This document shows, piece by piece, positions 1-64,000 of a stretch of DNA of 64,000 nucleotides (positions are counted from its first letter, which is position 1; every line of letters starts with the position of its first letter). The notes under the pieces are model-generated. The model searched no databases and had not been told where the DNA came from. It was given only the letters and a program-made list of their open reading frames with translations. The position numbers were made by a program, and so were the translations under genes. The stretch is from contig DF236979.1 of the NCBI GenBank assembly GCA_000708835.1, positions 62,001-126,000 on the forward strand, in the 5' to 3' direction. Source of the stretch: Klebsormidium nitens. Its lineage: Eukaryota > Plantae > Klebsormidiophyceae.

Positions 1-1777
1 CCGGTCACAATCGCAATCTGGAAGCGTCGAGACAAGTACTTGCGTAAGAATGTACGGCGGTTCACGACCCGTTGGAACGCGAGAATGCCAGAATGTTCGT
101 CGGGCTGTAGTAAGCCCTGGCTCGTTTTTGCAAAGCACGTCTCTTATAGCCGTTCGTTTTCGATCTCATGAGACAATGAGTCGACTTCGAGGCCCCAAAT
201 TAATCTCAACTTCGACGCAAAAAGCGACTCGCAGAATCCTGATTGCTGCTCTTATGACTCGCCCCTGACGGAAGTGCAGAAGGATGAAATGTCACGGTAG
301 TGCTATTTGATAAACTGTGCCTGGTTACCTTGTCCTGCAACCGGTTGTGGCCCTTGTAGCTGTCCCGTCCATAGTCAGGCCTCGGGTCCATCTTGTACTC
401 CTGCAAATACGTGGCACTCGTGACATCAGATATCCAACCTTCGCCCAAAACTGAAACCGCCAGAAAGCGAGTTGGAAATGACTCAATCACAACCGAGCTA
501 TGTAGTTGAGGCAGGATGGATCCCACCCCAGACAAAGAAGTAGTGTCACACGCCTTGACCGATTGAATCTGAATTGGCGCCCAAACGGATGCCTTTAAAA
601 ACCATTCCTCAGCTTCTCTTTTTTCCTGGCCCGTTCGTCGAGCTGCCACTCGGTTTTGGCTATTCGTCAGCTATTGGAAGGACGCACTACTAGGGACGCA
701 CTATCGCATCGTGGGTTCGAATCTCGGGTTGGGTTTCGCCGCTTACGTCACCCGGGAAGCCCTGTTGTTGAATAGGGTAGGGCGTTCCATGCTCCAGGTT
801 TTTGGGGTCCGTTTGAACGGCTGGTCTTACAGTCTTAACCACATTCCTGGCCGCTTCCACGGTTTTCGAAATGCCTGTCGTGATGGGGTCCTGCCACGCG
901 CCATCGTCCTCAGCGCGAACCTTCAAACCCTGCACATTGTGATGTTTTAAATGGGCGGAATACACGGAACTTCCACGGAACCACCAAGTATCCCATTCTG
1001 ACAAATTTTGTGGAGTCTTTTGATTGAACAGGCAAGCCTGCCTGGCTAGCTTCGTTGCTTTCTTTTGCTGTCAAAGGAACCTATGGACATTGAGCTTTGA
1101 ATTCGTAAAAGACGAGCTTCGCGAAGAAAGGCAAACAGCCTTTGGTCGAAACGAACCTGTTGCGAATAGGTGCCGCTTTCTAACAAAGCCGTGTTTTCAG
1201 AAGGCATCTCCTAATCTACCAACTAAAAGGACCACAATCATTAAGGGTAACATGAGCTGGATCGTGCAGCAAGCAAGAAAGATTGCCCACTCCTTGACAC
1301 TCCTCAACCCCAAGAGGTTGCAACAGAAATGTTTTTGAATACGTGTTTGCAGACTGTGGAGATATTGCACCATGCACAATGCACGACGCTGCTGAGAGGC
1401 AAGTCAGAGTTTTCAACGACTCAAACTTGTTGTTGCATGCAAGCTGCAAACAAGGGAGCTTTTAAAGAGGGCATCATGCTGGATTCAACAGACGGCTAGG
1501 CAACGCGAATCCCATGCCACAGGGACAGAACTCGAACTTTTCTTTGTATTCCTCATTGAAAGACGAGCTCGGAAACAAACGGAGCTGGGACATGATATCC
1601 CACCCTCCGGACATTTCTGGCCGACTTTGCACCGGCAATTGGGGTTTTGCCCAAAAGCGCCAGGTTGTGCGACGCACAGGAACGAGTATCAAGGAAGCCG
1701 CTGCTGCTGGAACCACATGCAGACGTCACCCCGCGCACAGCAGAGCCCTGAAGGGCGATCAATCCGGCAGACGCCAT
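1..1777 (-). CDS. Short-chain dehydrogenase/reductase, glucose/ribitol dehydrogenase (plastid aldehyde reductase-like) with transit peptide; 5' part only, continues past the left edge
   Basis: Phase-0 exons 1777-1604 (MASAGLIALQGSAVRGVTS..., Ser/Ala/Arg-rich), 929-747 (...PYPIQQQGFPGD), 400-329 (EYKMDPRPDYGRDSYKGHNRLQDK), 17-1 (IAIVTG, start of the TGxxxGxG Rossmann motif). All GT-AG. The QQ..PG.E..MDPRP..Y.G...L..K.A.VTG pattern is typical of this SDR family. Confidence 0.85.
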
Positions 1778-3059
1778 TGTTTCGGGCGGGTTCAGTGCAG
1801 GTTACGTTTCTCGACGGGATACTATTCCGGCGCTAAGGGACTCCTTCGAAAAATGTACAGCTTTCAGAATTGCCCAAGCTCGGGGAGTTGGAAGCAGCTC
1901 AATCAAGCTCCAATGAAACGGAGTGTCCCAGCATATGACGTTGCTTGAAGGAGCTGAGAGCCGGCTCTCCGATGCAAGCTCGAGTGCTGCTCGTGTCCAG
2001 CTCGGGCGAGCTGTCTGAACAGCCGTTTTCTTTGTTGGGTTCAGCTCTGCTGAAGGTTGTGCAATGTGCATGTCCTTGCTGGCCGGCCGGTTGACCAGCT
2101 TTTGCAGAGAACGTCATTGTCCCGGCAGACGCCTCATACGAGACGTATCTTACCCACCTCGACCTTCGTGACTGTCATACGAGATGAGGAATCAGTTGGG
2201 CTGCATGCAATGCGGGTATTCTTCAACCGGGAGCTTCGCACCTGCCGTCGAAGCAATGCTAAGCTCAAAAGCTGTTCGAGTGGCGAATCCTCCGCTAGAT
2301 CAGACTGCATGGAACGATCCACCGGTCGATGCGTGCTCTTCGAAATGGAGAGCGTACACGACGCGAACCTCCATGTTTTGTAAAGCGGCGGCGCAACGTC
2401 CCTTTGCCAGCATGCTGCCAGGCGTAGGACATGCATGCACATGTTGGAAATTTTCGCTTTCGGACGCCTACGGACATAAAGTGCCCCGGCCCCCAATGCA
2501 GACTCACGGTCCGATTCGAAAAGTGTCCGACCTCCGAAAGCATGATGTCATCAAATGATGGGCCTTTACTGCGGCCGGGGCGTGCTTGCGTGCATCCTTT
2601 CTAAAACTGCAGTACGTGATTTGAGCCGGGCGAGGGCTGGGGTTAAGCTGGTAACAGGGTGAGTTAATTGGGTGCAGAGCGCATCAATTTGTGGGTTATA
2701 GTTTTTGGTTGTTTGCCCCCGGGGCTTGTGATGAAACCTGGCCGGGCACACAGCTTTTAGGGCACATGCCACAGCTGCCATAAGGTGTGCATGTTGCGTG
2801 CATCATGCGATCACGCAATGTGACCTCTGCAAACTCCAAATTTACAGGAATGGATCTGCATGTAGCCTCGCGGTTTGCATAGACTACCCTGTACTAGGTG
2901 TACCCTGAGCAAGGTCGGCAGAGTCCAGACTGCCAGAGAATCTGGACGGCACCATCAGCCGCCGTCGATTTCGGATGGACCACCGTTAGATGTGAAGTTC
3001 CGGCGCAGTATGCGGGAAGGTGAGAATTGTGTGGTCGGGCGTCTTCCTGTTTCGATTTT

Positions 3060-3513
3060 AAAAGATGTCGCCATATGTTGCTATAGTGTACGGTACTACA
3101 GTCCTGAGTCCAGTGGCAGTCCACACCTCAAAAGTTCAAAGTCCCAGTGCACACTGCACAGCATGTAGGTACGGTAGTACGTACCCACCGTACTTACCAT
3201 ACAATCTTGAGACCGCAAGAGTAAGTACCGTCGGCGTACCTTCTACCGCCAGGTAACCGTACGTATCCAGGCTGTGGATTCAAAAAACCTACGGAGCTGT
3301 ACGTAACTTCGTACCTACCTACGTTGAATACGGTATCGTAGGTACATCGTGTACGCTACTTCACTGGTCCTGACTCCTGACTCCTCACTTCTCAGTCCCT
3401 GTGGACCCTGGAGTGCTCCGTGTGGATGTGCGTAGTAGGTACGTAACCCGAATTCTACCTAGGCTAAGCCACTCCCAGTACAGTCCTACCGTACTTACCT
3501 AGGTACTACCGTA
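3060..3513. repeat. TA/GTAC-dense tract with repeated TACGGTA/TACCGTA heptamers
   Basis: TACGGTA at 3089, 3170, 3329; TACCGTA at 3487 and 3507; many GTAC/ACGTA words in between. Confidence 0.6.
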
Positions 3514-3771
3514 GTGACTTGGGAATTCACTCCCAAGCGCCGCGAATAATTATTTTCGAAAGATTTCAGGTTTCGTCCGGCGATGCGAGATAATATTTTA
3601 CATTTCTCCAAATTTGAAATTTTGATTTTTTTGCCTTGTTTGGCAGCAATCTGAGCTGATTTTTAATATTTTTGTTGTTTCTCCTTTTCTCCCTCAGGGT
3701 CCAATTTAGTTTCTGAATTTTCGTCTTGAGTCAAAATAATTATTAAAAGATGAATTCCCAAGTCACCACGG
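3509..3771. mobile_element. 263-bp non-autonomous MITE, Tc1/mariner (Stowaway/pogo)-type
   Basis: 21-bp TIR CCGTAGTGACTTGGGAATTCA (3509-3529) vs reverse complement of 3751-3771 (CCGTGGTGACTTGGGAATTCA), one mismatch. TA on both flanks (3507-8, 3772-3). Subterminal inverted AATAATTATTTT. AT-rich interior with no ORF. Confidence 0.85.
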
Positions 3772-5072
3772 TACCAAGCTTGGAACTTGGACTGTGGAAA
3801 CCTGAGCTATCAGTCACTATCAGGGAAGGGTGCGGCTGACAAGCATTTCATGTGGCTCACATGGGTGAGCTGAAATGTAGGTGATTGGTAGACTCTCTGA
3901 CAGTGTCAGAGTCTTGTCATTGTTGACAAGATTACATCGTCACAATCATGTTCACAGTGCTCACCGCCACGGGGCACTACCTCGACAGTCCCTAAAAGTA
4001 GGATCAAAAAGCCAGACTCACTTGACACCTAATGCACACTTGGTACGTGCCATGCATCATCCATTCACTCCACCAGTGAAAAGCGGTCTACTTTGGATAC
4101 ACACTCACGGAACAGGCTTACCCTTGTGTCGTACAGGTAGCCCTTGTCCTTTCGACCAGGAAAATGGCGAAGCTAGCTAGCCTTTCTGACCACAGAATGA
4201 TTAGTCTCGAGGATCTCAAGGCCGTAGCTTCACAATACTGGGACTTTGGCACTGCCTGCTCGACTCAGGATAAAGTAAGACACCCCCTTTTGGAGTGGTT
4301 ACGTTCCCTTCATCCTGTCGGCAGCTTTAAAGTCCAAAGAGGTGCTGCCTTCTCGCCACATTCCGCAAAACGCGTTCATAACCGCGAGCTTCTTCCTCTC
4401 TTGCAGCACTGCCCACATTGCCCACCGTTCAGCTCATATTCTTTCGCTCCTGACTTCCGAATCCTTCGCGCACCAAACAGTCCCCTGCCGTACTAGCTTC
4501 CAGGTGAGTTCTAAGCGTTACGATCTGCTTTCAGCTGGTTCTATCAGTAGTGTCGACCAAGAACTTGCCTGTGGATTGCTCTTGTGACGTCTGCAGTGAC
4601 TTTCGGCTGGCTCATCTTCCAATTGAGCTGGATTTTGACAGTGACAATCTTGAGCTTCTTTGAAAAGCTAGCTAAGGATGCAAGCTGACCGTCGTTTGTC
4701 TTCCTAGCAATGAGGTGGTCTGAAGGGTTCTTAAGCACAGTCGCTGTCAGTCCTATCTCATGCAGATTGCTCTTTTCACAAAATCTACAATCATTTGAGA
4801 CCTCCAGACACACCTGCAATGCGCCACTCAGCATTTATGAATGCTGGATACCGGTTGGTATTCTCACCGCTTGACTAACAAACCGCTTGATCAGACGGAC
4901 GCCTGAAGAAGAAAAGCAAAGAAACAAAAAACTCAGGGGGAGTGCTGACTGTGTAAAGAGCACATAACATAGTACAGGGTGTTCACATTCCACAAGCTCA
5001 CTTCCACTTGTTGGAATGTCCTAAACATGGTGCTGATGAGGTCAGTCTCTTGGCATTGTCGCAGGCATCAGA

Positions 5073-8000
5073 ATGGCGCTCCAAACAGCCCTGTTCTTGT
5101 TTATTGCGGCAGTCGTCATGCTGGCTGGAGGTAAGGCCTGTCACCCTTGCTACTATCTGGATCCTACTCTTTCAGAACTTGGTTGACAATGAACCTGGTC
5201 AAGTTAGCCTGGTAGTGGGGCCTGAACCAAAAAACTGCACAACCATGGCAACCATCCTCAACAGACAGTGTGACTTACTTGGGCAAGCCTCCTAACTTTG
5301 TGTGGGATTTCAGAATTAATCAATCTGTGCTATCTCAGGCTCAAGAACGCATGCGCGGACTTGGTGCTTCACCCACATGGTGCTTCACTCAAAGCTTTTT
5401 CATGCCCAGTTCGCAGCATCATTGCAAGCTGCAGCAAAGGAATCCCTATACGTTCCTGGATGCTTGAAGCTCACCAGTCCCTTGTTTCGCCTATAACAAA
5501 GCAAATCGGTGGTGTTCCCTTTTTCGAGATCCAAGTATGTGAACATTTAGGTCCTCGTAATGGGTCCTCAACTAGTTCAGTTTGATAAGCGAATGCTCCT
5601 TCATAGTCAACCTCTGATGGATCCTTTCTGCTTTTCAACAGGCGTCGACTGCGATGCGGGACCTGGTTGGAACCACATTCTAGGGGGGACTGATTGGGCG
5701 GGGCTGTCTGCCGCCAATGCCATATGTGACAATGGACAAGTGAGACTTCTGCCTTTTCTTTCTAGTCTTGAAAAGCGTTTGAAGCATATGCAATAGCTTA
5801 TCCTAGAGGAAGCTCGGTTCAACCTGGCCTCAGAACAGAGTTAAGCAGCCTAAATATGACAATACTGGACATGTGATGTCTCATCCCTACTAGGGTGCGG
5901 TGAGAATAACAAGACAAACTTCCTCTCTTGTGGTCTTGAGGTCTCATCCTTCACCATGCAAGAGTGCAGAACGATGCCTGCGCACTCGGAGAATCGCAAC
6001 CCCGGACATATGCGTGACCTCGTCAGCAGTGATGGCATGCTGACGTAAGCAAAGGTTGGGAACAGCTCTTACCAGAGGAGTCCTCATCTTGGATCCGCAA
6101 CTGCCCTTTTGCAGAAACAATCTCCGGTGGCGATTGAAGATAGTGCGGCAGTACCGTCGAGCGACCCCGGCGCGCTGATTATCACATGGAACAGCGCCCT
6201 GATCGATTTCCAAGTGCAGAACCTGGGGGTCACTGTCCAGGTGAGGCTGCAAACTTGACGTCAGCGATAATGACATCACCCTGAGGAGCCAAGGGACGCG
6301 CTCTTCTCGGGCGTCTTTCTGCTGTTGCATCAGACTCGGACGGGCACGGGGTTTGCGATTTGTCTCATGGGACTTTTCTCGAGTTTCGCATTGCGCGAGC
6401 CACCGTGTCTTTCAATGACAGGGATACGTTTCCGGGTTACAATATTAGGAGGATCTGCTACCCTTCGTCTGATGGATGGCGGACCGCTTGCCCTGCAGGT
6501 TATGATCAACGGGAGTAACACGCTCACGGTTCCTTCTTACATTTACACGCCCCCAGCAAACTCTACCGGCTTAACCCTCGCCCAGTTCCACTTCCACACG
6601 CCCAGGTACGTGTTCCATCGAGTCGCCCCGTTACAGAAGTGGCTGACAATCAGTCCGCAATACTCAGAAAACAGGGCTTGGTCTCGGCGACTATTTCTTG
6701 GTAACTCGTCTGGAAGTGATGATTGCAGTTTCCGTCGTTTCAGAGGCCCGCTCTAGTAACATCATAAAGAACAAAAGCCGCACCCTGAAGCAACCCCTTA
6801 ACCCGCTTCTGAACCCGGCCCTCCTCACCTTGCTTGACCCAGCTTCTCATCGGCTGACCCAAGCGGAGTCTCCGTTGACCCCCTCTCTTAACCTAAATCT
6901 TAACCCCGTCGTTTAACTAACTGAATCCTAGCTTTTTTGGCGCAGTGAGTACACTCTGGACGGCGAGTATTTCCCGGCGGAAGTGCACTTCGTTCACAAG
7001 GATCCGGTCACGGGACAGCTGGCAGTCATCGGAGTGTTCTTTTCTCTTTCCCCGGACGACTCCGACAACCCCGAGCTCGGCACGTTCTTCCCCAACATTA
7101 CTGAAGATGCCGGTACCAACTCAGAGGTACGAAGGCTTCTTGGCAGCGTTCGCGCTTGTTGCGGCGATGGTTCCGGCTATGTATGAAATGAAGAAGCAAA
7201 CATTGAAGGGAAACGCTTCAACTTAGTGCTGCGATTCGAGAATTCACCATCGAACAAACGTGTAGCAAACACACATCGCAATGATCAATGCCTGATGCAT
7301 CCGTCTACAGGCGATTTCGGCCCTTAACCAAGGATGGTCATGGTTGCTTATGGGGTGGTTAGAAAAGTGCTCATATGTCCAACAACCAGACTTGGGCGGT
7401 AACCGGTCTTGGGGCGGTAACCGGTCTTGGGACAAGGTTATCGCCCGATTATCTGTTCAATAACGTTAGACTCAAGTCTGGTACTCAGCTTGGTTAGCAG
7501 CCAGCCAAAACCTCCTTTGGTCTTGGAAACATATCGTCCGATGGCAACTAAGCAACGTCTCTGTGATGTTTGTGATGCAGGCTATCCGCCAGTCCCTCAA
7601 TCTGAACAGTCTGCTTCCCGCGTCGAGGAGCTACTACCACTTGAGCGGCAGTCTGACCACGCCCCCTTGTTCCGAGAACGTCCTCTGGTTCGTGATGAAG
7701 AACCCACTTGACATCTCCTCGTCCCAGTTGATGAAGGTGAGACATGGATCCAGATCTCCCAATCTTTTGACAGCTGTCGTCAGCAGATCGGATAGCGTTC
7801 GCATCTCCGCCCTTTAGCGCTTGAGAGGAAACTGCTGCCGTCTTCACTGACAAAGATGCGCTTTTCTCATGATGACTGAAAGGAAACGCTTAATCAGCTC
7901 GAGTCATCAGGGTCCGAGAATAGGAAGCCAGTGTGGGTTGCGCTTCCTTGGACGAGGTCCTTTCCTGTAAGCTTACGGTATATCCGCAGCAAGAATGCGA

Positions 8001-8383
8001 TTCCGGGGACCCACTGCGGCTTTCAATTCGCTCACGCGTACGTTTGGTGATAAGAAAGGCTGACAGACAGACAGATGTCACAGCCGGGTCGCTGACGTTC
8101 TCATACTCTCACGTGTTGCCTCCAGCTCCAATTTGCGCTCGCGCATGGAGAAGGGTCCCGGGTGAACAACCGCCCGGTCCAGCCGCTCAACGGGCGCACC
8201 ATCATTCTGTTCCAGGCAAGCGCACCAAAACTCTCTCCTTCCGGGATTCTAATGTCGGTCTCTTCTGACGCCAAAGAAGCTATTCAGGTCGTTTCGTGCC
8301 TCGCACTTTTTGAAAGGCAGCAGGTTTTTCCGTGCCTCGCACTGTCTAAAAAGCAGCAGGCTGGAGCTGAAGGTTGTCTATAG
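5073..8383 (+). CDS. Secreted/periplasmic alpha-carbonic anhydrase
   Basis: Exons 5073-5130 (signal peptide [19 protein letters not shown]), 5642-5739, 6115-6240 (KQSPVAI...NLGVTVQ), 6499-6605 (QFHFHTPS), 6946-7126 (EYTLDG...EVHFVH), 7581-7736 ([19 protein letters not shown]), 8126 onward ([11 protein letters not shown]). Phases consistent. 3' end uncertain: reads through to a stop at 8383, or splices at a GC donor after 8215. Confidence 0.92.
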
Positions 8384-10158
8384 AGACGTGGGGCGATCAT
8401 CGAGCGCACCACATGTCGATCAGGCGGCAATGCAGGCCTTCTTGTATCAGTCCCATGAGACGCTGCCAGCCTCCTGACATAAGCGATGAAGCCCGCAACT
8501 ACCGAAATACTGCATCAAAACGCATTGAAAGTTCGGAAATGGCATGTGGCATATTTGGGTCGGGGATGCCCGGTCCGGGGCCGAAATTACAAGATCCTTT
8601 TGTTCACAAGAATGCGCCCCTTTCCAGCCGTTCAGAAGAGCGCTCGCTTATGCACTGACATTCGAAGGGAAAATGGATTTTCCCAGCCTCGCGGCAAGAA
8701 GCAGAATCACAACTCGCACGAGCGGGAAGCATCAGCTTTCGCCACGTGGCAGGTTTCTGACGTCTGCCTGGCCGTGCAGGGTAACGTTCAAAGCTGCGAC
8801 TCGAGCTCGCTGCTCCCGAATCAGGTGGGTAACTTGCCACGTGTATTGATGTGCTAGGGCTGTCATAAGGGCCTGACCTGTTGTGAGCTCCTCTGATCAA
8901 GCTGACATCCTTTTCAGCAATACGACTTTGATACATCCGCTACCAATCTGGTTATCTGACGAGATTATTGATTTCGCGTTTTTTCGTCAATCAAACATCC
9001 CCCGTGTATCTCACTGACACAGACGATCGGCGGTCAGAATCCGTTTGCTTCTGGCCTTCCTTTAATCTTCGTCCAACAAGTAGACTGATAGCGCTACGAC
9101 TTATTGAGGATGTTCTGCCGCGTTCCCCATGCTTGATTAGTCCCATTTTAACGATGCCGGTGCCCGCGTTTTGCAGTGCTACAACGCCCAGGGAACGACC
9201 TTCGTCTGCTGCCCGGGTGGCTGCCCCTCTTCTCCAACCTCCGTGCCAGCATGCGCATAATGACGACCAGCAGAGGATATTTGGGAACACGAGAGATCGT
9301 CGTTGGACAGTTTTGCCGAGACAGCCAGCTAGACCAGCCAGACCCGTGCAAGCTTCCAAGTCAGCATTCAATCGTCATTCGCCCCTCCTCAAGAAGGCAA
9401 TCGTAGGTGGTTCAAGATTAGACAGCCTAATTTGCAGCCCCATTTTGGCTCCCGTGTTGCTTTGAAAGTATCTCGGTTCCATAACAAGAGCGTGACAAGA
9501 GCAGTGCAGATAAACGTCACGGTCTGTGGCATCCGATTTCTGAGGACCCTGCAACAACGAAAATATCGAGCGCCAATCAGGGAAGAGCTTTTCGCGAGAT
9601 ACTAACACACCGACTGAGTAGTGTAGGTTAGGTCTTGAGAGACATCCGACTCCGAAGTAGACGATCAGCATCAAAGGCCCCTTCGTTAACAACGGTTTAG
9701 ATGTTTTCCCTTCATATACCGTTCACGTCATGCGCGCTCTATGATTCTGGTCCAAGGACATGTATCAAAAGGCATGTATAACGATAGCACGTATTACATT
9801 GCTTATGACTCATGATGCAAGTTCCATCTTCACACAGTTAAGATTAGGTATATTACTCTGAAAAACGCGTAAGCCGAAGAATGCACGTCAGATCAGTGCT
9901 GCATCTCGCTTCCAAGCTAGGTATTCGTAAACTGGCTCTTAACATCAATCAAGACTGTCATTATGCTAAGGTCTACAGCTGCATGCTGTACTGCTGTGGC
10001 AACTCAAAGTAATCAACAATTTCGAGCCTACAACTAACCAGCCCGGCGCTTGCCAGGGCATCTTTATACAGCGGTCAGTCTTTTTCTAACTATCCAACAA
10101 ATCCTATAACCTCCCTTCCAAACCATCCAACGAATCGTATGGCCTCCCTTGCAATCGA

Positions 10159-11248
10159 TCACCTATCACAGCAATAGCAGCACATGCATAGAAGGATCAA
10201 GATGCCTATGGGAACCAGGAACCCCGCCAGCAGCCCAATCTCGAGCGAAGGGTAGGTGTCCCGCAACACGTTTGTGAAGCACGCCTCGGCTTCCGAGTCT
10301 GGTGCCGTACCCCCGGCCGCGTTTCGGCTTGAAATTGAGCCCTTGTCGACACCCCGGTTGCTGACACTGTGGTCGTGCACCCAGCCGCCTTCCCAGGGAC
10401 GGTGGACAGGTGTCACGAGCTGGCTGCACTGTGTGGTGATCTTGCGGGACACGTGCTTGGGGTAGGAGAGGCGCCATGAAGTAGAGACCGCGTAAAACCT
10501 GGAAGGAAGGAAAAGAACAATATTGGAGCAGAGCTAGCGATGGCGGTTCTTTTGTAGCTGGAGTCGAGGTTTTCAAGCTTTGGACATTCCTGGGGGCAGG
10601 ATATTCATCGACTAAAAACATGGGGTGCAGAGATTGATGATAAAACAGTTTTGAATAAGGCTAGAACCTGCGATTGTTGATTCTTAGGGCTAACGAGAGA
10701 TTGAGGATGTGCCTCGCCGCTGAAAGAGAGCCGCAATGCAGACTCGTGACTGGCCAGAATCTCAGCACCACGAAAGCGGGAACTATATATATACCAAAGA
10801 AAAGCAAACGTGAAGTCTCGTCAAGAGTCCTATGCAGAAAAAAAGTCTCGTTGGAGTTCATCCCCATGGTTTCTTCATACAGCCAGCAAATTTGTCTGAA
10901 CAAGCCCCAGACATGGATTGTGGCACTTCCAGATAGACCACACAAGAGCTTCAATAACAACTTTTGTACACACGATTTTCGGTCGTGTCGGATTCAAGAA
11001 CAGCAATGGCCGACAAGAGCTGAACTGAGCCCTCACTGGTTGGGGTTCTTCACGTCGCGCCAAAAGCTGTAGGTCAAACTAGAGTCCATGGAAGAGTCGT
11101 CGGAAGAGTCCGCTGACGTCCCTTGAGCGGCCACAAGCACCGCAACGTAGCCTAAGCTGGGGTTCATAAAATCCTGAGCTGACGTCACCCGAGCAGCCAG
11201 GAGCACCGCGAGGACGCTCAGGAGCAGCAGACTCCGAGACATTCTCAT
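10159..11248 (-). CDS. Uncharacterised type-I membrane protein, paralog A (~183 aa)
   Basis: Exon 11248-11037 (signal peptide ...SRSLLLLSVLAVLLAA; ends TYSFWRDVKNPNQ, phase 2) and exon 10498-10159 (FYAVSTSWRLSYPKHVSRK...TYPSLEIGLLAGFLVPIGILILLCMCCYCCDR). Strong homology and identical intron position with the gene at 16998-18354. Confidence 0.8.
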
Positions 11249-14200
11249 GGCACGGGCTGACAGGTGGAAGTTCTGATGATGACGTATGCTCACGGGTGAT
11301 TTGCGGACGTAGGAGGGAACGTTGAGAAGTATGCAGACTTGCGAACCGTTCACTTCCCTAATACCAGCGTTTGAGTTAACGATCCACTCAACAATGTCGA
11401 GAAGTTCCTCTGCAATTTCTGTAGTCTGGATTCTCAATCTTATCATCAAAGACAATTCTAAGTGCCTTTGAACCCCGTTAGTTCCATCTTCTGAAAACTA
11501 TCGGTACAGCTCGATGAAGTCTGAGTCAGAGGAATGCGAAATGAGCAGATGTGAGAGCAAATGACTTTGCTGTAAAGTTAACCAGGAGGTATTTTTCAAA
11601 AGTCATCACCGGCCGGCGAACTAGTGCTCAGAAATCATCAAAATTCAAGAGAGCGCATATAATTTGACAAGATGGCTTTGTTCACTCGCTCAGATGAAAA
11701 CGGCAGCTCAAGCAAGTATTCGCGGGAGCGATTCAGAAGGAAGAGGTTCAGATGCACTCTCGTCTCGAGGAACACTTTCTTTGAGAGCAGCAGACAGCTT
11801 GTCTTTACCTTGAGGAAAGCAACAGGCACAGAGAGCTGGAAGATGAAAGAAAACTGATTCAACGTTCGTACCTTAAGACTTCAGCAGAGCCCCACGCTCC
11901 TTAGTTTCGCAAGAACAATCTTCGAAGCTTCAACTTCTCAGTGTGATGTCAACCGCTCTGCAGTTGTGGCTGATCACTAAATGGGCGTCCTGGATGCCAA
12001 GCGCGATTCAGTTGCTAGCGCAGCTTCCGATGCAACAGATTGAGAAGAATTGCGTGCTTGACTTGACACGGAAGGAGGTTTGCTAAAGGGCGCTGACTGC
12101 GAGTTCATTCTAAGCTAAGCGGAAATGACTCTTATAAGCAGTAGTCACCCGTGTAAGCTGTATGCTTATTGATAGTCGTCTTGCGCTTGCAGCTCAGCAT
12201 GTGAGGAAAGGGAAATCTTGCACGTGTTCCTGCATGCTCCGCCTAATGCGCTGATATACGTCACTGCACGTTTCAGCAGATGCTTCTTGCAAGCCAGCTT
12301 GCTAGTAAGGCTGTGAGCCGGCGCTTCTGCAGATTCGCCGAATATGCAATGATTCTCAGCCCTGACATCAGCGACTGCAGTTTTATCTGGCACCGGGGCA
12401 AGGCTGGGCTAGCAGCGCATCGCTACCCATGCCCCGGGCGCGCTCGCGGCCGCGCCGGCCGGGTGCGCTGACCGTGACAGTAGTTTGCGGTGCCGTGAAC
12501 TGCGTGAACTGAGAGCTTCGAGCTCGCGCCCGCGCGTCGCGCTCAATTGTCCGGCCGCGAAAGCCGCTCGTGCTCGCCAAGCCTCCAAACCTCCGAGCCG
12601 CGCGCGGCGAGTACGCCTTCATTGGCCTCGAGTCCATGCTCCATACTCTGCTAGATCGGCGGCCGCGCGCGGCTGAAGCAGCGGTGCAGGACTCCTGGGC
12701 GTTCGCTTCGAGTGAGGATTGGGGGTTTTGGCGCCCGCCGTACCAGGCTAAGGGCGGCGAGCGCTGCGGAGGGGCGTGTCGGATAGAGCAAGGTGGGGAG
12801 AGAAGCTGCAGTTTGAAGGCGAGAAACTAGAGCTTGACCTGCTCGACCGGCGAGCGACAGGAGTCTGGAAATGAATCCGCTATAGTGCCAAACCCAGACG
12901 ATTCCCAAATGCTTCAACCCGGCGATGGTCCGTCGGAAGAGCCTGCACAGCGGCGCACATTTGCATAGAAGCGCCCCCGCCCCAAAGGTCGAGTCCGGTT
13001 CCGACGCTCGCACTCGCCGTGCAAAAGGGATCCCCCACGAGCGCCGTCGTCCAAGTACTTCTATCTTCCACTTCAACAGCGCGGCCCCACTGGCGGGTGA
13101 ATTACTTGAAAAAAGAAAGTCGGGATAATGTCATCAGGAATAAGTAGGGGAAGAACTTCGAGGAGGGAAAAGCGTCGATGCGCACGCTGCTGACGGGGGG
13201 GCGACTCTTCGCACAAGTGCAACAATCAATCACACCGTCCGGGGCGCGGCTCGGCGGCCCGAATTCCGCTCGACGGCACTGGGTTCGGAAGAGTGAAGGC
13301 CGATGACGTGTGATTGAGAATATCTTAACTTCTATGAAAGATGCAAACGGGAATACTTGTGTCTGCAGATGATTCGCTCGTACGAGTCCTTTGGACAGTG
13401 GCTGGAAAGCAGACTGTGGGGAAATCAGTTCGCAGCTCTTCCGATCCTCCTTGCTCCGGGCCGTAGAAGAGTGGATTCTCTGGAACTGAAGGTTTGTCCT
13501 CAAGCGACGCGGCACCCTTTGAAAAAGGCACAGATGAGTGCAAGCTGGGCCGCCAGCTGAAGGCATCTCCGCGCTCAGCGCGCGCTATCCCTGCCGCCAC
13601 CCTCGCACGTCCCCCAATGCATTGTCGGGAATTCAGCATCCGGTACCCGCCGCATTTCGACTTCAAATGCGCTTTTCACATTTAAACTCCCGACGGAAGC
13701 TCGCAGCCGTTGGATCTGGGCTGACCAGGCAGTGATCAGATCCACGAGGCGGGGCAACAAGGCTTCATCAAAGGTCGTACAGTCTGTTCAGGGAGAGAGA
13801 GCACAATGCTGATACTCACACTGAGCCCGATAGGAGAGAATGTCATGCGACTGTCGCTCAAAAAAGGAGTGGAAAGGCCCTTTCCAGACTCTGAGGACTT
13901 TGACATGCGACCATTGCAGCGACTTGGTGCAGCAGAATGTGTCAGAGTCCGCTCGGAACTGAGTTTTCGTCGCTGCAAAGTTCACCTGACGTGCGGACTC
14001 AGGATTGGATTATGTGCACATGTGGATTTGGTCGAAGCAAATTTTGCGAACTGTTGAACGGTGGTTTGCTCGACGAGGTTTTGAAGGAGTCGAGGTGTTT
14101 GTTTGAAAAGCATTGCAGATGCGCGCATATGGTTCTAAAGCAAAGTGCGCGAATGCCTGACGAGGTCGCGTAAACTCATGTGATGGGCTTATTTGGAGAA

Positions 14201-14389
14201 GTACCTTGAGAGAAGGGCGGTGCTAGAACGGGGTTTATTTGTTATGTTCGCCGTCATTTTCGACTTTCGAATACTGTAGTTGAGATATATTAACACGGTG
14301 GTTTGGCCTGCTTCGGACCAGCGCTGAAAGACAAGGCGGATATTGCTCTTCAGCTAGCTAGAATCGTCCTCGATTCTTTCAAGCGCCTG

Positions 14390-14592
14390 TATATCTGCGG
14401 GACGAAGACATGAGTAACCCAGCATTGAATGCTGTGAAAACCTGCAAGCCCATTTACGTATATGCGGGACGAAGACACGAGTAACCCAGATCTGAATGCT
14501 GCAAATAGACCTGCAAGTTCATTTGCATATATGCGGGACGAAGACCCGAGTAACTCAAATTCGAATGCTGCGAAAAACCTGCAAGCCCATTC
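14390..14592. repeat. Three tandem copies of a ~68-bp unit
   Basis: TGCGGGACGAAGAC..GAGTAAC...GAATGCTG...ACCTGCAAG recurs at 14396, 14463 and 14532. Confidence 0.9.
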
Positions 14593-15008
14593 ATGGACAA
14601 GAATTGGTGATGCATACAAATCCCAGTATCATACGGCTAAGATGCAGTATTGCTGACGGGTATATCATGCTGAGTCGCAAAAGAGCTCGCTCTCGAGACC
14701 GGCAGGCCACTATGGTGTTTCATTCGGCATTCTTGAAATACCAAATCCCTTTTTACCGTTCTCCTTTGTCGCGGCTTTCGACTGGAGTCTGGCTAGAAGG
14801 AGTCTACTGAAAATACCAGTTTTGAAATTTGCAGGTCTTCGAGCGTCTTAGCGTCGGAGAGATGCAATAGTAAGAAATGAACCCACTGTCCAGTAGTCAA
14901 CAGCCTAACACGCAAAGCTGCTCAAAGATTTCTATCCTAAAGTCTGCACTACAAGAGCTGGGCGGAGTCATGTAGCAACTTAGAGGGAGCAACCTTGAGC
15001 CTTCGTCT

Positions 15009-15731
15009 TTAATCATGGTGCAACCCCTGCCGTGTTGCGGCCAAGCGTCTCTCACAAAAGTCAGCAAGCCTCATAATAGCAAGCGGGAGCAGCAACCCCA
15101 CACCAAGGACTACTCCCATGGCACCTGTGGTGATCGCGCACACTCTGAAGAAGGTCGTCGCAGATTCTGAACAAAGGTGGATTTGCTCTTTTTCCGGGAC
15201 AAGGGGCGTCAGGTCACCATAAGGCTCCCCCAACCGCGCGCAGGGGTACGAGAACCCGACGTAGAAAGATAGGTTGTCCGTCGTGCATAGCTGCAAACTA
15301 AGGTTGCCTCCACCTAGCTTGGAAGCAAGGTACTGGTTGAGTCCTTGGTTAGGGTCTGGCAGGATAACCGGGCCCGTGTGCTCAAAGTAGGTCTCTGGCC
15401 AAAGGCAGTGTGCTGCTGTGCTGGTAAAGACAGCGGCTAAGACGGCTGAGATGGATACGATTGCCTTGAGAAACGAATCAAGTGTCTGGAAAATAGGTTC
15501 GTCCGCGGACGGATCGTCCCTGATAATATCAAACGCAAAGCTCGCCGCAACAGCTACTAGATGGGCCACAAATCTTGGAACAAACATGAAGCCTACGGTA
15601 AGAGAGACGTAGCTGAGCAGCAAAAATGGCCAACGGACTCTTCGTTTATGCACATTACTCGTCAACGGTGGAGGACGCTCGCAAGATTGGTCGGGGGCTT
15701 GCACTTGGTAGAAATCAAAGCTTGGCCCCAT
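15009..15731 (-). CDS. Intronless 240-aa hypothetical multi-pass membrane protein
   Basis: ATG-to-stop ORF with 3-4 hydrophobic segments (WPFLLLSYVSLTVGFMFV; AIVSISAVLAAVF; AITTGAMGVVLGVGLLLPLAIM) and a Cys-containing loop. No family recognised. Confidence 0.5.
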   Translation of the reverse strand: MGPSFDFYQVQAPDQSCERPPPLTSNVHKRRVRWPFLLLSYVSLTVGFMFVPRFVAHLVAVAASFAFDIIRDDPSADEPIFQTLDSFLKAIVSISAVLAAVFTSTAAHCLWPETYFEHTGPVILPDPNQGLNQYLASKLGGGNLSLQLCTTDNLSFYVGFSYPCARLGEPYGDLTPLVPEKEQIHLCSESATTFFRVCAITTGAMGVVLGVGLLLPLAIMRLADFCERRLAATRQGLHHD

Positions 15732-16997
15732 GGAAAGGGACTAGCATCTGATGACTTGAACAAACTCGGACGTGCCTTCTCCTTTTTTCTATCCCCTTTG
15801 GGTCGACTCTGTTGTATCTGTTGAAGAAGCTGCTCCGCAGATACTCGTTGACCAAAGTCGGTTCCGGAAGTGGCAAGAGGCTAGCGCTAAGGCGACTCGT
15901 CGAGTTGCCACCATTCTGAGCGATGCTGTGCGTCAGCAAAGGACAGGTGCAGAAGAAGAAGAGGAGCTTTACAATTATCTGGGAGCGAGCGGGTGCCGCC
16001 TCCATCATGTCCGTCTGCATTCGGCTGTCGCCAGACGTTCGAAGTCAACATGAAGATCTGAACATACCAAGCTCTCACCATCTTCCAGTACCTTACTTTT
16101 TGCAGTATCAAATTTAAGCGGGCGCAGCTCGCGGTGACCCGGCTGCTCTTGGCGGCGAGCGCCGCGCAGAGGTGTTGGAGCGCGCCGAACCACCCGGGGT
16201 TTTGAAGGGTTTATCGGACAACGGCCGGCCGCGCGGCCGGCTCAGTTGCACCTTGCCATTGCGTCTCGATCACAGGAGACACGCTCATACAAAGGTTCGG
16301 AAGCGTTGATCGATGGGGGCAGTCCCCAACCTCCCTTGGATTTGATGACTTAGTGAGTTCATCGCCGTGCTTCCGAAGTTTTGTGCCGAAACATCTGCCT
16401 TTTTGGCGGATGCGAAAAAATCTGTGTCAAGACAGGAGATACATGCGTACTGGCAGGTTCTTGCGCACGTATCATTGATCTCCGAGCATGCCATGAGCCG
16501 TCGTAGGTTAAATGCAGGGCGTTGCAACATGCAGATGCTGAATCCTTAGCCGATTCTAGATATTGACACCTTTCAAGCATTTCCAAACTCTCAATCCAAC
16601 TCCTCGCGAGCCCATGGTCTGCCTTTCCTAGACACGCAATTGTGGACGCGCTTATGAGGAGCCACTTGCATTTCCGATTTAGGTCAAATCAGTTTGCTCA
16701 GACAACAAATTCAGAGACGATCTTAAATTGAGCTCTTCCTTCTATCGACGTGCAGTTCGTTATAAAAGTTGGTCATAAGCGTTTGAATACGTGCTAGCTC
16801 ATCTCTAACGTACTTAACAAACCTCTTATCTAGACTCTGCTGAGAATTAAAACAGAAACACCTTAATTAGATCACCGCTCAATGACGACTCGCGACAAAG
16901 CTTCGCAACCGAAGGTACGCTTACTCCCCTTGTCCCCCACACCATCTTAAAAGTAATGCTTGCCATGTCGATAAGGTGGTAATTTGCCTTGAAGGGA

Positions 16998-18354
16998 TCA
17001 CACCCTGCCAGCACCAGGGGCATAATATGGTTCCCGTGTATATCCAGCCGGTGCGAACGGCTTCACACCGACCGGGGTCTGCGGATACTGCTGCTGCCGC
17101 GCGCGTTTGCGCGCGTCCCACGTTTCGCTACCCAGCGCGAGCACGCCCGCGCAGCAGCCCCCCACGCAGAGAACCACTACCGCGACAGCCAACCATCCGA
17201 CGGTCAGCGCGCACAGCAGAGCAATCTCGAGCGTCGGATAAGTGTGCCGCAGAACGTCCATAAGGCAAGCCTCGGCGTCGAGGTTTGGCGCGGTGAAACC
17301 GGCCGCGTTGCGGCTGAGGATCCAGCCCTTCTCGACGCCCTTGTTGTATACGCGATGGTCCTGCTCCCAGCCGTGCTCGAACGGGCGGTGGACTGACGTC
17401 ACGAGTGACGCGCATTGCGTGGCGACTTTGCGGGACACGTGCTTGGGGAAGGTGAGGCGCCAGCCCAGTGAGAGCGCGTAGTATCTGGACGGAAAGGGAA
17501 GGGGGCTGGTTGAAGAAAACGGAAGGAAGAAGAATTGGAAATAGACCGTGACAAAGGGCTTTTGGCGCTAAGGAGATCCAGAAATGGAGAGTCGTAAATG
17601 AATTGTCTGTCAGAGCTTGGAAGAATACATTCGAGGTTCGCTGCCCCCCTACAAAGACCAGAAACATACAACGGGTAGACAGAAGCTTCTTGGAAGAAAC
17701 GAACCTTTGCTTGCATTTCGTTTACATTACTTATTTTGTGCGGTCTGCAGATGGAAAGCTTACCCAAGAAAAGTGTCGATCCGTGCGCCAGAAAGACTGT
17801 CAACAAATGCGTGAGGATACCTTTGAGCAGATGCACTACTTGCTTCCCGAAACTTTCCCATTGAATCTGCTTCTAGATTGTTCACAAATTCTTCAGGTAA
17901 GCAGAGAATGATGTGCCGACTCGACAAGGACGCAACACAGGTATTCATGGCCCTTTTCGGAACCAAAAAATAGGATACCACTTGCTTTTCACTGGGGTGT
18001 AAGTACGGTGCGCAATGAGATCGAAAGAATAAAACAAAACCATGCTTTCAATAATCAGTAGACCGCTGTCGTGAGGTTGAAAGTGATTGCCGCTCACGTC
18101 CGCCAGCTACGCGCTTGGGACCGCTTTCACCAGATCTTTTGCAACTTTGCATCATTCAAACGTAGATCTAGAACAAATGCACAAGGATAGCAGAGAGGAT
18201 CACCAAGAGCTGGGTAACGGACGGCTTACTGGTTGGGATTCTTCACGTCGCGCCAGAAACTATAGGTGAAGTTCGGATTCATCGCAGACTTGGCTGCCAC
18301 TTGAACGGCCATGATGGCGAGGAGACCGCCCACTAACAAGAGGACACGTGCCAT
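16998..18354 (-). CDS. Uncharacterised type-I membrane protein, paralog B (~203 aa)
   Basis: Exon 18354-18230 (MARVLLLVGGLLAIMAVQVAAKSAMNPNFTYSFWRDVKNPNQ, phase 2) and exon 17484-16998 (YYALSLGWRLTFPKHVSRK...TYPTLEIALL, TM helix, Cys cluster, Pro/Tyr-rich tail). Confidence 0.82.
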
Positions 18355-20822
18355 CCTGTCAGGAGCATCGAGCGCGATCCACGTGGGCTGGTTGGACTGC
18401 GAGAAGGGACGAGGTCGGGCTGTCAGATCTACGTGGATCTGAGTGGACTAAGACTTATTCTTTCTTATCAAGAAACGCAGCGAAACGTGCAAGGCGGAAC
18501 CATCCACCTGCGACTAAGTGTCAATACTTCATCCCAAAGCACAGATAGGTACATGGGGACACCGGACTAGGAAGACTTCTCGGTTTGACCCATAAGAACA
18601 AGCTTTTTCAAGCCGGCTCTCGAGTTCTGCTTTGACGGTGAACAAAAACAGATAAATCAAGACTTCAACCTCTTAGGTTTTTTGACGTGGAGTCCCAATT
18701 AAACACACAGCAGCTTGCAACAGGAGATCAACCCAGAGACAAAGGGAGATGCGCTTGTTAGAAGTCGGCAAAGTCAGAAAAGGCCACTGCTACACTGCAT
18801 TCAGGTCACTGGTCATGTTCAAGGCTCTCTCATGGACGTGTTTCTACAATTTTGATCTACGAGCGGTCGGTTTCGACTCTAATACAATAACCGTTGATGT
18901 GCAGAAGCAGAATCCAGTCCTCGAGTCTCAAACACAATCACGTGCCTTTCAAGTTCTGATGGTAAAGATGTTTGTTTCACTTCCCTAGACTTTTGAACAA
19001 AACTTCCCGAAATCCTGCTTCCAAACCTTGCCTAAACGAGCTGTAAGATGTTTTCCAGCTCAGTTGAACAACCGTGATTTGGCTTTCAATTTCCGTACAT
19101 GAATCTCACATGAATGATGCTAACGGATCGACCTGAAGCAAGACCGGTCTTGCTGGTCGACCAGCAGCAAGCTTCTCTACCAACTTAACATGAAAGAAAG
19201 CTTACTCAGCTCCCAAACGTTCAGCAAAAGGTGAGCGCCCGTTGATGAATCTACCTTGAAGCCGAAGTGGCAAAGGAAAAGTGGATGCTACTAACCTCTA
19301 AATAGCAGAGGGAAGTCCGAGGGTTTAGAGGGTTTTGGTCTGCTTGACACGCGTCTCTTCCTGCTTGTCGTCTGGTCAATTTAAACGTCAGCATGTTGCG
19401 ACAAACATCCTTCATCTGAGCATCCAACGGCAGGGACCGTGTTTGGACAATGGATGTCAACTCACGCCTCATCGACAGGAACTGGCCCGGTCGTGCCTCG
19501 CGCCGCATTCTCATATCAGCGCGCGCTCTCGACGGCAGCGCGGGCCGGCGCCGTACTGCCGACTCGCGGCCGCTTTGAGGAGGCTGCGGCGGCCGCCTTG
19601 GACAATTTTATATGGAAAACCTGCCTTCCCGGGTCCGTGAGTCTTGGACCAGAGCGCAGTCCCATGCTTTTGACGGGCAGTGACCCACTTTCTGGCTTTC
19701 TGAGTAGTGTTGGATGTGGGCGGGCATGACCGCACATTGATTTGGGGCTTTGTCGATCGCGAGTGTGGTTTTCGGTTGAAGTTTCCTGTTCACGCGTCAC
19801 ACCCGACCAACAAACAAAGGCTTGGTCCGTCGAAAGCTTTGAGGACCATGCAAACCGTCACGGCTGGCTCGAGCTGCATGGGGCGGCCGAGCCAGAGAGG
19901 CCCCCGCATGCAATTGGATTTAAGTCAGACATAATTAGCTGCGCCCCTGTGCAAGCCTCATTCGCATGTGAGAAGAACTTAACTCGACATGTTGTGTTGA
20001 CCCGCGGGCGCCTTCCGATCTTCTGCGCACTGCAGTTGCACATGCTCACCAGGTGTGCTAGCAATCGTCGCTGTCCAGCGGGGCCCGGCCTCGTGCATGA
20101 ATATCCGGTGATCAATGACTGTTTCGAAAGTGTAGATTGTACGCATCTGAGTTAGTGACAGTATCCTTCACAAGGAGTGGCCCATGCATCATTTGTAGTG
20201 TATATCAATACACTCATGCATGAGCTGGATTGCCACAACCTAATCGTACACAGGAAAACATGGCATGTGCTTAGCTAAACATGCGTTTAGTTTAGGAACA
20301 TGCAACATAGGTGCATGCCGTCCCTTGCAATACACGATAACCTGACACTTCGTATCGGACTTCAAAAGGTTGGCATTGCTTGACAATCAGAATCACTGAT
20401 CTGGTAGCAGTAAATGTTTGTTTGGTAAGTCCCACATGTGTATAACGTTCAAGTAACGCTGTATTCAATCTCCTCTCGAACGAAGCTCACACGAAAGTTG
20501 GAAAAAAGGTTTGTATATAACAATTCAATCCAATTGCAAATGGCTACGACTTTTTGACGGCTATATCAATCAGTAATGTTTTTCTTAGGACGCTCTATAG
20601 CTATTGTAGATTGTCAACACGTCGTATTCACTTATTTTGATCAAGGCGCCACATTCAAGCATGCAATCACCTTTGCAGAATCAAGACCTTCGTGCGTAAT
20701 GCATCCCCCCGGATAGCGGCTTCTATTTAGAGTTTGACGGCCATATGCGTTCAAAGACCCGCATGACCTGAAACGGCCTTTGACGCACACGAACCACGCC
20801 CTCCATATGAATGGTACACACT

Positions 20823-23800
20823 CTACAGCTTGGAGATGAGAGCCCTCGGGAGTTCCGTGTTTGCCGCGCCGTTGCCTGTCTCCATCTGCGTCTTCTCCTC
20901 GGCAGCTGGGGGGACGTCGATCGCCGGAGAGCAATTAAAGAACCCATGCGGCTGCAGACATCCAAGCAACGACACAGTCAGAGAAGCCTCGCATAAGATC
21001 AACGTTTCAACTCTATCAATGCCGACAGTGAGGTCACACATTCGAGCTGTTTGCAGAAATGGGCATCGACCAAGAGCGAACAGAGCGTTCGAAACTGCCC
21101 AAGAGGCATATCCGAACGGTTTTGCGAGAAACAACTCTTTTCCTATGCTTGTCGCAAGCACACTTGCGGCATTCCCGTAGCCGAAACATAAGTGGGCAAA
21201 ATATTTGAGCTTCTTCGCAAGGAGGTGCTTTATTCAGTGCGTCCTGATATCCAGCTTTCTGCCCCGAACGAACTGTGAAGGCCCCTCGACATCTTTCATT
21301 CAATCAGCAACCTCTTCAACGGAACTCTAAAGTCGAGCTGGACGAGCGAGACACAAGTAGTCTGTCCTCACCATGAGATGGAAACCAATGGTCTCGCACG
21401 GCATCACGGGCCAGTCCTCTGGGCGGGGCACGTGGGTCACGCCAAACACGTACCTGAAGACAAAAGAAAATGGCCCTTGAGGACCTTTAATGGCGCAAGC
21501 GTTTTAAGCGTTGGGGGGATCTTACGAAAAGTCCGCTGACACAGTCATATGCAGTAGCGCCACAGTTACAACAAACGTTGAACTACGGTAGCCGGCACCC
21601 CAGTCACCAATCCAATGCTCGTCAGAAGCAGCTAATCATCGAGGACAAGCTCTCGCCGACGAACCAATCAGGGCACCACCCAGCAGATCGTTATCAAGCA
21701 ACAGCTGGCTTTTCGTGAACCCCAGCGCTTCTACTCGTCACTCTCAAACGGATGAAACGTTAGGAAAACACATTGCTCCCACTTATCACCCACAAAAGGT
21801 GCAAATAGGCGATTCTTCGCAGTGCAATATCCCGCAATCACCCAACCAAGAAAAGTCGCTTTGATTTGTTCCAGAAACATTACAAAAATCTATTTCTAAA
21901 CCCACAGGCCAAGGAATCTCGGCAAAAAGGCATACCAATCTCGTAAACTCACCAGAGTACGACGTCAGCATCCGACAGCTTGGCGTCACGCTGTGTCCAG
22001 GTCGGGAGGCCCTCCCCGAGGCGCGGGTTCTGGTTGGGGAAGTCGCCCCCCGGGAAAAGCTCCCCCCGCTTATACTGCGTGACCCATAGGTTATGCTCCA
22101 GGAATTTGGCGCGCCGCAAGAACTTGGCGTCCGGGTGGCAGAATGGGAGGCAGTTGCTCCCGGGCACCAGCTTGTAACCGGTCGGATAACCCGTGCGGTT
22201 CACTGTGCGCGTGTTGCGGACCTGCAAGGTAACCGGATGGGTAAGTTACAGAAAACTAAAAAGAAAAACCCACTCGGGTTTGTCATCACGGGGGACCAGC
22301 TCGTAAACCGGTTCGATAACCGTGCGTTTCACCATGCACGTTTTGCGTGCCGGCGAGGTAAGCAGGTGGGTTAGGCACGCACAATTGTGCTCGGCTTAGT
22401 CATCTACTGCCAGACTCAGCAACTAAAAGCGAGTAGTGTTGCACACGAGTAGACGCAAGAGAGGGTAAATGCAGGTTGCAACACGAGCAGCAAGGAGGAG
22501 AACGTCAGAGGAGGTGCCCTGGCTCAAGACAGCAGGGTTCAACGGCATTGAAGAAGACCAAGTTTTGACGGAAGGCAGATTAGGACCTAAGAGCGGGTAG
22601 AGCAACCTCCAACCGCAGGTAAAGCAGCGTTTTAGGGCCGGTCAAGCAGGAGAAGGTGGATAAGGAAGCGGCCCATGCACTTACGATCCAGTGGCGGGCG
22701 GTGGAGGGGCTGCAGTCTCTCTGGGCCTGCAGCTCAGACCCCAGGACCGTCTCCTCCGTGTAAAACGCGTTGGCTGCACCACGCGACACAGCCAGTCAGA
22801 AGGCGACAGACTCTCCTTTCTGGAAAAGCAACAAATCGCATACCCCTACCCTGCAGTCCTCGAACGACGAATTAGAGCTGGGACGACTCCCATTCGAGGC
22901 TTGACAGAGACACGGTACAGAACCAAAAGCACGTCTTCCAGTGACAGAGTAATGCAGATCGACAGCCTTGCCCGGGGCAATCTCAAAGAAACCCTTCAAA
23001 GGAGACACTTCCGAGACAGAGGATGCCGCTTCCGTCTTTGCTGACTTCCTATTGACCATTGACGCGCTCCACACGCAAGATGTGCTAAAAGATGAAAGGG
23101 GTACATACCGTGCGGGTTCTTGGGCCCCTTGTCTTCGGTGTGCACGTTCAGTTCTACCACCTCGTTGTGGCCCTCCCCCGGGCGGCTGTCCACCGACATG
23201 TCCATACGGGCCACGAAAAAGTGCTGCAATTGGACAAGACGTCGGAGGTTTTCAAAGGAGTCAGAAGAAGCCTCAGAGGAAGTGTCAAGCACGCTATGTT
23301 GAGAACCACCTGAAAGACGAGTCCACCTCTACAGGTTCCTTGTAAACCGCAAGACCGCTTAGGCGCGCATCATCTTGGACGAATCCAACACATCGTACCT
23401 TTCAGCGAAAACTTGATTCCGCCACATTATTAGGGGTGTCTTTCGTAGAGATGTGCCAAGGCTTCACGTGGTGAAGCTTCACATTTGAGATTGGTCTCAT
23501 CGCCTTTATTTTGCAGACCACTCGACCTGACGATGATGAACGGTCCTTTTAATGACCCAACGTCTTCCCTGAGGAGCTTAGAAGCAACCCCGCCAAAGCA
23601 GGGGCAAACCAAGTTCCGAACCTTTCATTTTTTTATCTTCTTCCAAGAGAAAACTCACCTGATGAATGGGAGCGTACAGCCCGGGCGCAATGATGGTGCC
23701 GTGCTTGCGAACCTCCCCGTCGCGCAGAGAGCCCAGGCTGAGGATGCCGGTCAGCTTGACCTCGCCCTCGATGCGGCCGTCCTGTGTGCAAAGTTGCATG

Positions 23801-26800
23801 TCAACTTAGGGTTCAAGTCCGAGCAGAAGAGCTGTATTCATTTCCAGTCTCGAATTGGGATCATCATCGATTTCAATGGGTACCTTCGTGTCAACACATG
23901 ATAGAAACAGATCCGGCCTTTAAGATGAGGGACTGATTGACTCCCTGAATCTGTTCGGTTGGCAGATGCAAAAGAAGCGAAGCTTAGCGAATTCCACAGA
24001 AACCCAAGAGTGACAAAGTGGGTAACGTAGCAGGAAAAGCTTCTTCTGTTGGGACCCAAACGCTGTAACCCGTTTGAAGAACCTTGAAAAGCGGCATGAA
24101 ACAAAAGACCACCTTCCACACACAGACCAACGCCGGCACTTGAAAAGCAGCTCTCTGCTGGTATCTCAACACCTTTTTGGGCACTCCACGTTCTACTCGA
24201 AATCGAGAGCAGTTCGGCGAGTGCTGCCGAGAGCAGGGTCCTGACCTGGTAGAAGTGCCAGAAAAAGCCGTACTCGTAGTTGGCGATGGTGCACACGAAC
24301 GAGACCACCAGGCGGCGGCTGCGGCGAACCTCCGTGTCAGCGGTGCGCCAATCCTGCACGGACACGTGGCAGGTTGAGAGCAGAGCGAAGGTTCCGCCAT
24401 TTCTGAAGGCAGAAATGATATGGAGACGCAAGCACCCTGCTTAGCGCTTCAAAGTGAACACTTTCCGACTGTCGACATTCACGCGAATCAACTCATCAGC
24501 CGAAATGAAAAGCTTCCCTTTGGCGACTGCTGTTTGTAGGGAGCTCAACAAGAGAGGGGCGGGAGCACAAACTGGCAGACGTGCTTTTCTCGACCTTTCA
24601 CTTCGCAACTCGGGCCAAAAGACGATAGCTTCACTTACGCAGAAGGGGAAAATAACTTCGCGACTCCGACCACAAGACATTTAACTTCTCTCACGCAAAA
24701 GGGGAGAAAAGGCGGTCCCCCCCAAACAAACGCAAAAAGGCGAAGCCTCCAACCTCATACCTGGTGCTTCCACAACATGCCGTGGTCCTCCTCGTGCATG
24801 CACACCGCGTTTTCGATCGTCTCCACGCCGCCGAGGAAGTTGGTGAAGTGCGCGTCGAAATACTTGATGAAGCCGACGCAGTCGCAGCCCTTCTTCAGGC
24901 TGTGCGCGTTCTTGCCCAGCCCGTCCTCGCCCGCGTCAAACGCGTTCTTGCGGTAGTGGGGGGCCTGGATGCGGGGGAAAAACGACCGGGCTCAGCGCGG
25001 GAAGGACTGGAAGGCACTCAAAGATACAGGACGGAAACCTATTTAACCAGGTCATGGTGCGTTTTACTGAACTCCTTGAAGTATGCCTTAAGTCCAACCG
25101 CTTTCCACCGTGTTCGGAAAGCTGTCTGCAAAGCAACTTGCGAAACTCAGATGCAGCGCCGGACCCGTCGTTGACATCATTCGCACAGCGTTGGTCCCTG
25201 CCATCATCGTCACAGGACCGCTTCATGCAGACCAGCAAGGAACGAGGGCTTATTCGCATTGCCCGATTTTGTGGCCGCCTTCAAAACGGGCGGACTCCCG
25301 TAACGTCCTTACGCAGGGCCCTCCAGACGAGCCGACCACGTCACAAGACCGCTCAGAAGCGCACTTTATGATTCAGAAGCTCTAGCAAGGGAGGATGCCG
25401 AATAAATCTTACCGCAGGGTCCCCATACGGCACGACCATCTCGACAAAGCTCATGCGGTGTGCGATGGCGCGCCGACCGCGGGGGCCGTCATCGTATGCC
25501 AGCGTGTGAATGACGAGGCCCTCCTTGGGCGTGAAACCAATGCGGAAGCTCCACTGCAGGTGACGGGTTGCAATCAGAAAGGGAATTCGGATGCTGATGA
25601 TGTGATTGTGCACGTCAAAGCTGAGATTTGACGTGCTTCAAGTACCAACTCTTGGCAATTCGACAAAGACCAGCGTTGCAACGAAGTGGACAAGGTCTGC
25701 CTGAGAGTGGATCGAACAGAGGAAGTTCAAACAAGCGGCCCCTGCAAGCCAAGAGGGCTGCACAAAGATGTCAGGAAACCATGCAAACCTCTGACCCTTC
25801 GCAAAACCCTTGGTCCACCCGCTCTCCAGCGTCTAGCACGTCGGATCCGTTCGATTGAGAAAGGCCCCTCGAACCACAACGAGCGGCTCCAAAGCAAAGC
25901 AACTACCCATTCCACCACAAACGAACACGTTCGAAAAGAACTTTAGCCCCAGCGACTCCTCGTTCCTCACCTTCTGCCATTCCACCGCATACCCGTTCAC
26001 TTTGAAGCTGGGACCCTCCGGCTGAACCACCAGAAGCGGCTTCAGATCCGTCCTGTCGGTCCCGCCATACCCGCGAGACTCGCCGGCCGTGTAGTTGCGC
26101 AGCGGGTCTGAGGGGGGTAGCGGCACCAGGGCGCGGTCCTCGAACTTGATAACCTTCATGAACTGGAGGTCGACCAAGATGAAGATGCCCTCCACCGGGC
26201 GAGCGTATCTGCGAAGAATATGTTTCCGAATTTAGGGGATAGAAGGGCTGGATGCACATACTTCGGCATAAATTAGAGATTTGCAAGCACACCTGGCAAG
26301 CGCAGAGCAAGCTTTCGCAAGCACACCTGGCAAGCGCAGAGCAAGCTTTCGGAAGGTGTCACTAAAATTGAATGATAGAAGAAATGGAATCCGACAGCCA
26401 GAGTCTAATGTTCGGGGTCTGCAAATCCAATCCTGTTGAGAATTCCAAAGAAAGGTTATCTAAAGTTCGTTACTTGATCCCAACTTCGCTGAGACGCCAT
26501 GACTTCTCAGATGCGCAGTCGTTGCGGCATCTCTGAAGAAACCAGAGCCCCCGGATCATCAAAGGACTCCTTTTGGAAAACCTTATCAGCAGTGCCCCAA
26601 TACATAAACCGCATGAGGCGATACTCAGGTAACCTGTAGTACCCAACAGACACAGATTTCCATCGACTACAGTAGCAAGCATCTCACCCGTTCTCCATGG
26701 GGCAGTCGCTCTCGGTCCTGCAGAAGAGCAACGGCGCCGCAAGCCTGCGGCTAGGGTCCTCCTGCTCCGAGTACCACCCGACGCACCACGGGTCCACCAT

Positions 26801-29516
26801 GATCAGCTCCATGTCGTCCACCCCGCGCTTTTTCATCGCCTCAATGAAAGGCTCGTAAGCCTTGACCAGCGACTCGCACTGCGCGTACTCCGCCGCGTCC
26901 TGTTGCAAATTCCAGGGTGTTATTAGTATGCTTTGGTCGGCTTTCAACATCGATACAAAGCACTGAAACAACCCTGGCGCTGGGGTCTAGGGAAGGGTTG
27001 CCAAGAAACCCGATCAAGGGGACTGACACTGACAGAGATATCGTGGCAGATACAGCCAAGACTTTGAGGCAGCTCATATTGAGGAATCTGACCAACTGTG
27101 TGTTACTTAAATTAGCATACAGACAGTCCCCGGTCCAAACACACAATAGTGGGCTTAAAACAAGCGCTCTCTCTGGTCAGCAATATGCTGTACCACTACA
27201 GTGCTGCTGGCGCTGCCTAGTCAACCTCGGATGATGCCGCTTTACCTGGTGACAATGTTGCCGTGCTTCTATTGAGATCAGAGGAAGACATCGAGAGCTG
27301 CCTCCCTGGAGACCAAGTGCAATCCCCTGCCACTAAAAGCGCCAACTACTCTGTAAAATTGACACAAATCAACCCGAAGGAGTCCCACTCCTGATGGCTA
27401 GGATATCAGTGCCACATTTCGTTCCTCACCATAGCAGGCTGCACATCGGGAATGACTTCCACGCTCTTGACCGTCCCCCGGTGATGCCCCCCTCTCTGCC
27501 GCGCATGCACTTCCTTCAACTGGACGACCCAGATTGTGGTCTCGTTGTTTGCCTTGTTATAGACCGTCAGCCTCGCCTCTCGGGCCGGCAGCTGCGTTGG
27601 GCGGGGGGGGCTCCTTTTGCCTGCGAGCTCCACTCGCGGGAGGGGGGTGGGCGTGACGCGGTGGCCCGGGAAGGGAATCAGCGCATCTGCTAAAGCAACC
27701 ACGTCTTTGTCTGGCTCGTTCAGGCAGATCTCGATGAAGCGCATCGAGTCGCGCAGCTGGAAAGGGAAAGGAGAGCCAGGTCAGCATTGCATTGAATCTC
27801 TTTGTCTTGACGAGTTCTTGATTTGCCGTCCCTTGCTTGACAGATGGCTTTGAGGAACGTGCTTGTCCAGTAGTTTTCCATGAGCAACTCTTGGCCATTT
27901 TACAATATTTGAGATGTTTGATGCGGTCTTGTCAAAGAAGAAACAAGTTGCTGGGGTGCTACAGTCAGTCTTGCAGTTTGAAAGTCCCGGCAAGGTTTTG
28001 CCAGGGTCTACAACAACACTGGGAGGCTATGGAAGAGCGCAGCATTGATACCAGACGCACATCATTTCAGAGGCCGGCTGACTTTCGCAGTGCCCCCAAA
28101 GAATGTTATTAAACCGCTTCGATTTGTCTGGATCAAAACCAGACAGCTCTCTCCAAGAATTTCTTGCTCAGATTCCTGCTTAGTCAAGCTCCGGCGTGAC
28201 CAGCGCCAGCCTCCTAGCTGTATCATGATCAACTTCATAATGACCAAGCAGAGCACACCTTGGCAGATACCGTAGGTAAAAAGGGGTCGCCAACTTTATG
28301 CTCACAAGAAATTTTCCTGGAGCTAGAGAATTACCTCTGGTGTCGCCCCCGCTGATCGAACAGTTGCGATCGCCACTGCAATCTCCGCGGGGCTGAGGGG
28401 GTCCAGTGGATGCACCGCAGGGGCTCGAGCCACTGGCACGCCTGCAGTGACAGTGTGTGAGAGTTACTCCCTCGTTGAAATCACTGCATGACAGCGAACC
28501 TATCGATTCTGTCACATGGAGCTCCTTTCCAGTCTTTGATAATGTGAGGTGCTTCATCCAAGAAAAGCAACGGTGCAAGAATACTATGAGCCCTTCCAGT
28601 TGACCGGAACCCGGTCTGTTCAAATGCTTGGGCCTCCCTCTAAGTTGCTCAACATTGCCAATCAGGCGTAAGATGCGAAGGTAATGCAGAATGTGTGAAA
28701 AGCAGACTGCTTATGAGCCAGATGATTTGGCCAAACAGCTGGCCTGGTAACCATTGCCCTTTTAACCGCAGATGCGGGGCAAGATTGCCTGTGATTGAAT
28801 ATTATCATCATGCGATGAAACTTCGATTTGGAACTACAATTTGATGCTAAACTCTAGGAGAAACTTTGACGACCTTCGCGATATCTGTGATAATTTGTGG
28901 ATAAAATGAACTTTGAAACCAGTAAAAAGAACCTGGGCAAGGAGGAGCTTGAGCATCCATAAGAATCCAAGCAGATTCTCGTCTGTTCCAAACAGCATCT
29001 AATCCAAACTGACGCACCCTTTGAAATTGTTGCCAAACAAGAAATCTATTTGCACCGATCAATCACCTGATGATTTAGAAACCTTGCAGGCAGATCTAAG
29101 TAAAGAGCCAAACCAAAGAGAACTGAAGCTGCAGCCACAGATCCAGGAAAGAATGCCACTGCTCTAAAGATCTATGGCCCTGGACTGATAAACCCTCGCA
29201 AAACCCTAAAGCGTTGCACTTGACAAATCAGAATCAAGAAGTGGCGTGCACCTTTTGGCGAAGGGGCAGCAGGGACCATTGCCTGAGTCTGCGTCATCCC
29301 CACTACGCGCCTGGTCAGACACTTCTGGCAGCGGCAATCCACCGAAGTGCACTTTGAGCAGTCCCCTCCAACACACTCCTCCCCCTTGCTGAGTTTCACA
29401 CTGCTGTATAGGGTTTCCTCAGGAACAGCGGATGCAGGCAATGCCTCGAGCTGCCCTGCTGGAGCGGTGCGGCAGCACGACCCCCCCGAGACGACTGCCT
29501 GTGATCTGGCGGCCAT
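20823..29516 (-). CDS. CuAO: Peroxisomal copper amine oxidase, CuAO-zeta / N-methylputrescine-oxidase clade (~802 aa)
   Basis: 14 phase-consistent exons: 29516-29252, 28441-28335, 27756-27430, 26899-26688, 26208-25971, 25553-25413, 24964-24761, 24353-24246, 23781-23659, 23223-23109, 22773-22685, 22221-21953, 21453-21372, 20951-20823. Motifs HPLDPL, catalytic Asp AFDAGE, TPQ site ANYEY, Cu ligands HQH and [14 protein letters not shown]-terminal SKL (PTS1). Confidence 0.97.
26283..26350. repeat. Perfect 34-bp tandem duplication in a CuAO intron
   Basis: GCAAGCACACCTGGCAAGCGCAGAGCAAGCTTTC x2. Confidence 0.9.
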
Positions 29517-29994
29517 GGATGAAGGCGCTTGCAGAGCTTTGAGGACAAGAAGGAGCTTTCACTCCAGAGGCACTGATCTCCCGCAAGGGAGAATTGGAGG
29601 CCGGGAAAGAGCAAGAAAGGCCCTGACATGCGGCAATTGATCGGGGAGGAAACAATTTGGCTCAGGGAAGAACTGATGCCACAAAGAACGAAGCAGGACA
29701 AGCCTTCGTGAGTCCGCCTCGTGATACGTTCTTATGGATCTATTCCGCTCCTATCAAACCTGAGGAAGCAGCTTCGGACCGAAAGAAGGATAACGCTGAG
29801 AGTAAATAGACGGCTTCCCAGAGCAATAACTGATGAAAAGCGGCCCCTTGGAATTATGCCTGCAGGAGACACAAGCTGATGCAATTGCCAATGCTGAGAT
29901 TGCCAAACTCAAAGCTTGAAATGGCCGCGCTGCCGCCGCAGGCAATACCGTATCTAAGATGACATCAGCCCAGCAGGAGCAGTACGATACTTGA

Positions 29995-30190
29995 TGCACG
30001 GTACTTGTAGTACCGGTACTAATAGTACCGAACGTAGTCGCTGCACTTCCTACCTGAGTCTGTAGGAACCGCCGGTATGCAACCTCGGTGGTACCGTATG
30101 TAATGTGTACCTACTACGGTACAATAGGGTCACCGTATCACCTAAGAGACTTGCGGTACAGTACACTGGATTGGTAGGTACCGTGTCCGG
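29995..30190. repeat. Second TA/GTAC-dense tract
   Basis: TACCGTA 30092, TACGGTA 30115, TACAGTA 30157, plus many GTAC words. Confidence 0.5.
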
Positions 30191-30642
30191 CGCCGGCCGG
30201 CAGTGCAGTGCAGTCGTTGCCCCGGGGTCCGCCCGGACGTTTACAAAAACTCCGCACAGGGAGGTAATACCTAGGTCAAAATCAAGACCCCAATTCTGAT
30301 TCTATTCAACCACCACTTTCAAGATTCACAGTCAGCCGTCCAGATAATCTGAGCATCTGATATGGACGGCGCGGATGCCTCTGCAAATCGCTTTGAATCT
30401 GCATGGTACATCCTTTTGTGATGGCCCGGGAAGTGGAAATCCGAGCGCGCTCGGGTTGCCACGTCGAAAGCATCAAGGGCCCAGCAACTTTCAAAGATGG
30501 CTTCCACGTTCCAAATACGTAGTCCAAGGTAATGATTCCGAATAAATAAATAATTATTTGCATTCGGGAAGTCAGAAATTCGGATTTCGCATTCGGAAAG
30601 CGGAAATTCGGAAAGTTTAAATATTTCTAGAATGGTCCTCGG

Positions 30643-30662
30643 NNNNNNNNNNNNNNNNNNNN
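30643..30662. other. Assembly gap (20 N)
   Basis: Run of N, preceded by an AT-rich stretch with short ATTCGGA repeats. Confidence 0.99.
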
Positions 30663-31059
30663 TATCTCAGATACAGAAGCCCCGGGCACCCTAGCTGAAT
30701 AACCTAACCCGCAGATTGATGCGCACCATACCCGCCTCCACCCTAACCCCCTAATACTAACCCCAGCCGTCCCCCGGGTCCTTTGAAATCCTCAAGTACC
30801 GCAGTGGTCATCATTGAGCAAAGAGTCGAGACTCGAGACCGCTTGCACAGTCTTGCGCAGGACGGCATTGTGCTTTAAAGTTCACTCTTCGCTGCGCTTT
30901 TGAACTGCTCTATCCAAAAAGCAGAGCGTCTGGCTGAGCGCAGTGAGTGCGGCCTGGCAAGTTTTCTTCCCGAGGCTTTCCCTGTCGTTTCTAGATTTTA
31001 ATTTTTGTGAACCTGTTCTGAGCACCTGTTATCAATTGCCTTTTCCAACTAGTGGTGCA

Positions 31060-33844
31060 ATGGCAACCGTTGCGTTAGCGAATGGGGCCACTACCTCCAT
31101 CGCAAGCTCTTCCATCTTCCAGTCAAAATCTGTCACCCTGCAGGAATCGGCAAAACCTCTGTCGAGTCATAGGAGAGCAGGTCTGCCAGTTGATGGACAG
31201 GTAGGGTTTATACCACCCCCTGTTTTATTTTAACTCTGACGTACATGACTTTGTCATGGGCGTCAGGACGGTGTCAGGACATAGAATGTGTTTTGTGAAG
31301 CTGTCTTTTCTCAGTAACAGGAAGATAGTGGGAGTGCAATGGTATCTGATGTGTGTGGCTTTCTTGCAACAGGCGTTTCGCAGCATTATGTTATTGACGA
31401 CGCTGGCGAAGTTTTGTGGGCTCTTCAAATTGCTGTTTGCCCTGTAATTCCCTACGATTCTGAAGGGTTTCTCCAAGCACGCTGTTAGCATTTACCTTTG
31501 GCGCTCTAGTAACGGGCGTCTGCAATTGACTGTTTGCTGTTCAGCATTAATTGGCAAATCTTGCGGGGGTAAGAGCGATTCTGATCCAGCAAATCCTGCT
31601 TGCTTGAGAACTACGGAAAAACGTGATTATATATCCCACCAGATTGGCAATCTCACAACGGTCTAGAGTTCACCATGCTTGGGCACGAAGTTCAAAGAAG
31701 TGCAAGGTGGTATGTCATTGCAATCAACTCGGGATACAATCTTGTGTCACATGTTCTCCATAAATTGTGGTCAGACTCTGAGGCTGCAATGATTTTGCAA
31801 GTTCCATTCTGCCACAGCAGAAACAAGCTGTCTGTGTTGGATGCAAGTTCACGGCTGATTTCGGTCTTCTTGTAAAATTATTATGCAAAGGCTTTGGAGC
31901 TTGTGGGCCCATCACATCTTATCGCCACGAGTATTGTCAGCATGCAGCTCACTTGCCTCTCAAAAAAACTCTCAAGTGGTCCAGATGGTGGTTTTTGGAG
32001 AATAGATATCAGAGTGCCCAGAATTCAGTGCAGACCTCTACATGGCCGCATCCGGGCATGCTGCCTGGATTTGTGTGCAATAGATGCTTCATTGTAGGAG
32101 CCTTTCACCCTGCAGGTCTTGGGTAGTGGCAGCCTAAAAAAGGAGTCCAAGCACATAACCAGCAGTCTCCAGCCAGAGCGAAACCAGAAGCCGGCAAGGG
32201 GGCAAGGGGAGGAGGCTTTGGAGCAGACTCCCAGTATCGCAGAGGTGAGGCGATTTGCGAGAAGTCGTTATGCAGAGGCGCAGTGCAAGTTGTTCTTTAG
32301 TTTCCTTGATTAAGGGCGCTTGCAAGCTGCTTACCAGTTTGCTGGCCCTTGCAACGATGACAGTGCTTTCATAGGCAGCGCACAGCTGTCCTTTTGGAGT
32401 CGTCACTACCACTGGGCCACAATTGTTGATGGCTCTGGGCTTTCTCATTATTCACGTTTGGGTGTATCTGGAGCCACCCACTAGGTTCGCTTCTGCCATC
32501 AGCCTAGTGGTGCTTGAGAGATTAGCTACACCCCAAGAGGTCTGACGAGGACACACTCCTTTGTATGGTCTTTCTTACAAATACAAGGGAAAAGGACAAC
32601 CGGAGACAACCAACAGAGAACCTGAGGACGAGGACAAAGGGGTAGAAGAAAAATACAACGAGACTTTACTCTTGTTGCAGGATGGCGAGCATAGGCCCAG
32701 GCCCCCCTCTCGCCGCCACTTCATGCTGTGCGTCAGCTGCGCGGCAGCGGGAGCGGTTCTGGCGTCCGGAGACGCCGCCACAGCCGAGGTCGACAGCCCA
32801 ACCGTCGAGGGGGCTGTGCCGGGTTGCAGGAATTGCAATGGGTCCGGGTTTGTGGTTTGCGACATGTGCGGGGGGACGGGCAAGTGGAAGGCGCTGAACC
32901 GGAAGCGGGCAAAGGACCAATACGAGTTTGCCGAGTGTCCCAACTGCTATGGTGAGGCTCCTAACTTATATTGGGCGTAGGGGTGTGACGGACGGCGTCA
33001 CCGGCGTCGCTCTCTTGACGAATCTTGAGGACGGCACTGGCCGTCTTGAATTCCAACAATGCAAGCCGTCCGTTTGTCATTGCAAGCGCACTTGCTACCC
33101 CTCCTAAGGACCTTAAAGACCTCGTGTTCCAAGGCCTGGACCGTTCGGTAACTCCTCCATTGTCTGTTCACTGTCTGCATAGACCATTCGCAAGGCTTCT
33201 GTCAGATCAAAAGAGCAGGACAGCGTGGTCGGAAGAACTGCTGATTCCGCTTTGGCTTGCGTCTAACTGCGAACTGACAGCAAAAAAGCTGGAGGCTATG
33301 CACATCAGCAGTTGCGGTTGCGCTGGTGGGCTTTGGGGCAGCTCGGACTCGACGCACGCTTAAAGGGGCATTTACATTGAGCTTCGGCGTGCAGATAGTT
33401 GTGTTTGACCACTTTTTCGTCGATTCGTAACGTCACAGCTTCCAGAGACCTCGAGTGGCTAGACATCGCAATGCTTTGTTCATCTCGCACAGCGCCGAGT
33501 ACTGCAGTCGACGCACATGGTTGCTGCCTTTGCAAAGCTGCCTGCGATTGATCAGCAGATGAATGTTTGACCTTGGAAAGCAATGTTTGATTATAGACCA
33601 GAGCTTCAGATGCAATCGCCGAAGTTGTCGCCTTACCAGGAAGAAGGAAGAACATGGGTATTTTATCCGATGTTGCATGATTTGTTGAACGCTGTCCTGT
33701 GTGTATTCTTCAGGGCGCGGCAAGCTGTTGTGTCCCATCTGCCTAGGAACCGGGCAAGCGAACGTCAAGGGGTTGCTCCGGCGTCCAGAATCTAAGGAGT
33801 TGTTGGAGAAGATTCACAGAGGCGAGCTTCGACTAGGCTCCTAG
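31060..33844 (+). CDS. PSA2: Thylakoid DnaJ-like zinc-finger protein, Photosystem I Assembly 2
   Basis: Exons 31060-31200, 32116-32244, 32681-32951, 33714-33844. [40 protein letters not shown]|[21 protein letters not shown] matches PSA2 as I recall it. N-terminal transit peptide with an SRR + hydrophobic lumen signal. Exon 2 is less certain. Confidence 0.9.
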
Positions 33845-35214
33845 TGCAGCTGCCGGTCCATGTCGGGGGCCTTGCCAGGATGCATTTCCGTGGGTCTGCA
33901 TTGATGTCCAGGAATCAGCATAAACGGTTCAAGTTTACACATCCGTGACTTTTACAGGTAGATTCTCAACGGTCTGAGAATAATAAGGCAGACGCCACAT
34001 GTGACGAGCCTTCAGTTGTCCCTCTCATCCGGAGATAGGGAGAGGACCCCATAGCTCAATTTGGTACTTCGTGTCCCTACGGCGTACCCTCAATATCAGA
34101 GGTCTGCTCAAATTTTGGAACTTTCTTTCGGCTTTCGGGTTCGGTAGGCTGCATCATTGCTCAAATTGCTCCCTGCGATGGTATCGTGGGTCGCATGTCG
34201 GCCCGGAAATATGGCCGCTTTACTCAAGTTTTTTGACGCTTCTACGATAGCTGGCGCCCACACCGCGAGCGGCTCGCGCAATAGCGCATAACTCTTGTCT
34301 GATGCCTGGTGGAAGAGGTAATTCTTTGTTAGTATGGCACAAACCCCGAGTCCGGCATGCTAGCGCTGCATAATCTGCAATGATAACTCCCGGCGCCTTG
34401 AAATCCTGTCAAGCTATCGGAAGGGTCACGTGGCGGCCTTATAGCCATGCGTACATGCTTGCGAACGAGAAACGATCAATGCAGGCGCGATCCGATTCCG
34501 TACACGGCAAGACAAACAGTTTACCGTGACCTTCATGACCTAGATAGTGCATGTCCGTTGTGAGGCCGGCCAGCCGGCCATGTGTATGCGATCGCGTGCA
34601 CTAGCCGGACCGTCCGACATATGGACCTAGGGCGCACACCGCGTGATGAATCAACACCGTGTACTTGATCCACATGCGTGGCACATGATCCACACCACAA
34701 TGATGCTAGCCTGGTGTTGCCATGTGATCGGACAACTGCTTGGCCCCATGTGGATCTGGCTTTCAAATTCCAATACATTGATAAGAATTATGCATGGATC
34801 GTCGAAATGCACTATAGCTCGGGCCTATCGTCTTGGTGTACCATTGCGTTTTCATTTTGACAGCGGCCCAGGAAGAGATTGATCGGACTCGGTCGCGCTC
34901 TGAATTACTTGCTAGACGTTTAAACGAGCCCGTTATTTTGTTAATCGGAGGACCTTTTTAAAATTAACACTGTTTTGGTGACGCACGAAATGTCGAATGT
35001 TCAGCGTAACGTACCTAAGATGCATATCTGAAGGAACCTGCACAGATCCCGTACTATGCAACTTTTTTTACTTTTGACTTTTTCAAAAAAAAATATAACA
35101 GTCACTCGCTCTACTTAATAGGCATGCTCTTGTATATCACCTTTCGGATTCGCAATGCTCCGCCGACCACACACCACAACATTTTTTCATCGCACTGCGC
35201 TTCTCGCGCGTGCG

Positions 35215-38200
35215 TCAACGCCTCTTCTCCGAGAAGAGATCCTCCCCACTATCAACAATGATCGCCTCCAAATCGTCCCCTTCTTCCACGGGGGCCACGT
35301 GGAGCTCCTCGGGAGTAGCACTCCCCCCGTCCAGAAACCCGCTCCGGTGCCCGGATGAGTTGCCGCGACTCATCCCCTGCGTAAACGACGGCTCCCGACT
35401 CAACGACATCTGCACGCCGAGCCCCGCGAGCGGCCGCAAATGCGCGCGGCTCGGCGGCCGGGGAAGAGACCGGAGCAATCCCCCCTCCTCCAAGCTCGCC
35501 CTCCGCGACGGCCCGAGCGGTGACCGGTTCATGTCCCCGACCCGTTTTCCCGAGGGCTTCCGCGACATCGTCGGCCCCCCGGGGGGCTTCCGCAAGTCCA
35601 CCATGCTGCGGCGCGCTGCTTCCGGCTGTTCGAGTAGCAGCGCCTCCTTGAGTTTTGCGGCCATTTCCTTGCTCGCGGTAATGGTGGCTTCGTTCTCGCT
35701 GAGCGCGCGGCGCGTGAGTGGTTTTGGGTGGTCTTCGGGGATTGTGGCCGGGGCGTGGTGGATGTGAGTACCAAGGGGAATGAAGAGGACGCGCGAGCTG
35801 GTCTCGGCGGTGTAGCGCAGCTCGGACTTGAGCTGGACGGTGTCCAGAGGACCTGCCAAGATCAAGGGTGGTGGGATGATTGCAAGTCCAAGAGTGTGAA
35901 GATCGTGAGAACAAATCCATCAAATCCGAGGTAAGGTTCGAGCGCAGAACAGAGATGCATCGAGGGAGCTTTTGAGAAGACTCTGTTCTCGATCGACCTT
36001 GGCCAAGATGCACAGCCAAGCGGAACCACGTTCGAAGACCCGCGAGCCTTGTTGGTTTGAGACAGAGAAGTTAACGGCTCTAGTTTAGCATCCAAGGAGT
36101 TGCCCTTCTGTTTGTGCCCAGCGAAACTCAGCGCTCGAACCTTTTTAGCGTCCGAAACAGCGTTATCAAGCACGGGACCGCACAAAAGCGAGGCGCGAGA
36201 ACTAGAGCGGACGCTTTACCTGCGAAAAGAGCGGACACGTCCGGAGCGAGGCCGACTGGTGCTACCAGAGTGAACCCCTTCGTATTCTTGAGACTGCCTT
36301 CGAGCAGAATCAGCACCTCCCCGTACCGGATGTTGACGGCATCTCCCTCGTCAAAGTGCTGCACGAGAGCCGGGCCGCTGTTCAGAGCTAGCAAAATCTA
36401 CGCTTGCAAATTCTATACTTTTTGCGATGGAGAATGCAGAGTTGCTTCGACCATTTTAAGCTGCTCTGCAACATTATTTGACCACTTACTTTCTCAACCA
36501 GAATAGTATCCCAGTGAGACGGCAGACACAGGGATTTAGCTAAGGTGGGTCGCTGAATCTCATCTTCAGCACTCGAAGGCGAGATAGCAGGTCGCTGAGT
36601 AGTGTAGGTTTTCCTTCTCAAAAGATCTTTTAAGCGCTTGCCTCTCACGTCTGTATAGGCCCGCATTATTGACCATCATAACCGCTCATCACCGCACCCG
36701 GCTGTTCTCTCAGACAAGATGACAACTTCATATTTGCAGCCACTCGCGGCCCGTGCACCGCAACACGTCACCTTACGCCTATGCCGACGTCAGCTCACCT
36801 GGAGGCGGCTGTTCTCCATGATGATCAGGCGGATCTTTTGGAGGGTCAGGTGCTCGACTGTACGCTTCAGGACCAGTCGGCTCAAGATGACCGCGCTCTC
36901 CTGCAAAACGAAACGTTTTCGGCTTTTTCGTAACTCATTTCCCTTCGTCTCTCTACCCTGCTTCCTCAATCTTGCCTTGATTTCCGTCGACCTTAGAAAG
37001 TTTTTCAGTGGGAAAGTCCTGATATGACGGATGCCATCCTAACGCTGCAGTGATCGAGAGTCTGTAATCTCTGTCCAAGACAACTTCTACCAACAGGACG
37101 AAACTTGTGTAAGAGAGTACCGCACAAACGCTGCCCTGATTTCGTTGTATCTGTCTCGATAGAAAGTCTTAAGAAGAGAAGCCCATATACTTAGGTGCCA
37201 CCCACAGACTGCACTGACTCTGTTGTACAGCGTCACAAAACCTTCTGCACACAATTCGTCGTTGGAACCCTTCTTGGTAGTACGATGATGGAACGCAGCC
37301 AAGGTTCGCTTGTGAGTCCTCACCTTCCAAAGGTACTCCGCGAGACGGACGTCGGACTTCACAATGTCGATCAATCGGTTCCTCTGCGGAGACGAGAGGA
37401 GCACGGCTTGTCATAGAGATTCTGAGTGTGGGGCAATAGCGGAGCACTTGGAAACGATTTGGAAATCCTGAAACCGTACGGATGAATTATACAGCGCAAC
37501 ATCCAAATCTTTGCAAAGTTGGTCGGGTACCAAGACCAGAGAAATTTTGTACATGAATATTGCCAGGCCAGACCAGAAACCTTCGGCTTAAGCACCATAA
37601 GAGCAGCTGAGTTTTAGAAACACGACTGTTTTTTGGATATACTCTGATTCCGTGGACGCAACAAGTCTGTCGAACGTACGTGCAAGGTGCAAAGCTCCGT
37701 TTGAAGCAGCTTTTGTTCCGAGGCTCTAAGACGAGCTCCATTTGCTTGTTGAGACTGGACCGAACCGCTCGATCCATTCTGAGCGCAGAGCAATGCAAGC
37801 ACGTCAGAACGAGAACTCACATCTAGAACGTAGCACAGCGAGACAGAGTCCGCGACTGCGCTCGAAAGTTTCGCCCGGTTTCCCGCAAGCGCCTCGTAGA
37901 GCCCCAGGATCGAGCCGGACCCCAGAATGAAATGAGACACCGTGCGCTCCCCGTCGGCAGTATCAACGGTAATGACCTGCATACAAATAAGAGGGCTTGT
38001 GTTCACCTGTTCCACTCGAAACCGTCAGAAACGTCAGAAAGCTAGAATCCTGTGTCGCCAGAGCTTCTTGTACCACTTAGGAAACGGCAATTTAATCCGT
38101 CTAGCCGGTTGACGTGACGCGATCACTCCTCTCTGCAGCTTCTGCAGATGGCAGCAAAGAAGGCGATGGGACTCTGACGATTCACGCGCAAGTGGGTGGC

Positions 38201-41200
38201 CTGCTACAAGGCTAATCTCACTTCAATCACCCCGCCACAAACTCAGTAACCGCACCGTTATTGCTCAAAAAATCAGCTGTAGATACAAGCTGGTAACCCC
38301 CACGGGTCCCCTCACCTTCGCTAACCCGGTTCCGACTATGTACACTTCCTGCCCCACCGACCCTTCCTTATACAGCACCGCATTTCTAAGATACGTCCGC
38401 TCTCTCGCGTCTCGCCGCACGATCTGTTCAAAGTGTTCGGGGACGTGCTTTCCAAGGGGAGTGCTTCGCAGGATGCCCATTGCATGCTGCGGCCGAATCA
38501 GAAGAGGCGCCCGCCGCAGCTTCTTGAGGTCTTTTTGAACCACGTCATGTAGGTGGACGATCTCGCGCGTGTCGATGAGGCCCGCCTCGTCTAGTTCCTC
38601 GACGTACGTGGTCAACTGCGAGTGGTCAAGATTCGTGTGACTCAAGCTTTTGTACTCTCTTCGTTCAAACGAGGAGGGTGAAAACCTCATTCGGAAAAAC
38701 AGTCCGAGACTACTTTATACCACGTCGGAGAGATACACGATGTTGCGCACGTCGATGAGGCTCGTCTAGTTCCTGGACGAACTGCGCGTGGTGAATGTTT
38801 TCTCATCTTCCAGTGCAGCCATGGGGGCGAGCCCCTAGATAAAGAATTGCTGAAATGCAAGAGAGTGATGAGCTTCAAATATCTGGATTCTCCATCGCAC
38901 CAACTGGGTAGAAGATCATTTGGCAGAGAACTTCGAAGTCCTTCTGCTCCGCAGCGTTTTTAGATAAAGAATTCCACAACCAACATTAATGCGAGCCTCG
39001 TCAAGCTCTTTTGGTATACTGCAGGGAAAATGGATCATAGCGTCGAACATCTCAAGTATTGTAGTCTGATGCAAAAGCAGCAGATTGAACGTAAAGCAAA
39101 AGCTACGAATTTTGGTTTTCGAGTCCTAAAAGTTCGCGGTAAGCAGAAACAAGCAAAGGGGCAGACATATACTTAAAACTTCGAAGCGGCGTAAGTTCCT
39201 CAGTGCAATGGAGAAGAAGGCAAGCGCTTCTGAAACGCGAACTTGTCTGAGAATCACGACACAACGCAAATCAGCTATTCTCCTCCTGACGCCGCAATTG
39301 CCTTGGCTGCACAAAAACCTCAGCGAGCCTAGTGGATTTTGAGGTGATTGTGCGACTTCTTATACAGGTACTCTCCAACTCAGCCCCGTTTAAACAAAGA
39401 CGATCTAGCGTGACACGAAAGCCGTCTGTCTGATCGCGTAGTAAAGTCTCTTCCAGGTCAAGAGTCTCTGCAGCTAAGAAACTCAATAGAGATGTCAGAG
39501 CAATTCACCAGACCTTCTTGATAGCAATTTGCTCATGCTTTCTTTGAACGGCTTTGAAGAGATCGACGGTGGAGACGGGTGGCCGTACCTCACGAAGCAC
39601 GTGGAATGCCACCTGCTGCGTCTTGACTGACGTCAGCACCTGCGGGAACGACATGCCGACGTCATCCAGGAACGCGCGCGCCTGCGCCTCGTCCTTAAGG
39701 CTCTCACGGATGACCTCATCGGCCAATTCGTTGTTGCCCAAAAAGTCGCGCAGCTGCAATCTGCATGGGAATCAGATTTTCAGCTTAGCTGAACCAGTTT
39801 GTAGAAATAATCTGTTTTGAGTAGCCGTTTCACACCTTCGCCCTTTCGTCGGCCAGGTCGTCATTGCCTTGCGGTTTACGCGGCTGGCAAGCAGATTTGA
39901 GATTCACTTGAACAGGACGCATGAAGAATCAGATATGCCGAACGCTCGCGCGTTCCGTTTGACGGATCACTCCGTTTGCCGTGGTCGTGATCGACTACGA
40001 ACTCGCTCAACGGCGCCATCAATGTCCGGGTCAACTAAACCATCCTACAACAAAGACAACTCGACAATCAAATATAGGCGGAAGCCCAATCTCCTGACCA
40101 GAGAGGCGGCTCGGGCCTCTTAACTCGCACCCAAGATGTTCGTTTCGACGAAAAGTTCGATACTTCCAACAAAGGCGGGAAGCTGAGTCTATCGTCAATA
40201 CCCGCAAAGTTCGCACGCAGACTGACCGTGCAACACCTTGGGAGCGAGGATAAGGTACCCGAGCTGGTCAGTTGAGGATAACTCATTTCAGTTGACCACC
40301 AAACAGCTGTGTGCTTACATACCTGGCCTGATGGTGCGCCCTCAGGCATCCGGCCGCCACTGAGCATCCCCAAACCAGGTCTTTGTTCGCTCAAATATTA
40401 GCTTTGACGAGAACTTAACGAATTTTCGATGGGCTTTTCCAAGAATAAGCCGAGTTCTAACGAGAAAACATACAACCCGCTAACCTGGCCTGATGGTGCG
40501 TCCTTAAACAATCAGCCGCCATCGAGCATCCCATTCGGTTGAAACCCCTTGGATAATTGGCTAGCCAAAACATGCTGCGCTGTAAATACAGCAAACCAAG
40601 TTTCGACGAAAAAACTCATGGGAACCCGCTTACCTAGCCTGGTGATGCGCCCTCAGATAACCAGCCGCCATCGAGCATCCCCGCTCCAAAGAGCCCACCA
40701 CTAAGCTATTCACCAGAGTGTTCGGCGAGCACTGGTTCAACCCTCGCTGGATCATTTTGAGCCACGTGGGCAGTTTCATGTAGGGTTTGAGCTCGTCCCA
40801 ATCGCCGAGCTCCGTTTCGTCGTCGAGACCGCGGTCGACGGACTGGATTAACAGGATCGCTTCGTATTGGGAGAGGCGGTCCTGGTCGAGAAGGTCCCAG
40901 TACGCGGCTTGCACGCCTGCACGGTTAGAATAAGGGTTTGAACTCAAACCAGGTAATCTAATCAGGTTAAAGAGGGTTTCGCAATGGGACAGGCGGTCCT
41001 GGTCGAGAAGGTCCCAGTACGCGGCTTGCACGCCTGCACGGTTAAGATACGGGTTTTGATTCAAACCATGTCTCGTTCCCGGTTAAGGAACCTTTCGTAT
41101 CGGAAGAGGAGGTCGCAATATGCGGCTTGGACGCCTGCACGGTTAAACTAAGGGTTTGCATTCAGAACCATGTACGTGAATTCTGACTAAGAACGATTTC

Positions 41201-44200
41201 GTACTGAGGGAGGCGCTTCTGGTCGAGCAGGTCGTCGTACGCAGCTTTGGAAGCCTGCGTGGTTGACATAAGGGTTTGAAATCAGAACCATGTATGTTAA
41301 ACATGTTTAACAAGGGTTTTCGTAATGAGAGAGGCGGTCCTTGTCGAGCAGGTCCCAGTACGCGGCTTGAACACATGCAGGGTTTGAAAGCAGGGACGTA
41401 GGCTTGGAAAACTCCACTCAATTCTAGTTTCAAAAAGGGATCTGGATTCGCTATCGATCTGGAGGAAAGGAGAACAATCCGTATTACTACAATCTTGTCA
41501 AAGCAGCTTATGCTCAGGACTTCGAGACCAATCCTTCCAAGTCCTGAACGAGCGTGTGCACCTTTCCTAGTTGCCAAAAAAATGCAACGCACAATCAAGA
41601 CAAATTCACAGCTATACAGTGTCTGGCTTCCTTGATCAGCTGTTGGTAACTGCAACACTCCGACATTGCATACCAGCGAGCTACTCGGAAAGGCCTTCTC
41701 GTCAGGAACAATCAAGCAGAGTTTGCGCTTATGACGTCACCTCGCAAGAAGCGGACCCGCGCATCCCGCATCCTCATCCTGCGCATCTCGTCCGTTTGGT
41801 CAGTCAGAACGCCGCCGAACGGGTTCGCAACCTCAGGGAACTCTTCCTTTCTGCAAAAAGGACGCGTAATGTCAGAGTCAGCAATCAGCGGTCTAATACC
41901 TACTGCTCCCACACGGCCAACCTGAGCAAAGATTGTTTCTATGGGTAGTCAAACGACACAAACGAAGTTGGAGTAAAAGGGCAAGCCAAGCCTTTGTTGG
42001 GTGCCCCACCGGCAAGGACGAACGTTCTTGTAGAGCAAATTCTCACAGGAACGCGGGGTCTTGAGTAAATCGCACAACGGTTCTGGAGGGCTTCTTGTCA
42101 GACCCAGCATATCGGCCCGAGTTCGAGCAGCCGTTCCAAAATGCATATTTTCCGTTCATTAGTGCCACCGCTTCCCGCTTCTCGAGTCGCCACGGAACAT
42201 TGGGACCACCCACCATGCATATGCCGCAATACCCTTCGGAATCGTAACCCCTCCTAATGCACAGTCCAGCCCCTAATCCAATTCTTCCCGGCTCTCGAGC
42301 CTCCACAATACGCGGAATCAACCACTATCTGTGTTTCACTGCACCCCTTAAAAGTAGGAACTCTGAGCGGTGCGCCCAAGATGCTCATCGTAGATAGGTG
42401 ACGAGCTTTTGCACGGACGGCCAGTGCGCGGGCCCCAGCTCTCAGCGCGTCCGAATGAAAGTGCGGCCTTACGTCCGATTCCCCTTTTGACTGCCAAATC
42501 TTCCCGGCTATATCTTTCCCCACGCTGAGTTGCACGAACGACCACTCTGTTTTTCATTGCACGCCCTGAAACGAAGGAAAATGAGCGGTGCGCTACAAAT
42601 TCTCACCGAAGGTACGTGACAAGCTTTTGCACGGACGGCCAGTGCGCGGGCCCCAGCTCCTCGTCGTCCTCCCCGACCTCCACGTACGACTGCACCGCGC
42701 GGTCGTGCATCTCGCGCTTGGCGTACTCCAAGATGCGCAACTGTAAAATATGACAAAGTGTGGTTACACGACGTTCTCAAATGCCAAAATAAAGGCAGAT
42801 ATATCCACGAAACGTCCTTAGATGGACAATAAAGGCAACAATGAAGGCCCTGAGGTCAACGAAGTGATCAGCCCTGAGCTACTGACAGGAGCTATTGCCG
42901 CACTGTTTGCTCGAAACCACGCTCTAGGTTGCTAACCCATTCCACTCCTTGTCTCGACAGCAAACAAAGCGCAACTCGCCGATTAGGTACGCAGCATGTG
43001 AGATCCGAAGCTTGCATGAGAACAAAAGGTATCGCTTTCAAATAAGGGGCTGATAAACCGGTGGCAGCTTAAACATCAACCATCCCATCTTCAATCAAGA
43101 ATAGATTAAGAGTGTCATTCCTGACCCTGTCAAGCATCATTCGTCCGCTTCTGAGAAACCAACCCCTGTTGTCACCTCCGAATCAGTCAGCTTGTAGCGC
43201 TTCAGAGGGACAGAAGGTGCGGTTTTACCCTATATCCCGTCAGCTTGGCGCAACCGCCACTTCGGGGACATACGATGTTGCTTGTCTTGAACCAGAATGA
43301 AGAACGGTGAACAAAGTTACCTTCGATTCCGTCATCTTATCCATTCGGAGCAGTGAAAGCAGCTTCTTCGTCGTGCTGCCGTTGATCACCAGCGTGAGGA
43401 ACACAACGCCCCCGGTGAAGAACAGAACCTGCGAATATGAAGTCTCCAGTCAACCACCGCTGTGCGATCAGTGTCGATGGCCGTAAGATTGGTGTCAACC
43501 AGTCAAAGCTAGTACCAATGAGCGAGTAGGAGCTCGTAGGTGGAGCTGGGGAATGCAGGAGAATCGCATCGGATTCCTTGGTCACAATTTGAATCCGGTA
43601 CACGACGGAAACGACCCTTCTTTTGTAAAGCGCAGGCAAGGATCTCAATTCACGTCTTTGTAAATGCATCCGAAGTTTCATCACGTACAAACCATGCTTT
43701 CTGACACGACAACTGCTGCAAACAATGATATGGCTGAAAAGCTGAACACTCAGATTCAAAGGTTGATTTAGTGAGGTACTAACCCTGGCCTGGTTCTTGG
43801 GCGTGACTCCATGGGGTTTGCCATTCGCGTCGATGACAACATCGTAGTTCCTCTGAAAAAGCACGAAGAAGAAATATTCAAGCTGAGCAGAAGCGTGCTA
43901 CTCTGCCAACAACGGTGAAGCAGCAATTAACACAGGCAATCCACAAGGAGCATAACAATCGATCGTCCTGTTGTTCAGTTGCACTTTGAAGGAAACCAAT
44001 ATCAACGAACATTCGTGCACATACTCGATGCAAGCCAACCAGAGACTCTTACGTTCCACTTCTGGCCCTCCTTTTCCACAAAGATGGTCTGCTGCGACAC
44101 GAAAGGCCTTGGGATGTCCCTTCTGCGCCAGTGCATTCATCTTGGTGAGTTACCTTGGTGTATTCTAGAACAGTTCAACGCACAACAACACTTGTTGAGT

Positions 44201-47200
44201 GCTTACGTCAATGGTAAGGGCCAACGTCAGAGCAACGGCGCCGCGGAGGCCCGCCCACGTCATCACGCTCGCCTGCGATGGGTCCATGGAAAAAGTGTTC
44301 GCATCACCCCATTGCCGTTGGAACTGTTCTTCCTTGAGTAGAGGAGCCTCGACGTGCTCTAACGTAGGGCCTTTTGTCAATCTGATGAGCGGACCTCAGT
44401 GTTACAGCGGCAGAGCAGCAAAACTGTGTTGCTCGAGATGGGAGCTTGACAACAACGGACGCGACAGGTCACGTTGGCTTTCAAGCAAAGCGACGCTGGC
44501 AAGAAAAGTCGGCTCTGGATAATAAATGCTTCAAGGCCAGCGTCCTGACGATTAGCCTACCTGATTAGCCTACCTGATTAGCCTACCTGATGAGGGAAAC
44601 CTTTGGTTTGCAACTTAGGGGGACACGGGTTTTAACCGAAAGAAAGCGATACAAGTTCTGCGTACAGCCATTATCCGCTATGGCAGCACTGGGCGTGTGA
44701 ACAACCGGACCTGGAAACGTCTCTGGTTACGACAAAGAAACAAGTGATAGACGGCAGCGCAAGTTGGTCTTGTACTGCCCGAAACTGATGGGGCTCGGGA
44801 CCTCTTAGAAATCGTAGGACTTGCCGATTGCCACGTCCTCTGGCCTCAATGTCCTATCCATAACACTCTCAAGACTCTGCGCTCAAGCCCATGAAGCGAG
44901 CAAAGTTAGGTTGAGCAACAATTGTGGTGGCGTCCACTCAAAAACGAGTTCGGACGATTACTGCTTTCTTTCTAGTTAAGCCATGCGAGTTAGGAGAGGG
45001 TAGCAAGCCCCCACGACCACCCGCCGCGCCAGCCTAATCATGCCGTTTCATTTCCAAAACGATCGCTCACCTCTTTCCAGTTAAGCCCATAACCCATGCG
45101 GGTTAGGAGAGGGTAGCAAGCCCCCACGACCACGGCGCGCGCCAGCTGTACAAAAACGTAGAGCAGAATGAGGTAGCCCCAGTCGCGCCCCTCAATGCTG
45201 GCCGTGCTGCGGAGAATCGCCTCCGCGATGATGACACCGCTGCACGCACAGCGTACAACTGGTGAGTCGTGCAATTGGACGCACTTTTTGGCTCAGTGCA
45301 AAGGGCAACAATGCATGATGAATTAACTAGAGGAGCTAATTGCGAGAAATCGGATTCTGTACGGCAGTGGCAAAAAAGTCGGCTCCGGGTGCAAGGTGAT
45401 GATGCGGTTAGTGACATTTGAAAGCTTGATGTCGACCTGCCGGACATGCAAAGCTTGATGTCCAGGCTCACTCACACGCTAAAACGTCGGCCAGTAGGAC
45501 ATGATTCAAGCGAAAGATAGGAAGCTAAACAAGAACCAGAACAAGAGTCGTAAGACCAATGGCAGGGCGCAGAACGGGGCTGCAAGAGAAGCAAACAGAG
45601 GTCACGAAACCGAGCACGGGTGACACGACAAAGCAATGATAAGGAGTGCGACAAACCTGAGAATGAAGATGAGAGTGTTCGCCATGTATGCCACCATCTC
45701 CCAGAAGTAATGCAGACTCTTCTTGTTCTCGCCCGTAAAGGCGGTATTGGCGAAGGCGGCAAACGTGCTGCATGGAAACAATGCAAGTCAGCAGAGTTCA
45801 CCCCCGACGAAGGAGCACCCTCTTCTTTTTCCATCGGCAGGCAACAGCAATATTTGCCTTGCGAGCGCTAAGTGGGAGTCATCTCCCACAAGGTCTTTCA
45901 ACCCAAGAAGCTGTTTTTTGATCCAGGGACCTGTTAGGAGTCTGAAATTGACGGGAAGATGTGTCCCCAAGACGCTAAACGCGACTATTGCAACCTAAAT
46001 GCAAGAGCGATCACCAGCAAGAAAGGTAGGCTCTGGCTCTACTAAGGTGGCCTTTCTTCTTTGGGGGCTTCCAGCAATTCATATAGAGGTTGGCTAAGCG
46101 GCTTTGTTTTTCCGTCTTTTCCTTATATATCAGTGTTTTGAAGAAGCGCAGAAAAAACTTAGGATGCCAGGTTGGCTCCTCCGCTCGCCTAAGCTCAGCT
46201 CCGCGTCAGCTGAAAACGTGAACGTTCACTTACATGCCCAGGAATAGGACAGCGATGACACCGGATAGCTCGGCCTTGTCTTCACACTGCAAAAAGAAGG
46301 AGTCAAGTGTGAAACAAAAAATCATCTTTGATGGCGGACCTTCCATAGAACAGGGCTCACATCTTCTCATACAATAGTAAGCATTGCTCACATAAGGTGC
46401 CTTCTGAAGCATTCAGGGTATCATGAAGGACCACCCGTTGCTTTGCTCTCAGGTCACTCATGTACGCTTCAAACGACGCGTCCTAATCTGGTCAGGTCTG
46501 GAATAGCAGCGGCCCGGCGTTCTTACCACGAAGTAGACCATGTATGCTGACGTCAGCGTGATGGTAATCTCGATGAGCGTGTCGTTGAATACGAAGCCGA
46601 GCCACAAAACAGCGGCCAGCCCAAACCCGATGCCAATGGCAATCCTGAAGAAAAAGGAGTGCTGTCAGGACGGGTCCGGGTCGCACACATTATGTCACGT
46701 CGTGAGGGGTTCGTTAGGACGTTCGACAGATGAAAGCTGCGTCAGAATCGGAGGTTTTTGGAGAGCACAGATGACAAACGAAACTGAGTTTTGGCCCTTC
46801 GCCTTCAATACCCTTCCCCAAAACATCAAGGTTAGGAGAAGGCGCTTTGGCGAGCGGAAAGAGAAACAGGAAATGGTTAAAAGCAGAAACATGTTTCTCT
46901 GGAACACATACGTTTTTCTTCGGCTGAAAGCGTCAATTGCACGTCTGCTTCCATCTGGGAACGCGAAGACTGCAAACTGTAAGCGGGGTGTCTCGAGGCA
47001 TCTGCCGCCCCACCGTCCACCTTGAGCGGGCGGTGACCTCAACCAGACAGAAAGTCGATTGCAACTTCGACGAGTACTTTGAGGAGGGCAGAGGTGCTCA
47101 CCCGCCCCCCGCGACGCGCAGGAAGTACACAATGGTATTTCCAAAGTTGAAGGCGCTTCCTTCGACTATCCGGTAGAAGAGGCGGAACACGACGATGGCC

Positions 47201-50200
47201 GTCCTGCAACGAGAAGGAGCGTCGTGCTGAGATGCTCGAAGTCGTTAATTTGATTTGGAATGCGTGAACTGAGCTCCCACTTTGGTCAGGGGCCAGATCC
47301 GCTGCATATGCGCGCTTGACAGGGTTTTTGACCCGCACAGAGGACTTTATTGACGGATTCAAGCAATCAGCGTGGGTCCCTTTCGACTAAACCTCGCTCA
47401 AGAGAACCACACGGCTTTATTCTGCCTGCGAAGGGGCATATGCAGCCGAAACGCGGTGGTTTGCAAGAATACCCTCCGAACCCGTGAATAAGTAAACCCA
47501 GTGCTAGATCTAATTAAAACTTAGACGGCATCGCTGACCTCAACCCGTTGATGAAAATCTGTCCGTACACCTGTCGATCGGGTCAAATAGCCCCATAACA
47601 GACGGACGTACACAAAGCGAAAGCAAAACCTCTATCGGTAGCCTTCGAATACGATGCCGCGGTACTGTATGAAATCACCCATCATTTGCACCCAACTTCC
47701 GACGACTCACGCAGCAGTCAAGACGAGATCAAGCAAGCACGATGACAAACTCGTCGTTTTGAACATCATCGCAACTTTCTCGGATCACTGAAGCGCTCGG
47801 TGCAGAGAAATAGTGAGAGCCAACGAGTCTCTGTGACGTTTGTATACGCACCCGTCGTTCATAAGCGACTCCCCCTCAATGATGGTGCTCAGTTTCTTGC
47901 TGGCCCCCAGTTCCCTCAAAAGCGCCACCACGGCGACCGGGTCGGTTGCGCTCAGCAGACTGCCCAACGTTAGGGACAGGCTCCAACTCCACGAATAGGG
48001 GAACGCGTACTGCACCAGGATATATTGCGGACTTTTACTCAACAATCACAGAAAGGAAGCACGTTTGTGATAAGAATTGCGTTTTGTAACAACTCGTTGG
48101 GGGACAAAGACGGCGTGAGCTTGAATGCACCTAGAACTTGCGAACCATGGCAGAAATGGTTTTCGAGGCCGCTCTTTGACAACCCCCAAGAATCCATGCT
48201 CAGATTCGGCACAGAAGAACGTAGGAATAAGGAAAGAGGACCTTGTTGCTTTGGTGAGATTGACACTCAAATCATCAAGCGCAAGCACTTTATTCGAAGG
48301 TGATTTGATTAACAAGAACAGTAAGTGCTCGTAGACAAGTTACAATAGAGCTGGAGAAAAACTTTGAAATAGAGAGCTTCGGTTTATTATGCCCACCTTG
48401 AGCAAGGCTCCCAGAATGAAGGTGTTGATGAGGACTCCCGGTGCTGCTAGCAGGGCCATTTGCCAGATGCATTTCTGCACAAAAACAGAACCACGTGCTC
48501 AGGCAAGAGCTAAATTCAGCTGTTGAATGTTGTTGTCAAAGTCGGACACCATTGCTCTGAACAGATATCTCCCTAAGTTCACTATCAACGACTTTCCCAA
48601 CGCCTGACATGTAAACTTGCAAAACGCCAGGTAGCTGGGGCTCCTTTCCAGACGCCTCGCATCTAGACTTCCAAAACACGAGGTGGCTAGTGTTGAACAG
48701 ATTCCAGTCAAAACAGAGGTAGGTCATTCTTAGAAGTCCAAAGGGAAGTACAGTAGGCAATCTAAGTTCGCCATGTAAGCTGCAACCAAGATGAGCCGTT
48801 CCTCTAGCCAGCCCTTACTTTTCAAGAGGGGAAGAGCGATCAAAGTACTGTACGATGCTTCACCGAAACCATGTACGACGCATTCGAGAAATCTAGGAAG
48901 TATGTGGAGGCGCAGGAGTAGCGCCAAAAGCATAGAGATCAACCAAACACAGACCAGATCTGTTCAACTGCCCATGAGATCTTACCCTGACTTGGTGGAT
49001 CTCCAGGGACATAGAGCTCTCGAACAGCAGCGCCGGAAGGAATATAAACAGAATCAGGCTTGGCTCAATGTTGGCCCCTGTGCCAACAGAACAGTGTTAG
49101 CATTCGGGTCCTTATCCTGCTGCCAGTCGCTTAGAGTTTGTTTCTCTGAGTTCGTTAAGCTTGCCGAGAAGGCTGGCTGGTCCTCCAAACGTTTCGTAAA
49201 AGCTGTACTGAGTTATCATAGTTGATCCCGCTTCCTCACGGCTGGGTGGTTCTCCGACCATTGCAGCTTGAACAAATCGCTGAAAAGGGTTGAGCAATTA
49301 GCAAACCACTGTCAGATTCGAATGCAGTTCACCTGAATTCACCTCTATGTTGGGGGGCAAAAGGATAAGGCCAAGCGCAGAAGATTCACGCATCTGGATG
49401 CTTTCTACCCAAATTACCAAGTCCATCTTTATGTGGCAGGGGGAATGGATAAGGGCAAGCGCAGAATACTCACACATCTGGATGCTTTCTCCCAGAGTAC
49501 CAAGTCCATCATGTGCATTCTCATCTGCAAAAAGAGGGAAGACAAAGCAGTGAGCCCACAAACTCCTAACCAATGCTGGTTGGTCTATTTCAGGCCGACG
49601 GAGCGAATATTCCGCATCCTGACTTCGCCGAACACCAGACTAGATGAAATGTGGAATCTGGGAGCCCCTTGTCAACATTGTTGGGCGATGGACAGAAAAC
49701 ATATGCGGGCCGCTCTTGCCAGAGCCGTTATTGGGAATACAAGCAAACATTTTTGTTGCAAGCTATGCTTGTATTTGATTGTACGCATAAAATCCTCCGC
49801 GCTCTCTCTTATCCACAGTCCCATCTATCTTGCCCATGGTCCAAACAGTAGAGCTAGCAGAACGAGTTCGACATGAATCTTGTGAGCGGACTGGTGTTTA
49901 TGTCATCAGGTTGGGGCACCTCTAGTCCTTGAGCTGCATTGCATGCCAGCCGGTTGGAAAGCTCAAGCTTTTAGAATTTGGATCTACAATCGGCACACAA
50001 ATTTGGGGACTCCAGCATTCTGAAGATCTCGCTGGCCAGACCTGAACAACCACTTCACAATTGCGTTGTTTCCCGACTTGAGTTGACTGGGGAGGTCCAG
50101 CGCGGGAGGGCAGAGTCAAGAGCATTTAATGTTCAAGGGAGCTTCCAAAATAATGTAAGAGAAAACTGAGTGGGGAACGGAGACACCCACCAATGGTCCC

Positions 50201-50377
50201 GAGAATGATGCCAATGATGAGAAGGGCGACAGTGTACGGCACGGGCGTTCTGGCAAACACCTGCTTGCAGAGCGCGCCCAAGATCAGGGCCAACCCAAAA
50301 AAGAGGATCGCAACCTCCGGCTTAGGATACGCCTCTTCTTCTGTTAAGGACGAGGTGGCGGTGGTGTTCATTTCCAT
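35215..50377 (-). CDS. SOS1: Plasma-membrane Na+/H+ antiporter SOS1/NHX7 (~1151 aa)
   Basis: 23 phase-consistent exons: 50377-50191, 49524-49474, 49077-48986, 48474-48397, 48009-47852, 47203-47102, 46644-46527, 46286-46234, 45767-45657, 45239-45071, 44272-44207, 43852-43784, 43428-43321, 42740-42607, 41850-41741, 40916-40634, 39760-39589, 38615-38316, 37976-37821, 37383-37324, 36900-36799, 36358-36220, 35852-35215. Motifs FLPALLFESS, SATDPVAVVALL, GESLMNDG, WAGLRGAVAL, DEELGPAHW, cNMP-binding-like domain. Confidence 0.97.
40310..40690 (-). repeat. Three copies of the SOS1 exon-16 tail plus 5' splice site
   Basis: GGGATGCTC..TGGCGGC...GCACCATCAGGCCAG|GT recurs with exon-like ends at 40634 (used), 40485 and 40323. 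Confidence 0.85.
40861..41390 (-). repeat. Five tandem copies (101-120 bp) of the SOS1 exon-16 3' splice site plus exon head
   Basis: AACCGTGCAG|GCGTGCAAGCCGCGTACTGGGACCTTCTCGACCAGG recurs with AG at 40917, 41034, 41135 and 41255, and a mutated copy near 41373. Confidence 0.92.
44551..44589. repeat. 13-bp unit x3 (ATTAGCCTACCTG) in a SOS1 intron
   Basis: Direct reading. Confidence 0.9.
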
Positions 50378-50662
50378 CTTGTGCTCCTACAGAGCCCCCC
50401 CAGATATTCCAAATGAATTCCCCAACATGCGAGCGGAGTGAATGCAGACCCAACTAAAGACACTGAGGTCGAGCGAAGGGCGCAGAGCGGCAAGATTTAC
50501 ATTTGAGCAAGCTCGACAAGCTTTTAACCCTCCTCTCCAAAGTTAGGTACTGCGTGAGAGAGATGCTAAGGGAGTAACTTTAAGGGAGTTAGGGAGTGGT
50601 GAAGGGACGGTGAGGGAACCAATTTCCAAACATGCACCTTGAAGACTGGCCGCAGTGGGTGA

Positions 50663-50789
50663 AGAGTAATAAAGCTGGTCAAAAAGACCAGCTCGTCGGC
50701 CGTATAAAAATACAAGAAAACAGACGCAGATTGAACCCAACCTCAGCTATAAAATCACGGGCAAAACCGCCCTTTTAAAACTCACCGCG
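50663..50789 (+). repeat. Left (sub)terminal inverted repeat of the KDZ element
   Basis: AGAGTAATAAAGCTGGTCAAAAAGACCAGCTCGTCGGCCGTATAAAAA...CCCAACCTCAGCTATAAAA..CGGGCAAAACCGCCCTTTTAAA matches the reverse complement of 61391-61516. Internal hairpin GCTGGTC-AAAAA-GACCAGC. Confidence 0.9.
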
Positions 50790-50972
50790 ACCCTGCCGCG
50801 ACCGCGGCGCGGTCGGGCCCTGTCCACATGTACTCGATCAGGACAGTTGATGCTTGAGCAGAGACTTTTCCGAACGGAAATCGACTCTTCTTGGCCAGTT
50901 TGGCGCTTGCATTGTTGCAGAGAGCAGTGGGAGGGTGCATTGAATCAATCCAGCGGACTGCAAAGACAGCAT

Positions 50973-53900
50973 ATGGAAGAAGAGGCTGGAGAGGATGGGG
51001 CACACAATGAAGGAGGAAGTTCAGGCGGCCTTGAAGAGGAAGGCGGCTGGGATGACGATGGCCAAAGGAGGCCGCGGCGCTCAGCTTTCACTCAGTCTGG
51101 GGAACTCGATGATGATGAGATTGAGGAAGTCTTGGAGATGTTCAGCTTCGATGAGCTGAAGCACCGCAAGGCAGTCTATGTAGAGGCTGTGAAAAGGAAA
51201 GAGGCCACAGAAAGAGAGGGTGCTGGAAATGAGAGTGAAGCTGACGAGATGCAGAGGGCTCGGAGCCAGCGTGGCAGGCCAGGACGGGTTTTGTCCAGTG
51301 CTGAGAAGCGGAAGAGGTCGTTAGCAGCAGAGCAGCAGATTCTAAAGCTCTTCCAACGGATGACCAACAAATACGGCGTCACAGCATGGGTTTTTGGGTA
51401 TACAACCAGCATTGGGAAGCCGCGCATAGGGGCTGCGGAGAGTGTGCAGCCCTGGTGGGTCCTAGGGAAAGTGTATGAGGTGAATGCAATCAGAGCACAT
51501 GTTGCGGGCCGCGGGGACCTACAACAGGAGATCAACCGCTTGGAGGGGAGCGCACTAGATGAGCTGCTCCAAAAGCTCAACGGGCCGCAGCTCCACTCGC
51601 TGGCAGCGTTTTGGTTTCCAAAATGCAGTCCTTCTATCCGGAAGTTCCCCCTAAGCGGAGAGAAGGGCAGTCCTCCCTGGTGGCCAGCAGAATCACGCCC
51701 GTAAGGTCTCGTTAATGAAGAATGAACCCCTGCGGGAGGTGACGCTTGCAGCCCTTCAGAACATCTGCGTCTCAGGCCAGAGCTCAGCAGCCACAACGTC
51801 AAAGCTTGAGGAGGTTTTTACAACCTGCAAGGTGCTCCGCAGCGAGTCCGCGCGTGTCCGGGCCATTGTACATAGCGTCATCAACCGGTCGACTGCCCTA
51901 TGGCCACCTCAGCAGGATTCTGCCACCACGGGTAAGCCTAATAATTACTAAGCTGAACCACCAGAAAGTGCGCCTGGCTGATTGCAAGTGCAAGTTGCTG
52001 TTGCGTACAAGTTGATCTGGAAGGGTTTCAGCATGGCCATAGTCTCTCTGTGGTACGTCAGCAGATTGGCAAGAAGAAAGTTCTAAGTATATTTTAAATT
52101 CTACTTCCTCTTCTTCTTATGTTTCTTACATAAAAGGAAGTATTCAACCTCAGTTGTCTTCTTGTGGCAGGACTTTGCCTTCTGTCCTGATGCCTATCAG
52201 TATCTAGTGTGTGTTGGACTAGGTTCAGAGGATCTGGCGAGATCCATTCACAATATGGGACTTGTTACAGATTCTGCTGTTCGCGAATTGATCGGTTAAG
52301 TCATAAAATTCTGAGATTGTTGCATGGAGACATTGTACAGCTAGTGCACTGGAGAGATCGTTGGTGAGTCGGAGTGCAGCAAAGTGGAAACCTCGTCCAG
52401 TCTTTGCTTGAGCACAATTTGAAATGCATGACTTCATGGACTAGTAATGCATCTCGATGTTGCTCGCAGGCGCTGAAGAGGCGGGGTTAAGTGGACCAGA
52501 GGGGGGACAGGAGGGAGCCACCAACGCCGACCCTCATGAAGCTGTGGGCACCGAAGGTGAGGTGATCTACTTGGGCAGTCTGGTCTCAGCACGATGGTAA
52601 CGTCTTTCCCTTATCAAGGGCGTACACTAGTTTTACTTGGGTGGGTCCTCTGGTTTTTGTGGCTCGTTGACTTTGAAAGCTTTGGGCGCCACAGGCCTTA
52701 CCGATCAGCTGATAGTAACCAGGATCTGCGAGCTTAAGCCAGCGGGGAATCGCTGTACTGCCCTGCAAACCTCCAAGCTAATGCGCCGGCTTCAACATAA
52801 AGCTCGAGGCTTCGAATGTTCCTACTTGGGCAGCCATGATACGGTTGAAGCTCGAGGCTACATTCCTACTTGGGCAGCCACAATACGTTTGTGATCCTAA
52901 TGATCCTTCTCACATCCGCAGGTGTCCAGGGCCGTCGGAAGCGGCGACGACGGTGCGATATCACCGAGTACCCGTTCAAGTGCACGGCAGCTGGCTGTGA
53001 GGGGCATCGTGGGTTCGTTTCCGCTGGGGGATTGGCGAACCACCGCCGAGCCAATCACCCCGGTGCTTCTCGGGGTGCCACTGAGGGGACAACTGCTGGT
53101 GGCGGCTTGGGCGGAGCGGAGGATGCTGCGGCGTCTGCTGAAGGGGGACAGCCACCCGTAGAAGAAGGTGAGAGGTTTCTTTTGGCACGACAAATCTTGA
53201 CTTCGTTTGAACAGATTCACACAAAGTCAAAGGTTGTACTGTCGCCGATCAGTGTTTTGCGTCTCCCTCTCTTGGAACATATTGAAGGCTCACTTGCGGA
53301 CCTGTCGACCTTGTTGTCTCCCAACATGAGATATTCCCATGTGGCGAACGTCCAGATTTGAGTTTGCTTGGATGCAAGCGACTGAAAAGCAACCACAGGA
53401 GTTATCCTGAGTCTCTTTCTGTTGGTGCAACTCTTTCAACGACAACCGTTCTGTATACTCAAGCTGACTTTGTGACAACAACTTGACTTTCAACGTGGAG
53501 TGTCTGTGGGCTTCTTGCCCCCATGCTCGTGACTCTGCTTTCTTAGAAGAAACATGGCTTTGACGCGTTTCGCTTGACACGGCGTCGAACGTCTTCAAAG
53601 CCTGCAATACATTTTCACAGATCCTTGAACGGTATGATTAAGCTCGAAATTGTCATAAGCCAATTGCCGCATCATTCAGAATTTACCGACACCTCCCGGT
53701 TCGTACTTGGAGCGAGTTTCAAACGAGCGTGTTCAATTCCCGCAATTTTATTTCAACGAGACTTCCCACCGAGTCTCCATCAAGCGCTTGCACAAGTGCT
53801 CTGTTTTGTCCTCAGAAGCTCGACTTCGAGGCTCGAGCCGACCCTTCCCCATTTGTGAATCCTCAAGAGGTGTCAACCATTTGATCAGCTCCGGAAGTGT

Positions 53901-55562
53901 AGCTACCGTCCGCGCTGATTGAGCGCTTTTGTATGATCTAACCCTGAAACTATTCAAGTAAGACGGCTGTCAGCTTTCTAGGGTCACAGCATTCCCTTTC
54001 GTTCCGATTAAAAACATAAGGGCAAAAAGGTTCTAGTTTCGTCCATGTTCGTAACATACGGCGGTTCATTCAGGAACATCTCAGCCGTACGTACCGTTTT
54101 GTTGCTCTTTGCAATCCCCTCTAACAACTAGATGTGCGAATCTTTCTTCAGATCCACAAGCTCGACCATCCTTCGGAGAGGCGCGCAGCGACAATGAAGG
54201 TGGTCCAAGAACCGAGAGTGAGTGCGGCGTTTTCAGCATCGTACATTGAATGCCTATCCGTTTGAAATTAGAATTCTTCAGATCAGGGTGCGACAAAGAC
54301 TTGAATTCGACAATTGTTTTCCAGTTCGAGGTTTATTTCGGGGTAGGTGAGGTCGACCGGCAAATCGTAGTGGCTTCTCGTCCTTCTTGAACAACGAAGC
54401 GAGTCATGTGACGGGCTGGCTTTGCCGATGGACAGTGTCCAGTTCACAGAATCTGCGTCGAGTGGTCAAGCAGTAGGATAATGACCCTTTCGATTGGCAC
54501 GCTCTCAATCCCCAAACGTTCAACGGCCATTCACTTCTCAAGTTTGTCCAATCCGTCGTTCTTACCCCACCTTCTTATCTACTTCAAGTTTCAAAATCTG
54601 CATAATAACAGAGAAGGCAGCTAGACTTGTGAATTCTGTAGACGCATGTGTGCCACGTGTCACAAGTATGTTCGAGGTGGTGCGTGGAATTCCTCGGATC
54701 TTGGTAAAGGTATCAAACTTCCGCTCGTGCTAACTCAATCATTCCAGCCAATCCAGTTCTTTGATCCTTTTTGTTTTCTGTTGACGTACCTGGTTGGCTG
54801 CTCTTAAATGTTCAGTCCCTGGTTAGGAGCAATTATTCAGTCAGCGAAAGACCGAGTCCATTGGACGGTCGGCTCGGTGCTTATCTCACTCGCATGCCGT
54901 GGTAGGCTTTCTGTCTTGAAGGTACAGCCATGTTTTTGTTCCTTCAAGTAGTTAGGCAGACTTTGGGGTGCCGTATTCTTTTCTGACCACCTCATCCACC
55001 AAGTCAGAATTTGAGGTGCATGAGTCGCGTTGGACTGAACAATACATGTTGTCTGCTGCAGGTGCAGGTCACAATCAGCCCGCCAACGAAAGCGGCGGGG
55101 GCCGCGCGTCCCGGTCTGACGACCCCGCGACGGTCCACTTCGCGGCTACCGAAGGGGATCCTAGAAGAGCTAGTTCTCCGTCGGACCCCCCGCCGACGCT
55201 GTACAGACGGAGGAGGAAGGCTTCTTTCCCAACGTGGAAGACAGTGCGACGAACGGCGGGGACAAGGAAGGGGCCAAGAGAAGTTTGAAGAGATCCGGAG
55301 GAGGGTGAAAAGTGCTTCGAGCCCCTCGCTTGATGGGATGAAGGACAACCATGGCTACGTTTTTATAGCACATCAGACGGGTAATAGAAAAGGGGAGTTT
55401 ATGTGTGTCCACTACGCCCCTCATCGGATGCTAGATGCCATTGGTCAGAAGTGTGGCCTCAATCTTGCAGGCTTGAGCTTGGACGACAAAAGAGCTGCCG
55501 TAGACAATCTTTATTGGACGAGGTACTACGATGAACTGATTGACAATCGAAGAACCGAATGA
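50973..55562 (+). pseudogene. Transposon-borne EIN3/EIL-like DNA-binding protein fused to a C2H2 zinc finger; frameshifted
   Basis: Exons 50973-51931 (frameshift near 51702), 52470-52556, 52922-53167 (YPFKCTAAGCEGHRGFVSAGGLANHRRANH), 55062-55562 (further frameshifts). All junctions phase 1, GT-AG. ILK..M...WVFG...GKP..GA.E....WW and C.P..RKFPL..EKG.PPWWP match the EIN3 domain. Confidence 0.85.
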
Positions 55563-56631
55563 GGTACAATCTAAGCAATTGGGCGCACTGCTGGCAACAA
55601 TCTGAAGATAGATGAATGATGCTGGCGTCAAGGATACAAGTTTGGCATGCACGATTGAAGCATGTTGTACATAGACAACGAGTCACAGTTCATGATATAA
55701 CTTGCCGTACAATGGAACCGGTCTTCATTTCGGTTTTGGTCATGACTTGCATGGCACGCGGCGGCAACAGCAAGCGACTCCCTAAGTTGGTGTGAATAGA
55801 CCGGGATTCCCGAATGGGGCGACGGTGCGCGCGCACAGATGAATCTAGATTCAAGTTGCCTGCCGGATTTACATGCAGGGCGACGAATTCAATTGAATAC
55901 TATATTTCAAAGTACGCCTCAGATCAGCTACTACTACCGCAACGACAGTATAGCTAGCTTCATCATGTAATGAGACCGACGCGCGGGATGCGACCGTGGA
56001 TATATTGAATAGAAGTATATTGAATGGAAGTATGCCCAGTTTGAGCTCAGACCGATTTGGGCCGGACGAGCCTGTCCAAGGATTGCATGTCTCTAGGTCG
56101 GACTAATATCGAAGATGTGAGTATATTTTCAGTTGACATCATTGATCGACATGATTGCTTGCACACTTCTGAGCGGCAATATAAATCTTACGCGACTTCT
56201 AGGTAGCATCAAGCTCAACTTCGCGATTCTGTATGGTATGCACATGCGCGGCCGGACCGGAATATGTAATGTAATGAAGCTAGTATGGAATGTGTCATGC
56301 ATGTACATACTTCCTATTGGCAAGTCGGAACCAGCTTAAAATGGCTGACTGGCCCTGACCGCCTGGCAGTGACACTTGTGCAGCAACGTCATTCATGGCT
56401 GCCGATTAGTACAACCTAATTGCACCAAAATGTCACTGGGAGAATAACTACGGAGCATCCCCGGGTCAAGTCGGTTTAATGAATGGTCGAGCCTGCCTGC
56501 ATCATTCCAGAGTTTCGAGCAATATTTGGATTTGCAGGTTGCCATATCCGATGATCATATTGTCTCGAAGTTCGATGGGCACACGTACGGGCAATTGTCC
56601 AATGCGCCCACGCTTTGTGTTTTTTTCTGTG

Positions 56632-59600
56632 CTAGTTTCTAAGGTGTGGCAGTACAGGCAGGTCTCCGAGATCTATTTGCCTATTCAAGCAGTGCAGAAA
56701 GTATCGTCCGTAGTGTAAAAACGTGCCTTGTCCCATGAACGCCGCTTGCGCTTTCATGCAGACGAGCCTAGAATTCTTCTGTTCGGACAGCTGTGAATTC
56801 TTGTTGTGCAAGATTGAGTACCTAGCGATGCCGTAAGCCGGACTGCACTCCTTATGGTTCACTGTGTGCATCCAGTCGATGAGCCACTGCACGCTAGCTG
56901 CCCACGACGCTTCTCTGTTAAGAGCGTAAGTATGGAGATGGCATACGTTATCGTAAATAAACATTTTCAGCCGTCGCCACCGGCAGAACAGCACTTCGAA
57001 CACCACCCTCGGGGACTCCGCTGCCGAGAGGACGACAAACCCAACGCACTTGCTGCACCCCGTGCAGAAAAAGGGGTACATCCCCGGGGTCACGTTCTTA
57101 TGCTTGCCCTTGAACTTCGTGCACGTGGGCCCCACTTTCTGGCTGAAGTAGTCGGCGGCGTACCTCTGAAGAGGGCGCCAGATGGGCTGGTTCGGAAAGT
57201 AGTGGCCGGTCCGGAGAAATGCTTCCTCGTCGGACCAGTCTTTTGGTGTTCGCCCGCCTGCAAATGATGTTGCACAGAAGCGAATCAGGGAATTCGGAGC
57301 GCTCTTGTAGGGTCCGACAGGAGCCTCGCAACAAAGGAAGCCGAGAACCCAAATACCTTGAGACTTTCAGAATACTTTCAATAAACTTTTGAAAAGTTCC
57401 GCGACTGGGTCGATGAGGATACAGATTTGTGTTGACCGCAAGTTAACAAGTTGAGCGGTTGGATGATTTCGCGATAGACACAAGTAATTCGGAGCGCTCT
57501 TTACGTTTCGAACAAAAGCAAGAAGGCAACCGTCAGGGCTGTGGCTTCACGAGAGAGCTTTGCCGGCTGCTGGAAAAAGAAACGTCAATAACCTCAGACT
57601 TTAGGAAGCAAACTTGCCCCGGCAGCTTGGGGTCACGAATGAAAACTGACAACCGTTTGTCAATCAGCAGATACATTGACCTCGGGCGATGGATGAGGCT
57701 TCGAATAAACACCAAAGAGTGAGGAGAAAGAAAGGCAGAGACCGGTGTTGTCCAGTACATACCCCCTATCTCAGTAGTCTTGGTAAGAATGACATCGCCA
57801 TACAAGTGCGCAAAGTTTGGAAGGGACTTGATGAAGCGTATCAGGTGCCGCCATTAAACGACAGCCTTGACAGCAGAGATTGGAAGAGAACGGGTACCCG
57901 ACTGGTCCGATTGAATTCATATTGTCTTCTCAGTCTGACCCCGTTGCCATAGTCAGCTTAACAAGTCGAAGCATTTCTTCAAACGCGGGACCATCAATGA
58001 CCGTATCAAGCAGGAATGCTCACGGTAGTTAAAAAAAGGTGACTGCAAAAAGAAAATCACTCACCATTCGGATCGCCCGCAGCCGCATCGTTGTCCCGAA
58101 GCTTCTTCTTCTTCAGCTTTTCCACCTCTGCTAGTGGCTCCTCCACATAGGCTTGGCGCGCAACCCTAAGCAGGTCTCTTAACAGCTGGAGGCACTCATC
58201 CGTTAGACGGCCCCCGCTTACAGAATGCTGAGCTCGCACGAAGTCGAATAGAACGGGGGCCCGAGCAGCGAGTTGCCTGGCTTGCCCGAGGTCTGGAAAG
58301 AAGTGACTTTCGTTCTCGAGGAGATGCTCTACGATTGGCTCGACCTCCGCGGGCAGAATTGCGCAAACCGGGCTCTTCGTTGCAAGCCCAAAAAGCAACT
58401 CTCGGCACATGGGGGAGCTGTGGTATCTTCCGTTCTCCAGCTCGGGGGTTTTGAGGAGGAAGCGCAGGGACGAAAATGAGGCGGCGGCGACTGTTGTCTC
58501 CAGACCCCCCAGTTCTACTTCCGTTAGACCCGCCCCCGCTTTTCCGACTGGCCGAGCAAACTTGAGGAGAAGGTCTCGGCACACGTTGTCGTTCACGAAG
58601 ATCCGCTTTTGATGTAGGGAGCCCGTTTTGAGTGGCCCCTCGACAGCCTCGTACGGGGACACGAGGAAGCTGAGGTCCCCCCGGTACCCCAGCATGATGC
58701 CGTCCCCAATGACGCACTCGGGCTCAGGCGCCGCTCCAACGGGGTGCGGGCATGCGCACTTGAAAGACGTGTCGTAGTCGATGTCCTGGAGGGTTATGTA
58801 GTCCATCCAGGCGTCTTGGAACGTGGAGCGGAGGTTGACGAATCTTTGGAGAGTGGCGGGGGGCAGCCCGGAGCCGGCGTACATGGACAGCACCGCCTGC
58901 CACATCGTGTAGAAGGGGTACTTCGTCCGCCACATCTGGTTGCTGTACCTGCACGCCGATGAGCACGCAACTCAATCAGTCGGGTATGCAGTAAGTCGAC
59001 GTCATCGAGAACGGCAAGCCAAATCATAGATTTTCCCTCCTCTAGTTTCTCGGACGGCTCTCGATGCCCCCCTATAAATTCGAGAACGAAAAGACAACGG
59101 TTGTTCGAGCGTGATCACAATCTAAACCGAGGCGCACGATTCTCGCAAAAGCGGCCACATCGGAACCTGCAGAAGACTGGTCCGTGCATTCAACTCTGGC
59201 AACATTTGAGGCGAACCTCCTGTTGTACCGTCAACTTGGACGCACTCTCAGAACACTGGACCAAATCTTGTCCGTATAGTGATTGCACCTGATCCATTAC
59301 ATGCTATCTCAATATTGGAAACAGATAGAAGCTCAGATGGACGGCTCCTTCGTTGGAAGCCTCAAGGAACTAGTCACAGTGCGTTCTTGTTACCAGCCTT
59401 CAATGAAGCAGCAAACGAGGTGATGATCATCTGGTGAAGTCCTCAAAACAGAAGTAAGAAAGGTCGACTGACTGTTTTCTAAATCGGGTTCCAACAACTT
59501 GCAAGATACAACAGACTTTCACTAGTGGACGTCAGCTCGGGGCAAACCAACCTGTGTTCTCTACCCGTAAGAAACAGAGGACCGCAGATAAATCTTTGAA

Positions 59601-61232
59601 ACGACTCAAACCGACTTCAACGGGCAACATCTGTGAAACACCATCTATCTTGAGCAGGCTATGCAAGCCTCAAAAGCGAACCGTTCCTGCCGTGCCACTT
59701 TGAATGTCCGAGTCATCGTCATTCTAAAAAGCGATCAGAACTGGCGGTACACAAAAACGTGTGTTGACTCCCAGAGCAGACCCTTCCAAGTTCAAAGCAA
59801 ACGCCTAGGATTATCTCAGAGCAAGGTGACACTGCCTTTGAATCTTCTCCAAGACCTCACAGCCTCACCAATTCAAGAGTTCGTAGGAGAACAGGTACTT
59901 GTCGTTGAAGTTCAAGACGCCGTCACCCCGCCCATCGTAGTGCCAAGTTCTGCCGCAGTTGCATGACCACACCTCCACGCGCGTCGGCACCGGAGCAAGG
60001 AGGTGGAAAATGGTCCCATCGACCGTCGTCCCCTCGCTATCCTCCATCTGCCGCCCGCACCCCAAGCAGACCAGCGCCTCCACCCGCTCCACCGAGCAAC
60101 TGTCTGGAAACTTCCGGCTGCCATCACCCCGCCCGCGCAGGATGTCGACGAGGTGCTCGTCACTTTCGTGAAGCTCTGCGATTGGTTTTCGAGATCTGCA
60201 CTTCAGCTTCCGCTTGCCGGTTCCAACGTCAAACTCCTCTCTGAAGCGCACCTCGAACGCGGCCGCAGACATTCGCGCAGCCATTGACACTCGCTCTCCC
60301 AGTAGTTTCTGGACATGCCAACACTTCTCCTACCCCTTCCCGTAACAACTCGTGCAGCGCCGCCCCCCAGTCTTCGTTTCGATGACCACTATGCACTCCG
60401 TGGCTGAAGTGCCAAGCACCCAGGCCTTGGGCGCCTCCCCAACGAACGGCAGCAGGTAGACGCCATCGCCTTCAGCATCATCTTCCCCACCCGACGCTCC
60501 CACCCGAGGCAGCCCGCAAAGCCCCTCAGCATCTAGCCGGAGCGATGCCGCCAGCATGATCAGAACCTCCAGATGGATGCACTTGTCTGCCTGGCCACAG
60601 AGGTACTGTGGAGACAACGGCGGGTGGCGCACTCCGCTGAATATTGATTTCTGAAGCTCCATCTCAGGGCAGCAGCTGCACCAGTGTGCAATGCCCACTC
60701 CTCCGCCTAACACAGCGATCTGACACAGCCCTGGCATTGCATACGCTTGATGATTCAAAGTTCCTTTCTTCCTGTCAAACTCCGGCATGCAGAAGCTAAC
60801 TTCAGGGAGGCCTTCTTCCAGGTCCGCTTCTGATCCCGCTGGAAGAAGTGGGGGGAGGCAGCCAGCGCACACGGCAAGTAACTGATTGCAGTACAGTTCG
60901 ACAGCACTGTTCCCAGCAAAGACAGCGCCGGCGCCTTCAAAAGGCAGATCTTGCATATCCGGCAAGTCTTGCTGCCATTCTTGCGCACCGGCAAACCCAG
61001 CTCCCTGATCACTGTTCTCAACAGCGCCGCCCTGCCTGACAGGATCTTCTGGTACAGCATTGCCATTGGTAGTTTCTGCAGCACCTTCCCTCTCCTGAAA
61101 TAATCTGGGGTCCTCTAGAATGTCCCTTCTGGACTTGTGCTCAAACGTGCCGTCCTCTCGTAGCACTGCCACATCAGTTTCTTTGCCTTTTGGCCTCCCC
61201 CGCGCCTTTCCTGTATTTGCCCGCTTGCTCAT
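56632..61232 (-). pseudogene. KDZ transposase (~957 aa) with one in-frame TAG
   Basis: Exons 61232-59869, 58948-58065, 57257-56632, phase-consistent. SWIM-like WCSC...CIH, CTSC...CWH, CxC-type cluster (CLGC...CNC..TWHYDG), catalytic region VIGDG / TPGMYPFFC / ESP / FIYDNVC / LNRE / IDWMH..NH..C / NSQ.SEQ.N. Stop at 60330-60332 with coding frame continuing on both sides. Confidence 0.92.
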
Positions 61233-61390
61233 ACTGTGCGGCCTTCCTCCAGAGCCCTTCAGAGCCCTTTGAGGGCTGAATTGAAAGCAGGCCCTGAAAA
61301 GGTGCGCCCCAGATCACAGCCGCCCACACTGGTAGTAACCTTGCTCAGCACTTGCTTCAGACTAGCAATCCGCTGCTTTTTACCCGCCTC

Positions 61391-61516
61391 CGCGGTAGGT
61401 TTAAAAGGGCGGTTTTGCCCGAGGTTTTATAGCTGAGGTTGGGGCCAACCTGCCCTGGGTTTTATGTGTTTTTATACGGCCGACGAGCTGGTCATTTTGA
61501 CCACCGTTATTACTCT
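61391..61516 (-). repeat. Right (sub)terminal inverted repeat of the KDZ element
   Basis: Reverse complement of 50663-50789 with scattered mismatches; palindrome GGTCATTTTGACC retained. Confidence 0.9.
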
Positions 61517-61897
61517 CGTGAAGAATACCGGTAGCCTTTGCTGCAGCGCGTCACGTGACTTGCGCGGCCGGAAAGCGCCGCGCCGCCGCGCTCCCTTATC
61601 GAAGAAATACAGGGTTCTGGGCAGGTTTGAACGATTTGTAGGCTTGAAAGCGTCACGGTGTGAAGCCTAAGGACCCGGGCCCTAGCTGCCTGTAGGTATG
61701 ATGTATCCATTGCATGGTGGAAGCAGCCCACCTGGCCACAATTTGAGCATATGCACAACACTTCGGCAAAACGCTCTGTTTCCATTCTTTTCTCACTGTT
61801 CTGCATTCCATTGTTGTCTTCTGTTCTGCATTTCCCCTTCGGAACGCCTGCTTCTATCGCTGTAGCTCAAAACCCCGCTCCCAATTGTCAGATTCGC

Positions 61898-62169
61898 ATG
61901 CAGAGCCTGTCTGGTTTCTCCTCGCGCGTGCTGCGGGCTTTTCAGAATTCCCAATTCCCAAACCCGAGGTCAATTGCATTGCTGGGAGGCCGCCTCGTAG
62001 CCTCCTTCCAATCATCGGCACCCAATCGTACCTGGATTCACGACCCTCAGACCGACACCCTCATGGCGAATGTGAAGGCTGCGGATCCGAGTTATGCAGA
62101 CTCGGGGCATGAGGACGTGTACGGAGAGGACGATGCAACCAAGGATCTGCCTGTGACCCCATGGGGCAG
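61898..62169 (+). CDS. NADP-ME: NADP-malic enzyme, first exon only
   Basis: EDVYGEDDATKDLPVTPW matches the conserved plant NADP-ME N-terminal motif (DVYGED.AT....VTPW). In-frame ATGs at 61898 and 62063; probable donor AG|GTTTAT at 62169/70. I did not find the next exon (SVASGY.LLRDP) in the window. Confidence 0.7.
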
Positions 62170-62530
62170 GTTTATTGCTAAGTGAGCAGGACGGAATTCT
62201 GCTGGGTCTCTACACTCTTTCTGTGCATTGGAGGGCCCGCTTCTTTTGAGTTATCAAGCACGTGCATTCTCTGGTTGCCAAATCATCAAGCTGATTAGTT
62301 GAGCGTAGTACTGTCGCTTTGACCTTCACACTCAAAGAAGTCGCATGTGCACGTTTTCACAATGTGGCACCTTCAGAAGGTTTCTGGCCCACCCAACCCC
62401 TCTCGGAGATCTGGATCAAGCATACACATTTGAGTGACTTCCTATCTCGCTTCTGTTTTTTGAACTCTGTCTGTATCAACTGTTTTGAACATTTCCTTTC
62501 ATCGAGAAGAGACAATGACAAGACTTGAAA

Positions 62531-62730
62531 AAGAAGCCCCGTCTTACTCCGTGCCAGCAGACGCGCTAATAGGGGGGGGCCCTAGTGTTATTCAGAATAA
62601 TTGGGCGTAAAGGGTTTGTAGGCGGTCAGATTGAGCTCAGACCTTAGCCATAGGCTTAACCTATGGACGGTCTTGCAGCTGTTCTGTCTTTGAGTTGGAT
62701 AGGGAAGAATGGAATTTCTTCTTGTAGGGG
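62531..62730 (+). pseudogene. Degenerate organellar (mitochondrial-type) SSU rRNA fragment, NUMT
   Basis: AGAAGCCCCG..TTACTCCGTGCCAGCAG.CGCG.TAATAGGGGGGGGC..AGTGTTATTC.GAATAATTGGGCGTAAAGGG...GTAGGCGG ... GGAATTTC....TGTAG corresponds to the 515F/V4 region of 16S-type rRNA. The G run resembles streptophyte mitochondrial rns. Confidence 0.8.
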
Positions 62731-64000
62731 CTTCTTAAGTACTTGATGATGTTCGATCACTTGTAGCAATCGCTGACAAAAGGTTTACCAATACATGGTG
62801 CACCAAGAGAAGAGTCGCAGTATCCTCTAAATCTGCAGAATTGCCTCAGAGGCCTGCCTCATAACGGAAGGCTTAAATAGCTGTCTTTTCTGACAAAATT
62901 TGGTGTCCAATAAAAAAATCCAACCACTGTATACAATGCTGTATCCGAGAGTTACAGCTTAATCAACCCAGCACAATCCCAAAGCTTTTCCGCCTCACTT
63001 CAAGATCAACTCTTGTCGCTGTTGATCACCACAAGAACTAAAGATTCTTCTCTTTTGAAGCGACTCAGCTAAATATGCATTCTCACGTCTGTAAACTATG
63101 TTGAGTCCCCATGACTTTCAAAGTCAGGAACTGTTATTGGGGTCAGCTCTACGTTTAAGACTTGGGTCGACTGCAGGAAACATCTCACTTCAAATTCAAA
63201 TTTCAATTTGTCTCTCATCTGTATGGCATGCTGAAGAAAAGACGTAACTTGCCCGGCTCTCCCTTCAATCTGTTCATGTCTACAACCACAATTCTCAAAG
63301 TTGTCGTCTAAGATAGAACAAGTGGTTTGCTGTGCATCTCCCTCGCTTCGTCTAACATACCCCAGCTCATGCCCTTGCTAGTCTCAGCATCCCCCAAAGT
63401 CAGCTGTCTGCACGGCTGCACCATTTAACCCTCTGAAATATACCTGTCGCTTGCTTCTCTTCTTGCAACGTTGGCAATCAGTCTTCCGTCAAGTTGGGAA
63501 GCATTGAATGCCCCTTAATACACTCATTGGTGCAGACCGCTTGCAATGTCCTTGATTCTCCATCTTCGTCACCATATGTGAAAGTCATGTCTTCTAAGGC
63601 CCCTAGGTTGGAGCATTGCTGTAATTGACAAGAGTTCTGACAAGCTTCACCTCCTTTTTGTCGCAATCTGTATTGTCCATGCAGTTCCCATTGGCCTTGT
63701 TTCAGCACCCCTCCATTGCTCCAGCCATGCAGCCTATCCCTGTTCTCAACGCTCGTTAAACAGCACTCTTTCAAAGAAACAGTGCTTTGATTTGGAAACT
63801 CATCCAGATTCGTGTAACCCTCTAAACCTCACTGAAGGCAGTCTCTGCTGCTGCTTGAACTCCTCACCCCCTCGCTGATACCATTTTTCGCTGCAGTGGC
63901 CCAATCGCAGTACCCAACCGCCTCTTCAGTGAGGAGATCATTCCAATGCTTGGAGCCTTTTACTAGCTTCTCTCATCTTTATCAACCTGTTCCTAGAACC

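Follow-up and report, generated by a model that had tools for sequence, protein, structure and literature searches.

Iyer et al. 2014 are said to have described KDZ transposons with passenger genes such as TET/JBP. Plant transcription factors are also known to have come from the DNA-binding proteins of transposons, FHY3/FAR1 being one example. The EIN3/EIL transcription factors are regarded as a family confined to streptophytes, of obscure origin.

KDZ elements carry varied passenger genes, including TET/JBP, and the Zisupton and Dileera elements have 8-bp target-site duplications (PMC12730594). Because it is present in Klebsormidium nitens, EIN3/EIL has been taken to have arisen in the ancestor that Klebsormidium shares with later streptophytes (PMC7027972, PMC9136324, PMC10518463); Mesostigma, Chlorokybus and chlorophytes reportedly lack the family, which appears first at the Klebsormidium node (PMC7027972; PMC10518463). 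In the literature searched, we found no published link of EIN3 to transposons or to YDR124W/DUF2841.

We analysed a window of 64,000 nucleotides of K. nitens DNA, by which we mean the whole stretch. The original prediction had recognized here an EIN3/EIL domain encoded inside a KDZ transposon and had envisaged an early-diverging streptophyte as the host, which K. nitens is; the peptides it quoted are present in the sequence. The finding matters because estimates of when plant ethylene signalling arose draw on the EIN3 of K. nitens. We consider it likely that the EIN3-like gene belongs to KDZ cut-and-paste transposons as their conserved second gene; its product may be an end-binding or promoter-binding partner of the transposase.

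Anatomy and decay of the window element

The element lies 286 bp upstream of the first exon of a Na+/H+ exchanger gene. Its two genes point inward, the EIN3-like gene on the plus strand and the CxC4/KDZ transposase gene on the minus strand. The predicted location of the EIN3 domain within a KDZ transposon was borne out by the 120-nt inverted repeats and by the CxC4 cluster on the minus strand. The features are as follows.

50663 to 61516, no strand assigned: whole KDZ-type DNA transposon, 10,854 bp, 52% G+C, delimited by its inverted repeats
50663 to 50782, plus strand: left terminal inverted repeat, 120 nt
50973 to 51930, plus strand: accessory exon 1, acidic N-terminus and complete EIN3-type DNA-binding domain (Pfam EIN3_DNA-bd; RNA contigs 50890-51598 and 51820-51930)
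51699 to 51700, plus strand: 2-bp deletion, a frameshift inside the EIN3 domain directly after PPWWPAES (comparison with other runs)
after 51930, plus strand: GT..AG intron (RNA contigs)
52469 to 52554, plus strand: accessory exon 2, linker (spliced RNA contigs, GT..AG joints)
52920 to 53165, plus strand: accessory exon 3, basic RRKRRRR nuclear-localization-like run and single C2H2 zinc finger, FKC..C..H..H (spliced RNA contigs)
54150 to 54217, plus strand: accessory exon 4 (spliced RNA contigs)
55062 to 55562, plus strand: accessory exon 5, basic region and conserved module of ~85 aa, DNHGYVFIAHQ...LYWTRYYDELI (joint 54217>55062)
56632 to 57264, minus strand: transposase C-terminal exon (DNVCHLHTY...WMHTVNHKEC), probable part of the KDZ catalytic domain (88% aa identity to L001, dN/dS 0.065)
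58057 to 58951, minus strand: transposase middle exon (aa identity 81% to L001, 51% to L002; dN/dS 0.13)
59865 to 61232, minus strand: transposase exon 1, N-terminal region and CxC4 cysteine cluster (Pfam CxC4; alignment to the uninterrupted 455-aa ORF of L001)
61397 to 61516, minus strand: right terminal inverted repeat, 120 nt

The two 120-nt arms are 86% complementary. A near-terminal palindrome (GCTGGTC-N5-GACCAGC at 50674-50692), two TATAAAA boxes (at 50703 and 50748) and one inner block also conserved in locus L001 occupy the left repeat, 191 nt inward of which the EIN3-like gene is placed; the TATAAAA boxes of the right repeat, at 61476 and 61431, mirror those of the left. At the left end of the element a conserved block covers 50742-50789. 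The terminus GAGTAATAA(A/C)G, a pattern also written (G/C)AGTAATAAA, is common to the window element and locus L002. The target-site duplication of the window copy is degenerate (TGGGTGAA / TCGTGAAG). Transcripts of the Na+/H+ exchanger, seen as RNA contigs, reach into the left repeat.

The transposase matched the Pfam CxC4 model PF18717 ('associated with KDZ transposases') with E 1.1e-9 and 38.7 bits (cut-off 26.9), and L001 matched it with 29.7 bits. Against the KDZ assignment, the Pfam KDZ model PF18758 had no direct match on the pieces from the window, L001 or L002. The C-terminal exon is, however, homologous to P0143 (E 2.4e-18), which itself matches PF18758 with 33.1 bits (cut-off 26.6).

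The accessory gene is GAQ79417.1, publicly named "Ethylene insensitive 3 family protein". It is transcribed and spliced, with five exons and four GT..AG introns in the RNA contigs. The interval 50973-51931, originally taken as the gene, thus corresponds to exon 1 of a gene that extends to 55562. In the product, the EIN3-like domain is followed by the nuclear-localization signal with the C2H2 finger, whose exon 3 is kept in L001, L002, L003, L007 and L008, and then by the C-terminal module. The latter is 55% identical to L001 (dN/dS 0.12) and has no Pfam match; a weak SRF/MADS-like lead emerged from the Atlas (score 0.70). When looked for in L002, the module was not detected, which counts against the two-gene element picture. 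Taken together, we hold the described anatomy and the status of the EIN3-like sequence as a transposon gene to be very probably correct.

The window copy is dead: its accessory gene is frameshifted twice, and a stop codon breaks its transposase. A frameshift in the EIN3 domain had been predicted; as it stands, exon 1 can be read only up to the TAA at 51702-51704, and the 'SESARVRAIV' block lies in an ORF of the +1 frame (51715-51951). A 'TT' after 51698/51699 restores the frame in near-identical copies of sequencing runs X4 (two contigs) and X9, while run X6, an independent study of the same organism, likewise lacks the 'TT' at 51699; the frame change is therefore real. The matching region of L001 is one uninterrupted ORF. 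A 1-nt insertion at 55274, missing in X4 and X7, puts the exon 5 module out of frame, and an in-frame TAG at 60330-60332 interrupts transposase exon 1 where L001 has AAG. Copies ~99% identical to that of the window in other sequencing runs are free of both accessory-gene indels, and such a gene would give a single ORF of 619 codons. The window copy is recently inactivated.

The annotated intron 51701-51842 of GAQ79417.1 has no RNA joint, and RNA contigs begin inside it, at 51820 and 51829. It is probably an artefact of modelling that bridges the frameshift, although the interval 51598-51820 is covered by no contig. GAQ79417.1 is spliced around the lesions and thus misrepresents what is a pseudogene, derived from the accessory gene of a transposon. 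Since this K. nitens protein bears the name "Ethylene insensitive 3 family protein", tables of presence and absence of hormone signalling in streptophyte algae need a check of transposon context.

Recurrence and selection across element lineages

At least three diverged lineages of elements contain the pair of EIN3-like gene and transposase. L001 matches the window in gene order and strands, and only its exons and inner repeat ends can be aligned, not its introns. L002, a complete element whose inverted repeats measure 78 nt, shows a perfect 8-bp target-site duplication (CCTACCTC), and its EIN3-like ORF of 355 aa is intact; the element adjoins a PARG gene, a different host gene from that next to the window element. 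The position and strand of the accessory gene are the same in the window, L001 and L002. In L007, a left repeat of the L002 type lies upstream of the EIN3-like gene. Sequence common to L003, L006 and L008 begins exactly at the terminus CAGTAATAAAAGG and the flanks are unrelated, which therefore marks three independent insertions. L009 and L010 carry the same transposase family, convergent with a homologue of the L003 ORF after EIN3-like and C2H2 exons. In L003 no transposase was present within 9 kb downstream; this counts against our reading, since some copies may lack autonomy or be of another nature.

Between the window and L001, dN/dS was 0.17 in the EIN3 exon and ranged over 0.07-0.17 in the transposase, with dS of about 1.0-2.3 where computable; the second half of the domain was saturated at synonymous sites. 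Purifying selection thus acts on the accessory gene as well as on the transposase. Values of dN/dS of 0.12-0.17 combined with a dS of about 1 in both genes indicate an old, selected accessory gene rather than a recent capture.

These data bear on another account of the locus, a recent functionless transduplication of a host EIL, similar to a Pack-MULE, or else a host gene lying between chance inverted repeats. The broken window copy would suit such an origin. In contrast, the same gene occupies the same place in elements with a dS of about 1, unalignable introns and dN/dS of 0.12-0.17, L002 combines an intact ORF with an 8-bp duplication, the gene is not nested among canonical EILs, and the window lesions are missing from copies ~99% identical. 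The saturated dS, low dN/dS, L002, the tree and the lesion-free copies rule this account out for practical purposes, and we give it next to no credence.

The EIN3-like clade has a narrow distribution. It was present in very few samples in a search of ~15 billion proteins, and scans of metagenome contigs with the EIN3-like and the transposase profiles brought no relative from either. The hosts of this two-gene KDZ family, which is of the Zisupton/Dileera type with an 8-bp target-site duplication, are probably Klebsormidium-type green algae.

Kinship of the EIN3-type domain

The ORF at 50847-51704 on the plus strand matched the Pfam EIN3_DNA-bd profile (PF04873) with E 4.7e-14 and 52.8 bits (cut-off 27), its residues 128-281 aligning with positions 27-173 of the 252 in the profile; the solved DNA-binding domains of EIL3 and EIN3 (1WIJ, 4ZDS) were also matched by sequence. 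All seven intact clade members (7/7) matched the profile, the best with E 5.4e-15. The domain profile used the N-terminal ORF pieces alone, because MAFFT superposed the C-terminal pieces on them when given all four. In hhalign, the clade and the canonical EILs aligned over 193 columns (probability 98.5%, E 1.7e-15), and the homology spans both halves of the DNA-binding region, from a 16-residue block to TAKESATW. The AF2 model of the intact protein P0005 has pLDDT >90 over residues 200-320, and its top PDB match was 4ZDS, with probability 1.0, an rmsd of 2.4-3.2 A and TM by target of 0.67-0.71. The predicted EIN3-type domain is a true one, as its profile match, the profile-profile alignment and the fold all show. 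The first of the peptide blocks on which it had been recognized (DELKHRK... against DELERRMW...) gained no statistical support, the profile-profile alignment starting later, at the 16-residue block.

PPWWP is present in the clade. The plant loop G-E-WW-LG, which precedes PYKKPHDLKK and whose residues are >=90% conserved in canonical EILs, appears as a 16-column gap in all members; the loop, quoted as EDWWPQLG, had indeed been reported missing. The profile of the fungal YDR124W-like family, PF11001, scored 28-30 bits against the clade in 7/7 members, under its cut-off of 31.3, with profile positions 15-104 aligning to residues 206-295, the second half of the domain, with no net indel. Canonical EILs match PF11001 more weakly (28/30, best E 1.9e-5; 20.9 bits for the one EIL listed). 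Next after plant EILs, the structural matches were fungal YDR124W-like proteins and animal NRF1. The loop-less state, common to the clade and the fungal profile, is ancestral.

Rather than a single copy nested within canonical EILs, which would have indicated recent capture, the tree showed a separate five-row transposon clade against 108 canonical EILs (SH-aLRT 100, branch of ~5 substitutions per site), the tree being unrooted and built with neither an outgroup nor a canonical EIL of streptophyte algae. Among the profile matches, 30 cluster names were looked up in search of an algal canonical EIL, and each was either from an angiosperm or unnamed. A further EIN3 gene of K. nitens, Kfl00014_0150, is on record (PMC4594257).

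The clade's standing apart from canonical EILs and its recurrence in diverged lineages under purifying selection exclude recent capture. Of the two origins put forward in the original prediction, capture of a host gene or domestication of a transposon gene, the former persists as an ancient event, and both fit. The missing loop had been taken to favour domestication; it fits that origin, but, being ancestral and shared with the fungal profile, it fits ancient capture just as well.

If a KDZ accessory gene was immobilized in an early streptophyte, the plant EIN3/EIL family would descend from it, with the loop and the C-terminal regulatory regions coming later. The transposon clade lies outside canonical EILs on a long branch with 100% support; like the fungal profile, it lacks the ~12-16 extra residues of canonical EILs, and it scores higher than the listed EIL with that profile. 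Moreover, it occurs exactly where EIN3/EIL is reported to appear first, and FHY3/FAR1 offers a precedent. Against domestication, the unrooted tree is devoid of outgroup and algal canonical EIL, the few samples may reflect a local Klebsormidium affair, Kfl00014_0150 may be a canonical host EIL, and ancient capture fits the same data. We find it unlikely that the EIN3/EIL regulators arose from a KDZ accessory protein; if they did, the 'EIN3' presence call in Klebsormidium would refer at least partly to a transposon gene instead of a component of host signalling.

Alternatively, a KDZ element may have taken a host EIN3-like gene of the pre-loop type in a Klebsormidium-type ancestor and kept it as a useful accessory, plant EILs deriving from the host copy. 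Since the EIN3 fold is shared with fungal YDR124W-like proteins and NRF1 in a wider eukaryotic superfamily, host genes of such type would predate streptophytes; the varied passengers of KDZ elements (PMC12730594) and the narrow distribution of the clade agree with capture. On the other side, no streptophyte is known to have a host EIN3-like gene lacking the loop, and the position, orientation and terminal-repeat promoter of the gene are fixed across all lineages, so that any capture would predate the whole known family. We put the chances of an ancient capture at about even. EIN3/EIL gains a concrete, testable sister group, borne on transposons and free of the loop, with ties to the fungal YDR124W-like and animal NRF1 folds.

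Role of the accessory protein and comparison with known systems

Each of the long inverted repeats contains TATA boxes and stands at the head of one inward-pointing gene. The accessory product of ~619 aa, which combines the EIN3-type DNA-binding domain, a nuclear-localization signal, one C2H2 finger and the C-terminal module, may serve as a sequence-specific DNA-binding partner that recognizes the element ends or the terminal promoters. Bound there, it could recruit or regulate the transposase, in parallel with the Myb-like protein of PIF/Harbinger and TnpA of En/Spm. Against such a cofactor, a scan of three elements for the EIN3 consensus A[CT]G[AT]A[CT]CT found no such site in their terminal 400-500 nt, and the transposase has cysteine-cluster DNA-binding modules of its own, so that an accessory binder may not be required. 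A single ATGTAC, at about 50828, is no more than chance would give. On balance, an end-binding cofactor role could equally hold or fail.

The protein might instead act mainly on host or element promoters, so that a host signal would govern the expression of the element or host transcription would be manipulated, rather than in transpososome assembly. Its complete transcription-factor-type DNA-binding domain, nuclear-localization signal and C2H2 finger would suit such a regulator, as would the TATA boxes inside the inverted repeats that drive both element genes and the neighbouring exchanger transcripts that reach the left repeat. However, neither a transactivation region nor a target was identified, and co-divergence with the transposase at similar dS suits a transposition partner at least equally. 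We regard this host-directed role as quite improbable.

With the KDZ elements that carry TET/JBP, our elements share the CxC cluster with a transposase of probable KDZ type, the terminal inverted repeats, the 8-bp duplication and a second protein-coding gene. They differ in their host, a streptophyte alga and not a fungus, in the driving of both genes from the inverted repeats, and in the partner, predicted to be a sequence-specific DNA-binding protein of EIN3 type instead of a DNA-modifying enzyme. The KDZ superfamily thereby gains a predicted transcription-factor-type DNA-binding partner, and well-defined KDZ elements, with inverted repeats, an 8-bp duplication and two repeat promoters, now extend into streptophyte algae. 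A transposase accompanied by a separately encoded, conserved DNA-binding protein is also found in PIF/Harbinger (Myb/SANT), En/Spm (TnpA) and MuDR (MURB), and in MuDR, too, each long inverted repeat heads an inward-pointing gene. In contrast to these systems, the transposase superfamily and the DNA-binding fold are different here, and the partner role is a putative one.

Animal NRF1/Ewg (PF10491; 8K4L) bears a weak resemblance, by structure and by language model, to the accessory protein (Foldseek probability 0.77-0.98, Atlas score 0.82), with low TM-scores and no significance at the sequence level; it is a superfamily lead, not a case of membership. The fungal helical bundle of YDR124W-like proteins and AFUB_079030 (PF11001, formerly DUF2841) is likewise loop-less around PxWWP and was matched structurally with probability 1.0, whereas the clade stays below the family threshold and the sequence of its first half, where the beta-hairpin and the basic helices lie, resembles plant EIN3. 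Plant EIN3/EIL shares with the transposon protein homology over the whole 'optimal' DNA-binding region, the helical-bundle fold, PPWWP and a single-exon domain, at an identity of only ~20-27%. The transposon clade stands separate from the plant family and is without its 16-residue EEWWPQLG loop; the protein is transposon-encoded and fused to a C2H2 finger with another C-terminus, and the element's ends hold no canonical EIN3 site. A tie of the transposon EIN3-like protein to ethylene signalling is unlikely.

The EIN3-like gene and its element

The + strand open reading frame at 50847-51704, which spans 285 aa and has its first ATG at 50973, matches the Pfam EIN3_DNA-bd profile with 52.8 bits where the curated cut-off is 27 bits (E 4.7e-14; residues 128-281 versus profile positions 27-173 of 252), bearing out the original prediction of an EIN3-type domain. 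All peptides quoted in that prediction are encoded here or, for the SESARVRAIV block expected beyond a frameshift, in the +1 frame (ORF 51715-51951). By sequence alone, two solved structures, the DNA-binding domains of EIL3 (1WIJ) and EIN3 (4ZDS), were retrieved around the PPWWP motif. A protein search identified the gene as K. nitens GAQ79417.1 (scaffold DF236979.1, 112,973-117,288), and the host is therefore an early-diverging streptophyte, as had been surmised.

Features of the element and its left flank (window coordinates)
50126-50377, -, first exon of the Na+/H+ exchanger gene
50663-50782, left terminal inverted repeat, 120 nt, 86% complementary to the right arm
50973-51930, +, exon 1, acidic region and entire EIN3-type domain
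52469-52554, +, exon 2, from RNA contigs
52920-53165, +, exon 3, RRKRRRR and a single C2H2 finger
54150-54217, +, exon 4, from RNA contigs
55062-55562, +, exon 5, basic region and conserved module of ~85 aa
55293-55559, +, C-terminal module, ~85 aa (4198-4464 in the related contig L001)
61397-61516, right terminal inverted repeat, 120 nt, 86% complementary to the left arm

The element delimited by the inverted repeats measures 10,854 bp. Its EIN3-like gene begins 191 nt inward of the left repeat and is directed inward, and a multi-exon minus-strand gene begins 165 nt inward of the right repeat. The first exon of the latter encodes a CxC4 cluster "associated with KDZ transposases" (38.7 bits; cut-off 26.9), and its last exon is homologous to P0143 (E 2.4e-18), a protein above threshold for the Pfam KDZ transposase model; the model itself has no direct match on the window. 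The repeats and the cluster confirm that the EIN3-like gene resides inside a KDZ transposon. Each terminal repeat carries two TATAAAA boxes at mirror positions.

Outside the left repeat, at a distance of 286 bp, lies the first exon of a gene for an Na+/H+ exchanger that also has a cyclic-nucleotide-binding domain. From this gene, RNA contigs 3-4 kb long extend into the repeat, one run crossing it to 50825, at a depth of ~115-183 compared with ~3 for the EIN3-like gene. The overlap with exchanger transcripts spans 50600-50825, comprising the left repeat and 43 nt beyond. Because these high-depth contigs run into the repeat, the 5' end of the exchanger gene may fall within the transposon, whose terminal repeat would then serve as a promoter or a bidirectional promoter.

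Structure and decay of the window copy

Four RNA runs of the window's organism supplied contigs identical to the window except for one letter in one contig, and these define four GT..AG introns (51931-52468, 52555-52919, 53166-54149 and 54218-55061). Correction by +2 and -1 joins the five exons into one reading frame of 619 codons with its stop at 55560-55562. Copies ~99% identical to the window carry "TT" inserted after 51698/51699 in X4 and X9, sequencing runs labelled as other organisms, and lack one base at 55274 in X4 and X7. An independent run of the window's own organism (X6, 2018, bisulfite-like) matches the window at both sites. Since X6 shows the window state and near-identical copies in other runs differ, both lesions, including the frameshift of the original prediction, are genuine in the window strain and not assembly errors.

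Exon 1 of the window transposase contains an in-frame TAG (60330-60332, -) where L001 has AAG, and this gene is likewise inactivated. As annotated, the 480-aa 'EIN3 family protein' reflects a gene model fitted around two frameshifts: GAQ79417.1 drops 51701-51842 (142 nt) as an intron, for which the RNA contigs contain no joint and inside which they begin, and takes the 55062-55288 part of exon 5 in a frame lacking the conserved C-terminal module. Given the genuine lesions and the transposase stop, the window copy is recently dead, although still transcribed at low depth. The C-terminal module has no Pfam match and was not found in the lineage of a second related contig, L002; language-model features give a weak SRF/MADS-type resemblance (0.70).

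Over 50850-56400, X6 differs from the window exclusively by C>T and G>A, which identifies bisulfite-type data. Numerous cytosines of the EIN3 exon appear as T in this run, suggesting that the dead element is, at least in part, without heavy methylation. Stretches matching the element also occur in X4, X7, X9 and X13-X18, whose labels name at least seven other organisms and two freshwater metagenomes. Of these runs, X4, X7 and X9 were aligned to the window, with pieces ~99% identical to it; some of the copies have an intact frame. The likely source is Klebsormidium living on or among the material sequenced.

Recurrence of the pairing and selection

Searched exhaustively with the profile, 1.84 billion cluster representatives yielded just four close relatives (E < 1e-29) and, after a gap, canonical plant EILs at E 7e-11 and weaker; a second search added four further relatives. 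L001 (10 kb) has the gene order and strands of the window, with only exons (69-82% DNA identity) and inner repeat ends alignable and no alignment of introns or spacers. Comparison of these two copies gives a dN/dS of 0.17 in the EIN3 exon and 0.07-0.17 across the transposase exons, while the C-terminal module has 0.12. Where computable, dS is ~1.0-2.3; synonymous sites have reached saturation in the latter half of the EIN3 domain. Low dN/dS and high dS in both genes show that accessory gene and transposase co-diverged under purifying selection, which excludes both recent capture and chance juxtaposition.

L002 is a complete element, with 78-nt inverted repeats 11.1 kb apart, termini GAGTAATAAAG matching the window, and a perfect 8-bp duplication CCTACCTC, the duplication length of Zisupton/Dileera (PMC12730594). 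It contains an intact 355-aa EIN3-like ORF, a C2H2 exon and a transposase at 40-63% identity, and a PARG gene adjoins the insertion. A repeat of the L002 type lies upstream of the EIN3-like gene in contig L007. Contigs L003, L006 and L008 form a second sub-clade, in which common sequence starts exactly at CAGTAATAAAAGG, preceded by unrelated sequence, and the gene lies ~180-460 bp inward of this end; they are three independent insertions. In L009 and L010, a transposase of the window-element family is convergent with a homologue of the L003 ORF situated after the EIN3-like and C2H2 exons. L003 itself has no KDZ match within 9 kb; the expected place of the transposase, downstream of the EIN3-like gene, is occupied by an inverted-repeat nest (14568-17878, arms 26-219 nt), probably a rearrangement or a further inserted element.

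Origin and role of the EIN3-like protein

When the profiles of seven intact clade members and of 30 canonical EILs were compared, the match had a probability of 98.5% (E 1.7e-15) over 193 columns, a span corresponding to the experimentally defined optimal DNA-binding domain (PMC4564277). The single large difference is a 16-column gap at the plant G-E-WW-LG loop, an absence already stated in the original prediction. For P0005, an intact clade protein, the AlphaFold model (mean pLDDT 74; >90 over residues 200-320) finds the EIN3 domain 4ZDS as its best PDB match (TM by target 0.67-0.71), with NRF1 (8K4L) next and weak; among AlphaFold DB clusters, plant EILs rank before fungal YDR124W-like proteins and these before NRF1. 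A0A0U9HM92 (unnamed, 476 aa), at rank 28, matches the EIN3-like model (E 2.8e-3) and may be another K. nitens protein, its accession series being that of the window protein.

The fungal family PF11001 aligns with the clade without net indel (90 residues to 90 positions), at 28-30 bits and hence below the cut-off of 31.3, whereas a canonical EIL aligns to it with ~12 extra residues and at a lower score. By these alignments, the plant loop is a derived insertion, and the transposon clade retains the older state. Rather than a single copy nested among canonical EILs, the sign of recent capture in the original prediction, we found a separate clade in several element lineages: in an unrooted maximum-likelihood tree, a branch of ~5 substitutions per site (100% support) divides it from 108 canonical EILs, angiosperm wherever names were retrievable. 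Of the two origins first proposed, host capture therefore does not stand as a recent event; ancient capture and domestication are both compatible with the data. We give about even chances to an ancient capture of the EIN3-like gene by the element, and consider it unlikely that plant EIN3/EIL was domesticated from a transposon accessory gene.

The origin of EIN3/EIL has been dated to the Klebsormidium node by its presence in K. nitens (PMC7027972), where Kfl00014_0150 was named as the EIN3 gene (PMC4594257). By the accession range of the deposited scaffolds (PMC4052687), the window gene lies on the 30th and so is probably a different gene. The partnership is directly relevant to interpreting the presence of EIN3 in streptophyte algae.

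The element has two inward-pointing genes with promoters within its terminal repeats. One is the transposase; the other, conserved alongside it, encodes a nuclear-type protein with two predicted DNA-binding modules (EIN3-like and C2H2), which would serve as the element's DNA-binding partner. EIN3 is a dimer preferring inverted sites ~10 bp apart (PMC4564277). The canonical EIN3 site was not found in the element ends, which contain a palindrome, GCTGGTC-N5-GACCAGC, 12-30 nt from the tip; GGTC-type half-sites recur in the ends of other lineages, and an inner block (50742-50789) is conserved between window and L001 repeats. All three are candidate binding sites only. The EIN3-KDZ partnership is real, and we found no description of it in the searchable literature. 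Both kinds to which it belongs are already known: KDZ transposons that carry a passenger gene, and DNA transposons with two components. For the EIN3-like protein, the proposed analogues among the latter are the Myb-like protein of Harbinger and TnpA of En/Spm.
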